Assembly: GCA_907165135.1 (NCBI GenBank)
Contig: OU015566.1
Location: 6,820,001-6,884,000 of the forward strand
From: Oikopleura dioica
Lineage: Eukaryota; Animalia; Chordata
Reading direction: 5' to 3'
DNA length: 64,000 nucleotides
Part shown: one piece after another, positions 1-64,000 of the stretch
How positions within the stretch are numbered: position 1 is the first letter of the stretch
Layout: each line of letters begins with the position of its first letter
Notes under the pieces: generated by a model
The model's input: only the letters and a program-made list of their open reading frames with translations
Database searches by the model: none
Told to the model about the DNA's origin: nothing
Position numbers and translations under genes: made by a program

Positions 1-3000
1 AAATTATGTAATAGAAACACGAGTTCGCTGATATTGATTCTTACCTATTCGAGTCTGAATCGCTCCACTGACCTTCAGATACAGATGTATCCAGCTGCTT
101 GTTTTCTGCTTCCACGATAGACTTACTCCACTGACCTTCGGAAACCGACGTCTCATCGCCATCTTTCTTCTCTTCCACGAGACTCTGATTAAAAGTTCCT
201 CTTGAGATAGAAGACTCTGCATCGGACTTTTCCCAGTCTCCCTCTGAAACAGAAGTTTCATCAGCGTCATTCTGTTTTTCCGCGATGGACTGGTCAAAAG
301 TTCCGTTTGATACTGAACTATCTTCATTCTCATATTGCGCAATCGGACGGGGAGGAGGGAGAGTTGGAAGGCGCTCTCCTCGTTCTACCAGAAGCTCCAG
401 CCTTGAACCAGCATTCTTCAGCATATCGACAACATCCTTTATTTCATAGCCCTCGACTTCCCGCTCATCGATTGATTTGATGACATCGTTGGGTTTCAAA
501 AAGGCCTTCGCAGCGGGAGAGTCATCACCAACAACGCTTACAACAATTGATTCATCGACCTTTCTAATGCCAAATCCAAAGCCAGGCTCATCGGGGAATT
601 TTACAATAAGAATCTTTGTAAAAATCTCATCGCGAACAGCAAGTGTCAGGAATGTTGAAGTTTTAATGACTTCAATTACTTCGGTGATTTCCATGTCATT
701 AACTGATTGGCCATTGATAGAGACGATTTCGTTCCCAGACAAAAGAGCTTCTGACGATGGAGAATCATGGGAGACTGATTGCACGATAAGACGATTGTTG
801 ATTTCGGCGACGCCGAAGCCGAACTTTTCATCTTGCTCTTTCGACACTCGAATAATGCGACCATAAGCAGGGCGAACAACATTGTGGTAATGGTCTTGCT
901 GGACAACTTCAGTTTTTTCTTCAACAATTGTTTCTGTTGCTTCTTCGACAGTATCTTCCTCGATTTCTACAGTAGTTTCTTCTGATCGCCGGACCTTCAA
1001 AACGATAAATTCAGTCGCTGAACTAATCAGTTCATAAATAGCCTTCAATTCCATCTCATCAACTTGCATATCTCCAATAAACACAATCTGATCTCCAACG
1101 AGAAGACCCGCCTGCTCGGAAGCGCTGTTTGGGTTGATGTGCTGTACTCTTATTCCATCGCTCTTGTGGATGGCGAAACCGTAGGATTGATCTCGCACGA
1201 CCTTAATTTCTAGTAGATCGCTATCGGGCTTTGGCTTTTGTTGCTGAGAAGCGACAGAGATAGCAGCTGCGGAAAGGACAGCTTTGTTGAAGCCAGCGGC
1301 TTTTTCATTAATCGCGCGATCTTCTGAGGACAGAGAGGACTCACTGGAAGAGTCTGAGAATCTAGTTTCAACGGGAATAACTTGCGTTGTCTCCTGGACC
1401 GTCACGGTCTCTTCGACCACTTCTTCATCTGTGCTACTCGAGTAGATACTGGCATTGTCGTGATTGATTTCAATGGGAGGGATAAGAGGAGGAACTGGTG
1501 GTAAGCTTTCAACAGGAGGTGGCCCAGAAGCTCTGTGTAAAAATAGAACAACAACTCCGTCCGCTTTCTTGATCTCTTCCAGCGCCGACTGAACATTGTT
1601 CTGATCCAAGGCTACTCCATTGATCATTATGATCTGGTCGTCAATTTCCAGTCCAGAGTTATCTGCAGGTGTATCTTCGTTGATACTTTTGATTAAAATC
1701 TTTCCGTCACGCTGACATACACCAAAGCCGTACGTCACATTTCTGACGATTTTGATTTCAAAGCCATCGAGTGGAACAGCGGTGGGAGTTTCTAAAATAT
1801 CGCTCTTTTCAGAATCACTATCGGATGATGACGACGATGATGATGAAATCGACAAGGTACGAGTGACGTCGTTGCGACCGACTTTGAGATTAACTTGGGT
1901 TGGATTGGATTTGAGGAGATCCATGATCTCGCGCGACTCCAAATGGTGAACTGGCTGATGGTTGACTTCGAGAAGAATGTCTCCTTCCCGAATTGTTGAA
2001 CGAGCTGCTGGTGTATCTTCTTTTATGGTTTTAATTGTCGGTTGTTCGTCAAACTCGAGTCCAAAGCCAAAAGTTTCATCTAAGAATTAGAAAAGATCCC
2101 TCAAAACAATCCTCTCACCTTCTCGCTTCGTAATAATAATATCGCTGATGAAAGCAAAATCGTTTTCGGAAACATTTTCAAGCCCTGGCTTAGCCATAAC
2201 AAACGGCTCATCCTCGAAAACTTTCGTTTCTCTTTCTCCTTCTTCGGTGAAAAATGAGTCTTTTTTCGATTTTTTTACTCGTCGTCTTTTGAAAAAATTG
2301 ATGTTTCGGAAAAATGAAAAACAGCCTCTTTTTCCAGCAGTGAAATTTTTCATTGTAACAAAAATGTGCAAGATCGACTTTTTGCAAACAGACAACCTTT
2401 CAAAAACAACCACGTGATTTAAGACAGTGCTGTCTTGAGTTCGAAAAAACGAGCCTGAGGGTAGTCGGTCTGGGCGAGTTCCTCTTTCTCGAGACACAAC
2501 GATTTCTAATGAGTTTCCGGCTTCACTTTTGTCGAAGTCAAGAAACTGCGAACTAACAGTTTATCGACAGTAAATAATATTCTTGACTTTTCCTAATGTA
2601 CGCGATGGCTTTATGAATATCAGTCTCAGGGAACGGGCCAACAACCTGCTCATTGATCATGATAATTTCATCATCATCGAGTAGTTTCTCATCCGCCACA
2701 GTGTCAACTTTAACATCGTTGACAACAATGTGGATCCTTCCATACTGATCTTCCGTCTTTCCAAGCGCAACACCAAGAGTTTCGCCAGTTTTTCGCTCAA
2801 TTTTGACAAGCACCAGCTCTCGGCCATGCTCTTGTCCAGCGGCGAAAGCTGTTTCAACCTCTGGTCGTCCCTCCGCCAAGGCCGCAAGGGCATGCGAATT
2901 ATCCTCCTTTCAATTATGTATTTTCAAAAAATTTCAAAACAACATTTTCCAAATCAATTCCTATAAATCCATGTTTTCAATTCTAGCTTCAGTTTTTTCT

Positions 3001-5922
3001 CTAATCAAAATCGAGAAAAATGAAGCTATTTTCTTTCAAAATGTGTGATGCCATCAAGCTAAGAAAATCAAATTTCCCAACACCAAATATTCAACTGCAT
3101 GATTTCCAAGAAAAATCATACTGTAAGTGCCACAAAATGAAGAAACTTACGATCTGGATCGGCTGTTTGATAACAGGGGCCAGGGCTGCCATTTGATTTC
3201 GATTTTGCTCAAAGTTAATGGACTCTTCAATAACAGTTTCTTCGTTATCTTCGAGAACCACAGGCTCATCCGCATCTTCATCGACCTTTCTGACGCCGAT
3301 TTTGACGATTCCTGGAGGCAGACCCTTGAGGACTTCGACGCAATCTTTTAGTGAGTAAACTCGCATGTCAAACTTGATCTCATTGACTCGGATGATCTGA
3401 TCGCCGGGCGAAAGGCGTCCGTCTTGATCAGCGACTCCTCCGGGAACCAAACCGCGGATTCTGAAAGTTCAAATAAATTAATATTCAAAATATAGATTCA
3501 TTTGTACCTAATACTATTTGCTCCATCTCTATCCGGCGCGTCGAGAATGGAAAAGCCGAGGCCAGAATTGCCCTTTTCAAGCTCAATCCAAACCAAGTCG
3601 TCTTCTTCTTCAGAATCCTCCGAGCTGACGCTGCTGTCTTCTGAAACGACCACAGTCTTGCCGATCGAAGCAGCCACCATGTTGTCACTTGTGACCACAG
3701 TTGGCACATATTCAGACATTGACGTTCCCGGACTTGCGGCCCACGTGACGTTCTCCTCTTTTTGCACGGTTTCTTCTTCAACCTTTCTCCGGGCGCAGAC
3801 GAGCACGACATGTTCAGGCAAAGATCTGATAATTTGCACAGCGGCGAGATGGTTCATTCCAATCAGTTTTTCTCCGTTTACTTCAAGTACTTCATCTCCA
3901 GCTTTGATTCCCGTCTTTGTTCCGACGGGGCCAGAAGGAGACACGGATCGAATGATATGTTTAAATTGTCCTTCGCTCTCCAGGCCTTCTACGTCGATTC
4001 CAAGTCCGGCGTTTTCGTACTCTTTCGTCAACTCCCCGACCTGAAAAACAATGATAAAGCATGCAAATTCACAAGCACCAGGGGATTAAAGCACCATCTT
4101 AGGTCACCATGAATACAAAAAAGGATTACCCTATCTGCAGGTACAGGATCATCTGGCCCACTTTCAAGCGCTTCAAGAGAAATACCAAGCCCTTGGCCTG
4201 GCTCTCTCGCAACTTGTTCTGTCTAATTTGGATAAATTAAAGAATGAATGCGCCTCACGCAATTTTATAAGACAAAAAAATCGATACTTACGATGATTTC
4301 GAATTTGTCGCCGACAATCTTTTGCCAATAATGGCTGAGTTGGGCGATTTGCTGATCGGTGAGTCGGGTCGATTTTCGCTTTCGTCGAGAAAGGGTTAAA
4401 TGGACCGAGTCGCCCGTATTCTGCAGCGCTTCCACGGCCTCTTCGGATCCAACTCCTTGTCCGTCAAGTCGAAGTCCATTCACAGCAATGATCTGATCAC
4501 CAGCTTCAATTCGTCCGTCATTTGCCGCTGGCGAGCCAGGGGTAACAGCTTTGACATAAATTCCATGCTGCGCGATTCCGGAAGATCCATCATTCACCCA
4601 TCCTGCGATATGAATTCCAATTCCGCCGGCGTTCTTCGTCAATTCTACATCAAACACCTCATCAGGCGACGTTTTCAACTGGTTAAAGGTTGGCAACTCG
4701 CCGCGGGCAATCTCTAGTTTGACCGTCGAGCCAGTTTCTTGCAGAATCGTCGCTGCTTCTTTTGAGCCCATTCCGGAGAGGTCGATATCGTTGATTTTGA
4801 GAATCGTATCTCCTGATTGAAGACGACCGTCTCGGTCTGCCAGGCCATCCGGAAGGATCGTTTTAATCTGAACACCCGTGGCCTTTCCACCAACGATTCC
4901 GAAACCAAATCCGCTTCCTTCATTGTGCAACACGACGATTTCCGAGTGAGCCCAGCGCTTTTCAGCTGGTTTCAAATCGACTTCGGATGCTTGAGATTCA
5001 GAATCCGAAAAGCGCCCTGGCTGCCGAGGAATGGGACCACGTGCAATGATCAGGTGAACGGAGTCCTTTACAGCTTGAAGCGCTGCGATCGCTTCTGTGT
5101 GCGAGACACTTGGGCCGAGGGGCTTTCCGTTGATGACAAGAATCTGATCTGATTCCTTTAGTCGACCATCTTCATCGGTAATCGTGCCAGGTTGAATTTC
5201 TTGGACAAAGATGCCCAATTCGCCGCGATTCTCCGATTCCAGGCCGACGACAGAGAAACCAAGTGATGTCCCCACTTGTTTTTCGAGAGTGATGTGTTCG
5301 GTTTCCCGCCCGTTGGCCATTTTCTCGACGAAATCATCGATCCAGCTTGGATCGTCGACCGAAGATGCGGATGAGCTCGTGTATTCTTCGGCTTATCAAG
5401 AATTGAAAAGCAGAAATTTCTGCATTTATTGAAGATATATTATCGTTAAAATAAGGGTATTTCTCCATTAATTTGGGGAAATAAGAGGGGAAACCAACTG
5501 ATAATGGGCATATTTGGGCCTCTTCATCCTGGGGGTTAATTTTTCTTTGTGAATAATTTTTCATAAATGAGATCATTTTCGAGCTAAGCATTAGCAAATA
5601 ATCTCGATTCCGCAAAATCAATTGATTTTGGCGATTAGCCGCTGTAGTAAAAACGACGATGATCAATATTTGCATTTCAATTCATTCCTAAATGTCCGTT
5701 CTCGTCGATTTTGAATTCGGAAAATTCTTCTGGGTTTTCTTGGATTGTTTCTTTGACCCTAGTGAGCGCCTTTTCTAAATGCAGGAGCTGGCGAAAGAGC
5801 GGATCGTTGATAAGCTGCTCTAGGCCGTCCAGGCCAGCTGCTTGGGCTCCGACTTGGGCTCGAATTCGCTGAAGCGCTCCGGCTACATCGTCGATTGAGG
5901 GAGATTGTTTCACCCCGGGCAT
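1..5922 (-). CDS. L27 + multi-PDZ scaffold protein (MPDZ/PATJ/InaD-like family), multi-exon, 3' end outside the window
   Basis: The N-terminal L27-like exon (MPGVKQSPSIDDVAGALQRIR...LINDPLFRQLL) is followed by PDZs matching MUPP1/PATJ PDZ1-5 (LGFSVVGLESENRGELGIFVQEIQPG; GFGFGIVGGKATGVQIKTILPDG; GIGIHIAGW; HIIRSVSPSGPVG; ELEKGNSGLGFSILD). About six further, more divergent PDZs follow. Confidence 0.9.
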
Positions 5923-6867
5923 TTTGGAAAAAGCCCAATTTACAGTCTGAATATGTAAAAGCATTTAATTTGAGTTCAACTGTGGTAAATTATTTTTTAA
6001 GATAAAATAATGTGTATTTTGCATTCTCCAGAATTGTCATCGAATCATTTTCAAGCAAGAAAAGAATCGTGATATGAGAAAAAGTAGTTTTGGATATGAT
6101 AATCTTTGAACTACTTCGACGACATAGTGATCGAATTCGAATTTAAAATGTAATAAGAATCATTTTATAACGAACATACATGTATCTTTTTAAATAAAAT
6201 TATAAATTTTTAGAAATCACGGACTTCAATGTGGCTCAAATGAAAATTCATTTGAAACATAATTATGTTTTTTATCATCTTTAACAATAATTTTCGGTAA
6301 GTAAATTCATGGGCAACAAATTCGACTATTTAGTGCAACAGGTGATCAGAAAATAAGCAAACATTTCCAAAGTTATTTTAGGACAGAAAATTTAAATTCA
6401 TTCTTCTGTTGAAAAAGTTTTATGGTTTCTTAATTTCTTCATTTTCATTTCTTCTTCAATCTCTATTTTTTTTCTCATAATATTAACAAATACCCATCAT
6501 CGAAAAAAATATCATTTTATTGAAAAGAGAGAGCTGATTCTGAATCAGCGTTTTCTTTTTCTCAGCGATTGAAAACGAGAAAAGAGTGAAAGGGAGAGAA
6601 TTCGCGTGGGCGAAATGGCTTACTGGCGCGATGCCACTTTCACTTCGCAAATTTCAAATTTCAATCCGTCTTTTTGGTATTTTAAAAATCAAGAAAAATA
6701 AAAGAGAAGAGGAATTTCGGGTTAATTTTTAACTCCTTGTCTGTTTCGATTCCTGGCCAGGTGAGCCAGTTTTTCTTTCTTTGCTTGAATTCAATATTTG
6801 CTCAATTTAGTAAATTTCATGCTGAAATGACTGTATGAAAAATGCTTGTAGAATGAATTCGGGAAAG

Positions 6868-7981
6868 ATGGGAGCAGCGGGCCTCGATCAGGAGATCGGG
6901 TACAATCCGATCTTGACCGCCACGGTCAAAAACGAGCAAGGAGTCCGAGATGTAGGAACGCTCTCAGAATATTCTCTCCAGGGTTCTGTAAAAGATGAAT
7001 TTGTCGAAGACGTGAAGAACAGACTCAGAGGATTGTGCGATAACGTCGAATGCGAACCGTTTATCGGTGAGTTTTGCAAATGATCGGATTTCCCTAAACC
7101 CCGGATTTCGCCACTGACGGAAATCAATACTGGTGGGAAAGACGTTTTGATTTCCGTCAACGGCAAAATTCGGGGTTTGTGAAAGCACGTTTTTGCAGGA
7201 AAATATTTGAACTTAAGACTGCTTTAGATCATGAAATCTCTTACTCCCTTCAATCTTCCTCCGGTAATGCTGTAACAATGCGTGTATCCCGTTCCTTGGC
7301 GCAAAGCAAAATGCCCTGGCAGTTGAAATACGTCGGAGCACTCGAAGTAGAAATTTATTTTCAACCCTTTTTCATTTAAAATTCTAGACAGGCAAAAACA
7401 AATCTTGCCTGATGAGAAATCAAGTAACAGTCGGCTGCTCGGAAAACGTCACTTCTTTCCTGACAGAATTGGGATTCAGAGCTGACACGGAATTTCTCAG
7501 CAAAGGATATCTCTACAGAAAAGGGAGGATAAAAGTCGTTCTATCGAAGCTTTGCAAAATGAAAGAACCAGGACAGCATCAGGAACAGAATCTTTTGCCG
7601 CTGACGAAAAGTCATCTTGTGGAAGTTTCAGTTACGACCCTCACGGGTGGAGAAGACCCAGGAAATGCTCTTAATCTTATCTTTTACGCGAACAGGCAGG
7701 ATGATTGCAATCGTCAGCTGTGGAAGTAGATAGTTATCTTAGAATAGAGGGTGCTGAACTTGCTATAAAAGCTGCTCAAGGTTTCAACTCATTTATTTTC
7801 AGACCTTTTTAAAATGAAACTGAAGAAACACATCCTGTTTAACCATCAATGAAATTTTTTATGTTGAGAGCATTTGACAGGCCCAGATCTAAAACATTTC
7901 GCGGAAATGCTGAAACCACAAGTGAAGCTTACAAAAGTCGATCACCGAGAAATTCAATCACATACACGCCCAAATTTCTGA
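6868..7981 (+). CDS. MED18: Mediator subunit 18, 4 exons
   Basis: EYSLQGSVKDEFVEDVKNRLRGLCDNVECEPFI-DHE, MPWQLKYVG, FLTELGFRADTEFLSKGYLYRKGRIKVVLSKL, SHLVEVSV and FAEMLKPQVKLTKVD follow the MED18 pattern in order. The start codon is uncertain. Confidence 0.92.
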
Positions 7982-8190
7982 GCTAGAAATGGCTACTTCA
8001 CTACACGATCTTCTTTTCAAAATAGAAGAGTCCACTGTTTCTTCTTTTCAATCGTATAAGTGCAATAAAATCAACCAATTTATTTATTCGGAAATATGAT
8101 ATATTTTAGTCAAGAATAGAGTACATGGCTTGTGCGAATTCTGCAGGTTTTTTCAAGACAGTCTTGTTGCACTGATGTGTGTTATTTTAT

Positions 8191-8502
8191 TCAGTGTTTG
8201 TGAATGCAACAAGTAGTCGCTGCAAGATAACTGACATACTCCATGAAATCTATTGATTCGCTCTCATCCCAATCCAAATCCTTGAGGAGTTTTTCGCCAG
8301 TATCTTCATCACCTGCATGGAGGGCTGCATCTTGGAGAGAAGGAAACTCCTCTGGAATAATCTTAAAGCAATTACGATCTCTAAATTCTAAAAGTACCTT
8401 CAATGAGACCTCTTAATTCCGCTTTATTAAGTTGCTTGTCTTCACCGGCTTGCTTGGCGAAAGTTTTGTAAATCAAAGTCATTGTTGCTGCAGATCACCC
8501 AT
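8191..8502 (-). CDS. S100-like EF-hand protein, copy 1 (1-nt frameshift near the start)
   Basis: MGDLQ[A]TMTLIYKTFAKQAGEDKQLNKAELRGLIE / EEFPSLQ...LLKDLDWDESESIDFMEYVSYLAATTCCIHKH. It has a pseudo-EF hand plus a canonical EF hand, and the same phase-1 intron as its paralogs. Confidence 0.8.
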
Positions 8503-8570
8503 ACTCTCAATAGCTTACGGACTTCTCTCTTATAAAGATATGGATGAAACGAAGAGAATACGGCAGTTTT

Positions 8571-8592
8571 ATACAAAAATAACTTCCGGTTT
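8571..8592 (-). promoter_or_regulatory. ETS-type CCGGAAGT motif plus TATA-like box upstream of S100 copy 1
   Basis: The minus strand reads ACCGGAAGTTATTTTTGTATAAAA. Equivalent motifs lie upstream of copy 2 (about 9181-9201, ACCGGAAGTATTTTTGTATATA) and copy 3 (about 10031-10050, GCGGAAGTAGCTCGGATATAAAA). Confidence 0.55.
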
Positions 8593-8806
8593 AATAAGAC
8601 GCTATGCATCCTTGCTTCATAAATGTCTATTTTTATCTTTTTTTAAAAACGTATCTAATTTTCCATAAGTATACCTTATAATGTATTATAGCACTTATTT
8701 ATCATCAAATTTTCAATATCGAGAAGTTAATTTATGCAGGCTTTTAATCATATTCGTGCAGAGATTTGCAGAAATTAACTCCTGTTTCAGTCCTTTTTTA
8801 ATTTTT

Positions 8807-9118
8807 TCATAGCATTTGGCCCGTTGCACAAATAAGTGCTGCAACCATTGTCACAAACTCAGTGAAGTTCACGTCTCCACTAGCGTCTTGGTCCAAGGCC
8901 TCGAAGATTTTGTCGACCGCATTTGGATCTTGTACACTTGCCAGCATACCAGCGAACTCATCATGTAAAACATTTTTGAAATTGGAAGTTCTTAATTTAT
9001 TACCATCAAGGAGAAGTCTCAACTCTCCTTTTGAGAGGGTCTCGTAGGGTTCTTCATTTGATGCATGCTGATGGAAAACTCCTATCAGCATAGCCATTGC
9101 GCTTTGCAAAGCTGACAT
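8807..9118 (-). CDS. S100-like EF-hand protein, copy 2
   Basis: MSALQSAMAMLIGVFHQHASNEEPYETLSKGELRLLLD...EFAGMLASVQDPNAVDKIFEALDQDASGDVNFTEFVTMVAAL is a typical S100 helix and loop layout. Confidence 0.9.
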   Translation of the reverse strand: MSALQSAMAMLIGVFHQHASNEEPYETLSKGELRLLLDGNKLRTSNFKNVLHDEFAGMLASVQDPNAVDKIFEALDQDASGDVNFTEFVTMVAALICATGQML

Positions 9119-9406
9119 GTACTCGACTTGGTTTTTTTGTATTTTACCGCTTTGGAGAAATGGATGAAAACGGGCAGCTATATACAAAAATACTTCCGGT
9201 TCAGGTGCCTGCTTTGACTGTATCCTCGGTTCATGAACGAACCTAATAAAAAGATCATCCTAACACTGCAAGTATGGTTATTTTCCAAAGAGGAGATATT
9301 AGAAATCGTCGCAGAAAGAAGCTTCGATATTTCATTTAAATTAACTTAATTTTCTCTTTCATTTCAAATGATGTAGATAAGAAAAAGTGGGTCCCTCTGT
9401 TGACCA

Positions 9407-9520
9407 TTACTGTTTGCAGAGCATTTCGTTCGCTACACAATCAAGAGCTGCGACCATTGTGACGAACTGTTGAAAATTCACATCGCCGGCGAAATTTGTA
9501 GCAAACCTTTGAAGTCGGCA
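9407..9520 (-). pseudogene. Relic S100 second exon
   Basis: DFKGLLQ, then a 1-nt deletion relative to the paralog, then GDVNFQQFVTMVAALDCVANEMLCKQ*. No matching first exon was found. Confidence 0.75.
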
Positions 9521-9648
9521 AAAGAATATATTTTCTAGCATTGCTTCAGGTTTTCTACATTTGTCTCGCAAGGCAAAAGCAACGCAGATATAATAGAAGT
9601 CGTTCAATTTTTTTTTTTGTATTTTTATTTCAGTTGCAGCCTAAAGAA

Positions 9649-9959
9649 CTACTGTGAGCACAACATTTCGTTCGTTGCCGCGGTAAGCGCTGCAACCATT
9701 GTGACAAACTCAGTGAAATTAACGCTTCCGTTTCCATCCTGGTCCAAGCCCTTGAAGATTTCGTCGACGACATTTTTATCTTTTGAGTTCCCCAACATAC
9801 TTCCGAATTCGGCTATGATATTTTTAAAGGTTTGCGACTTTTAGAAAGCTTACTCTCAAGGAGATTTTTTAGCTCTTCCTTGTTGAGTGCCTGATCTTGG
9901 CCACAATGCTTGGCGAAAACTGAGATGAGGCCTGCCATTGCTGATTGCAGAGCAGACAT
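9649..9959 (-). CDS. S100-like EF-hand protein, copy 3
   Basis: MSALQSAMAGLISVFAKHCGQDQALNKEELKNLLET / EFGSMLGNSKDKNVVDEIFKGLDQDGNGSVNFTEFVTMVAALTAATNEMLCSQ*, with a GT-AG intron at 9813-9853. Confidence 0.92.
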
Positions 9960-10681
9960 CGTTGACTCTCGTTCCTATCGTTTTCACTGTTATAAAGAAA
10001 TGAATGAATGGATGAGAAAAAAGGTAATTTTATATCCGAGCTACTTCCGCTCCAGCAGCTCGCCTGAACTGCATCGTAGGTTTATGAACGCACCTAAGAA
10101 TAAGGGCGAAGTGCATTCAATGTTTTATCCGATGACGGATAAAACCACTCCTAGTGATCTTGAAATCTGGATTCGAGAACGGATAATAACCATCAAGATT
10201 GAGCCTTGCTAAGTGAATGCAAGTAGCATTCGTGACTCAGGATTCGTGAGTATGGGAATGATTGAGCATGCTCAACCGCTTAATCTCCATTATCTCTTGA
10301 ATATGGGCTAGTGGTTAGGATTACGGACTGGGAACTCTCAACGGGGGGTCCCGGGGGTCTAGCCCCCTGGGTTAGGTTTAGGGTTAGGGGCAGCTCGAAT
10401 GATAACCCGGTCTAGCAGTTCGGTTTGACTTTATTCTGGGTTCACAAACGCACCTTTGAAGAAGGATAAATGGGTTCGCTCAATGAACTCAGTTACTATT
10501 GCGATGCACAAAACCATTAACGCGATCAATTAAAGCCCAATTCAGAAATCGCTAAAAAAGCTTGGCAATATTCCGAGTTGTACTGATTGCACGCAATGTT
10601 TGTTGGTATAAGAACATCGTCAATATTTATCGGCCGATGGAGAGCAAAACTGGCTCAGTCCGACGCTCAGAGTTTTCAGAG

Positions 10682-13262
10682 ATGCTTTCCTTTTTCGGAC
10701 TGCTCGGGATAGCTGCTGCGGGCTCTCTCAGGTAGATTGTCTGACTGTCTCTGGAATAGGCTTTCAGTCGGGAACCGTTTTTGGTTATTTTTTATCGAAG
10801 GCATGTTGAAAAGAGAATGTTGCTTCAAGTACGCCCATTCTCACTTGCCTAACAGTCATTTTTCCGGTAAAATTCTGAACTTATGTCGCCTATTTTTTCC
10901 TTGTGAGGAAACTCAAAATGAGCGGTGCGCAACACCGGCGTTTCTAGCCTTTCCGAAAAGATTAACGGAAACTTATTTTATTTCCTCATTTAGCCCTGAA
11001 TACGAATTTAACCCGCGTGGTTTCTACCGAGACCCTTGCCCGGACACACGCCCAGGGCAAAAATGCTCAGCCCTAGACAATTATGTTTGGAGAAAGGATG
11101 AAGCTTTCAAGTATGAAATCGTCGAGCGAAACCGCGAATATCCCGGACTCGTCGGTTACATGATCAAGATGACATCTCAGAAATGGCTCGACGAGAGCAT
11201 CTACGTTGTCGAAAAGCACCAATCTGCGGAGTGGATTCACTGGGTCACCATGTGGGTGCCAGTTGGCGAGCGAGTGCGTGATGAGAATCTTCTCGATACG
11301 GCGGTTCTCTTTATTGACGGGGATGGTAACAGAAACGACGCTCCAAGCTGGGATGACTTATTTATAACGGTTTATTCACGGCGCTAAGCAATTCCATAAT
11401 TTTTATTTAGATCGGACGCGTTTACGCAAGAATAACTGGCTGTATTTACGTCAATATCAAACAGATTCCAAATGAAAGGCTTGTCTTTAAAAACGACTGG
11501 AAGGTACGTAGATACGCCTGATAGAACGTCAATTTATCTTCTGACTCTTAGGAGACCAGAACTGAGGATGAAATTATCGCCCTGACGTGGCGTCACTTCT
11601 TGGACTTTCCCGATCAACCAGAATGGCTTGTTCGATTTCCAATGGTAAAAGCGAGTCTGCGAGCGATGGATGTCGCGATTGAAATCAACAAAGACCCACG
11701 AGAAGTCGCACTTGGACTCAGTGGAGTTGAGCTCAAAAGGTGGACTGTCGCTGGAGCATCCAAACGAGGCTGGACAACTTGGTTGGTAGCTGCCACTGAT
11801 CCTGAACGAATCAACCTTGCCGCTCCGATTGTCTTGGACATCTTGAACCTTCAACAAAACTTCAAGCACATTTACAGAAACACTGGCAACTGGACTTTTG
11901 CCATGTACGACTACTGGGTCGAAGGAATCAACGGAAGGCTCGACGACCCGAACCTCCAGCTCATGGCGGACGAGATTGACCCTTATGAATACAGAGAAAG
12001 ACTGACAATGCCAAAATTGGTCATTTCTGCGAGCATGGACGAATTTTTCCAACCAGACGATACTTGGTACTTTTTCGATGGGCTTCCAGAGCCAAAGTAT
12101 TTCAGACTATTGCCGAATGCTGAGCATAGTACTTCCCTTTCTGGCCTTTCAAGTAAGTTTGGCATAAAAAAAAGAAAACATACTAGATAATTAAGCACCG
12201 CACTTTGCCTTCGTTCTCCGCTCGATGTTCCTCGCGGTAAACAAAGATTACTCCCTCCCGAAGTTTAGCTACAGAAGATACGATGATCCGGTAGCGAAGA
12301 ATGGTGGAATCGAGCTGACATTTGAGACCTTTCCGAAGAATGTCTACGGGTGGGTGATGGATAGGAAAGTGGTTTCATACTGAACGCAGCTTGAAATCAA
12401 GGAAGAAATACAGATGCATCAGATTCTCTAGCGAATTACACAGATTCTTGTGTCTTATATAAAATTGGGACGAATGCTCTTATTTGACGATAATCGAAAT
12501 TCTCGGTGTCTAAAAATTTTGTCTATAAATGTAAATTGAAACTGGCTTTTGCGTCAACATCTTTTTGGAACATGAATTTTGTCTGACCTTGAGCGTTTTT
12601 TCCATCATAGATACATAATTTCCTCCATATCATGGATCACTTTCCAGGGTTAACATTTTCGGAATTTTTCCTGAAAAACGTATAGCTGCGTGAATTTCTA
12701 TGGAATCGCCAAAAAGCAAGACTCGATTCCGTCGAGATTTCCGAATCGCTGGTTTGCGAGATAACGAAAAAGGATTCTACGCGGGCTGTGATCTCTTCGT
12801 TTGCCCAGATGAGCTCCCTCCAGGATATCCCGATAAAGCACCTGTGGGAAAGTCAGTGAAGAAGTTCAAGAGAGTCCCAGATAGCAAAGCAAAGCCTATG
12901 CGATTTCAAAATCCAGAAGGCGCCATGTGCAAGGAATCGCTGAAATTCGATCCGGATGAGTTTTGCATTGAACTTGCAAAGGAAATGCTTGTAATTGATT
13001 GACAGCTAATGTTAACAGGACGATGTAAATTACATTATGTGAGCATTTTTGAAAGATGAACATGACCGGAGTACTTGACGAATTCATTTTCACGCATAAA
13101 CAACTGAATCCTTCTTGGAATCCGCCACGACTCGAGCCAACTGACCTTCAAGTCCAGGTTTTTGCTTCCTTATCAATGCTCGAAAAAACAGTCTATTTTC
13201 TAGCTGCATGTTGCCAAGCGAATTATGGCAACTCAAACTGGCCCAAAGACTTTTGTTCTTGA
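10682..13262 (+). CDS. Secreted PqaA / AprA-like alpha/beta hydrolase
   Basis: Signal-like [14 protein letters not shown]; ALDNYVW; MTSQKWLD; [13 protein letters not shown]; [16 protein letters not shown]; nucleophile motif [12 protein letters not shown]; [11 protein letters not shown]; IDPYEY; DEFFQPDD; PNAEH; RRDFR. Exon boundaries of the 3' part are approximate. Confidence 0.88.
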
Positions 13263-13283
13263 ACTGGACGAAGCACCGGACGC

Positions 13284-13613
13284 TTATCGGTTCGTATATT
13301 TTTCGTTTGCAATTGATGATGAAATCTTTCTAGAGCTTTCTGGTTCGAGATCGAGTTCCAGGGGCCAGACGATGTTCAAGGCATCGAAGTAACTACAGAA
13401 GCTCAGATTCTCCCAGTCGCCCCACCATTCGAAGATTGTATGGGCGAAGCCTGCAACGGAAGCCTTGTCTAGCTGATATTGACTTCTGTCTTGCAGACGT
13501 ATATTTATAAAAAGAATAAAATTCTTACCAAATTCTTTCACCGGAGCTATAAGATCTCTTGCCCACAAGATAACATGATAGATAAGCGTTAATATCTCCT
13601 GGGTAGTTGTCAT
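13284..13613 (-). CDS. Small orphan protein (about 100 aa, probably 2 exons)
   Basis: An ATG-initiated exon ends at a strong GTAAG donor, a 39-nt intron ends in AG, and the second exon looks coding (FAHTIFEWWGDWENLSFCSYFDALNIVWPLELD). No homology recognised. Confidence 0.4.
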   Translation of the reverse strand: MTTTQEILTLIYHVILWARDLIAPVKEFGKNFILFINIRLQDRSQYQLDKASVAGFAHTIFEWWGDWENLSFCSYFDALNIVWPLELDLEPESSRKISSSIANEKYTNR

Positions 13614-16122
13614 GGCCTGGCGAATTATTATTTTTATCTGTGGCTCGCACAGCGCTAGAATCCCGCGGCAGCTAGAATGGCGGCTCTTCGACTTCAGCGC
13701 CCGCGAATATGCGATCTCAACATGATAACACTCGGCTGGCCGTTTTCCCACTCAGCCTCCCTGCCAGTCCCTCTCGGGCACGAGCTTTTGCAATTACTAC
13801 GCTCCCGGGGAGACCTTTGAGCACTCGGAGATTCTTTAGCTAACAAGAATTTTAAACTGGTGTTTGTGTTTCTTCATTGAAAGAAGGATAAGCTGATAGA
13901 AACGATAATTAAATAGCGAATAATTTATCATATTTTGCGAACGAAATTCTTCTTCGCGTGACTGTAAGATGGATTCTCAATCATCCTTCTTGAAAAAATG
14001 TATTTTTCTTGACTCGGAAGAATGCAAAATTGAGTCGGATTCTAGTCAAAAAGCGCAAGTGTCGCGACGGTGGGATGTTCCGCCGCCCGCAGATCAGGCA
14101 GCAGCCAATTTTGGGCCGATTTGTCATTTCTGGTCTTGGCGGCCAGCGCCACTTCACCAAATAACTGCTTGCTCCTTCCTGCCAATTTCGGCGATCAGTT
14201 TATTCCTCACTTAATTTTCCTGCTTCGAACTGAGCTTCCATTTCAATAGTAAATCACTGTATTTATATTCTAGAGAATTTTAATGGAACGGTTTGTAAGA
14301 AAGAGGAGAGAAGAAAGTAAGTATGGCGCAGCTAGTAAGATGAACTAGAAATAAATACCCGAACACACTTCATTTTTTTTTTGGGTAATTGCATTTCCAG
14401 CTGCACGAAATGAAATGCCGTTAAATTAAATATTTTTACAGAGTTCTGTTTAGAGATACACCGATTATACAGATACTAAGCGTTCGCGGTAGAAGATGCG
14501 ACCCAGCAGGAGACTGTAGTTAGAGTGCTATACAGAGAGATAGTTAAGGGTTTGTTTTGGACTTTGGGCATCGCGCGGTGGGGATACTGAGCCAAGCCCG
14601 ACGGTCAAGGTCTCCATCGTCGTCTCGTTTTCTGTTTCGGCGTCCAAGGGTTGCGAAGAGCTAAATCAAAAGTATTAAACAAGGTTTCCTCCATGATTTC
14701 AATGACATTATGATGAACCCGTGGAAGAGTGTGTGCCATTAAGGGTATACGCGCTTCTAAGAAGCACTGGCTGATAATCCCTAAGCTATGGTGATTGTAT
14801 CGATTCCCGACTGAGCTCTTGTCAAATCTCTGCTGACCGTAAGTCGCACCCTTGTATCAAATATTTGGCTTGAGAGAGTCGGAATATCTGGTGCTTGAGC
14901 GCAGCGGCGGATTGAGATCCCCTTGAGCCGAAAGCGCCGCGTCAAACAGAATTCAAGAAGCCGCCGCCGCTGGACAGCGGAGCTGTCTTATCCCGAGCTG
15001 CTGTTTAAGGTGGTGGCGGAGGTGGTTTGGGCGCGCAGCACCCGCCGCTGTCAGGGTTAAAAATAATAGAATGAGCTCCGCGACGACCCGCAGCGCAGTG
15101 GAAAAGCTCCCGGCTGCCTGATGAGAGCTCTTTGAGGGCAGGAGATAACCTTAGCGCGGCGAGCTGACGGGCATCACCTTATTAGAGTTTAACCTTAACC
15201 CCTTCGGCTGGCCCTTTTTGTGCATTATGCTAATTTTACGCTCAATCTTGCCTTACAAGCTCATATTTCCTTGGCAGATATTGATGGGAATAAGCCGCTA
15301 GCGGCTTTTTTCAATAGAAAAATAAGCTTTGCATCGGATATTGGTTACCCTAAATCCGCTAGGAAACTACCTTTCTTGCTGCTAGTGCGTTTTTATGCAC
15401 GGAAACCTCAAAACGAGGTTTGCCATATTTTCGACCGAGTGAGCTCGGAGCAGGGAAACTTGCGCGAGGCTTGGCGGTGGTGGTGGAGGAGCATAACGAG
15501 CTCTACCCCCGCCGCGGGAGAAGCAGCGCGCGGCCCCTCATCTCTCATGTTGGAGGGCGGCCAAAGCATTGCGAACGAACGCGAAAATTGGTTTCGGAAT
15601 TTGGCGATCAAAGGCGGCCCAGCAGCGGCTCAGACTGCCGCTGATAAACTTCATTTGCCTATAGCGCGAAGCTCAAATTTTCAAGCAGCAGAAGTTAAAT
15701 CCCCCAGCTTGGAAGGGGATTGAATCCGCTCTGGCCATGTCCCGCCGGGCTCCGCTGATAAAATCCCATGTAACAACATCAGCTCGCATGAGAATATCAT
15801 CCGATCGACGGTTTGTTAAATGGATTCGTTTTGACGAGGGCGCCTTTCCGCATCAAGAGCGTCTTTTTAGAGGCAAAATTCCTAGCTCAACTATTGTTGA
15901 AGACGTCCCTTTTTGGCTCGGACAAAATGTTTTGACTCGGAGGAACTGAGCTTTTGCCACGAGAGTAATATTTTCGTTCCAGTCCGTCAGGAGCATATGT
16001 CTCACAAGACGGAGGCGAAATTGATATTTTTGAGCCGAAAAGTCGCCTTTTGACACAATACCAAGACAGGTCTGGTCAGCATTAACGTTCGACCTACTGA
16101 AATCGAACTCCCACTGGCTCGA

Positions 16123-22317
<6,195 letters not shown>

Positions 22318-25300
22318 TTTTCGTGCTTCTTTTTCCCTCTCTATGTGTGAATTCACGGGGCTAAAAGCGAAAGATCGCAACGGAGTGGCACGGGGCGCGT
22401 CCGCGGACGAGAAATAAAGAGCACGGGCGATCGGGGGCCTGGGTGCGAGCTCCTGCGCGGCCCTCGCGCGCCACCCTCGTACTCGCACGCTGAGTGGGAG
22501 GGGGTCTGGTAGTGGCTAACCCAAACCCCTGCCAGGCTCAGGGACATCCTCGCACACGGTTCCTGTATGTCAGAACACTCTCTCAGGAGCCAGTTGGAGG
22601 AGCACCTTGCCGAGCTTGGTGCTTATCGCAAAGTGCGTCGCCTCCCGCTGCCGACCTTTTTACACCAAACGCTTCTTCCCGTCAGGCGACTTCGAACGAG
22701 ATTGACGATGTCGATGTTGCTCGCTTGCATGTTCATGTCAACATGACCATGCATTAAGAAGATCATGCTCGGCGAAGATTGAGCAGGAGAAAGCGACATG
22801 CAATGAAAATAAGGGCCGCGGGGAGAGAGCTCCTTATTATTTTTCTTTGCAATGAAGCCTTGTTTCCGATACGGGTCAGCGCGGGAATTCCCGCAAGGGC
22901 AATATTTTAAAACCGGTATTTGATTGACGGCCAGCAAAAGGCGCAATATAATGCTCATATTTTTACAAGTACTATCAGTTTCGTAAGTTCAAAGACCGTC
23001 AAATCTGTCCAAGTAATCCAAGTTCATCCCTTCCACACTTGATTTACCATTGCTCCCCTTTGATTACGAGCGCAAAAAGTAAGCTACTAATTACACACAT
23101 GTTTGTTTCGGAGCTGTGTTCGCACTGTCATTTTGCCTCTCGTAGGAAAAGAAACGCTTCGGGTGGACGAGGGAGGAGAGCTTGAGGCTTTAATGGTGTA
23201 TAAATTATACACCGAGCTGTTTCCTATTTCAAAGTGCTGATTAGCCTCGTGAATGAAGTCTCTCTCTCTCTGGAGCGAATGTTTCAGGAAACAATAAAGC
23301 CCTGATTATTTTGGGCGAATAAATTTACGGCGCGTAAATGCATCAATTCCTTCAGATTCTCAAAGGAAGTCCCGGCGATCGGATGAATCGATTCCAATAA
23401 AACCGCGCTCGTGCCTTGCTTGGACGGGTTAACGATTTCAATTGGGGCGACTTTTCTATAATTTTTTTCTTGAGGGGACTTGTACCGCGACCATGAAGAC
23501 GCTCGATAGCATGTGTGGTTGAGCGTGGGATTACAGGGTGCCCGCCACTGTGAAGCAAGGCCGGTCAGGTTGTGGTCGCTGCCTGTGGCTTCGCGCATAC
23601 TGCCCAGCAGCTTTGTAGTGATTTGCAGGGGATCCTGAGCCCAGAGATCCATATCATATGGTTCGCTTCGGCTCTTTGTGAATGCAAATTCCCACAAACA
23701 GCTGTTTGAGCGAGAGTATTGAGCTAATACTAATATTTAGCTCTTTGAGGAAATAATAATTTGTTTTGCGCCGGCCCCTAAATGCGGATTTCCTGAACGC
23801 CTCATAAAGTACAATAAAAGGTGAAATGTACAGTCGCACAGCTGGAATGGGTCTCATTCGCCGGCGCGGTCAGGTCACGGTAACTCTCTTTGATATGGGT
23901 TTATGGGCCTTGAGCTTCGCGCACGAGGTGTTATCCCTCTTTTTGAGGAGGAAAGCTGTTCGCATATTTGCACTTTATTATTAGCCGATCTTTGATACTT
24001 GGTGGATACCTTACCAAAAAAATCCTTTAACTACCAAAAAGACAAAGGCGCAAGGTCGGAAACTTCTTCTCGTCGAGACAAATAAGGCTGAACTATTGAG
24101 CCTCAAGGATTATTCCCCAAAGGAACATTCCTTTCCGCCAATTTTCACGAAAAAAGTATTTGAAACGAGGATGCTGATTTATTGCTGTAAAAACAGCGAC
24201 AATAGGGAAGATATTTTTATTGGCAAGTTTGGGCAGGAAGGCGGCGCAAAGTTTGTCAAGTTCCCAGCAGCGGCCGCGCGTTGTGCTGGACGAGCGATTA
24301 GGCTTAGCGTGACCGGTTAAATGTCAATATTTGAGCCCGGTCGAGATGCCCCTAATCCCCCTAGCTGGATATTATCACCTTTGGTCGAAGACAGTTTGGC
24401 AAAACGTCAATACGGGAGCTGCACGGTATCTCCAATATCAATTCTACGGCTTTTTATGTTTTGCCCACTGCAGGTGCCCATTGACTGGTCTAGGTTTATG
24501 TTTGTTAGCGACGGTAAGCCGGTATACAAGCTTTGAAGGACTCTGTAAATAAACACTTTGTTGAGCCCCCTATTTATGATTAGCAGCTAGAATTTCGTTG
24601 GTGAAATTTTATCAACGTAAAACATTTTTGCCGGAATGGCTCTGGAAGCTGCTTTCCATGAGAATGAATTCGCGAGCGGCGATCAGATCCGCACGGCAAA
24701 GCCACACCCTTGTCGCCGAGAAAACAAAGCTCGCGCTTGTTCATCCCCTTGTCACCACAAGCCTCTAGGGCCCCTGCCTGGTGATAAGATATCGGTTCAG
24801 GGTCACATGTTTGATCCAAACAAATTTCAATTTGGGCAAAACAATCGAACTTAGATTTGGTGGCGATAGAAAGGCTTGAGGGTTCGAATTCGTAAAGAAA
24901 AGTTTTAGATGACGAAGATGAACTACACTCGTGTACTTTTTGGTAAATGTTATCATCTTGATAGAAGATGTTTAATATATAAAGAAAATTATTTCAGAAA
25001 AATTATGATTTTCAAAACGAAATTTATAAGAAAAACCGAAAGAAGAAAGTCAAGAAAACGCACTAGAAATCTATTTACTTGCGCCCGTGAGAGGGACTAT
25101 CGCGGGCGCATAATCCCTACCGGAGCCCGGTCGAAAACGAGCGGGAGTTTATGTATTCAAGGGTTGAGTGATAACTCCTCGGCGGTGCTATTTTATCGTC
25201 CGCTTCAAAGTGCTTCGTGTCAAAGCAGCTCTGCTTGTCAGCTCGCTCCAGACAGCGGCGCGCTGATACCAGTCACTATGTTTAGCAGTCTTACAGCTTT

Positions 25301-26051
25301 CATGTTGGGGCTCGAGTTTGCAACTAAATATTCCGGTGTGTACTCGCCTCCTGTGGCTTACACCGCGCGTTTGGCAGCGACAGGAAACGCGAGATTCAAA
25401 AGCCGAACAAAGTGCACAAGGCCCTTATCGAAAGAATCAGAAAAACTCCGATTCCCCTATCACTGTAAATCCGTATATTCTGTCAAGGCTTTTCCGAAGA
25501 TTCTTAATACTAACGGCATTTGATAATAATAATCCTAAAGATAAGTTGAACAAGCTTTAACCCCTTAATCCCCTGAACCAGTGTTTTACTTTCAAAAATT
25601 AAATTAAGGGTAATAAGTTAAGTCGTCTGTTTGAGTTGAAAATATCAAAGAGCGCTCGAGCGTGTGGGGAATAAGGTCGTGTGGTTTTGCATAAGATCGG
25701 GATTTTCATTCAAAGTTTGATGAAATTTGGCGCGGGTGAAATTTCGATCGACCGGTGCGTTATGCGGTGCGGGCCGGCGCTCCTCGCCGTTTTTAATCAC
25801 ATAGACTCGCCCCACACTCGCGCTGCAGCGGTGCTAGACAAGCTTTGCTAGAATTTCCTCTGAATTCTTAACCATCTTTCTTGCCAACGTTCTATTCGAA
25901 TTTTCTAACTTTGACTAAATTAAACTTTTGATTCATGCTTCTTTCGACAAGATTTATTAACATGCGTTTGCTTTCTGAAAGTTTTTAATTTGTTGAAATC
26001 AAGGAAGAGTAAAATAAATCAAATCGACAAGAATCAAAAGCGAGTATTTTT

Positions 26052-26759
26052 CTAATATGGAGGTCGAGGGCCGACAATCGTAACATTCAATCGGATGAAT
26101 TCTCCATCGGTGCGCTGGAACTTCACTTGCTGCTTTTGAGGCTGCGGATAGGTGTGAGATACTGGACTCCAGTTTTCTTGATCATGGCAGTCCACAAGCT
26201 CGCTGGTCAATTCTTCAGACGAATAGACGTGTTGGTCTTTTGATGAAAGTTGTTCGACGGACACACTTATTTTTGGAGAATCTCCTAGAATTCTGTTAGC
26301 ATAGGTTCATTTTAAAGACAAACGATTGAAAAGAGGAGTTCTTCCCATAGAAAAATAGTAATTGCCGTTTCCACCGGCACTTTGCAATGCACTCTTGAAT
26401 TGAACCATCCAACAATTGACATCGACACGCAAGTTTTGATCAGCACGAAACTAAAGAACTTGAGACGCTCTTTGAACTTGGACGGAACTAACTTTGAAAT
26501 TGACTTTTGATGCGCGATTACCGATCAGTGCTAGAACTTTCACTAGTGCTTCCCTATCCATTTCATTTCTCGGACCACCAGCAGTCACTTCTCGGTCGTC
26601 GCCTCGATAATGACCAGATCCTCCTAAATTTCCGACACTTTTCTGAGCAGCAGCTAACGCTCGTGGAATCTCCTCGTCAGGAAAAGATTCCATAGTAATA
26701 GCATTTCTATAATGACTATCCATATCTGGTCTGATATCCATTGTCATACGACCTGACAT
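26052..26759 (-). CDS. Uncharacterised protein (about 3 exons)
   Basis: Three coding-like segments join through plausible introns, including a 42-nt GTTAGT...TTTAG intron that removes the apparent stop at 26451. No family recognised. Confidence 0.5.
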
Positions 26760-27987
26760 TTTAAAATTTTCGTAAATTGATCTCTTCGCTAAAAGTTTCA
26801 ACTTGCTGCAATACTCGATGGTGGTTGCTATTTATGTGCATCAGCACAAATATTTTTCAGCAGATTGATATCGTTACTATTGAAGCTGCTCCTACTCTTA
26901 CCTTCCTAGGATTGTTTGAAAGTGTTTATTTCAATTAAGACAGAAGGGACTATTAAGAGCTCAAAATTGAATCAACCAATTTCTATCAAAATCTTCTTCG
27001 CAAGTTTTCATCAAAGAACTTGCTGAGTTCAAAAAACGGGCAAGCTTAGCGAAAACTTGCTTTCTCCCGATTTCGGTAACCTTTTGAGAAAGAGTGAAAG
27101 ACATCTTTCAGTTACCGTATGCTCTCATTAAACAGCCAAGGGGACGCTACCTTGTTCTATTCGTACCTATCTTGCGTTCCTATCTGCCGCTTTTCCGTAG
27201 AAGCATCAGATATGATAAAAAGAGACGAGCTTGGCGAGAGCAGTTGTTTTCAAGACAGCCAAACAGATGTGGTCATTTGGGGATTGAGTCTTATAGGAGC
27301 TACCGTTTTCGTGGCAACTAGTAAAGTGAGCTTACTTTTGCACTTTATCGAAGACAAAAGATGGTACGGTGACTTCATGACTTTTGCGGTCACTCTAGCG
27401 ATGGGAACGATGTTTGCAGTGACTATCTTTCAGTTTATTCCAGAGAGCCTTCATTTTCTCCATGTCCAGGTTTAATCAATTTATCACCAAACAATAAAAT
27501 ATTTCAAGACGTACAATGTCTCTTGTGAGAGCTGTCACAAAGGCTTTTGGGCAAGCAGTATTGTTGACCGACATAATTGCTTGGCTATTTGCAGCATGGA
27601 ACAATTCGAAAGAAGTGAGCTTTACAGAATCGATGTCGGAGGTTCGAAGAAAGGGTTTCTTTTTTTTAACGATTTCAGGCGCTTCGTCTTTCATGAGCAC
27701 AATGACCGTCTCATACTTTTTCTTCATCGTCGTCTATGATGTCCAAAAGATCATCCAATGCATATTCTCTAGGGAATACACTACCCGATCTACAGATATA
27801 GAAGAAAGAATACTGAAAACATATGGCAGCAAAGAAGCTTTTAATTGTGACCGGACATGTTCAGAGCCGTGCACTTGCCAGGAAACTCATTTTGTCGAAT
27901 CCCGCATCAAAATAAGCAACTCAGTTGGGGCTAGCGCTAATGCTGAGGGCCGTAGACGAAGCACTTTTCGCTTGAAAGCTCAGGATT

Positions 27988-28446
27988 GGCCGGAAAAATA
28001 TAAATTTTTCGCCTTCGAACAGCCATAGCTCACGCTATACTATATGAAACCAAGGGATGAAGGTATCTTTCGAAAGCTCAGCTTCTGAGGATTGGGGGAA
28101 CGTAAAAATCATTTCGGAAAATCGACATTTCTGATTGGCCGAAAATTTGAAATAACTATTTTTGCCAGTCAACATCAACTTTTTTCAAATGTTTTTTCTT
28201 TCCCCCAATCCATAGAAACTGAGCTTTTTAAAAATGTATCAATCACGTGATTTCATTATCTCTCACGTGAGATATGGCAGTTCGTAGGAAATTCATAAAA
28301 ATGGTCTCAGAATCGCCCCAGGCAATGAAAAAAAGTTTTTTCCAGGTGATTTCTAGGTTTTCGATGATGAATAAAACGATCAACATAATGATTTTCCCCC
28401 TAGTTGAAATTTTTGTCAAAATCGAAAATTTATATTTTTTCCGACC
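27988..28446. mobile_element. 459-bp MITE with about 24-bp imperfect TIRs and a 3-bp ATT duplication
   Basis: The left end is GGCCGGAAAAATATAAATTTTTCG; the reverse complement of the right end is GGTCGGAAAAAATATAAATTTTCG. ATT lies at 27985-27987 and 28447-28449. The element is absent from copy B, and removing it restores QDWKFVNTDAW. Confidence 0.85.
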
Positions 28447-29305
28447 ATTGGAAATTTGTTAATACTGATGCATGGGTTATTCTTTTGACCACATCTTTCG
28501 AGTGCCTCATTGAAGGTATGCCGTACACAAATTAGTTCATTACTGTATTTCTCCAGGAATGGCCTTCACGCTGACATTGCAAGACGATATCACTGCTGGT
28601 TTTTCAGTTCTATTTGCGATGCTATTAAAGATGATACCAGTACGAATCTATGAGTCTCACATGACATGACCTTATTTAGCAAAAACTCGGGAACGCCGTG
28701 ATCTTGATGCGCTCTGGCCTGTCTCCTTTTTGTCAAAGTGCTTTGGTTCTCACTTCAGTGTCTGCTATCTATCCAGGCGTTTGTATCGCGATGCTTCTTA
28801 GAAATATGCACATAAAAGCAGCTGTAAAGGCCAAGTTCTTGAGAGAGGCGATTTTCTGGCAGTTAGATTTTCTGGCAGTTAGACTTTCTGGCAAAGGCGA
28901 TTTTCTGGCACTGCCAGAAAATCTAACTTCCAGAAAATCGCCTTTGCCAGAAAATCTAACTGCCAGAAAGTCTAACTGCCAGAAAATCGCCTTTTTAGTA
29001 TGCATATTATTTGAAACTCTGCAAAAAACTATTTTTAATAAAATCATTTATAAATTCGAAAAACTGGTGATTATCACACAAATTTCATTCCGGAGCAGTT
29101 TCAGCAGGAGTTTGCACCTTTCGACGGGAGCGTTTGATCTAAAAGCCGACTATTCAGGGCGCTAAAAAAGACGACGAATTTGGAATTGAAATTTCTGCGC
29201 TAAAAATAGAATGAGGGCAGCATCCACAGTTCGTTCTTGCTATTTTCGGAGTAACAAACGGGTTAACAGGCAGCTGAAAAGTTAGATTTTGATTTTTCTG
29301 AGAAA

Positions 29306-30227
29306 ATGGAGGATGATGAAGAGAATGCGGATAGAAAAATGTTGAAACTGACACCGATTCCACCACCTTCTGAGGAAGAATTTTCAGGATAGTTTTATAA
29401 CAAGTTCAGTTTCAAAAAGCATTTGCGTGCGCCATTATCTCAGTGGGTGCTCACTGTGACCAAGTACTCGAAATCAGATGCAAACACCGGGTGATTAACA
29501 CAGAAATTCCCGGAAGAAGCTGATTTATGTTTGCTACAGCTATTAATCTTGAATAAATGGGTCAAAAGTGGCCTTTGTCAATGAATTTTTATAAAACGTG
29601 TAAGAAAACATTGGTGGTACTGTCGAAAACCCTGCCTTGGTAACGATTCAACGAAACTCAAAAAACAATGCATCCTTCCTCGTCAAAGTTGCTTCCAGAT
29701 CATTTGCTTTCAAAGCAAGAAAAGCGAAGAAAACGATTCTGCATTCTAAAAACGACGATCCTGACTTCCGTTTCAAGATGCGAGTCGAGTGTGAAAATCA
29801 ATCATATTCGAAAGACGCTTCATTCCGCTGTTCAACGAAGATTTGGATGTTTGCAAAAGTTGTTGATATGGAATCTCCTCGTTTTTTTGAGCTCAGCAAT
29901 TGGCGATGTGGAAAGCTAGAGTCGAAAGTAGACATTCACATGAATAAATGTCTGAAGAACGATGCACTCGAAAAGAAGCGATTACAGTACGCAACGACTG
30001 TGTCCATGCTCAACAGGAACCAAATTCGCCCAAAAAGTCAACAGACAATTCGTGGAGAAGTTCAAAAAGATTCACAACTTTCGAGCATGGAAAGAGGCAA
30101 TCTTTTCACGAAAAAGGAGATGAGACGTCTTGCTCAGAATTCCAGAAAGTACGAAAGAAAAATAAAGGCCGCTACAGTTCCTGATCCTCGACGCTTGGAA
30201 GACTGGATGACAGTACTAGGAAAGTGA
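29306..30227 (+). CDS. Probable N-terminal (DNA-binding) part of the MULE transposase
   Basis: An ATG exon (MEDDEENADRKMLK...) and a 196-codon ORF with a C-x12-C...H-x3-C arrangement and a basic RRLAQNSRKYERKIK...PDP segment, on the same strand as and upstream of the DDE core. The assignment is an inference. Confidence 0.5.
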
Positions 30228-30689
30228 TTTATTTGACCGAGCACAGATGCACGAAAGAAATGACAGTGAATATAGTTTAGTTAAATCTTGAGTTGAATTA
30301 TCCTTTAGAGCTTGGGACATCCTTGATACGGTAGAAAAGCAGAGGCCGTGCGTTCTTCTTTTTCCTTTGTCTTTCCCTGAACTAACATAAATTCGAAGCC
30401 GCAAGCGGCTTCTCTTACGATGCAGGAGTTCTTGGGGCTTCGAGGACCCGAGCAGCGGGAGCTCCAGCTCGAGCGGGTGCTTTCTTTGCTGTTGTAGAAA
30501 CTGCAGCGAATTTGAAGCGGGAGTCACACCAGCGTTCGCTCTCGCATGAACGGGACCAAGAGGTTCTCCCTTTGAAATCAGAATTGAAAAAGGATTTCGC
30601 GTTCTTTTTGATTTACCTGATAGTTAGCGTCGAAAAACTTTTTAAACCATTGAACGAAGTGTGAGACACTTGACAGTGGTGAAAGGAAA

Positions 30690-31712
30690 TTACTTTGCAT
30701 GACGTTGTCGCCACGGAAGCAGATTTCTCCTTTTCCTTCGCGCGCATAATAATCCATGTCGGGCACGTCAACAAGTTTAAAAAATATTAGCCATCGGCAA
30801 ATAGCTGAACCAGACGTCGCTTGTTTTCCAAGGCTCTTTAACCGAGAAGATTGTAATGCCACAGCAGACGGTGCAGATGTTCTTGTGAGTCAAGACGACG
30901 CCTTTCGGATCGCCAGTCGTGTCGGATGTGTAATTGATCGTAGCAATGTCTGAATAATGAAATTAAATGATCGCCCCTATTTTTATCATTTTTACCTGAA
31001 GAAGTCGGCGGAACATTATCAAACGAGCTGTCTTTTCCGATTGCAATAAAATCGTCGAAACTTATGATTTTATAATTGGAGGACTTGACCTTCTTGAATT
31101 TTCGAAACACAACGATTGTTTGAAGATGAGCAGGCTTGATTTTGAGAATGAGGTCAAGTTTCTTTTGATTTTGAACGAAGCAGATTGGAGCTTCAATCTG
31201 AAGAAAAAGTAAAAATAATCTCGTAAAGAAGTTGTAAACTTACGTGCTCGAGAATGTATTTGACTGCTTGTTCACCAAAAGTATCGTAAAGCGAAACATT
31301 GCATATATTTTGATAGTATCCTCCAATGATTACTGCGTCGTATTCGTAGCAATTCGACGAGTAGATCGCAATTTTGCTTTCTCCACTGATAAGTCCGTGC
31401 TTTTTCAGTGAATTCGCCAGGTATTGAGATGTTGCAGCGAACTCGCCATAAGTACGGGTCGTGTAATCTGTCAAATCTGGCGTCGGAGTGCCTCAAATGA
31501 TAGCATTATCACTGGCGGTCTCTCTTCCTCGCTGGAAGCACTCAAGAATTGTCTGAATAACTGTAAAGAAAGTTCTGAGTGATACGCTTTACCTGTGGAT
31601 AATCAGCTGGCAGAGTCCAGAGTCCTTTCTTCTCGCAGAGAATATTGTGTCTTGCGAAGGTTTCAGAATCTGCTTCATAACTTTGTGGCGCGTCAACGTA
31701 GTCTAATTTCTT
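30690..31712 (-). pseudogene. Decayed long-chain acyl-CoA synthetase (ACSL-like) fragment inside the MULE
   Basis: TILECFQRG; KIAIYSSNCYEY; VSLYDTFGEQAVKYILEH; IATINYTSDTTGDPKGVVLTHKN; WFSYLPMA; KLVDVPDMDYYAREGKGEICFRGDNVMQ. Introns are retained. It has an in-frame TGA, a G-to-D change in the P-loop and a large internal deletion. Confidence 0.92.
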
Positions 31713-32012
31713 GTTTCTGTGTAGAGTTATAATTTTGATGAAGACAAACCTTATCTACGCCCATTTTTTTTGAACGAGTTTTGCAAGACTTTGAAGTTAT
31801 TGACATATTCGTGCTCGTGTTTTGCATTGTACTTTACTGTCTTTAGTCGGATGGAACCTAAACCAAATGTAGCTTGATTAAAAACGATTCGAAAGATGAG
31901 GGGTAAGGTGGAGACAACGAGGACATCATTTTTGTTTCACGAAACGAACATTGAAAAGTAATAATTCATTAATAAATCACGAAAAGGCGATGGTGAAACA
32001 AAATGGATTCTA

Positions 32013-33368
32013 ATGAATGAGTTTCTTTCGCCGGAACAACGAAGCCCGATATGGGATGAAGCTCTAGCTTTTGCGACTCAACACGATTTGCGCATGCTGA
32101 CCTCTTCAAAACACTGGTTTGTTGACGGTAAATTCTTTACGAAAGGCCAGCAAAAGAAGTTTGGCTACCGTCAACTCCTCATTATTGGATCAAGAGACCG
32201 AGATGATAGTGTTAATCCTAGATTCTTTATTATTCTCAAGGGTCAGTCTAAAGAAGGCTACAAGATTGTCTTTGAGGCTTTAAAGGAAATGATCAATATT
32301 GAAAATTTTGAACTTACTTGGTTCGGCAGCGAATTTGTCGTGTGTAATAACGTTGATGAGGACCACAATCGGCCGTTCGGTAGTTTTGAATAGCAGAGCA
32401 GCCGATTTTCCTGAAAAAACTGTAAATTGATCTACAAAAAGAAACTTTGTCCTGATTCTGAATTTACAACTGTCTCGTCCGATTTCGAACCTGGGCTCAG
32501 AAATTCGATTCGCGAAACATGGCCGGAGAAGAATCTACGCATGGTTGGGTGCTACTTTCATTGGTTACAGAGTGTTAGAAGATATTTACAAAGTCATGGA
32601 CTGTTGGCACTCTGGGAGAAAAATGGAAAGATACTCCAAGCACTCATCCATGCGATCCCATTCATTCACTTGACCGAACCTACATTCTACGACACATTTA
32701 TGCAGCTTTTGCGTCGAACACTTGATGAACTGTCTACACCACTAATCAAAGACGAGATTAATGAGTTCTACAGATATCTTTCTACGACGTACTTGAATGA
32801 CGATGCTAAATTCCCTCCTAGTTCATGGGCCCTTGCATTATCGATAGGAGCGAGGAATGGTTCAAAATTCTTGACTAATAACAGTCTTGAAATCATGGTA
32901 AGTTACCTTTTTTTCGATGGGAAATCTTGTAAAAACATCGAATTCGTGAAGATGCGATTCCAACTAAAATTAAATGTTTAGAACTCATCCCTGGTGGATC
33001 AAGGAATCAACAATGCGACAGAGCTATCTACGGTCATCTCCATTGCTAATGGCTTTAAAAGTGAAAGCTTCAGTACGGAAATTGCTAAGCTTGAGAGCAA
33101 CAGCCAGCAAAGTACTAAAAATGACAGATTGTGCGCCTTAGTTGCGGTTGTACGCTACGAGCAGCTAGCAAGATTTGACAAAAAATGCGCAGAAAATGGC
33201 TCAATCGAAGAAGCAATTGTTTCTGTCGGCTTCGGCTTGATGAGGGCCAGATCAAAGGCCGAGTCATTGAAATCTACTCAGAAACTCCGACATTTTATCA
33301 ACAACGCCACGCAACCAGAAACTGCTGTATTTCAAAATTTGATTAAAGAATCAACAGCTGACGTATAG
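32013..33368 (+). CDS. MULE DDE transposase catalytic region (with introns)
   Basis: WFVDGKF (D1), SSDFEPGL (D2), GCYFHW (CxxH) and TNNSLE (E), preceded by ALAFATQHDLRMLTSSKHW. Confidence 0.92.
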
Positions 33369-33424
33369 TTACTATTTTTTATACAAAAATAAAAATTATT
33401 TAGTCATACCAGTTTCAAGAAGCA

Positions 33425-34556
33425 ATGCCTGTGATGTCCCCAGTTCGCGATGAGCAAGAAACAGCTGGTGAGCAAGTTGACCCAGATCCTTTCGCTCAGC
33501 AAGGAGGAGAATTCGATTTGAGAAGAGTTGCGGCGCCAATCGCTCAGCCAGTTCAAAGAGTGGAAAGAAGAGTCGATGAGGAGACGAGCAATGATGAAGT
33601 CGATGTGCCAGCTGTTATCCATGAGTTCGACCCACCTCCAGTGGACTCTTTACCGTCGGACAATGAGGATCGTGAGCCTGAAAACTGTAATATATCAAAA
33701 ATGTAAATATCAAAAATTTAATATTTCTAGTTGAAAAATCGCCATCTCCAATACATTGGGAACGACTTCTGGATAAAACCGATGAGATAGATGAAACGAT
33801 CAGAAAACAGTTTCCAAATCGTCCTTCGTCTTCAGAATCGGAGCAAGGTAACTGTCCATATTTAAAAAATAAATGACTTTCATTTAAGAAAATGACGAAG
33901 CCGGACAAGCTAATCGTTCTCGTCCAACATCTGATTCTTACCGGAATTTTGATGACAGAACTAGTCCCGAAAAGCTGGTTCTATCTGAACCCAAGCAGCC
34001 ACGGAAGTATATTCGCAGCGCAAAATCCGCAAAACAGCGCAAAACGCGGGATCTTTCATTGTCAGATTCTGAATCGGATCGTAAGTTTAGTTTTATCAAG
34101 CAGAATGTTAATTATTCTAGATGAGCGCCCCGAATCTTCGCAAAATACGCGTAGTTTGTGCGCAAAAGTGAAGCGGAATGCGAAAAAATCAACCTATTGC
34201 GAGCATGATTCCCCACCAAAAAAGAAAAAGAAGAAAACTGAAGCCGAAGTGCGTTTGGCAGCCCAAATTGCGAAAGAAAAGAAAATTCTTAAAGAAAGAA
34301 ATCGAAAAAAAAGAGAAAATGATCCTAAGGTAATGCTTGTATGTTTCTTTAAGAAAATAGCAGAATATTTAGGGCTACTATGCTGATATAGCAAATAAAC
34401 GGCGTCAAACCATTCAAAGAAAAAAAAGAACAAAATGAAGAGTTGATCGCAGAGTTACGGGAAGAGCTGGAAAAAATGAAGGCGGAAAATGCGAAATTGC
34501 GAAAACGCGAAGAAATGAGAAAAGCAGATATCCCAGGATTGTTTACACGTATATAA
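33425..34556 (+). CDS. MULE-borne accessory gene: acidic/Pro-rich N-terminus, poly-Lys NLS, C-terminal coiled coil (about 5 exons)
   Basis: Segments MPVMSPVRDEQE..., EKSPSPIHWERLLDKTDE..., DSPPKKKKKKTEAEVRLAAQIAKEKK..., EELIAELREELEKMKAENAKLRKREE...* are separated by short GT-AG introns. Confidence 0.65.
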
Positions 34557-34746
34557 TGGTTTCTTATTTAATTGTATTTAATTAGAATAACTTGATAAAT
34601 AATAAAAAGACGATGACGATTTGATGCGCCAATTAAAAGAAGTACTCGCCACTTCCGACGAAGAAGACTTCTGATGTTCTATAAAAAAAGCTCCTTACAT
34701 TTTCATCAAACTCGTTACATTCGTTACGGACGATTTCCATAGGTCA

Positions 34747-34999
34747 GAGCCGTTACAAAATTACCGGGGCAAACTTGCTGTTGCTCTAGCGCCTAAGGGT
34801 TACATTGTAGCCCAAGACATCTTTATACGTATCGACGGAGAATCTCAAGCTCTATGCCAGTATCATCTCAGATTTTCGAGATCTCAAAAAATTTCGGATT
34901 TATGGCGATTTTTCATTTTTCAAAGGACTACGTGTCCCTAATTCAGCCAATCACAGCACTGTATTTGACGCATTTGCACCGGTAAATTTGTAACGTCTC
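34747..34999. mobile_element. Nested 253-bp inverted-repeat element inside the MULE
   Basis: GAGCCGTTACAAAATTACCGGGGCAAA versus right-end reverse complement GAGACGTTACAAATTTACCGGTGCAAA (24/27). No clear TSD. Confidence 0.55.
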
Positions 35000-36534
35000 A
35001 GTTAATTGAAGCCGCTGAAAAATAAACCAATAAGTGAAAAAATTGATTGCAAAAGAAAATTCGAAACTCCTTTCCTATATATTTTTCTTCTTCGTTGGAG
35101 CTCCTAAAGATGGAATCGAGCACGTCGTTTTGTTGATTCATCGAGTTCCTAGAATTCGGAAGCTTTCTTTGTTGTCTGCGAGAAGAATACTGGCAGGAAG
35201 TTCTTCAATATCTTTCGAGGAGTTCAAAATCATGTTAAATTAAAGAAAGGGCACAATTATAACGGGTAAATTCTTCTGGAGGCCCACAATTATAACGGGT
35301 TCAATATTCTCCCCGTTGTTATTTTATATGGTCAATTTTCAACACTGAGTCCTTTCTGAAATTGAAATTCTGAATTAAAATTTAAAAATGATAGACAGTA
35401 TTTTAGTTTCGCAACTCGTAAAGCTTTAATGTCAAAAATTGAAAAAAAATAGAAACATTTAACTTATCAACGGTTTGTGCATCGAAAGAGAGAAGAAAAC
35501 GCATCATACATTAAATACGAAAGGTTGAAGTTTGGAGGCGAAACAAAGCGGAAACACAGTTCATAAGTTTTAAGCGAATTGGGCAAAATTTTATAGGCAG
35601 TTAATTCTTCTCTAATTCCTCTGGCAGTTAATTCTTCTCTGATCTTCATCATTTCCGCTTGAAAAAAACCGTTGATTTATCAACTAAATTCAGGCGAGCA
35701 CAGCGCGGCGAATAAGGGAGGAGCGCGCCGCCCACGCGCGCCTGACTATTTCTCAGAAGAATCAGAAGATGAATTCCGAGCTCTTCTTCTCTCCGTTTTT
35801 TTATCTTCCAGGATCATTAACTATAGATGTGAAATCAAAAGAGGCGATTTTCTGGCAGTTAGACTTTCTGGCATATTAGATTTTCTGGCATTGCCAGAAA
35901 ATCGCCTTTGCCAGAAAGTCTAACTGCCAGAAAATCTAACTGCCAGAAAATCGCCTCCCTCCAAGTTCTTTGCGGCTCTTGTTGGAATGTTTCTTTACCT
36001 TTCCTTGGCGAGGATGTTTCCTGCCATGCAGGTGAAAATATTAGATCGTACACGGGTAATAAAAATCATAGGAGCTTGTGGATGCACCGCCAAAAGAAAG
36101 CCGAATGTCTGTCAATTCATATCGTCAACAGACAAAGCGTAAAACTTTCAGGCGTTTGTTCATTGCTAATGTTGGCTATGTCATTGCTTTCTTCATCCTA
36201 GCTCCTCTCGTAAGCTTGTTTTCTAAGGATTAGAGTGATTTTTAGATTTATTATGAAAATCAAATTCAACAAAAAATCGAAGAAATCATCTGCGGTGACA
36301 ATTAAAGATCGTATTTGTCTGTATTTCTGGAAAGCAATAAATTCATAATTAGAACATGTTGACGTCGACTGCCGACTCTTATTTTTTCTGACTTTTGAAG
36401 CAAACCGAAAGACATCTTATAGTGACCCAGGACTCTCATTAATGACCCAAGGGAAACATTCCTCGTCTTATCGTTATTTCAAAGCATATAAAGCAGGGTT
36501 CATTCTCAACCATCGCATTTCGGAAAACGCAGGG

Positions 36535-37983
36535 ATGATTAAAAGAGACGAGCTTGGAACGAGCAGTTGTTTCCAGGACAGTCAAACAGATGGGGTTATT
36601 TGGGGACTGAGCCTCGTTGGCGCAACAGTTTTCGTAGCAACTAGCAAAGTGAGTTTACTCTTGCACTTTATCGAAGACAAAAGATGGTACGGAGACTTCA
36701 TGACGTTCGCGGTCACTCTCGCGATGGGAACGATGTTTGCAGTGACCATATTTCAGTTTATTCCAGAGAGTCTCCATTTCCTCCACGTCCAGGTTGTACT
36801 ATTAATCTTTTGAAAAATAAAGGAAGTCAAGACTTACAACGTCTCTTGTGAGAGCTGCCACCAGGGCTCTTGGGCAAGTAGCATCGTTGATCGGCATAAT
36901 TGCTTGGCAATTTGCAACAGGGAGAAATATCAAGGCAGCGTATTGTACAGAATCGATGTCGGAGGTTTGTCAAGAGATGATTAATTTGATTTTTAACAAT
37001 TTCAGGAGCTTCGTCTTTCATGAGCACAATGACCGTCTCGTACTTTTTCTTCATCTTCGTCTATGATGTCCAAAAGATCATCCAATCCATATTCTCAAAA
37101 GAATACAACAGCGGATCGAACTACAAGCGGCTCGACAGAAGATCCACAGTCAAAATAAACAACTCGGTCGGACTTGGTGCAAACGTCACCGATAGAAAAC
37201 CAAGAAGAAGAATTGCAAAAGAAAACACTTCTGGATTGAAAGCTCAGGACTGGAAATTGATTGATACCGATGCTTGGGTGATTCTTCTGACGACATCTTT
37301 TGAATGCTTTATTGAAGGCAAAGAAAAAAGTAGATTGCTTCGTTACCCTAATTTTCCAGGAATGGCCTTTACGCTGACATTACAGGACGATATTGGGGCT
37401 GGCTTTTCAGTTTTATTTGCGATGCTATTAAAGATGATCCCAGTAACAATCGACGGTTCTGACATGACTTAACCTTATTCAGCAAAAACTCGGCAACGCC
37501 GTGATTTTAATGCAGTCTGGTCTGTCTCATTTCTGGGAAAGTGTTCTTGTACTAACTTCAGTATCGGCGATATACCCAGGTGTTTGTATCGCGATGCTTC
37601 TCAGAAATATGCACATAAAAGCAGCTGTAAAAGCGAAGTTCTTCGCTGCTCTCACTGGGATGTTTCTGTACATTTCACTAGCCAGAATGTTTCCAGCCAT
37701 GCAGGTGAAAAAATGTCATAAAAACATCTGATGGAAATTTTAGGAACTCGTGGATGCACCGCCAAAAGAAAGCCGAGTCTCGGCAAAAGCATATCATCAA
37801 CTAGCAAAACGCAAAGTATACTGGCGTCTATTTATTGCTAACGTTGGATTTGTCAGTGCTTTCTGCATTCTAGCACCTCTTGTAAGTACCTTGGTATTTC
37901 TTTGGAATCAAAAGATTCTTTAGATTTATTATGAAAACAGCATCCAAGAAAAAATAGAAGAAATCATCTGCGGTGAAAATTAG
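36535..37983 (+). CDS. SLC39/ZIP LIV-1-like membrane protein, copy B, apparently intact, with a non-canonical metal site
   Basis: TM2 TFAVTLAMGTMFAVTIFQFIPESLHF, TM4 AWVILLTTSFECFIEGMA, TM5 LKMIPQKLGNAVILMQSGLS and TM7 FFAALTGMFLYISLARMFPAM align with the ZIP8/ZIP14 pattern. Confidence 0.88.
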
Positions 37984-38349
37984 GCCCTATTTACTGAAAT
38001 TCATAAATATATATTGAGTATGTTTCGTATATTTGTGTTTTATTCGGAAAAAAATCCTTCATTATGAATCATAACATTTTCTTAATTATAAATCATAATC
38101 TATTAGTTGTTGATTTATTTAATAACTTTTTCCTACGAAATCCTTTACGTTTTCCCCATCGAAATAAGATCATTTGTGGTTGCATTTAGGAAAAAACCTT
38201 CTGGATATGTGATGACGTCACATACCTTCACCTTGATTGGGTTTGCCTGTTCCGAAGTTAGACTTTTGTTTAAAAGAATAATTTAAAATAGGGGACTGCC
38301 TTAATCGTCGTTAAAACGTTGCATCGGCTGCTAATTTCAAAGTTCAATA

Positions 38350-39080
38350 ATGAGCAAAATCAACGAAGAGGATGAGATTTATTACGCGGAATTAGAGACA
38401 TTTGTGGACCAAAAACTCAATATTTTTGAACTGAAGAAAACCATCCGAGAAAAGCTGAGCGAAGAGATTGATGAGACTCGCGAAAAAATAAATGCCATTA
38501 GAGGAGAAAATTTGAAAAAAGAAGAGTCTATTCTCAAAATCGAGCAACTACGTTCAATTATGATACAAGAGCAAGAATTGGAAAAAGCTCGGGAAGAGAT
38601 GTTGGAAGAAAGTCCATTTCTCCAAACATTATTCGGTGGATATGCTCATACACGAGTTTGAAAGATTCGCTTTTTGATCATGAGATTTCAATGTTTCTAT
38701 TAGAATAAAATTTCAAACTCATTGATAAGTACCCTTTTGAAACGGACTGGCTCCAAAGACGAGACAAAAAGATGGACGAGGAGATCGAAAAAATCCGAAT
38801 GCAGATAGAGAACAATATCACCAAAATTGCAGTCCTAAAAGTTAATTTGTGTGAACTGAAGGATCCCGAAAAGTTGATGGCTGCTGCATCAGATTCACTT
38901 CCAACTTGTTCTATTTGCTTGGAGCGATACAATAAAGAAGATCACTTGGAGTCTGTTCTTACTACTTGTGGACACAAATTTGGGCGATCTTGTATCGAGA
39001 AAAGCTTGGAAACCAACGAATACTGCCCCAAATGCAACAAAATTTCCAAAAACCAAAATGTTCTCACTATATTTGAATAG
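38350..39080 (+). CDS. Coiled-coil + C-terminal RING protein (RFWD3-like CGHxFGxxC RING)
   Basis: CSICLERY...VLTTCGHKFGRSCIEKSL...CPKC, preceded by a long coiled coil. Homologous to 53780-54542. Confidence 0.8.
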
Positions 39081-39362
39081 ATTTTCTATGTACGATTGCT
39101 TTAGTCCTTCAATAAAATCATTGAAATCATCAACAAAGCTATCATTGTACTTTGCTCACTCTGTTTCGCTTCCCTGGCTAAATAAAGCATATCGAATGCA
39201 AAATAAAAGAAATCATTTCCAGGAACAATTGAGAAATCTATTCATTTATGTTCTTGGAGAGCAATAAATTTATTATTCGGACATGTTGAAGTGAACAGGG
39301 CTTATTTACAGAAAAGGAAAACGGAATGTCAAGGAGCGAGTTTATCAGCAGCGTCAGTTGAG

Positions 39363-42300
39363 CTATTTACGAGAGCGAAGATTTCTTTTGGGAGCAACTT
39401 GATTTGTTGAGTCTGATAGCCTCCTCTGCGAACGAGTGGTTGCTCGTTTTGGCTTTTCAAGCTCTTCAACAACTGAAAAACTGAGCGAAGAACAAATTAG
39501 AATGACTACCTGGATCCAAGTTATCAGTGGTATTCTTGAACTTCTTCGAAGGAGTCGACGGCGGAGCCATCAGATTTTCGATATTTCCGGAGGCAAGAAG
39601 ATTCTCCAATTTTGTAACTTTACTCTGAAGGACTTCGTTGTCTCGCTCGAGATTTTCCTTCTCTTTTCGCAAAAGGCATCTGTCTGATCTCTTCTTCAGC
39701 ACTTCTTTTTCTAGCTCTAAATATTGAAATAAGATAATGAAGGCTGTTTTTTTGCTTACCTAAAGCGTTGATCTTCGAGTTGAGTTCAGCTTCTTTATTC
39801 GCTGCTTCTTTGATCTGATGCAGCAGCGCTTCGTTATGATTGCTCTGTTTCTGAGATTCGAGTTTGTCTTCAAGGTCGAACGAGATTCTAACCTGTTCAG
39901 CAGATTCAGTTGCTTCCTTTTTCGCTTCACGAAGTTGTCTGTTCAAATCTTGAATTTGTCGGTAGAGCTCTACTTTATCATCGCTGTCTGGCTTGTCGGA
40001 AAAGGACTAGGATTTGTAAGAAGGAAGAAATTAAAGAATATCTACCTGAAGAGCTTCTGGCGTCTTTGACATGTCTTCCATGATGTTGGACATTAGATCC
40101 GCCGTCGAGTTCAGTTGTGTTCGAGTTGAAGACGCAACCGGGAGGATCGAGCTTCGAGCTTTTGGCGGGTTAAAGTTGGCAAAGTCGATCGTATCGTTGG
40201 AATCAAGTGGATCGATCGACATGCGCGTAGTCTTTACAGTGAGGAGCTCGTCTTCTTTTTCTGCCAGCTTGAGCTCAAGCTGCGCAAGGGATGATCGTAA
40301 TTTGCGCGTTTCTGCAAGTTGCTTTTCTAATTTTGAATCGTTGTCTTTTGCCGCCGCCTCAAGATTTTGATTTTTCATCTGCAAGACTTTCAGTTCGCTT
40401 TTCAACTCTTCATTCTCCGTAGAAATTGCGTCTGTACCCTTCAATTTTTCTTCGAATTCAATTTTTGATTCAACGCGAGCTGCTTCGATTCGAGCGACTT
40501 CTTCTTTTGATTCTTTCAATGATTTCTTGAGGATTTTCATCTCTCTGAAAAGCTTTTCTGTTGAGCTGTTGTACTCGTTTCGAAGCCTTGCGCGTTCGTT
40601 GTGCAAGTCGACTTTCCAGTTATTTTTCTGAATGTCAAAGTCCATTCGTTCCTCGTTCATCAGTTTTTCATCATCTTTCCAGGCGTTTTTCATGGCTAGA
40701 ACAGAAGCGACTAGTTCTCTCTCACGTTCGCGGTAGTAAATGAGATCATCAATAAGGTCGAGCTTAGTCCACTTTCGATAATCTTCGTCGAAGCTGCCCG
40801 AAGCTGGCCCAGAAGGAACGCTCGTCAATGAAGAAACAGGCGTCTCGGAGGATGAAATTGTATCTTCCTGGCTCGCCACTGGCTGTCTACTGTAATATGC
40901 CGACTCGTTGCCTCTCGTGACATTGTACTGGTCGATCGTGGAGCCACTCATCGTTTTGAACATAACCGATGCATTCATTTGTGTGTCATGAATCGTCGAC
41001 ATGTTCATTTTTGTCATATCTTTGAATCCATGTCGATCTCTACCAAGACTGACAGTTTTCGCAGAAGCAGCAAATTTCAAAGAATTGAGCGTTTCTTCCG
41101 CAAACTTTTCATTTTGACTCACGGTTACTATTTTATGGGATCAAAAGGAAGCTCCAAATTTTTAATCATAAAACAAAAAGGATCTCATTCATGCTCGGTG
41201 CCTATCTGATCCTTTCCTATGATGATTGTTTTACTATTTCCAGTCAAGTAACTTTGCATCAGCCTGGTAAGCTTACTGTTGCGGAACGATACTGCAACGG
41301 AGCCTGGATTTTTCTGGTTGTTTCTCAGCTCCTCGATGACGATCCCGAGCTGCATTAGTGACTTGTTGATGGTCTTTGACTCTCCGAGCCGTTTTGCATC
41401 TCCACCGATGTTTTTCGATCTTTCAGCTCCGGCCAAGTCGCAGAAGCAGATTTGCGAGACTCCCCAACGATGAGCGGTCAATCTTCTAGCGATTTTGACG
41501 ATGAATAAACAGTGACTACGCGACGACTCTTCGTTCAAACGAGTCGCAGCGACATTCAAGTTCCTTCTTCCAGCGTCGATGACTTTATACGCTTCGTGAG
41601 CAGAGCTGATTTGAACTTGATGGACTCCGCCAACAAACGGGCCTTTTGCATCCTGTCTGATTCTCAATTCGGCGCGCTTGCTGCTTCCATCTACGGGCAC
41701 CAATAAATCGTGAATTCGCTCATTGTAGACCTCGACGAATGAAGCAAAGACGAGGAATTCGCTGTCATCATCGATCGGTTCTTTGAGCGGCTCAGGTGCG
41801 TTACCTGGCTTGAGTAGCTCGGGATTCAGCCTGAGGATGGAACTGCGTCGTCGGGAGTTCCAGTCACCAGATTGGCATTCTCCGTCGTTTACGCGCTCGA
41901 GAACTTCGTCTTTGAATGCATTTGCTTGTTTCTCCTCAGTGATACCAACTCTGCTGATGTAGCTTGATCCAGTGGGGCGGATGTCAGTAGAACCGTACAT
42001 TTTACCATCCAGCATCGCGAAAAGACTTTCCATCGTCCGCGCTAGAACTCCCGCATCTTCCCCTGGGCCACCCATCATTGTAAACGTTTTTCCACTGCCA
42101 GACGCTCCATATGTAAACAAGCAGCAGTTTTGACCATCAAGAGCAGCTCGAACGAGTTTTGCGCCGGAGTGAGAGTACATTTCCCGCTGTGTAGTTGAAA
42201 TCGGGACAACCGTGTTGAATCCGAACTGTTCTCCATGACCAGGTCGAGTAGGGTGACGAATTGTGACATGGGTGCTCGAGTCAATCTGGAGAAAACCATC

Positions 42301-42557
42301 GGAAACTTCGCGTGGGGATGAAGCGGGACGGATTCTGAGGACTGTTTCCAAAGCATCACTTGCTGTGTCACTAGAATAACGGATAAAATATCATTTTATT
42401 CAGTTTTTTATTCAAGCTCGTCGATTTAAATTCCTATTTTCACAAAAACTTACCCGTCAACAATTCCCGCCGCAAGAACAGATCTTCGCTTCACTTTTTC
42501 ATTTCTCTTCTGAGCAAAAAGTCTCTTTTTCGTCAGTTCTATCACACTTGTCGCCAT
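39363..42557 (-). CDS. Kinesin-6 (KIF20A/B, MKLP2-like)
   Basis: P-loop YGASGSGKT, a long loop-6 insertion characteristic of kinesin-6, switch motifs NEESSRSH and DLAGAE, VSFRNSKLTRLMQSYL, ETLNSLKFAASAK, then a coiled-coil stalk. Confidence 0.9.
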
Positions 42558-42600
42558 TTTATTTAAAAACTCAGAGCTTTGCGCTCCGGCGGTGGGGACT

Positions 42601-42659
42601 TTTCAAATGAGGCGCGCTGCGGAGTGATTTTGTATGGCGCGCGCAGCTCGCGGGCCAAT
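42601..42659 (-). promoter_or_regulatory. CDE/CHR-like element plus CCAAT box in the kinesin promoter
   Basis: The gene strand reads CGCGC-CTCA-TTTGAA (4-nt spacer) about 45-60 bp upstream of the ATG. CCAAT lies at 42655-42659. Confidence 0.55.
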
Positions 42660-43226
42660 CGCCGGGCGATGTCGATGAGTTGCCCGGGGTACATTTCCCA
42701 CGTCTTCTGAAAATCGATGCGCTCTTGAGCTCAGTTTAAAAAATATTTGCAAAGTTAAAGAATATTAATAGCAAATGCTGTAATTAAAATCCTGATCTTG
42801 CTATTTGCACTGTTCGGATTATCTTTTGGAGAAAAGACAGCATCGTTTTAAAATATATAAATATATTTATAGTGGCATTTTCATGATAAGAAATTGTATA
42901 AGTATTGAGAAGAAAGTGCCGACATCATTTGGCAAAAAGGCTGCAAAAATGAAAGTTGAGAATATAAAAAAGAATCTATTCTAGTTTTATATTTGTGATA
43001 TGTATTTAGGTAATATAAGTGCAGAAGAGTACACAGTAATAGTAAGGTAAATACAAGCATGAATTTCAAAAACATTAACAATCGAACCACATAAGAAATA
43101 TGGCACTAGGTAAATGACTAGAATGAAATAAAAAAAATGACAGAACAATAGGAGCAAAGTGAAAGATAGTAAATATAACACGGTAACGGCTTTTCGAAAG
43201 TTAGCAGATTTCGAACCAGTAAAATC

Positions 43227-45895
43227 TTAATGAAGAGGCCACGTGGTCGTCAAGTAATCATAAACGACTTCGTTCATCATCATCATCACACCTCCAGCTG
43301 GGCATAGTCGGAGGAGCTTAGCCGCTAGTCCGGCGAAAAGGGCGGCTTGACCTTCGACTCGGGCGATTTCGGCCATGACTTTGTGTACTCCCATGCCGTG
43401 GAAATTGCCTCCTGGGAGGCCGCCGAGGGACTGGATTCGGGATTTTGCCACGTCGTATGGGATATTAATGCAAGAAGCTAAATATTCATTTGTAATTCTT
43501 TCTGTAGTTATCGCTACTTTTAGCAGTTGTCAAAAAGATTCTCCTCTATGATTTCAGACAATAAAATAGCCTGAAAGTCAACTTGGATTCGAGATTTTTA
43601 AAAATTAGATCCAACTGAAATCATAAAAGAGAATGTCGAACCCAACAAAAAAGGCTGAATAATGGTAAGCATTATTCTTACCTAAAGTTCCACAAAGGCA
43701 ACCCAACAAAAATCGTTTCAAATTCAATTCCGACTTCGAAATAGCTTTCTGATCCGGCACAATAATCGGCATAACCGTCCTAAAGAGACCAAAGTAGATC
43801 GCATTCCAAACGCCATGTCGTCCCAAAGTGGCAGTGCAGCCAGTCATCAGGCCTCCTTTCGTTCCAAATCCATGCTTTTGAATAACCAAACGCATTTGAG
43901 CCGCTGCACTTGGCGTTTCTAAAAAGAAAGCGTCATTCTTTTTAAAACACAGATGTTCATATTTATAATGATAGCAGGAGCTCTGTTTCAACTCATCTCA
44001 GTCATCTGTGATTGTCTCAACAATATTAAACAAGTTGATGCTAACAAAATAATTATTCTAAAATTGAGTTCTAAAACATTGTCGGGCAGCCGAAAATGTA
44101 ATCTGGAGAAAAAATGGCTTGCACCGCAAAAGCCGGAATATAAAATGAGATGTAACATAAGAATTAATTCGAGGATTGAATACTTATGTTCACCTTTTAC
44201 GAGAGGGCTAAAATTAGGGCAAATTCCTTACGATTTTTCTAAATCAAAAGAAAAAGTTGAGCGCGAATATCATATTGATTGCTTGATGAATTCATTTATT
44301 AAAAAAATAATCTATTGACACCCTTATTCTGAACTTCAAAAACTGAATCTTTCCCTGAAGATTTCTCAGAACTAGCACAGACACACCCTTATTCATCTAC
44401 ATGAAAGTATTATGTATCCAATAAGAACAAATGATACTTGAAAATAGATAAAATGAGGGTTTCTCTTTGCTAGATCTGAAAAAGCTCGAGTAAAAAATTG
44501 AGTTTTTTGTAAGTCTTTTTGTTCTATGGCTAGGCCTCGGACGTAAAAAAGACGATTTTCACCATCCGGTCATCGTACGGGAACATGAGAGGGCTCATTC
44601 GAAAGGTCTTGATAAGGGCTTTCTATTTGACCGATAAAAAAACTGGGCCCTCCCTTTCTGTTACGAGTTATTTTGAAAAATATTTTTCGAAGCTTACCTT
44701 CAAAATCAAATATCTCCGAAAAGGAGGACAGGGCCCAGTTTTTTTATAAGCCTTACAGAAAGCCCTGTTCAAGAGCTTTCGAATGAGCCTACTCTTGTTA
44801 CCGTACGACGACCGGCTGGTGGTGATGATTTTTTACGTCCGAGGCCTATCTATGGCAAAATCGAAAAAGAAGCAAGTGCAAAACAGATGTTTTTACCGTT
44901 TTAGATTCTGTACCTTTTAGAGAACCCTTAGAGTTCTGCAGCAAAATCTTGACTCTTTCAAAAGGCGTGATAAAAAGTCCCTCCGTAAGTCCACTTCCCA
45001 GGCCAGCAATTGAGCCACAAGCAGCGTTCTAAAACGTGGCGTAAATATACTCGTCCATATCCGATCATAAATTTCATAACGCCACGATATAAATATAATG
45101 ATAACCCCGTTATCGACTTCTCGCCTTTTTTAACTTACGGATAGGCCGGTGTTGCGGGATAAATACGCGTTGTACGAGCCGAAGCAGAAAAATTTGATCG
45201 CTCGTTTTGGCGTTTCAGCGCAGATTGGTGGCAGGATTCCTTTGTAGAGAGCTGGGAAGCCTTCGTTGCGGATTGTTTTTCGGACGCAATCTGCTATTCC
45301 GTTGTAGGCATCGGCGCTTCCCTGAAATATGAAATGAGTCGGCTTTTGGGTTGAGCGTACAGATGGAGCCCATTATAAGACTACCCTACGAGAAAATTTA
45401 TCCTCGGATGGTCATAAAATGAGTACTTTTTGTAAGATCAATTTCGTAAAATTGAAAAAGTCCTCCCGCACCGGGAATCGAACCCGGGCCGCCGGAGTGA
45501 GAATCCGGAATCCTAACCCCTAGACCATGCGGGACTTGAGAGAGCCTCAAAGCTTTTCACTTATCAAAGAAGAGACTATTATCCCACTTATCAAGTGGAA
45601 AAGCGATAAGCACTCGCCGCGGGGCATGTCCCGAATGGTCTAGGGGTTAGGATTCCGGATTCTCACTCCGGCGGCCCGGGTTCGATTCCCGGTTCGGGAG
45701 GACTTTTTAGCTTTTTTCACAAAAACCAGGATTTGAAATTTATATTTCTTCCTAAGAACAAATAGTAAATACCTTGGTCTGAGATTGAAGTCGAGTCTTG
45801 ACGACATCAAGAGGATGAAAAAGAAGAATTTCAGTAAGACCAGCGGCTCCACCAGAAGCGATTCTGTAACAAGGCTCGTTGTTGAAAATACCCAT
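43227..45895 (-). CDS. SLC25A21: Mitochondrial 2-oxodicarboxylate carrier
   Basis: IASGGAAGLTEILLFHPLDVVKTRLQ; LYKGILPPICAETPKRAIKF; GLTEGLFITPFERVKI; GFGTKGGLMTGCTATLGRHGVWNAIYFG; IPYDVAKSRIQ; KLLRLCPAGGVMMM. Confidence 0.88.
44531..44848. mobile_element. 318-bp hAT-type MITE in an SLC25A21 intron
   Basis: Perfect terminal IR TAGGCCTCGGACGTAAAAAA and an 8-bp TSD TCTATGGC (44523-44530, 44849-44856). The element is palindromic along most of its length. Confidence 0.88.
45463..45534 (-). tRNA. tRNA-Glu(CTC)
   Basis: 72 nt; acceptor stem TCCCGCA/TGCGGGA; anticodon arm CCGGA-TT-CTC-AC-TCCGG; T-loop GGTTCGATTCC; a T-run terminator follows. Confidence 0.95.
45629..45700 (+). tRNA. tRNA-Glu(CTC)
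   Basis: Same cloverleaf with acceptor stem TCCCGAA/TTCGGGA, followed by GACTTTTT. Confidence 0.95.
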
Positions 45896-46108
45896 CTCTA
45901 AAAGCGGAAGAACAGTTACTGATAAGATTCTACGATAAACGAAGCAGGAGATGGTTTGACAAAGCAAGATTTCCGATCAAACGGAGGTGGTGACTTTAAA
46001 ATTAAAGAAGAGAGTCTAAATAATATTGATTTTTTAAAAAATATTTGACTAATAATTTCAGAAGTAAATAAAGAAACTTTTCAATATCAAAGCAGGCTAA
46101 GAATAAAC

Positions 46109-47457
46109 TTGATTCTCTTATCAGATGATTCTCAATCTCTCAGCAAACACAAAAAACTCCACCATGAAGGATCAACCAGGGCGCCCGGCCAATCAGAACC
46201 GCCCTCGGCGAGGTTAGCAAAGAAAGCCAGAGAATCCTATTTTTCACGAAGAATCGTCGAAATGCTCAGGAATCCGGCTCTGGTCTCTCAAATACGTCTT
46301 GCTGCGGCTAATCAACGAAAAAGCCGCGAAGTTCAGTTGCTCAGAAAGCGAGAAAAGGTAGAAATGACCTTTTAGAGGGTTTTGGGGCGATTTTAATGGG
46401 CTGTTGAACTCGAATGATCCGTTTTTAACAGTGTCACGTGATTTTGTTTGATTTATGGGAGTGTTCATGAGAATTTGTTACGTCCAAGTATTGAGACAGT
46501 TTTCTTCTCGAAATCTAAAGCCGTTTGCGGCTTCGAATAGAAAAAAACTAAAGCCGCGCTTTTTCCACTGGAAAATTTCCAGGCCTTCTTTCTCGAAGCC
46601 CAAAATCTCTTCTCGATTTTCAAACGAATAACTCTTGGTCTAAAACTGACTATTTAGTCTATTTCTCCGAATAATCCCTATCATTTCAGATCTTCCAAAA
46701 ACCGCCAAAAGGACCCGTCAACAACCGATTGATCCAAGAACTTCCAGAATACAACGATCGAGTTTCCATCGTCGGCCACAATCGCCGCCCTGGCCGCCCC
46801 AAATTCTACTCGCCAGCGAAGATTGAAAAACTCATGGAAAATGACGATTTGAGAACGAGGGAAATCGAGACGCTTTTTGAAAATGAATGGAGAGACAAAG
46901 ATCCCTACAATTATCCGCTTTTTGATGTTCGAAAGTAAGATTATAAGAGTAGAGCTGTTTTATGATCGTTTTCAGGACTCCTAGAATGCTCAGAGAAGAA
47001 AATTATCAGGAGCCGAATATTATTCATTATCCACAAGGAAAGGTTTTATTTCGTCGATTTTCTTTAGGGCATCCCTCGCATTTTCTTTAAACCAACATTT
47101 AATCGAGCGATACCCTCAATTTTGAGTCGAAAATCTCGAATTTTCTTCCACTGAAAAACTCTTTTGAAAGTACTTATTCAAATGAATTCATTTTGCTTCA
47201 CAACTCTTCATAAATTCCGCGAAATAATCATTTCCCAACTTGAAAATATGGACTACGATGTCTTGGACGTTTATCCTTCGCCACCAGACGAGTATGTTAT
47301 CAATTACAAAGACGATGATCCGGTAAAAATGGAGAAGTACAAAAGAAACTTGGTTGTTGGAAACGTTAATGCGCAAGAAATTGGGCCGTTGACGAGACAA
47401 CTGGCTGATTTTACGCCGGAAGGAGTTACTCTTACTATTGCCGCGGTAAGTTTTTAG
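46109..47457 (+). CDS. Probable mitochondrial ribosomal uS10-fold protein (mL48-like)
   Basis: The C-terminal exon ENMDYDVLDVYPSP...KYKRNLVVGNVNAQEIGPLTRQLADFTPEGVTLTI resembles the mL48/uS10m pattern ending in PEGV-x-L. The N-terminus is basic. The start is uncertain. Confidence 0.55.
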
Positions 47458-47503
47458 ATGATAAATTTATTGAGAAATTGTTGAAAGACTTTTTGAGAAA
47501 GAG

Positions 47504-48456
47504 CTAGTAAAGTTTGATAATATTCTGGTCAGAGTAAAGCTTGTTGCACATTGGGCATTTCGCTTCGTGACTTTTTGATGATCCAAGAATCTTCCGAAAG
47601 CATTTTTCACAAGCTTGATGACCACAACTTGATAAGCAGCATTTATGTCTTGCTTCTGTATTAAAGTTTTCCGCGCAAAGAGAGCAGTCGTCAGTTTGCT
47701 CATTTTTCGTTTCGTTTTCCTTACCGGATAAAATGTCATCAATCGCCATAAGTTTTCTATTAGCACTATCCAACTTCTCTTTGAGTGAATTTTTTTCTTT
47801 CTCCAACTTTGAGATTCTTTCTTTCTGTGATGCCGATATTGAAGTCAAAATTTCCTTTTTTTGTAAGAAAATTGAATGGTAGCGATCTTCTCTTCATTGG
47901 AAGTAATTCAGGACACCAATTACTAGAGCTTACCTGTACGTAGAGTAATACATGTATAAATAGTTCCACACACAAGTATTATTTGGTTCTGGCATTAACT
48001 TTTCAATAGCATGCCCCATCAAGTTCTCCTCGCATCTTTTAAACATCATTAGCATGCAGACGAAAGGGGCTGGGACTCCATAGTCGAATACTTGACCATT
48101 GATAAAAAATTCTGTGACAATATTGAAACTTTTAACATATGATTTCAATCCGTCCCCATTTATGCTTAATTCAGGATCAAAACAAGAGGCAAATTGTCGT
48201 ACGCTTATGAAAATCCTATCTATCCCACCTATCGGGAAAATGAATGTCTGATTTTACAGTTCATAAACATTTTTGAATCGATGAAGTTATTCGAAATAAC
48301 GAACTGTTCCTCTAGTCCAAAACTTTCAAAAACGTCATCGGTTATCGCCGATTCAGATTCGAAAAAACACTGTCGCACATGCTCATCCAATCTCTTGCAG
48401 TCGTCTAGGATTTCTTGACTTACTATTTCAGTCATTTTTGCCTTTTTTGCATTCAC
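47504..48456 (-). CDS. Coiled-coil + C-terminal RING-HC protein
   Basis: CSLCAENF...CLSSCGHQACEKCFRKI...CPMC in the last exon. The upstream segments at 47930-48456 probably belong to it; the 5' end is unresolved. Confidence 0.7.
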
Positions 48457-48816
48457 GGCATCAAAAAGTCTTCTGAAAAATACAATTTCGCACTTTGGTG
48501 AAACATTTTATTTAGTTTTATCCAGGTTGGGTTTTATTCAAGAACGAATATACGTAATATATATGTGCAACTGTAGGAATCAAAGTAACACATTATCCAC
48601 TAGATGGAGAATTCTGACAACCTGAAATTCAAAGACAATGCCGAAGTCGCCTATCTGAAGAAGCTCGTCAGAATGATGAAGGAAACCAAATAAAGACTTT
48701 CTTTATGCTCAATTATTCGACCCTTTCTCGATCGTTTACTCTTTCAGAATCAAAAAATGTTATGGCGTGTTCGAATCGGTTACCTAAAAAGCCACTTTCG
48801 CTACTCCAACTCGATC

Positions 48817-49700
48817 ATGAGCAAATTCGCTCCACCAGTTCCATACTCCGACGAAAAGCACGGGCGGTACTTAGAGCGAGCGAAATCGGAGCTGACGGAG
48901 AAAGATAAGGAAGGAAAAACACCTGAAGAAATCATACAATTAGAGAAGGAAATGGCAATTTACATCCGAAATCAAGAAATGCAAAAGGTGGAGATAAAAC
49001 GGGCCCAAGAGGATTTGGGTTCTATGGCGACGATTACTCAAGGAAAGGGTCTAGCAATGTTCCGATTTAGGGCTAGAGAATTCGAAGAATTTCGCGGTTT
49101 ATTGAACATTTCGGCATTTTCTTTGATCTGTTTCTAGCTGATGTTATTCTAAACTCGCGCAAGTATGTTTACGCCGATTAGTAGGTCAATTGTTAGACCA
49201 TAGAAAACAGGAGCTGGCCAAAAACAACAATGGTTCCCATACTACCAGCGCCAACTCATCGACCGAATGGAATACATCACCGAAAACCAACCCAAACGAC
49301 CCGTCGCTGAGAATAAATCCAGTTCTCTCTATCCTTATAAGTTCTATGGAGAAATGACTGAATGGAAAGGCCTGGATAATCAGCTGAATATTTGCAGAAC
49401 GAATTTTGGGATCAAAAGCGCGAGATATTTCGTTTACGAACATCGAGTGGGAAAACAGTATTTTGAACGCAACAATCAAGGTATTAACTTTCTTCTTTGC
49501 TCAGTTTTTCTTACTCCCGTTTTTAGTTCAGCGCGCTAGAATGCTCCGTAATCAGTTTTTATCTGGCGAAAGGCTTGTCAGTTTGATGCCGGCTCCTGTT
49601 CAGCCTTATTTGAGGTTTGTATACATCGTAAATGCACACTGATTTGCTTCTTATCGCGAATTCTAGCGAAGAAAGTTATACTAAGACAAGGCTTTATCTT
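48817..49700 (+). CDS. Uncharacterised multi-exon protein
   Basis: Coding-like exons MSKFAPPVPYSDEKHGRYLERAK..., QQWFPYYQRQLIDRMEYITENQPKR... and VQRARMLRNQF... are joined by short introns. No family recognised; the 3' end is ambiguous. Confidence 0.55.
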
Positions 49701-49740
49701 ATCATCTTACCCCTTACTTATCATTTTGTACCGGTGACAG

Positions 49741-52136
49741 ATGGGACCATTGGACCAATTGGAGTTCTTTAGATCCATCAAAAGAATCATCCCTAATTTT
49801 AACCAAAAATTTAGAGGAGCAAGGGTATATTTCTGTTGTTTTAGGAGATTTCTAGCGATCTAGTTTGGCTATGTAGCAATTTTTGCTTTTATTGCTAACC
49901 TTTTATCAGACCCTTGATTCAAGTACCTCGATAATGATCTCCCTTTTTAGACTCGCACGATACGACAAACCAATCGGTTACCAACTCCTGTTTGTACCCG
50001 CCTTCATGGGATTGGTCAGTGGATGCCAGTTTACTCAATTACCCGACGCTTATCTGATGAGTATTTTTGCGGCTGGGATAGTGTTTTACAAAAAGCTTAG
50101 TATGCGCATTTTCACGTTTTACAGGGCCTAATTACAGGGCTTTCTGCTTTTTTGAACGCTTAAAAAATTCGATTTATTACAGTAGTTTTATTGACACCGT
50201 TTTTATCAAAAAATCTAACGCTATTGGACCATTAGCATAGTTCAAAATTCTTACTATCTTCTGTTACGGTACTTGATCCGGTCCCCACCCTTCCTCTTCC
50301 AGTATCTAAATCCTCCAGGTCGTTAGGTTGTCTCCCGCCCAATTTCGTCATTATTCTCCCTATCTTCTACTTTTTTCGCTATCCCCGCAAAAAGAACGCT
50401 TCTGACTCGTGGAGCTGGATGCACCATCAACGACATCTGGGATCACAAACTGGACGCGCAGGTCGAACGGTGTAAGACAAGACCGATCCCTTCCGGAGAT
50501 GTTTCCGTGGAGAAAGCGAAGATCTTTTTTGTGGCTCAGTTGAGCGCTGCTTTTGGGCTTCTTTGAATAGGTTCTAAAATGAGGTTTCAAAATCCGATTC
50601 ATCAAGTATTTCCTCCAAATATTTCGAGAAAGTCTTTGGAAGCCATACTTTTTTGAACCAAAAATCAGTCTTCTGAACCCCACCACGTTCTTCCTCGGCC
50701 TCTTGGCACCTATCCCGATCGTCGTTTACCCCCTTATTAAACGTTACAACTTGCCGGATCATTGGCAGCACACCCGCGCGGCCTGGCTCTTGCGCCCACA
50801 ATTGTTTCTCGGGCTTACATTCAACTGGGGCGCGATGATGGGTTATTCTGCGGTGACGGATAACATCGATCTCGCCGTTCAAATCCCGCTCTATTTGGGC
50901 TGCGTCGCGTGGACTGTCATGTATGATACTGTTTATGCTCTTCAGGGAAAGCTTCAAATATTTTATCAGAAATTTCATTTTTCAATTTGAATTTTTCAAT
51001 TTTGAAATTTATATAATCATTTTTGGTCGCTTAGGCTTAGTCTAGGGCAGATCTGTTAGTGTTTGAGCTTACGAAAAGGATATTGACGACGACCGGAAGC
51101 TCGGACTGAATACATCTGCGGATTTCCGGCAACTGCCGAAGGAATATCGCGCCAATCCGGCCAAAGCCTTCCGAAATCACCGCACGCGTCAGAAAATCAT
51201 GCACTACCAAGCTCAGGAACGGTTCGCATTTTTTATCCAGAAAGACAGGGGCCTTTTTACTGAACGGTTCATGTCAAATTTGCCCCAGAAATTCTTTTGA
51301 GCACTCGAAAGGTTACGAAATGCGAGCCCATCTTGATAGGAGCAAAGTAAGTTCTTGGCTAGTTGTCAAACTGCCATGTTCTTATCGCTGGTGGCTTGGG
51401 CGACCGCGCTGGAAACGCGGGGCACCATTATCGCCGCCGATTCGTTGGTTATTTTTACAGGTTTGTTCGATACGTACAGGGCGCTTGTTAATTCCGAACT
51501 TTGCTTTCTTAAAATTATACCTCGGGTATAATCTGGGTTAGTTTGGTCAGCAAATAGGCACTAATCGTAGCTCAAAAGGACTAGTTTTTAGAAACTATTT
51601 TAGCTGAAACATTTTGAAGGAAAAGATCGAATTTCTCGAAATATAGACATCTCCTTTTTTGCGATAAGATTTTGAATAAAAATTAGAACCTCTTCCCAGA
51701 CAGTAAGCCCGCATTTCTTTCCGTAATTGTCGCTGATTAGATAAAGCAGACACGCTGTCTCAAATATCTCTTGCTTTAGGAGTTCACGTATGCTCGTAAT
51801 CGTATACAGGAGCGGCCCTTCTAAAGGAGCTTCAACTCGACTCGCGTATTAACCATTTTCTTCTAAGGGGCACTTCTGGCGGCGAATTTCGCATGGTACC
51901 ATTATGGCTGCGGCGCTTTCGCTGGTCAAACTGCTGACAAAGTCAGATATCTCGAATTCTTCAAGAGACAGAAATGGATTGGCTTTTGGCTTATGTTCTC
52001 CTTGCTACTGGCGCATGGATTAATCAGAAATTTACGATTATACGATGATGATTTAAATCGCGTGTATATATTAAAAGAAGAATCTAGGGAAATTCTATCT
52101 GCTATTCAACCTCTCCTGCCTTCAAGTTTAGACTAA
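49741..52136 (+). CDS. COQ2: 4-hydroxybenzoate polyprenyltransferase
   Basis: RLARYDKPIG; RGAGCTINDIWDHKLDAQVERCKTRPIPSG; YPLIKR; PQLFLGLTFNWGA; WTVMYDTVYALQ-DIDDDRKLGLNTSA. Start and last exons are approximate. Confidence 0.92.
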
Positions 52137-52234
52137 TTACTTCCAGTTAATTTAATTTATTTGTACATACCGCAGCTTGAACAAGCTTTAGAATACAAGT
52201 TGTATTTTAGAAAGGAGGCTCGTAAATTAATAAC

Positions 52235-52533
52235 ATGGCATCGCAATTAATGCCCTTGGAATTGGTCGACAAGTGTATCGGATCGAGAATTCATATCATC
52301 ATGAGAAATGACAAGGAAATCGTCGGAACCCTGCTTGGATTTGATGAGTTCGTCAATATGGTAGGTTCGTTCTTAGTAACTTGAAACTGATTGTTAAGGT
52401 GCTTGAAGATGTGACAGAATACGAGGCTACTTCCGACGGAAAGAAGATCACCAAACTCGAGCAAATCCTCCTCAACGGAAACAACATCACAATGCTTGTT
52501 CCTGGCGGAGAAGGTCCCGAAGAAACTGCCTAA
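52235..52533 (+). CDS. LSM5: U6 snRNA-associated Sm-like protein LSm5
   Basis: [51 protein letters not shown]...[25 protein letters not shown]. Confidence 0.97.
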
Positions 52534-52703
52534 ATACACCTGAACCTTCTTTCTAATTATCGCAATTATGATAACTAATTAGGTCGATTATTGCTCTCTC
52601 ACTCCTTGAAAAATATTCTTCTCCTCTTGAAATAAAACTCAAAGAATAATGACTTCAAAAAGCTCCAACTTTCGTTCTTTTTAAGAGAAGTTTTTTTCGA
52701 AAA

Positions 52704-53087
52704 ATGGCTTCTCCTATTGTTGGAGATATTGTATTGTTGAGGGAAGAGATTGCAAAGCGAAAGAAAACCATGGAAATGATCGACATAGCTCATACTCTTG
52801 CAAAGGAAGAGCAGTTGATAATAATTAACCGTAATCTAATTCATACAGAAAATGCAGATGTTGCTCAAAGAACTTTTCTCGTGAACGAGGTGAGTACGAA
52901 AAACTATTTTCAAGGATTTAATAATTTTCAATTGAAACTCAATTGAATTTAGAGTTCCGTAAGCAACTACAATGGCTTGTTTCAAAAGTACGAGGAAGCG
53001 ACCAAACAACTTGAAAAAGAAATAGAAGGTTACGAGACCGAGATTGCTTCGTTGAAAGAAGAACTGTCCTCGCTGAAGACTGTCTAA
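52704..53087 (+). CDS. Truncated, RING-less duplicate of the downstream coiled-coil/RING gene
   Basis: High nucleotide similarity to 53780-54300 with the same intron position. It has an internal deletion and terminates in a copy of the LSM5 3' end. Confidence 0.7.
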
Positions 53088-53779
53088 ATAAACCTGTACC
53101 TTCTTCCTGATTATCGCAATTATGATAAATAATTAGGTCGATTAGCGCTCTCTCACTCCTTGAAATAAAACTTAGAAAAGGACTTCAAAAAAAAACTTCA
53201 ATTTTCGCGAAGAAATGCAAATTGAATAAACTGTAATGTATTCATATATACAGTGGCTCTTGAAAGCAGGCTGTTTTTGGGCATATTGGCATGTGAAAAG
53301 TCCCTAATTGGAAATTGTGAGGTCTTAAATTTGAAATTCTAATGTTCGTAGCGCATTTCTAATCTTCCGTTTTGATAACGAGTGATCACTTTCTTCATTT
53401 CGTCGTAAGATGCAGCTTTCGTATGCAAGCAGGCAGCCATTCCGCTGAATTCTAGAGCAGAAAAGTTATACAAAGATGGAGATGAGTACTGACCTTTTCC
53501 CCAGGCGACTTCGTGGAGACCTTTGGGCTCAGAAAGCCCGGCTTTCTTGCGCAGAATTCCGGAAAAGAAGAAATCTTCCAAACGGAAATCGTTGAGGTCT
53601 GTTTGCGCTTATTTCTGGTTGAATTCGAGTAAGATTTTTCAAAAACAACATGATGTTATATTTTTATCGTCGCGTCGATCAGACATTTTTTGCTTTCGAG
53701 AAACGAAAGTTTGCACTCTCCTCAGAATTTCATTTTATTTGCGAAAAGCGCCTCGTATAACATAAAACTTTTTTGAAAA

Positions 53780-54542
53780 ATGGCTTCTCTCAGCGTTGAA
53801 GATGAAACTTATTTTGCCAATTTCAAACACCATCTTAGAAAGGAGCTCAATCTTTATGAGCTTCTGAAGGAAGCAAGAGAGAAGGGTTTTGATGAAAGCG
53901 AGCAAGTTGGTGGAAAAATTGCCGTTCTGAGGGAAGAGATTGCTAAGCGAAAGAAAACCATTGAAATGATCGAGATTGCTGATTCTATTGCAAAGGAGGA
54001 ACAGGAACTGATTACAAACCGCAATAAGATTCATGCAGAAAATGCAGATGTTACTAAGCGAACTTTCACCGTGTACGAAGTGAGTAAATATAAACTTTTA
54101 ACAAAATAAAAACTTTTAAAACTTTTTAAAAACACAAAAGTCATTCATTTTCATGATTCTATAACCTTCAATAGAGTTCCGTTACTAACTACAATGGCCT
54201 GTTTCAAAAGTACGAGGAAGCGATCAAGCAACTTGAAAAAGAAATTGAAGGTTACGAGACCGAGATTGCTTCGTTGAAAAATGAACTGTCCTTGCTGAAG
54301 AATCCGAAGAATCTATTTGCTCTAGCTTGCCAGGAACTTCAGCCATCATGTGGGATTTGCTTTGAAAAATACGACGAGGAAAAACACAAGAAGGCTGTTA
54401 TAACAAAGTGTGGCCATACATTTGGACGACCTTGTCTCATGAAGCTCAAAGAGATCTACGTTGGGAACGGTAGATACTCAAAAAATGCCCCAAATGCAAA
54501 GAAAACTTCTCCTCCGATCAGGCTATCAATATTTTTGACTAA
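53780..54542 (+). CDS. Coiled-coil + RING protein (RFWD3-like RING; 1-nt frameshift in an A-run before the final CxxC)
   Basis: CGICFEKY...VITKCGHTFGRPCLMKL, with CPKC in an adjacent frame after TCAAAAAATGCCCC. Confidence 0.75.
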
Positions 54543-54779
54543 TTTTGTGTGATTTTTAAGGTAAGCATCTCAAATTTGATGATAATAAGTTTTTCAGATA
54601 TAAAGATCCAGTCAACTCACAAAAAACAGCGAGGAACTCAAAGCCATATTTTCATCGAATGTCAATTAAATTATCAACCAAACCATCACTCTATTTTGCT
54701 AACCCTGTTTCGCCTACCCGACTGTCGGGTCCCGACAACAGCTCTAACATGTTATTACCATAAATTCAACCATGTCCTG

Positions 54780-56510
54780 CTGCGTCGTTTATCTTTCTTG
54801 CAGAACTTGCATGCATTCCCACGCATTGTCCATTGCAATATTTCGGCACTCTATGCGAGCTCGGCCATTGATCCGCCCAAACATAATATTTTCCAACGTA
54901 AGAAACGGCATAGTTGTAGATTGGATAGCCTCAATTCGATTTCATCTGCGATAAAGACAGAAAAAATCTACCTTTCATGCAAACAATGTCCGATTCTTCA
55001 GTAAACATTCGATCCAGCAGGTCAAAACGCACGAATGTATCATCATCAATCTTTCAAAATTGGTCTCGGAGCTTTCAAATTTACGGAAATTCGAATCAAA
55101 CTTCGTTGACCCTTTCATAAAGAACTTGTCCATCATAATTTGGACAGCGCTGTGCCAAGAACTGATAACCAAGACGTGTTTTGAGCGGCAGATTTTCATA
55201 ATTATCCAGAAAATCGCCAATTACGAGATCGTCGTTTTCAAATGCTTCTCGTTGGAGCTCATCCTCGACCTGCGCGTAGAATTGTCTTTGTTCATTGAAA
55301 GGGATGAAGCGGCCAGAATTGTAAAATGCAAAGCCACTTGACATTCAGTTAAACTTGGTTCATCCCCGCTCTAAATTCATGCCATCGGACAAAGGCGGCC
55401 CGCTACCGAGCAGAAAATACAGATTAACGTCGCCTCACTAGGGTTAAACGGTTTAAGTCGCAACTGCGGCTCTTCTGAGGTGTTTGTTTGTTCTTGACTG
55501 ACCTCAGCGATTATTCTCTCTTGCGAAATTAAAATAGAAGGGGTCTTCTTCTTTAGAAGAGGAATTTTTATGCAAAAACGAGGCCAAGAATTAAGAAATT
55601 TTGATAACTCGGCATTTAGAATCCATTTTCAAATCGCTTGCTGGTGTTTTGCGCACTGCGGACATCTGATAATAACTGGGTAGGGCCAAGATGGCAAGCC
55701 CGCTTATCGCTGAATTTTACACATTCCGTTCAACCCTAAAGCCTTTGGGAAGCAACATTCCCGCATACTCCCGAATCGCATCTCGATTTGTCTAAATAAA
55801 CAGGTTCTCCATTTTTTCTTCTTTTCTACAAAAGTAACTCCCGAAAAATTACCGAAAAAGCGTTTCCTCAGAACTTGGGCGGTAAATTGACAATTGCCAC
55901 CTTTAATTCATTTGCAATGACCCCTTTTTTCTTCCGGAGTCAAAAATATTTAGACCCAAGTATTTTCACAATAGACACACGTTACATAAAAACGCGCCAG
56001 AATTTGTTTTACATAACAATTGTTGTTTAAAAACTCAACAATTCCAATCTACGGGAGAGCCTGTTTCTTGAATCTACTGACAGCATCGCCAATTTTCCTC
56101 GATGTTTTGACGAAGACGACGATTTTCGCTCCTTCGCACTTCTTTTCCGGCTCCTTCAATAATTTTATCTAAAAAGAATTTTTTTGGAAAAGCAATTTCT
56201 ATTTTGAAACCTCGTCTTGGATGTAATTTTCGGCGTAAATATCCGGAAGTGCGTCAATTTTAGAACTTGGATCTAAATTTAGTCCTTCAACGTCGTAAAG
56301 AGACTAAAATAACGAATTACGCAAAGATATTCTTATTTGAATAGTCTTACTTTCAGACTTTTCGACTGAATCGCTCGAAGATTGAAGGAATTGACTTCGT
56401 TGATTTCGGAGAAGGTTTTCGTTTCGGGTCGATTTTTGTTTGAAAAGGCTTAGATTTGGGTACGAAGAATAAAATAAATGGTGATGAACTTGATCCGCGG
56501 AAGGAGCAAC
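54780..56510 (-). CDS. GT31-family (beta-1,3-galactosyl/GlcNAc-transferase-like) gene; both ends uncertain
   Basis: KCEGAKIVVFVKTS; EAFENDDLVIGDFLDNYENLPLKT; CPNYDGQVLY/IDDDTFVRFDLL (DxD motif); GKYYVWADQWP...PKYCNGQC. Confidence 0.65.
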
Positions 56511-58260
56511 CTGACCGGAGCCTGTTTATTGACAGAAACGTATTACTTTGGAGAACTTTTTATCACGCTCAAAATGACCCGTGGTTAACCTATGCGATTA
56601 TGGAACCGCACATGTTTGGCTAGGAACATCCGTTCGTACCCCAAAACAAGGAGGAATGTCGAGAAGCAGTGGGGGAATGCAGGCAGCAATTTGTTTTCTT
56701 CGCGCGAGGCATTATCAAGCCTGAATTTCAAAGAATAAAAAAAAAGTTCTTGCCTCCGGAATTTTCGTTCGAAAACAAAAACGAATCCACCTTACCTGAA
56801 TTGGTAAAAGAGGCGTTGATCATTTTCCATCTCCTTTTTGATCTCCAAAAGAAGCTCTTTCGCCACGATCAAATGACTAAAGAAGAGAGAAAAACGTGAG
56901 CTACTTCCGTCTCTGGGAAAATTACCTGAGTGCGGCAAAGACTAGAACCTCCAAATCATCCTCTTTGCGCACTAAAACGTGTTCACCTAATCCAGCCAAG
57001 TCCAGCGCTTCGCAGTGCTTCTACTGTAAGTTCGAAAGAAGAAATTCTATTTTTCTTGCTGAGTCGAACTTTTCCTTATGAAATGATCCCTTGGTTCTGA
57101 GAACAGAGGAGAATTAAATGCGCTGGATCGTGAAAATACCAAACAGCGGTGGGTCGCTTATCGGCTTAGTAATTACCTGAGATTACTGATTAGGATGTCG
57201 GAGCCTCGATTACGAGTAAGCTCTTCAATCTCGTCCAAGTGCCCCATTAGACTCGTCGGCTTCTGTCGAATAGAGTCAAGAGAAGTTTCTTTTTAGAAAA
57301 TCCGAAATTGCTTTTTAGAATTTTATCGTTCTCCTGATATTATCCTTAAGGATACTACATTCGGAAAAAACGGCTCTGACAGATTAAAGATCTTAGTTAG
57401 ATCTACCTATAGACCCCATATGATAAGCTCCAGCATTTACAGGTTCGGAGTTATTCAAACCTAAAACTCGGGAAATCGAAGGTAGTACCCTTAACCTTCA
57501 ATGAGGTTAGGGTTAAGACCTATAAATTAACCCTAACCCTAAAGCCTTGCTTTAGTTCTTACCCAAGAAGAAAATTGAAAAAATAAAGACCAATTTTTCT
57601 TAAAAAAAACTTCGCTTGACTCTACTGTAAAATGTAAATGTACTCTTCCCACGTGATCAAGAAAGGAATGCAAACATAAATTGATTGAAAGATCACGTGT
57701 CCGCATTTTAGAACTCAAAGGGTTGACATTCAATTGAGACAAACGAGATGAACCGCGGTCGGCGATTTCACAATCCCGTTGCCCGGAAGCGCCTTTTCCA
57801 AATTTAAACTTATTCGATCAATTTTCCAGCGCTTCGGTCTTGATTGTCTTGCAAAAAAAAAGAAGCAACAGCAAAGCAATGTCAACCCTTGACTTAGCTA
57901 CATCGTGCATGCGTTCAAACAGCTCATCCGACCAGAGGACGTTTTCAAAGTGCCTGCCAAGCAGAATGTCTCTGTTTCAAAGAGATAGGCAAATCTACAC
58001 AGCCCCGCCCTGCCGAGAATGAATGGCCCATCCCAAAACCTGAATTGATCTTCAAAGCCAACGTTGGTTTCGCCATCACGTGACTCCTTTGCACTGGATC
58101 ATCGAAACGTTACAGACAGAACTAAGCTCATTTCAAATCAGCCCTTGACCTTTTGAGAGCTAAATCGCTCTGATCCCATTTTCCTTCACGACGAACACGT
58201 GCACGATTTCGACAGATGGGTACTTTGAGCGTGTTCAAAAAGCTTTAGGGGCTTGGGAAA

Positions 58261-58362
58261 AATCGAGAAGCCGCTTGCGGCTTCGAGTCAAAAATTATTG
58301 AAGCCGCGCCTAGCGCGGCTTTTGGCATTTTAAAGCTCGAAGCCGCAAGCGGCTTCTCGATT
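58261..58362. repeat. Palindromic MITE-like repeat (GAAGCCGC-N2-GCGGCTTC family)
   Basis: Perfect 27-bp terminal IR AATCGAGAAGCCGCTTGCGGCTTCGAG. Related copies lie at about 61350-61550, 46518-46560 and 30394-30416. Confidence 0.8.
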
Positions 58363-61349
58363 CTATTATTATTTCGGAAAAAGAGATTTTCGATGGCTAC
58401 CCCCTTAAATTTTAGGAAAGTTTGAACACGCAGCTTGATGGCCAAACGTCTATAATTTTGGCGATGAGCCATCCTTATATCTTGATCCAGCTCATCGTAC
58501 CCTTATCGATGGTTGTTGAGAGTCCCTCGTGATGGTACTCAATTTGGCATATAAATTATCAAGTCCACGTAAACTTGGAGATGACGTGAGTGGCCTCTCA
58601 GTTTTCGCATCTCAAATCAGTGTCTATTTTCAAGTATCCATTGGATAACAACAAGAACCGTCCCTACCAGCGGGTTTGAAGCTATTTCTTTAGAAATTCT
58701 TCACGAAAGAATTTCCAACCCGATTTCCTAATGCTGTCATTTGGTGCACGACTCCAATCTTGATCTTCTTTGGACTCCTACAGAAAAATGAAAATTTCAT
58801 TGTTATTTGGATTGTGGTCGCTCACTTCTGATCAATTAGACGTGGCGGCTTTCGCTTTGCCTAAATTTTGCTTTTCGTGATATTTATGATAACGAATTCA
58901 AACCTCGAATGCGGCGTTTGTTTTGATTTGAGCTCGAGGAAAAGGTTGATTTTAGAGACTTAGGAACACGTTTTCTTCTGTGCAAAACTACTTTCGAAAC
59001 GACCTTACCCTTTAAAAATACAATCTACATCCCTAACTTATTATAAGACCACCCAAGTCAAGGCTGCTTTTAAAATTACTGCCATCTGTTGAATTATATA
59101 AAATCTTTTCTTATTCTAGCTGTTACGGAATAAGGCCCTACCCAGCTTATTTCTTATTCCCCCGAAATTTTATTTACGTCCGCTTGTATACAAAATTATG
59201 ATCTAAAAGCGCCCCTTTACCAAAAAAAAGCAAAAGGCCTCAACCGTTAAAATTAACCGTTCCTTTTATCATGTTCAAATTAATGTAAAACACGGCCAGA
59301 TTTACTAGCAATATCAAGCATCTTCTCAGGACTCAAGAAATTTTCTTTTTCTCTAATAGTAATAAGCAGGTTCAACCAAGTTCTCTTGATTTTTGAGCCC
59401 TTGAATGAGCAGTTTTTGTGGAAAATGAGCAAATTTCATCGTTTCTTCCTCTGGTTATTGGGGTTAAAATGGAATGAAATTATTTTTTATGGAATAAATC
59501 AGTTAGACGTTTGAAAGTCTAAGGAGCATGCATCATAATTCGCGCTGCTGCGAGTCAATGACCTTCGCAAACAATGGTCCATCAGGAGGAACCGTTTCAA
59601 GTAAAAATATGATTTTGGAAAAAAAAATAATGAAAAAAGGGAACAATGAGATGAAAAGCTTTGTTGAAGCGCCAAAAAGACTGATGAAGAGTATCGATGA
59701 TGATTTAGCAGAACAAGATGGTCGGGGTGCTCGTTATTTTGGGAAGTCTCTGTGGAATTGTAGGAGAATGTCGATAGTTTCCGAGTTGATCTTCAAGAGC
59801 CGGGAAGCCTTTCTTACAATTTTTATTCAAGATAAGCGCCATCAGGCTCTTGCCAGATCAAACGTCGGAAAATTGTAGCTCTCCGTCGTAGCTGTCCCTA
59901 AAAATTTTCTGAATTTTTGATTTTAGGTACCATTTATGGTGCCTTCTCTGTCGTCGAATTTCCAGAATTACTGTTGAGGCCATCTGAAGCAAGGCAGAAG
60001 GGTCGTGTTCTTTCGTCTTCATTGAAAGACCTTCTGCCATTGCTACAATTTACCTAAACAGCAATTTGGTGCGAAACGGGTTGATGACGGCAAAATCGGT
60101 AAAAATCTCGTATTTCTTGCTAAATTCTCTCTTATGGTCTCTTTGAGGGAAATTTGTCGATTGGAGCTGAAATTTCTTTTCCTGAACACCTTCTCGCTTC
60201 TTTATGGGAAATTTTTAGAGAAACGAAAATGGTATTCAAGATAAAATTTCAGCTTATGATTCAATTTTCTTGAAGGTATACATAATTATTAGAACATGAT
60301 AGAACTAATGATAAAATTTATACTAGTTTATTCTTCACTCAAGTTATGGTTTATTTTGAAAATCAGCTTTCTGAGGGTAAAGTTGGTCCGCGCAGCTTTC
60401 CCTCGCAGCTTTCATCAAGAAATTCAAAACCGAAATTTCTAGCGCCTAAAAATTTTGATGTTAAAAAAAGTCTCTAGAACTTGTTTTGCTTCCCATCAAA
60501 ATTCAAAATTTTTTTGTTCAGTCGACGTTTGGCTCAGTTTATACGGTAAGTCGGTTGGGAAAACAGCTTTTTCGATTTTTGCCATCACCGTAATTGATAA
60601 AAAGTAAAAGTACAGAACTCCGATAATTTATTTTAATACCAAATTCCTCGTTCCACGTTAAATTGATTGGATTTTTTTGCACGAGTAGCCAAAAGAATTT
60701 TTACACCAGGCACTTTCGGGCACGTGCGACTTTTGGCACCGCAAATGGGCGCATTTGAATTTTAGACAAAGGTTGAATTTAACATTTGAGAATGTTAAAT
60801 TCGAAACCTCGGCGGATCAGACTTCGAATTTTTGGCTTTCAGACGCGATTTTGGGGAAAAAGTTTATTCTGAAATCGGCTAGAAATTAAAGCCCAGAGTT
60901 CTTGAGCCCAATTTTAAGTAAAACGCGATTTTCCAATTTCCTTGAACCAAATAGTCTAAACCCTTAATTAGGCCACGCCCAGCTAGAAATCGCGAATTCA
61001 ATTAATTTCTCCACGAATTCGTTTATAAAAATTTAAAAAAGGCGGTGTCTGTTTTGAGCACCTTAGCCCGCACGTTCGTGTTTTGAAAATGTACGAATTT
61101 TGGCCCTCAATTTGGCGTAAAACGCGAGCATAAATATTTGATATCTTTAATCGTTAATTTTATTCCCTTCTCGGTTATCGCGCGAAATATTTTGCTAGGA
61201 ACCAAAGTGAAAAAAAAAACGGGCGAACTAAGTGCTAGATTTATTCATAACTAGGAGGAGCTACATTTCGATCGTTTTAATAAACATAGAGTTATTAACA
61301 GCTTTTGGTGAACTTAGGAGAAAATCAAGAATCCAATGCAGCATTGGCA

Positions 61350-61550
61350 ATGCTTCTTGCGGCTTTGAGTAATCAAAAAGTAGCCGCGGTTTTGTGCGGC
61401 TTTTCTATTGTATAACTCAAAGCCGCAAGTCCCCAAATAGGAAATCGAGAAGCCGCGGCTTCTTGCGGCCTTGAGTAATCAAATAAAATAGCCGCGCTTT
61501 GCGCGGCTTTTTCATTTTTGACTCGAAGCCGCAAGCGGCTTCTCGATTTT
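61350..61550. repeat. Second, more degenerate copy of the GAAGCCGC palindromic family
   Basis: Several AGCCGC/GCGGCT mini-hairpins, ending in CTCGAAGCCGCAAGCGGCTTCTCGATT, identical to 58336-58362. Confidence 0.75.
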
Positions 61551-62044
61551 AAGACTTTTCAAAAACGAGCGAAATCATAATGATACCGGCATCTTTGGAG
61601 AAATTTCGAGGAAAAATTGAAGCTTTGATAACTCTTATTTTAGTTTTCAGGGTTGAGAAGATCCCGGACGAATGGAGAGCCAGTATGTTTATCAGAAGAA
61701 GCGTGCTGACTTCGGTCGGCATCCACTGTTCTTGTAAGTACTACATTATCATTTCATCATTACTATTATAGAGATTTATATCTCGTTTTGATAAAAGCGC
61801 ATAATCCCGCCTGACAAGTTATTTTCTAAAATAGCGCTCGTCTAAAACAGGAAGCCACAATCTGTATTAGCTTAGGCGATTACGCAAGTTACTGAGCGGC
61901 AAAAAAACACGACGCGCAAAGCCTTCCGTTCCATTCGTTTAAAATCCCTTCCTTGTTTTAATTAACATGTAATAACGACAATCAAAGGAGGATTTTGAAC
62001 GGATGAAACGGAGGAAATTAAGCTGTAACAATTTTACGCCTTAA

Positions 62045-62559
62045 GGGTGTCAACATTGATTTTTGCATTTTTTCTGTTGACACCCTTAAAAATTAAAAAT
62101 TGAATTAAAGTGACCTTTTTTATAACGAATCATCTTCAACAGTTCATGAGATCTCAATTTGAGACTTTCATTATTGACATAAATTGACCAGACGCTGACT
62201 TTACTTCAGACATTTTAATCGTTTTCTGATTGCGCTACATTTTGCGTGCGTTTAGCCCATCCACGTCTTGCAATTTGTCGATTTGAATAATTTTATTGAA
62301 AGCTTTGCGATCAGACTACTGATTGATCGAGGCGATTAACATGTTCTTTTCTAGCGACCGAATGGCCGAAATCCAAGTGGACATAGATCACAATGAAGAT
62401 GATCGAGACGTAAGTACCAAGCTCTTCAGATCTTGAGACTTTTAACTAAGTGGGCTTATTAGTAATTATCAAGAAACGCGGCTATTTTAAGTGCACCAAA
62501 GAGGAATTTTTACTATAGAAACCTTCGAGCGAAGTGGGTGAAAAACCTTGTTGACACCC
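62045..62559. mobile_element. TTAA-flanked MITE with GGGTGTCAACA termini (Kolobok-like end structure)
   Basis: TTAA|GGGTGTCAACA at 62041-62055; TGTTGACACCC|TTAA at 62075-62089 and again at 62549-62563. Confidence 0.65.
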
Positions 62560-62757
62560 TTAAAAATGTCATCTGATATGAAATCGCAGAATAATCAACC
62601 CCTCAAAAGCGTGACAAAGAGTCCCAGAATCAACTAGTGCCACCAAAACCGGATCATGACTCGTTCCAAAATTGGCTTAGTTCCGCATATGTGGATCAAT
62701 CGAAATCAACGTAAAAACGGTTCTTCGTTTCTTTCGCTCAGCATAACTGAATGGCTG

Positions 62758-64000
62758 CTCCCGCATTTCCCAAAATCCTGGATTTCCCAAATCCTGGATT
62801 TCTCAAAATCCTGAATTTCTCAAATCGCCAAATCAGGATTCTGCCGATTCTGGATTTTGGGAAATGCAGGATTTTTATTTCTTTTGAATTAGCAAAGCAA
62901 GAAACTTGCTTGGTTTAAAAATCCAACCCAGATTCTTCTTAGTCAGAATCTTCCGCGCTGAAAAATCCCTTCCGAATAATTTGTCACCTCCAAAAAAAGT
63001 CGCGCCTCCTAATCCCTGCGAAAACAATCGGTTGAAAGTCGGTTTTTGAACTTGGAAGTTCCAAAATAGATTTAGTTGTTGTTACAGGCACGACCCAAAA
63101 GAATGTACATTTTGGTGGAACTTGAAAACAAAATTTATCAAAGGATTTTTTAATTGGGCCGAACCAAAATAAGGAAGTAATAAGCTAGGAAGTGACAGCG
63201 TAGGAGCGAACAAGAAAGTATCATACACGAAAGGATCAAATAAGAAAGTATCATACATGAAAGTATCAAATTAAATAGGATCATGCATTAAAGGATCGAA
63301 TTTTTTTGGAACCAATAAGATTGCCGTATAAGGCCTACCGGCCTATAAGAAACCCATCCTCAATCATTTTCAAATGTATGCCCGATCCAATCTTGCACGA
63401 TACTGGCTTGGATCTTCCATTATAATTTGATCCTTTCGTGTATGATACTTTCTTGTTCGCTCCTACGCTGTCACTTCCTAGCTTATTACTTCCCTATTTT
63501 AGTTCGTGCCTTTTAATTCCCTGGAGACATCAGTTATTTGCCAATTTCATATATTGCTAGATGTAATGGTAGAAAAATAAACCCTTTGATTGCCCTTTTA
63601 AAACTGCAAATATGAAACAGATTTAGAATCGCCAGATCGGCGATCATTTTGGTACCGAAGTCGTCTGAATCGGACAAGATTTTCGATCAATAATGAGAAT
63701 CTGAAGTCCCAAAATATGCGCTAGAAATTTTCGAGCGCCCGGAAAGGGATGAACACTCCATCCAGTCATTTAACCCATAGTCTCAGTTTGTAGAACAGCT
63801 TCTATTCTACCAGAATCAATTCACAGAAGTTGTGAACAAAGACTCTAGTAAGAACCAGAGCCGAAAGAAGCCCAAACATTCTATTTTAGTTTTGACAGAT
63901 AGAGAAAAACAACTGTTTTCGACGAAATTTCAGCTGAATCCTGCATTTCTAAAAATCCTGCTTTTCCCAATCCTGCATTTCCCAAAATCCAGAATCGGCA
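62758..64000. repeat. Foldback-type element with modular AAATCCTG/CAGGATTT subrepeats; right arm runs off the window
   Basis: TGCCGATTCTGGATTTTGGGAAATGCAGGATT (about 62842-62873) is the exact reverse complement of the last 32 nt of the window. Confidence 0.7.
63156..63510. mobile_element. About 355-bp MITE with long (about 90 bp) TIRs nested in the foldback element
   Basis: GGAAGTAATAAGCTAGGAAGTGACAGCGTAGGAGCGAACAAGAAAGTATCATACACGAAAGGATCAAA has its exact reverse complement at about 63427-63493. Confidence 0.8.

Follow-up and report, generated by a model that had tools for sequence, protein, structure and literature searches.

A complete Mutator-superfamily element interrupts a ZIP coding exon

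We analyzed a 64,000-nucleotide stretch of chr1 of Oikopleura dioica OKI2018_I69 (hereafter the window; positions are counted from its first letter). In this stretch a MULE splits an open ZIP-gene exon, and a tandem paralog is uninterrupted at the same point. The features of the insertion site are:

28698..28840, plus strand: interrupted ZIP exon (copy A), part upstream of the element, in the ZIP frame
28832..28840, no strand: left copy of the target-site duplication, CAAGTTCTT, identical to 35962-35970
28841..35961, plus strand: complete MULE (Foldback/Phantom-like), 7,121 bp, repeated over its entire length at four other loci
35962..35970, no strand: right copy of the target-site duplication, CAAGTTCTT, a perfect 9-bp match to the left copy
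35971..36027, plus strand: interrupted ZIP exon, part downstream of the element, with a GT donor at 36028

Omitting the element and one copy of the duplication recovers the ZIP frame ...KAAVKAKF|FAALVGMFLYLSLARMFPAMQ, and the rebuilt exon is collinear with the tandem paralog (37251-37982) past the insertion point (80% aa and 78.6% nt identity). The annotated product of that paralog contains the PF02535 Zip domain. Frame repair and the uninterrupted paralog bear out the proposal of a first-pass annotation that a 7.1-kb Mutator element sits in a ZIP coding exon, and the perfect 9-bp duplication that it had described is indeed found on both sides. The insertion broke one of two tandem ZIP transporter gene copies. 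We also considered an introner, that is, an element spliced from the ZIP mRNA, and rejected it since no splice-site pair recovers the ZIP frame. Specifically, exact removal would require GT..AA or TT..AG, the GT of the left duplication paired with the AG of the right one removes one nucleotide too many, and GA at 28841 paired with AG at 35964-65 leaves five extra nucleotides. In JGI metagenome scans no empty allele was found (0 matches to an empty-site 25-mer), and a TIR 23-mer likewise gave 0 matches.

The element has foldback termini

The element begins and ends with GAGAGAGG...CCTCCCTC and carries terminal inverted repeats of 86 nt (28841-28926 and 35876-35961) that are 98% complementary, with two mismatches at positions 4 and 71. 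Its terminal regions are:

28841..28992, no strand: left terminus, the 86-nt TIR inside a 150-nt foldback of 16-nt subrepeats GATTTTCTGGCAGTTA
34676..35840, no strand: 3' non-coding subterminal region without a long ORF
35841..35961, no strand: right terminus, a foldback enclosing the 86-nt TIR (35876-35961)

The 16-nt unit occurs eight times against 0.02 expected, and DNA hairpins are predicted for both the left (-73 kcal/mol, z -19) and the right terminus (-50 kcal/mol, z -13). The long inverted repeats are those of the Mutator superfamily, and composite foldback termini with short subrepeats are those of Phantom/Foldback-type MULEs. An Rfam scan of the element returned only sub-threshold miRNA-like matches, located on the perfect hairpins and on both strands, and a tRNA scan of the element returned no tRNA.

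A transposase gene with probable GA-AG introns

The transposase gene was compared with that of a sister family represented in two metagenomes (L005 and L007), which shares exons 1-3 at 68-79% nt identity. Its parts are as follows:

29306..29387, plus strand: possible first coding exon from an ATG, predicted, with an in-frame join to exon 1
29388-29604, plus strand: predicted GA-AG intron after the possible first exon, in frame
29605..30219, plus strand: exon 1, coding for the N-terminal region, in which C/C/H/C residues are conserved; 76% identity with the sister family
30220..31986, plus strand: cargo slot, probable GA-AG intron 1 (ctag|GAAAGT ... GAAAAG|gcga), borders kept in L005 and L007
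31987..32285, plus strand: exon 2, containing the first D of the catalytic set (32124-32126, WFVDGKFF)
32286..32441, plus strand: probable GA-AG intron 2 (aaag|GAAATG ... AAAAAG|aaac), holding in-frame stops
32442..32897, plus strand: exon 3, with the second D, CxxH and E
32898..32981, plus strand: GT-AG intron 3, 84 nt, used by annotated models P0002 and P0151
32982..33362, plus strand: exon 4
33404..34435, plus strand: C-terminal tail of five exons with 40-44-nt GT-AG introns, the frame ending at 34435 here

The catalytic codons are of the MULE type, with D at 32124-26, D at 32481-83, CxxH at 32550-61 and E at 32889-91. A model spliced at the predicted introns is open for 871 aa, or 899 aa from the ATG of the possible first exon, a frame that rests on two or three non-canonical introns uncalled by public annotation. 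The raw, unspliced frame is broken by stop codons at 30225 and 32391-32426. A conserved start codon is absent from the second half of the gene, and public gene models begin only at M 32700, past both catalytic aspartates. The earlier description of a DDE transposase with all catalytic motifs is correct as to the motifs; a continuous frame is not present and introns are needed to obtain one.

The PF10551 search that the first-pass annotation had suggested as a check fell short on the element's own 184-aa piece (14 bits and E 0.072 against a cut-off of 27.6 bits), with the sub-threshold match covering profile positions 66-98 of a domain that is split by intron 2. This core piece has 215 relatives at E<=1e-3, and 8 of the 10 relatives scanned exceed the PF10551 cut-off, as MULE with or without FLYWCH. 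The spliced model scores up to 78 bits against Pfam MULE relatives, and its D251, D318, C341xxH344 and E454 align with their DGTF, DFE, CxFH and TNNxE motifs. The homology is collinear, with D, D, CxxH and E at conserved positions as in the Mutator superfamily. For FLYWCH there was no Pfam match, and hhalign against the FLYWCH-region profile of the relatives gave a probability of 0.2%. At the N-terminus the sister family shares C52, C65, H101 and C105 of the exon-1 ORF (29637-30224); an AF2 model of this region had a pLDDT of 49.5 and was unusable.

Relative to the sister family the dN/dS of the gene is 0.13, with 91/67/194 differences by codon position. The value for exon 1 is 0.09-0.21, and for both gene halves 0.07-0.21. 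As judged from these sequence comparisons, both halves of the transposase gene are under purifying selection.

The donors of the proposed introns match AG|GAA, the published donor context of O. dioica GA-AG introns (PMC7072748). The 1.77-kb slot between exon 1 and the catalytic exons has in-frame, conserved AG|GAA...AG signals and is probably GA-AG intron 1. Its content is unrelated between this family and L005/L007 and its borders are conserved, with homology ending about 15 nt past ctag|GAAAGT and restarting about 20 nt before AAAAG|GCGATGG. A canonical GT-AG intron 1 (30213-32021) would also be in frame, yet it would remove conserved GDGETKWILMNE, and the GA-AG intron is preferred. For intron 2, a donor at 32301 (tatt|GAAAAT) is off the AG|GAA context, and canonical GT donors exist at 32337 or 32340; in the sister family stops begin at 32301 and run onward, and the donor at 32286 is preferred. 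None of the RNA runs listed holds the transposase. Run X28 gave 46 reads, all of them partial and 90-95% identical, and no exon junction is covered by them; these reads probably come from another lineage and from host genes and are uninformative on transposase splicing.

It is unlikely that we are looking at a non-autonomous or dead derivative, in which cargo and stops destroyed the transposase and another MULE moved all five copies (described below) in trans. Such a history would fit the raw-frame stops, the late start of the annotated models and the lack of transcripts among the RNA runs. However, the stops lie between conserved AG|GAA...AG signals and the frame is kept on their removal, and the copies have no coding differences beyond homopolymer lengths. 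In addition, the low dN/dS was obtained against a family with the same split and different cargo, which indicates that the split gene was under selection after the slot arose. Less probable by a clear step is an organization as in MuDR, where exon 1 would code for a separate DNA-binding protein, a catalytic protein would start at the ATG at 32013, and the cargo would be intergenic. This ATG is present in the window family, and both families keep the TGA at 30225 that immediately follows ...VLGK. Against this, the sister family has GCG at the position of the ATG and no in-frame ATG upstream, and amino acid conservation (GDGETKW) reaches upstream to the AG at 31985-86. Conservation of the TGA is explained by its location within the donor consensus G|GAAAGTGA. 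We favor a single transposase gene with the slot as its probable first long intron.

The first-pass annotation had also placed a separate second multi-exon gene inside the element. This does not hold, as annotated models P0002, P0151 and P0153 splice those exons in frame to the C-terminus of the transposase and make them its own tail. A homolog search with the tail recovered nothing beyond copies of the element itself, which allows either a native or a captured origin. The frame of the tail runs on to about 34675 in other copies; in the window copy an extra A at 34420, seen in none of the others, shortens it to 34435. Homopolymer lengths also differ within exons 1 and 4 of copy L006; there, as at the extra A, the cause may be Nanopore error or a genuine frameshift.

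Five near-identical copies at unrelated sites

Searching the element against the assembly, as had been advised, recovered four further full-length copies on chr2 and PAR, which with the window copy on chr1 gives five copies on three chromosomes. All five are flanked by perfect 9-bp duplications that differ from each other (CAAGTTCTT, CACTTCACG, CTATCTATC, TGGAAATCG and GAAAAATAA); duplications of 9 bp (8-11) are a hallmark of the Mutator superfamily, and the chance of one perfect 9-bp flanking repeat is about 4e-6. The other four loci are 99.86-99.93% identical to the window copy over all 7,121 bp, the cargo is identical in every copy, and the differences among the five consist of one substitution (29031) plus homopolymer lengths. 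Transposition is recent, as seen from near-identical dispersed copies with one substitution in 5 x 7.1 kb. The argument for recency given earlier, from an intact duplication and two TIR mismatches, reached the right conclusion by a route that stands in part: the mismatches recur unchanged in each of the five copies, and they therefore characterize the family and do not serve as a clock.

Short reads agree with this count. Unitigs of run X1 have a depth of about 540-590x in the interior versus about 95-125x per flank haplotype, which corresponds to roughly five haploid copies, and in run X5 four contigs with different flanks part exactly at 28840|28841. We give almost no credence to an assembly artefact or segmental duplication in place of transposition: the assembly is Nanopore-based, its copies differ at homopolymers and no contig among those listed bridges the 28840|28841 junction, yet the five loci on three chromosomes have the same two end bases with different perfect 9-bp repeats, have no sequence in common outside the TIRs, and show a multi-copy interior that breaks at 28840|28841 in independent short-read unitigs.

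Host DNA captured in the slot

The slot contains a host-gene fragment nested in other DNA:

30237..30661, no strand: older non-ACSL slot DNA, left part, delimited by X2 contig and X28 read joints
30662..31717, minus strand: captured genomic fragment of an acyl-CoA synthetase (ACSL) gene, 1,056 bp, intron-containing, parent contig L008
31718..31965, no strand: older non-ACSL slot DNA, right part, delimited by the same X2/X28 joints; sister-family homology restarts at 31966

The ACSL fragment is antisense to the transposase, matches PF00501 (E 6.7e-12; Pfam AMP-binding positions 18-97, 182-218 and 353-381), and is composed of two segments that meet at 30781|30780; it lacks 539 nt present in the parent. 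Host contig L008 is collinear with the cargo across exons and introns except for this one internal deletion, and contains no element DNA. A single 937-nt alignment to this genomic parent covers several ORF pieces along with the gaps between them. Lower-depth variant unitigs are seen in runs X1, X2 and X5, and a search of PDB with the ACSL piece returned no relative. The claim that the element holds a host-gene fragment is confirmed by this transposon-free parental locus.

The slot also occurs in a form that lacks the ACSL piece, in an X2 DNA contig where position 30658 is linked to 31719. In X28 RNA reads, 30655 is linked to 31747. A 103-aa ORF of the older slot DNA gave no lead in the Atlas. 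In the sister family, the slot contains an antisense VPS28 fragment (PF03997, E 9.5e-13).

With regard to Pack-MULEs, the cargo was captured at the DNA level with introns retained and has a TIR-less parental copy elsewhere. In the strict sense the term denotes non-autonomous elements that lack a transposase gene; one is present here, and the element is apparently an autonomous MULE with its cargo in a probable intron. The first-pass view of a young Pack-MULE-like element that keeps its own transposase is upheld by the five copies, the DDE alignment and the parental ACSL locus.

Relation to known systems

Capture of genes by MULEs has been described mainly for non-autonomous plant elements. Like plant Pack-MULEs (Jiang et al. 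2004, as cited in PMC6446971) and animal Pack-TIRs (Tan et al. 2021, PMC8277862), the Oikopleura element has intron-bearing host fragments taken as DNA between Mutator-type TIRs, 9-bp duplications and a TIR-less parent elsewhere, and it is a multicopy unit, as is Ssk-FB4 of Drosophila. Those elements are non-autonomous, whereas here a transposase gene under purifying selection carries antisense cargo in a probable intron. Oikopleura goes unmentioned in the text of the 100-genome survey.

Tm1 of Meloidogyne and the Phantom-Foldback branch, a group recorded from Tunicata, also have foldback termini of 13-16-nt subrepeats (PMC3169594; PMC6446971). They share 9-bp duplications without a target consensus, a MULE-domain transposase and short internally deleted derivatives. 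The present element differs from them in having no detected FLYWCH, many introns including GA-AG introns, and host fragments inside the gene. There are autonomous plant MULEs with extra host-derived ORFs, for example the Ulp1-bearing KI-MULEs. These are likewise single mobile units that combine a transposase with sequence taken from the host; in them this sequence is a separate ORF beside the transposase, whereas in the Oikopleura element it is fragmentary, antisense, intronic and, at the same slot, different between sister families. Extra ORFs in MULEs are mentioned in PMC6446971.

Muta1 of Aedes aegypti, likewise a MULE of an animal, shows signs of recent activity and has been characterized as active (PMC5225508; PMC5499845). 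It is compact and cargo-free with a single ORF, while activity in Oikopleura is deduced from identical copies; the Muta1 yeast excision assay is the obvious experimental template for the Oikopleura element. In another larvacean, Fritillaria borealis, introner-like MITEs are a further case where DNA transposons meet non-canonical splicing (bioRxiv 10.1101/2025.08.15.670264). There the transposon is spliced from host genes at its TIRs, whereas here the non-canonical introns would lie in the transposon's own gene.

Interpretation and significance

We consider it likely that the element belongs to the Mutator superfamily as a cut-and-paste transposon, apparently autonomous and with termini that are Foldback/Phantom-like, and that it has been mobile very recently in the Okinawa lineage of O. 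dioica. By analogy with its family, the DDE transposase would bind the 16-nt subrepeats of the foldback termini, excise the element and insert it by a 9-bp staggered cut, and an insertion of this kind into a coding exon of one tandem ZIP gene would disrupt that copy. The transposase gene would have several introns, at least two of them of the GA-AG type common in O. dioica; we infer that these are spliced and that the protein is made and active. The first long intron would serve as a slot for cargo, an antisense ACSL piece nested in older foreign DNA. The transposase would be spared because the cargo sits in an intron, and the whole 7.1-kb unit would as a result stay mobile and spread host gene fragments. 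The cargo itself was probably acquired by repair or template switching after excision.

More tentatively, and at a little less than an even chance, the GA-AG intron may be a reusable cargo bay in which host DNA has been captured repeatedly and always antisense while the element stayed autonomous. The order of events would then be, with the same reserve, that older foreign DNA entered first and ACSL was nested later, with VPS28 captured in the sister family. A slot form without ACSL may, no more firmly, survive in another population.

A survey of MULE evolution reported limited evidence of MULEs in chordates (PMC6446971). The element described here is a MULE from a chordate. Its five copies are essentially identical, one of them has recently knocked out a transporter gene copy, and captured host DNA is apparently tolerated by its placement in a transposase intron. 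Oikopleura serves as a model chordate, and its genome is unusually scrambled. Should splicing and activity be borne out, the element would provide a possible answer to how an autonomous transposon takes on cargo without transposase loss, a natural before/after series for how capture happens, and a candidate endogenous transposon tool for Oikopleura. If the cargo-bay reading is true, there would be self-propelled 'Pack-MULEs' in a chordate that duplicate and shuffle host exons and that may supply antisense RNA against the parental genes.

Termini, target site and genomic copies

The element is 7,121 bp in length between its target-site duplications, with GAGAGAGGCG as its first bases and CGCCTCCCTC as its last. 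Over their outermost 86 nt the ends show 98% complementarity, with mismatches only at positions 4 and 71. Both ends are foldbacks of ~120-150 nt each that are made from a 16-nt unit, GATTTTCTGGCAGTTA, which occurs eight times in the window versus 0.02 expected and is confined to the element termini. Single-strand folding of the ends gave values of -73 and -50 kcal/mol (z = -19 and -13, respectively).

Sequences at the insertion site
28832-28840 and 35962-35970: 9-bp target-site duplication CAAGTTCTT, identical on both sides
Predicted empty site, with the element removed: ...AAGGCCAAGTTCTTTGCGGCTC...

When a single 9-mer copy is omitted along with the element, the ZIP frame ...NMHIKAAVKAKFFAALVGMFLYLSLARMFPAMQ is regained, and the rebuilt stretch is collinear over the insertion point with the tandem paralog at 37251-37982 (80% aa, 78.6% nt), the annotated product of which contains a Zip domain. 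The regained frame and this collinearity indicate that the insertion occurred in one member of a tandem pair of ZIP genes, within a coding exon that is otherwise open. The repeat and the regained frame thus confirm the first-pass annotation, which had described a perfect 9-bp duplication around an element in a ZIP coding exon. The two ZIP copies (27212-27780 with 28449-36304, and 36535-37107 with 37251-37982) are arranged in tandem with 78-84% nt identity. The interrupted copy also has ~525 additional bases between 27780 and 28449 that are absent from the uninterrupted copy, and the public annotation contains no gene model for it.

When protein representatives were scanned in full with the 184-aa core ORF as query, one match was an annotated Oikopleura dioica OKI2018_I69 protein; its locus, on chr1 (OU015566.1), coincides with the window. 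The whole element is present at four further loci with 99.86-99.93% identity.

Loci containing the whole element and their 9-bp duplications
L001 (window), chr1: CAAGTTCTT
L002, PAR (OU015568.1): CACTTCACG
L003, PAR (OU015568.1): CTATCTATC
L004, chr2: TGGAAATCG
L006, PAR (OU015568.1): GAAAAATAA

All five copies have the same two terminal bases, and each is flanked by a separate perfect 9-bp duplication. TIRs, transposase and cargo move together in all five, which removes the objection foreseen in the first-pass annotation, that TIRs and transposase could come from separate insertions. The TIR mismatches, which had been read as a sign of recent insertion, are a family trait and no measure of age. 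Only one position, 29031, shows a substitution between copies; the remaining differences are all in homopolymer length, as expected from a Nanopore-based assembly. The PAR chromosome carries three of the copies (L002, L003 and L006). Apart from the window copy, all are intergenic with respect to annotated genes, with the nearest gene ends 166-300 bp away in L003 and L004. Homopolymer differences fall within coding exons in two copies, namely an additional A at 34420 in the window copy and, in L006, the loss of two Ts and one A at positions corresponding to window 29882-83 and 33180. At 32908 a short-read unitig from DNA run X1 is one T shorter than the window. Assembly error is the probable source of at least some of these differences.

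We also compared window 28400-34399 with Logan unitigs from DNA read runs. In X1, unitigs with 100% identity to the element interior have a depth of ~540-590, compared with ~95-125 for each of the two flank haplotypes, a ratio that suggests roughly five haploid copies, the depth itself not being a copy number. In run X5 four contigs with differing left flanks cease to match exactly at the 28840/28841 junction, which confirms the left boundary of the element. No contig bridging this junction is among the DNA-run contigs listed. An X1 flank unitig with three other letters (28763, 28799 and 28801) terminates at ~28841, which is only suggestive of a possible branch between filled and empty alleles. 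Searches of JGI metagenomes with the empty site and the TIR gave zero matches for either.

Regarding shortened forms, a contig in X1 and X5 departs from the element after 29633 with a loose end, CTCCGTTTTTT, that equals element 35789-35799 (chance ~0.003). This suggests that an internally deleted non-autonomous derivative of ~966 bp exists. The depth of 29000-29633 is 3-8x that of the interior. In all three DNA runs, including those without the catalytic exons, 29400-29599 and 34014-34060 are much deeper than the remaining element; the latter segment, which overlaps tandemly repeated CAGCGCAAAA, is flanked by loose ends at either side. Both segments are common to other repeats in the genome.

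A transposase gene split by probable introns

The unspliced transposase frame contains stops that were resolved by comparison with a sister family represented by two metagenome contigs (L005 and L007, 99.7% alike). Homology to this family covers 29602-30236 and 31966-32909, with the intervening 1,729 nt of the window versus 1,003 nt of the sister family being unrelated. The borders of this slot are conserved in both families (left CTAG/GAAAGTGATTTA, right TAAATCACrAAAAG/GCGATGG). A predicted GA-AG intron at 30220-31986 keeps the frame, giving the joint ...LEDWMTVL/GDGETKWILMNEF..., and GA-AG introns in the AG/GAA context are common in O. dioica (PMC7072748). The alternative of two separate proteins is argued against by the conserved TGA after VLGK, which falls within the predicted intron 1 donor as part of it, and by the second half of the gene having no conserved start codon. 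For one split transposase, a second predicted GA-AG intron at 32286-32441 (aaag/GAAATG) eliminates the remaining stops; with respect to its donor at 32286, sister-family stops begin at 32301 and phmmer scores are slightly in favour. The downstream introns are short GT-AG introns that are in use in public gene models. Removal of the predicted introns leaves an open frame of 871 aa, which a possible 5' exon at 29306-29387 would extend to 899 aa, and the spliced model is collinear with proteins above the Pfam MULE cut-off. Given this predicted splicing, the catalytic motifs of the DDE transposase that the first reading had recognized do align.

Aligned catalytic residues of the spliced model
D251 in DGKF: codon 32124-26
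D318 in DFE: codon 32481-83
C341xxH344 (CxxH): codons 32550-61
E454 in TNNSLE: codon 32889-91

Relative to the sister family, dN/dS is 0.13 (453 codons, exons 1-3) and differences at the three codon positions number 91/67/194, indicating that both halves of the split gene are kept by selection. Within predicted intron 2, more than 20 reads of RNA run X28 match only 40 nt (32322-32362), with ~124-nt loose ends on each side; their apparent source is an abundant transcript with a short piece in common.

Downstream, three public gene models (P0002, P0151 and P0153) join 33362 to 33404 across a 41-nt GT-AG intron that holds a TAG stop, and then run through five or six further exons with introns of 40-73 nt. 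By these models, what had been proposed earlier as a 'second multi-exon gene' is no separate gene; its exons encode an acidic/basic tail at the transposase C-terminus. No relatives of this tail were found outside the element. In the window copy the extra A at 34420 (A9 versus A8 in the four others) makes the frame 54 residues shorter.

Captured host sequence in the slot of a probable intron 1

Minus-strand ORF pieces in the slot match positions 18-97, 182-218 and 353-381 of the AMP-binding profile. A 4.2-kb Logan contig (L008) contains a host ACSL (acyl-CoA synthetase) gene adjoining a sulfotransferase gene and is without MULE DNA; the host-gene fragment noticed earlier inside the element is matched to this contig.

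Composition of the slot
31717-30781: L008 912-1845, a single 937-nt alignment over exons and introns
30780-30662: L008 2385-2503
30237-30661 and 31718-31965: other, non-ACSL DNA

At the joint of the two ACSL pieces 539 nt of the parent are absent. The retained introns and this absence indicate capture at the DNA level, with an internal deletion after or during it. A contig from DNA run X2 joins 30658 directly to 31719, skipping 1,060 nt that correspond nearly base for base to the ACSL piece, and RNA reads, probably from another lineage, join 30655 to 31747. These joints indicate that the slot predates ACSL, which was nested into it. The sister-family slot contains a VPS28 fragment (PF03997, E 9.5e-13) that, like the ACSL fragment, is antisense relative to the transposase. 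This one slot has thus received at least two independent captures, or perhaps three should its older DNA be host-derived as well.

In the X2 and X5 samples (29568-30285, 31816-32346) exons 1 and 2 are present with 94% and 98% identity, respectively, the catalytic exons are absent at >=90% identity, and the slot is without ACSL. This form is a related element from another population, perhaps ancestral. In L004 (3817-9843, minus strand) one annotated 382-aa model, which has a weak LDL-receptor class A match, fuses ACSL cargo exons with host exons past the left TIR; the fusion reflects a chimeric transcript or else an artefact of annotation.

Relation to known elements

The element belongs to the Mutator superfamily by its 9-bp duplications, its long TIRs and its DDE signature. 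Its composite foldback termini and its MULE-type relatives, some of which have FLYWCH, point to the Phantom/Foldback branch as its probable position; a FLYWCH finger was not detected in the Oikopleura element. Tm1 of root-knot nematodes has the nearest described anatomy (PMC3169594). Phantom has been recorded from Tunicata, and MULEs are scarce in chordates (PMC6446971); we found no publication describing MULEs in Oikopleura. Gene capture between TIRs is known from plants, and from animals since PMC8277862. These gene-capturing plant and animal elements are non-autonomous, whereas the Oikopleura element has a transposase gene under selection. What is new is the arrangement, in which cargo lies within a probable intron of a transposase gene that is still under selection and the cargo of this putative intronic slot is unlike between sister families.

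What the first reader, a model, noticed from the sequence alone, without database searches (positions are those of the whole stretch)
37270..37510. ZIP family member with metal ligands erased and charge-reversed
Seen in both copies, aligned by eye to the ZIP8/14 pattern: TM4 SDGLHNFIDG becomes TTSFEC(F/L)IEG and TM5 CEEFPHELGD becomes LKMIPQKLGN. The TM5 acidic and His ligands become K, M, Q, K and N, while the surrounding TM scaffold (P, LG, VIL, GMFLY) is conserved. The TM3-4 loop of copy B has no His. Known: these residues form the binuclear M1/M2 transport site of ZIPs. Inference: this is a ZIP-fold protein that no longer carries divalent cations. It could be a pseudo-transporter or regulatory partner, or a carrier of an anion or other solute. 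The same substitutions in two diverged paralogs argue against random decay.
Basis: partly seen in the sequence, partly recalled or inferred. Interest (0 to 1): 0.78.

Follow-up and report, generated by a model that had tools for sequence, protein, structure and literature searches.

The report
ZIP8/14-derived protein with lysine-filled metal site
These tandem Oikopleura dioica genes belong to a conserved, undescribed offshoot of the ZIP8/ZIP14 metal transporters that keeps the transporter fold but has two invariant lysines where the metal-binding residues were, so it probably no longer carries zinc, iron or manganese the usual way.

Summary
Copy B (36535-37983, +) is an intact 7-exon, 401-aa gene. 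It reads TTSFECFIEG in TM4 and LKMIP|QKLGN in TM5, where ZIP8/14 have GDGxHNxxDG and CEExPHELGD. A profile alignment to BbZIP gives H177→E, N178→C, E181→E, Q207→K, D208→M/L, E211→Q, G212→K and E276→R/S.

This is not decay:
- dN/dS between copies A and B is 0.105.
- Against the Bergen ortholog (CBY43330.1), pN is 0.096 while synonymous sites are saturated.
- The genome holds two more paralogs on another chromosome.
- A scan of 1.84 billion proteins found 44 clusters of the same type. Spliced mRNA contigs carry the motif.
- The two lysines are among the most conserved columns (22/23 and 21/23).

A careful tree puts the clade (100/100, stem 3.4 substitutions/site) inside ZIP8/14, sister to vertebrate ZIP8/14. 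A homolog model superposes on BbZIP at Z 17.

- TM4 is not erased. It keeps Glu-Cys-x-x-Glu.
- Copy A is broken by a MITE and a 7.1-kb MULE, and has lost the family's TM6 motif.
- Several relatives keep a His-rich loop.

Loss of metal transport and any new substrate are inferred, not shown. Expression of copy B could not be tested. The scan had separately flagged a 'pseudo-ZIP' elsewhere in this genome (s1-357735).

The parts
36535..37983 (+). Copy B: intact 7-exon gene, 401 aa. Exons 36535-36792, 36832-36964, 37006-37317, 37360-37442, 37483-37704, 37744-37881, 37924-37983.
   Evidence: Gene model. Intron positions match the GenBank model of the Bergen ortholog CBY43330.1 on L046. Pfam Zip hits on exon 1 (E 8e-4) and exon 5 (E 1.3e-5).
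37290..37370 (+). Copy B TM4 site TTSFECFIEG|MAF, with the GC-AG intron 37318-37359 inside. E230, C231 and E234 stand where BbZIP has H177, N178, E181 and human ZIP8 has H314, N315, D318.
   Evidence: Family counts: E 14/16, C 14/16, E 16/16.
37428..37497 (+). Copy B TM5 site LKMIP|QKLGN, with intron 37443-37482 inside. K259, M260, P262, Q263 and K264 stand where BbZIP has Q207, D208, P210, E211, G212 and ZIP8 has E343, E344, P, H347, E348.
   Evidence: Family counts: K 22/23, P 22/23, Q 21/23, K 21/23.
37516..37542 (+). Copy B TM6 start, SGLSHFWES. This is the family-specific conserved motif (consensus GLNHFWEN), absent from canonical ZIP8/14.
   Evidence: Family counts: H 20/25, F 22/26, W 22/26, E 23/26.
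37657..37704 (+). Copy B TM7, GMFLYISLARMFPAMQ. R330 replaces the ZIP8 D410 / BbZIP E276 acid. A334 replaces the E of the PEM motif.
37825..37842 (+). Copy B start of TM8, RLFIAN. R364 is invariant in the family (15/15) where canonical ZIP8/14 have V or L.
36832..36964 (+). Copy B exon 2: extracellular TM2-TM3 loop with four conserved Cys. It is predicted as a beta-hairpin in the homolog model.
37924..37983 (+). Copy B last exon: family-specific C-terminal helix IYYEN.IQ..IE.IIC with a conserved Cys. Canonical ZIPs end at TM8.
   Evidence: (C398 10/11).
27212..36305 (+). Copy A: coding pieces 27212-27469, 27509-27641, 27679-27989, 28452-28515, 28557-28639, 28680-28840, 35971-36031, 36072-36209, 36246-36305. 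It reads as 422 aa, 84% identical to B, only after two transposons are excised. Its TM6 motif is degenerate (P, C, Q for H, W, E).
27990..28451 (.). A 462-bp MITE inserted in exon 3 of copy A. It has 24-nt terminal inverted repeats and is flanked by ATTGG on both sides.
   Evidence: At least 15 full-length copies in the genome at 77-98% identity.
28841..35970 (.). A 7.1-kb Mutator-type element inserted in the TM7-coding exon of copy A. 9-bp target duplication CAAGTTCTT.
   Evidence: Scan note s1-348282.

Best explanation
Copy B, with its paralogs and orthologs, encodes a selected, working membrane protein. It descends from the chordate ZIP8/ZIP14 (SLC39A8/A14) metal/bicarbonate symporters. It keeps the eight-helix ZIP fold, but the binuclear metal centre has been rebuilt into a set of fixed charges.

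Shown here:
- The M1 ligand positions now read Glu (TM4), Glu (TM4, the bridging residue), Lys and Gln (TM5).
- The M2 positions read Cys (TM4) and Met/Leu (TM5).
- A second invariant Lys follows one residue later in TM5.
- The TM7 acid is Arg or Ser.
- All of these residues are near-invariant across the clade.

Inferred:
- A Lys side chain at a metal-ligand position would put its ammonium group roughly where the metal ion sits. The two Lys would therefore act as built-in cations, paired with the two retained TM4 glutamates.
- The site would then be unable to bind or carry Zn, Fe, Mn or Cd in the canonical way. Two of the three residues that are indispensable in human ZIP8 (N315, E344) are gone.
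- The strongest constraint lies in the transport-domain helices TM4-TM6, not in loops or at a dimer interface. So the site is most likely still the working core of a carrier with a non-metal substrate.
- The leading candidate is an anion such as bicarbonate, the co-substrate of the ZIP8/14 ancestor.

Copy A is a recently disrupted duplicate and is probably decaying.
For: - Intact 401-aa ORF with canonical tiny introns.
- omega 0.105 between A and B at dS 0.88.
- pN 0.096 against saturated pS 0.74 versus the Bergen ortholog.
- Four paralogs in the genome.
- 44 of 47 significant hits among 1.84e9 proteins are of the same type. The other three are EExPHELGD ZIP8/14 proteins.
- Pfam Zip scores above the cut-off.
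- BbZIP residue map.
- Column counts showing K259 and K264 among the 24 most conserved of 186 core columns.
- The P0048 cluster carries K at position 230 together with E at 264, a charge swap.
- The clade has 100/100 support and is sister to vertebrate ZIP8/14 at 96/85.
- No canonical EExPHE locus was found in the genome.
- A homolog model with pLDDT 90-97 in the TM helices matches BbZIP at Z 16-17.1.
- The spliced mRNA contig L045 maps at 100% identity onto genomic L048 across introns. One metatranscriptome member exists.
- ZIP8 mutagenesis, and bicarbonate placed next to M1, H347 and D410 (PMC12753238).
Against: - No transport, binding or localisation data exist.
- No coordinates were available, so the Lys-Glu contacts are inferred from which BbZIP residues share a metal. 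They were not measured.
- TM4 keeps Glu, Cys and Glu, and TM6 offers His and Glu. A non-canonical metal site is therefore conceivable.
- Several relatives keep a His-rich cytosolic loop.
- P0009 has Glu at both 230 and 264, which does not fit a simple 230-264 ion pair.
- The good structural model used an alignment dominated by canonical ZIPs, so it may simply inherit their fold.
- Expression of copy B itself is unproven. Three oligo-dT runs gave five partial reads and there was no positive control.
- The anion idea rests on ancestry and analogy alone.
Confidence: 0.45

Rival explanations
1. Pseudo-transporter. The protein no longer moves any solute. It acts as a regulatory or scaffolding subunit, for example by pairing with canonical ZIPs, or as a receptor-like protein that uses its family-specific extracellular Cys-rich hairpin and C-terminal helix.
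For: - The canonical ligands are lost.
- There are new conserved extracellular elements: four Cys in the TM2-3 loop, plus a C-terminal helix with an invariant Cys.
- A charge-neutralised core could lock the protein in one conformation.
Against: The highest conservation is in the buried TM4-TM6 site residues and the new TM6 motif. A pure scaffold would not need that. No partner evidence exists, and no complex test was run.
Confidence: 0.25
2. It is still a cation transporter with a remodelled site. Glu-Cys-x-x-Glu in TM4, with His/Glu of TM6 and in some members a His-rich loop, would bind a different or softer metal, or a monovalent ion or proton, with the lysines tuning affinity.
For: - Three possible ligands are retained in TM4. 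Cys is conserved 14/16.
- His-rich loops are kept in P0013, P0011, P0018 and P0027.
- BbZIP naturally has Glu at the D318 position and Gln at the E343 position.
Against: - Two protonated lysines and, in the A/B/C clade, an arginine sit in a site that must hold a cation.
- The M2 acid E344 is lost, and its mutation kills ZIP8.
- Met at position 260 is not conserved. Most members have Leu.
Confidence: 0.12
3. Non-functional relic: a decaying pseudogene family, or a gene-model artefact.
For: - Copy A is disrupted by two transposons and has lost the TM6 motif.
- Its branch is about 6 times longer than B's.
- No RNA reads of copy B were recovered.
Against: - Copy B, C and D have intact ORFs.
- omega is about 0.1 or lower.
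- The same residues are kept over relatives only about 36-44% identical.
- Spliced transcripts exist for two family members.
- The GenBank model has the same splicing.
- No alternative exon encodes canonical motifs.
Confidence: 0.03

Closest known systems
Vertebrate ZIP8 / ZIP14 (SLC39A8 / SLC39A14), metal/bicarbonate symporters of the LIV-1 branch
   Same: - Sister group in the tree (96/85) and nearest canonical hits in the database scan.
- Same eight-helix order and long cytosolic TM3-4 loop.
- Shared scaffold motifs: W before TM4, xxxG after the TM4 site, P and G in TM5, SG at TM6, GxFLYxSL and FP in TM7, NxG in TM8.
   Different: - All of H314, N315, E343, E344, H347, E348 and D410 are replaced, by E, C, K, M/L, Q, K and R/S. 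D318 becomes E.
- No N-terminal ectodomain.
- New Cys-rich TM2-3 hairpin, new TM6 motif GLNHFWEN, invariant Arg at TM8 and an added C-terminal helix.
- The stem branch is about 3.4 substitutions per site.
BbZIP (Bordetella bronchiseptica ZIP; PDB 5TSA, 7Z6M, 8GHT)
   Same: The family profile matches it at E 2e-5 over TM4-TM7. The homolog model superposes at Z 16-17.1, rmsd 3.2-4.0 A over 197-220 residues. Glu at position 181 is shared.
   Different: H177, N178, Q207, D208, E211 and E276 are not shared. Sequence identity is about 17-19%.
ZIP13 / Drosophila ZIP13 (altered TM4 motif DNxxH; iron export into the secretory pathway)
   Same: It is a precedent that changes in the ZIP core motifs go with a change of substrate or direction (PMC5797780 and PMC11685566, listed). 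O. dioica has such a locus too, with DNFTHG (L018).
   Different: ZIP13 keeps metal-ligating residues throughout and still moves metals. Here the TM5 ligands are replaced by lysines and a hydrophobic residue.
ApcT Lys158 (LeuT-fold amino-acid transporter), where a lysine amine takes the place of the Na2 ion of sodium-coupled relatives
   Same: It is a functional analogy for the proposed mechanism: a tethered amine sits where relatives bind a cation, and transport is retained. That K158 takes the place of the Na2 ion of sodium-coupled relatives is my own knowledge (Shaffer et al. 2009). The cited review (PMC5983779) describes K158 only as the residue whose protonation and deprotonation governs the ApcT cycle.
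   Different: The fold and family are unrelated, and a monovalent site is replaced. Nothing comparable was found for ZIPs in the paper searches.

Membership tests
ZIP / SLC39 family (Pfam PF02535) | Match to the Zip profile above the curated cut-off (35.1 bits) | tested here: met
   Bergen ortholog of copy B (P0057) scores 59.6 bits. P0053 scores 80.7, P0061 96.2, P0013 75.3 and P0048 43.1. Copy B could only be scanned exon by exon: 19.1 + 25.1 bits.
ZIP / SLC39 family (Pfam PF02535) | Eight-TM ZIP fold as in BbZIP | tested here: met
   AF2 model of homolog P0053: pTM 0.71, TM helices at pLDDT 90-97. BbZIP entries match at Z 16.0-17.1 across model residues 15-456; the next chain scores Z 6.6. 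Caveats: this is a homolog, not copy B itself, and the alignment included canonical ZIPs. A first model from family members alone was poor.
ZIP / SLC39 family (Pfam PF02535) | Binuclear metal centre ligands: TM4 H-N-x-x-D/E, TM5 (H/E/Q)-(E/D)-x-P-(H/E) | tested here: not met
   The protein has E-C-x-x-E and K-(M/L)-x-P-Q-K. Only the bridging acid and the proline are kept.
ZIP / SLC39 family (Pfam PF02535) | Divalent metal transport activity | not testable with these tools
   Needs uptake assays.
LIV-1 subfamily, ZIP8/14 group | Signature (H/E)ExPHExGD in TM5 | tested here: not met
   The motif reads K(M/L)xPQKxG(N/D/Y/H).
LIV-1 subfamily, ZIP8/14 group | Phylogenetic placement within the group | tested here: met
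   IQ-TREE LG+C20. The clade plus all ZIP8/14-type rows has support 96/91. Sister relation to vertebrate ZIP8/14 has 96/85. The clade itself has 100/100. Caveats: long stem branch and limited sampling of other LIV-1 groups.
LIV-1 subfamily, ZIP8/14 group | His-rich cytosolic TM3-TM4 loop | tested here: inconclusive
   Absent in copy B (0 His). Copy A, copy C and the Bergen ortholog have 1 His. P0013 has 11 His in the last 60 loop residues, P0011 has 8, P0018 has 6 and P0027 has 5.

The most novel reading that the evidence does not exclude
This would be the first ZIP-fold carrier whose substrate is not a metal. The ZIP8/14 ancestor co-transported M2+ with bicarbonate. On this reading the lineage made the cation permanent, with two tethered lysines and in some members an arginine at the D410 position. 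That would leave a metal-independent, elevator-type transporter for bicarbonate or another small anion, or for protons. It would have spread by duplication in appendicularians and replaced canonical ZIP8/14 there.
Probability: 0.25. Interest if true: 0.85.

Novelty: new variant of a known kind. Interest (0 to 1): 0.62.

Why it matters
ZIP transporters are defined by their binuclear metal centre. N315, D318 and E344 of ZIP8 are conserved in almost all ZIPs and are indispensable there (PMC12753238). A whole clade under purifying selection that swaps this centre for lysines and glutamates is a natural experiment on what the ZIP elevator fold can do without a metal.

- It offers ready-made mutants for testing how charge in the centre drives the transport cycle.
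- It tests the idea that a tethered amine can stand in for a bound cation, which is known in LeuT-fold carriers but not in ZIPs.
- It asks how O. dioica manages Mn, Fe and Zn if its ZIP8/14 orthologs no longer carry metals.
- It warns that homology-based annotation as 'zinc transporter ZIP8' would be wrong for these genes.

The only named database member is an 'unnamed protein product'. Five full-text searches of the paper library turned up no description of it.

Tried and rejected
- **PDB sequence searches.** phmmer with the exon 3-4 and exon 5 pieces, and with full-length P0053, gave no hits. Only the family profile reached BbZIP.
- **RNA evidence.** No indexed RNA run holds the locus. Reads of three oligo-dT runs and one single-cell run laid on 35900-38100 gave five partial reads at 90-95% likeness. 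Synonymous sites between O. dioica lineages are saturated, so reads from another lineage would not map at 90% or more. There was no positive control. This is therefore no test of expression, neither for nor against.
- **Word-index protein search with P0053.** It found only one relative, P0061.
- **First AF2 model, from family members only.** It was poor (pLDDT 58.9, pTM 0.40). BbZIP ranked first but not above background: Foldseek E about 1 and VIA Z 7.9. Foldseek on the second model also gave only E 0.1-0.5, though all ten top rows were BbZIP.
- **Run and assembly accessions in papers.** Searching for them to name the source organisms of the environmental relatives gave nothing. 'Appendicularian-specific' is therefore an inference.
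- **My first exon 2 frame** gave a frame clash at intron 2 and was discarded for the frame that gives GT-AG introns in both copies.
- **Mis-splicing hiding canonical motifs** is rejected.
- **No complex prediction was run**, because I do not claim a binding partner.
- **Not possible here.** Exon references and the database orthologs P0057 and P0053 were used instead.

Full report
**What is in the window**

The genome is 64.3 Mb in 19 contigs. An earlier scan note names the species as Oikopleura dioica. Reading 27000-39000 and a tblastn of my first model show two tandem genes on the + strand.

Copy B has exons 36535-36792, 36832-36964, 37006-37317, 37360-37442, 37483-37704, 37744-37881 and 37924-37983. 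It gives an uninterrupted 401-aa ORF. Its six introns are 39-42 nt, five GT-AG and one GC-AG.

Copy A starts at 27212 and ends at 36305. It is interrupted twice inside coding exons:
- A 462-bp MITE at 27990-28451 has 24-nt inverted ends and at least 15 full-length copies elsewhere in the genome.
- The 7.1-kb Mutator-type element at 28841-35970 has a 9-bp target duplication and was already noted by the scan.

With both elements removed, copy A reads as an intact 422-aa ORF, 84% identical to B.

Copy B reads TTSFECFIEG (37290-37319 across the intron) and LKMIP|QKLGN (37428-37442 and 37483-37497). Copy A reads TTSFECLIEG and the same TM5 string.

In MAFFT alignments with three canonical proteins found by the database scan, these strings lie on GDGxHNxxDG and CEExPHELGD. 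One of the three is named ZIP8.

A profile of the family matches BbZIP at E 2e-5 to 5e-5. The printed alignment gives a residue map in BbZIP's own numbering:

| BbZIP residue | This family |
|---|---|
| H177 | E |
| N178 | C |
| E181 | E |
| Q207 | K |
| D208 | M/L |
| P210 | P |
| E211 | Q |
| G212 | K |
| H275 | A/S |
| E276 | R/S |
| E280 | A/V |

In human ZIP8 the corresponding residues are H314, E343 and H347 (M1), N315 and E344 (M2), D318 (bridge) and D410 (TM7). N315, E344 and D318 variants are inactive (PMC12753238).

So the TM5 half of the site is replaced, with charge reversal at two positions, and the TM7 acid is gone. The TM4 half is not erased: it becomes Glu-Cys-x-x-Glu.

No frame on either strand of 26500-38300 encodes a canonical motif. 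Splicing therefore cannot restore it.

**It is a ZIP**

Exon by exon, copy B hits only Pfam Zip: exon 1 at E 8e-4 and exon 5 at E 1.3e-5.

P0057 is GenBank CBY43330.1, an 'unnamed protein product, partial' from the Bergen O. dioica assembly. It is the ortholog of copy B, with the same intron positions. It scores 59.6 bits against a cut-off of 35.1. Full-length relatives P0053 and P0061 score 80.7 and 96.2.

An AF2 model of P0053 built from family members alone was poor. With 94 sequences, including canonical ZIPs, it reached pTM 0.71 with TM helices at pLDDT 90-97. That model superposes on eight BbZIP entries at Z 16.0-17.1 and rmsd 3.2-4.0 A over 197-220 residues, covering all eight helices. 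The next chain scores Z 6.6.

**It is under selection and is a family**

- Nei-Gojobori for A versus B gives dN 0.093, dS 0.88 and omega 0.105. Omega is 0.02-0.09 in exon 1 and in TM4-TM7.
- Copy B versus the Bergen ortholog gives pN 0.096 with pS 0.744, which is saturated.
- The genome has two more paralogs on contig 1. C has TTAFECLIEG / LKMIPQKLGN. D is about 50% identical and has CISIECLIEG / IKLIPQKLGD.
- A profile of the exon 5 region, scored against 1.84 billion representatives, found only 47 proteins at E ≤ 0.001. Forty-four are of this type. Three are EExPHELGD ZIP8/14 proteins.
- The 44 come from ENA, Logan, JGI and one marine metatranscriptome catalogue. Of the 20 clusters whose members I looked up, only the O. 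dioica entry is named to a species.
- P0053 (469 aa) lies on a 1.5-kb contig that maps at 100% identity onto a genomic contig across introns of about 44-742 nt. It is therefore a spliced mRNA.
- P0061 (624 aa) is a full-length transcript-like contig orthologous to paralog D.

Across the family the substituted residues are themselves conserved:

| Residue (B numbering) | Conserved in |
|---|---|
| E230 | 14/16 |
| C231 | 14/16 |
| E234 | 16/16 |
| K259 | 22/23 |
| P262 | 22/23 |
| Q263 | 21/23 |
| K264 | 21/23 |
| G266 | 23/23 |

K259 and K264 are among the 24 most conserved of 186 core columns.

New family-specific conserved features are:
- GLNHFWEN at the start of TM6;
- an invariant Arg at the start of TM8 (15/15);
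- four Cys in the TM2-3 loop;
- a C-terminal helix with a conserved Cys.

**Origin**

A careful IQ-TREE analysis (LG+C20, 29 rows) gives the clade 100/100 support on a stem of 3.39 substitutions per site. It sits inside the ZIP8/14 group (96/91) as sister of vertebrate ZIP8/14 (96/85). That placement is what tunicate-vertebrate kinship predicts.

The canonical ZIP loci of O. dioica carry HExPHE, DNFTHG or gufA-type motifs. Neither a Pfam scan nor a fish ZIP8 query finds an EExPHE locus. The clade therefore looks like the derived ZIP8/14 ortholog group of this lineage.

Sampling of other LIV-1 groups was thin, and the stem is long. Placement is supported but not beyond doubt.

**How it most likely works**

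Shown: the four M1-ligand positions now hold Glu, Glu, Lys and Gln. The M2 positions hold Cys and Met/Leu. A second Lys follows in TM5. The TM7 acid is Arg in the A/B/C group and Ser/Thr elsewhere.

Inferred: residues that share one metal ion in BbZIP lie within a few angstroms of each other, and a Lys side chain is about one bond longer than Gln. The ammonium of K259 should therefore sit close to the former M1 position, paired with E230 and E234. K264 may reach the M2 side.

One cluster (P0048) has Lys at 230 together with Glu at 264. This charge swap hints at a direct pair. P0009 has Glu at both positions and does not fit.

The protein would then carry its own positive charges where ZIP8/14 hold M2+. 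A comparable case is the lysine amine of ApcT that takes the place of the Na2 ion of sodium-coupled relatives (my own knowledge; PMC5983779, describes K158 protonation and deprotonation as governing the ApcT cycle).

Constraint is greatest in the transport-domain helices. I therefore favour a still-working carrier with a non-metal substrate. ZIP8 co-transports bicarbonate, which modelling places between M1, H347 and D410, so an anion is the leading guess.

This last step is inference only. The rivals are:
- a non-transporting regulatory or receptor-like protein;
- a remodelled metal site using Glu/Cys/Glu, with the His-rich loops that several relatives keep.

**Copy A**

Besides the two transposons, copy A has Pro, Cys and Gln where the family has His, Trp and Glu in TM6. 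Its branch is about six times longer than B's. It is probably a decaying duplicate.

**Not settled**

Expression of copy B could not be tested. The organisms behind the environmental relatives are unknown. No coordinates, transport data or localisation were available.

Another reader of this scan flagged a 'pseudo-ZIP ... two by lysine' on another piece of this genome (s1-357735). It is presumably paralog C or D. I did not see its coordinates.

Noticed in passing
window 27990-28451: A 462-bp MITE sits inside exon 3 of copy A. It has 24-nt inverted ends and ATTGG on both flanks, and the family has at least 15 full-length copies at 77-98% identity. It does not look like a spliceable intron, because there is no AG at its 3' end.
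   Followed up: partly
window 37318-37359 versus 28516-28556 and L046:417-456: The same intron is GC-AG in copy B but GT-AG in copy A and in the Bergen ortholog. This is a small example of non-canonical donor use in O. dioica.
   Followed up: no
L041 (G000:C1:4392000-4398500) versus the window: Intron turnover among paralogs. Copy C lacks the intron between exons 2 and 3 of A/B. It has extra, larger introns in exon 1, in the loop and before TM8. Paralog D and P0053 share an intron after the TM6 ...Y.G that A/B/C lack.
   Followed up: partly
window 28713-28740 (copy A TM6): Copy A reads SGLSPFCQS where the family has GLNHFWEN, so three near-invariant residues are lost. Its tree branch is about 6 times longer than B's. 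This suggests relaxed constraint on the transposon-hit copy.
   Followed up: partly
whole genome G000: No canonical EExPHELGD (ZIP8/14-type) locus was found. The canonical ZIP loci carry HExPHE, DNFTHG (ZIP13-like, L018) or HNIPEG (ZIP11/gufA-like, L005).
   Followed up: partly
window 38351-39000 and beyond: The gene downstream of copy B encodes a coiled-coil protein with a RING-like Cys/His motif (CSICLERY...CGHKFGRSC). The Bergen ortholog contig instead has a mitochondrial-carrier gene downstream (L046), so local synteny differs between the lineages.
   Followed up: no
L043:3001-4071 (Logan SRR29022242 contig): Relative P0013 is encoded as a single 356-aa ORF without introns from the loop to the C-terminus. 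Just before TM4 it keeps an 11-His repeat (HGADHGADHAADHGADHSADHEEHH).
   Followed up: no
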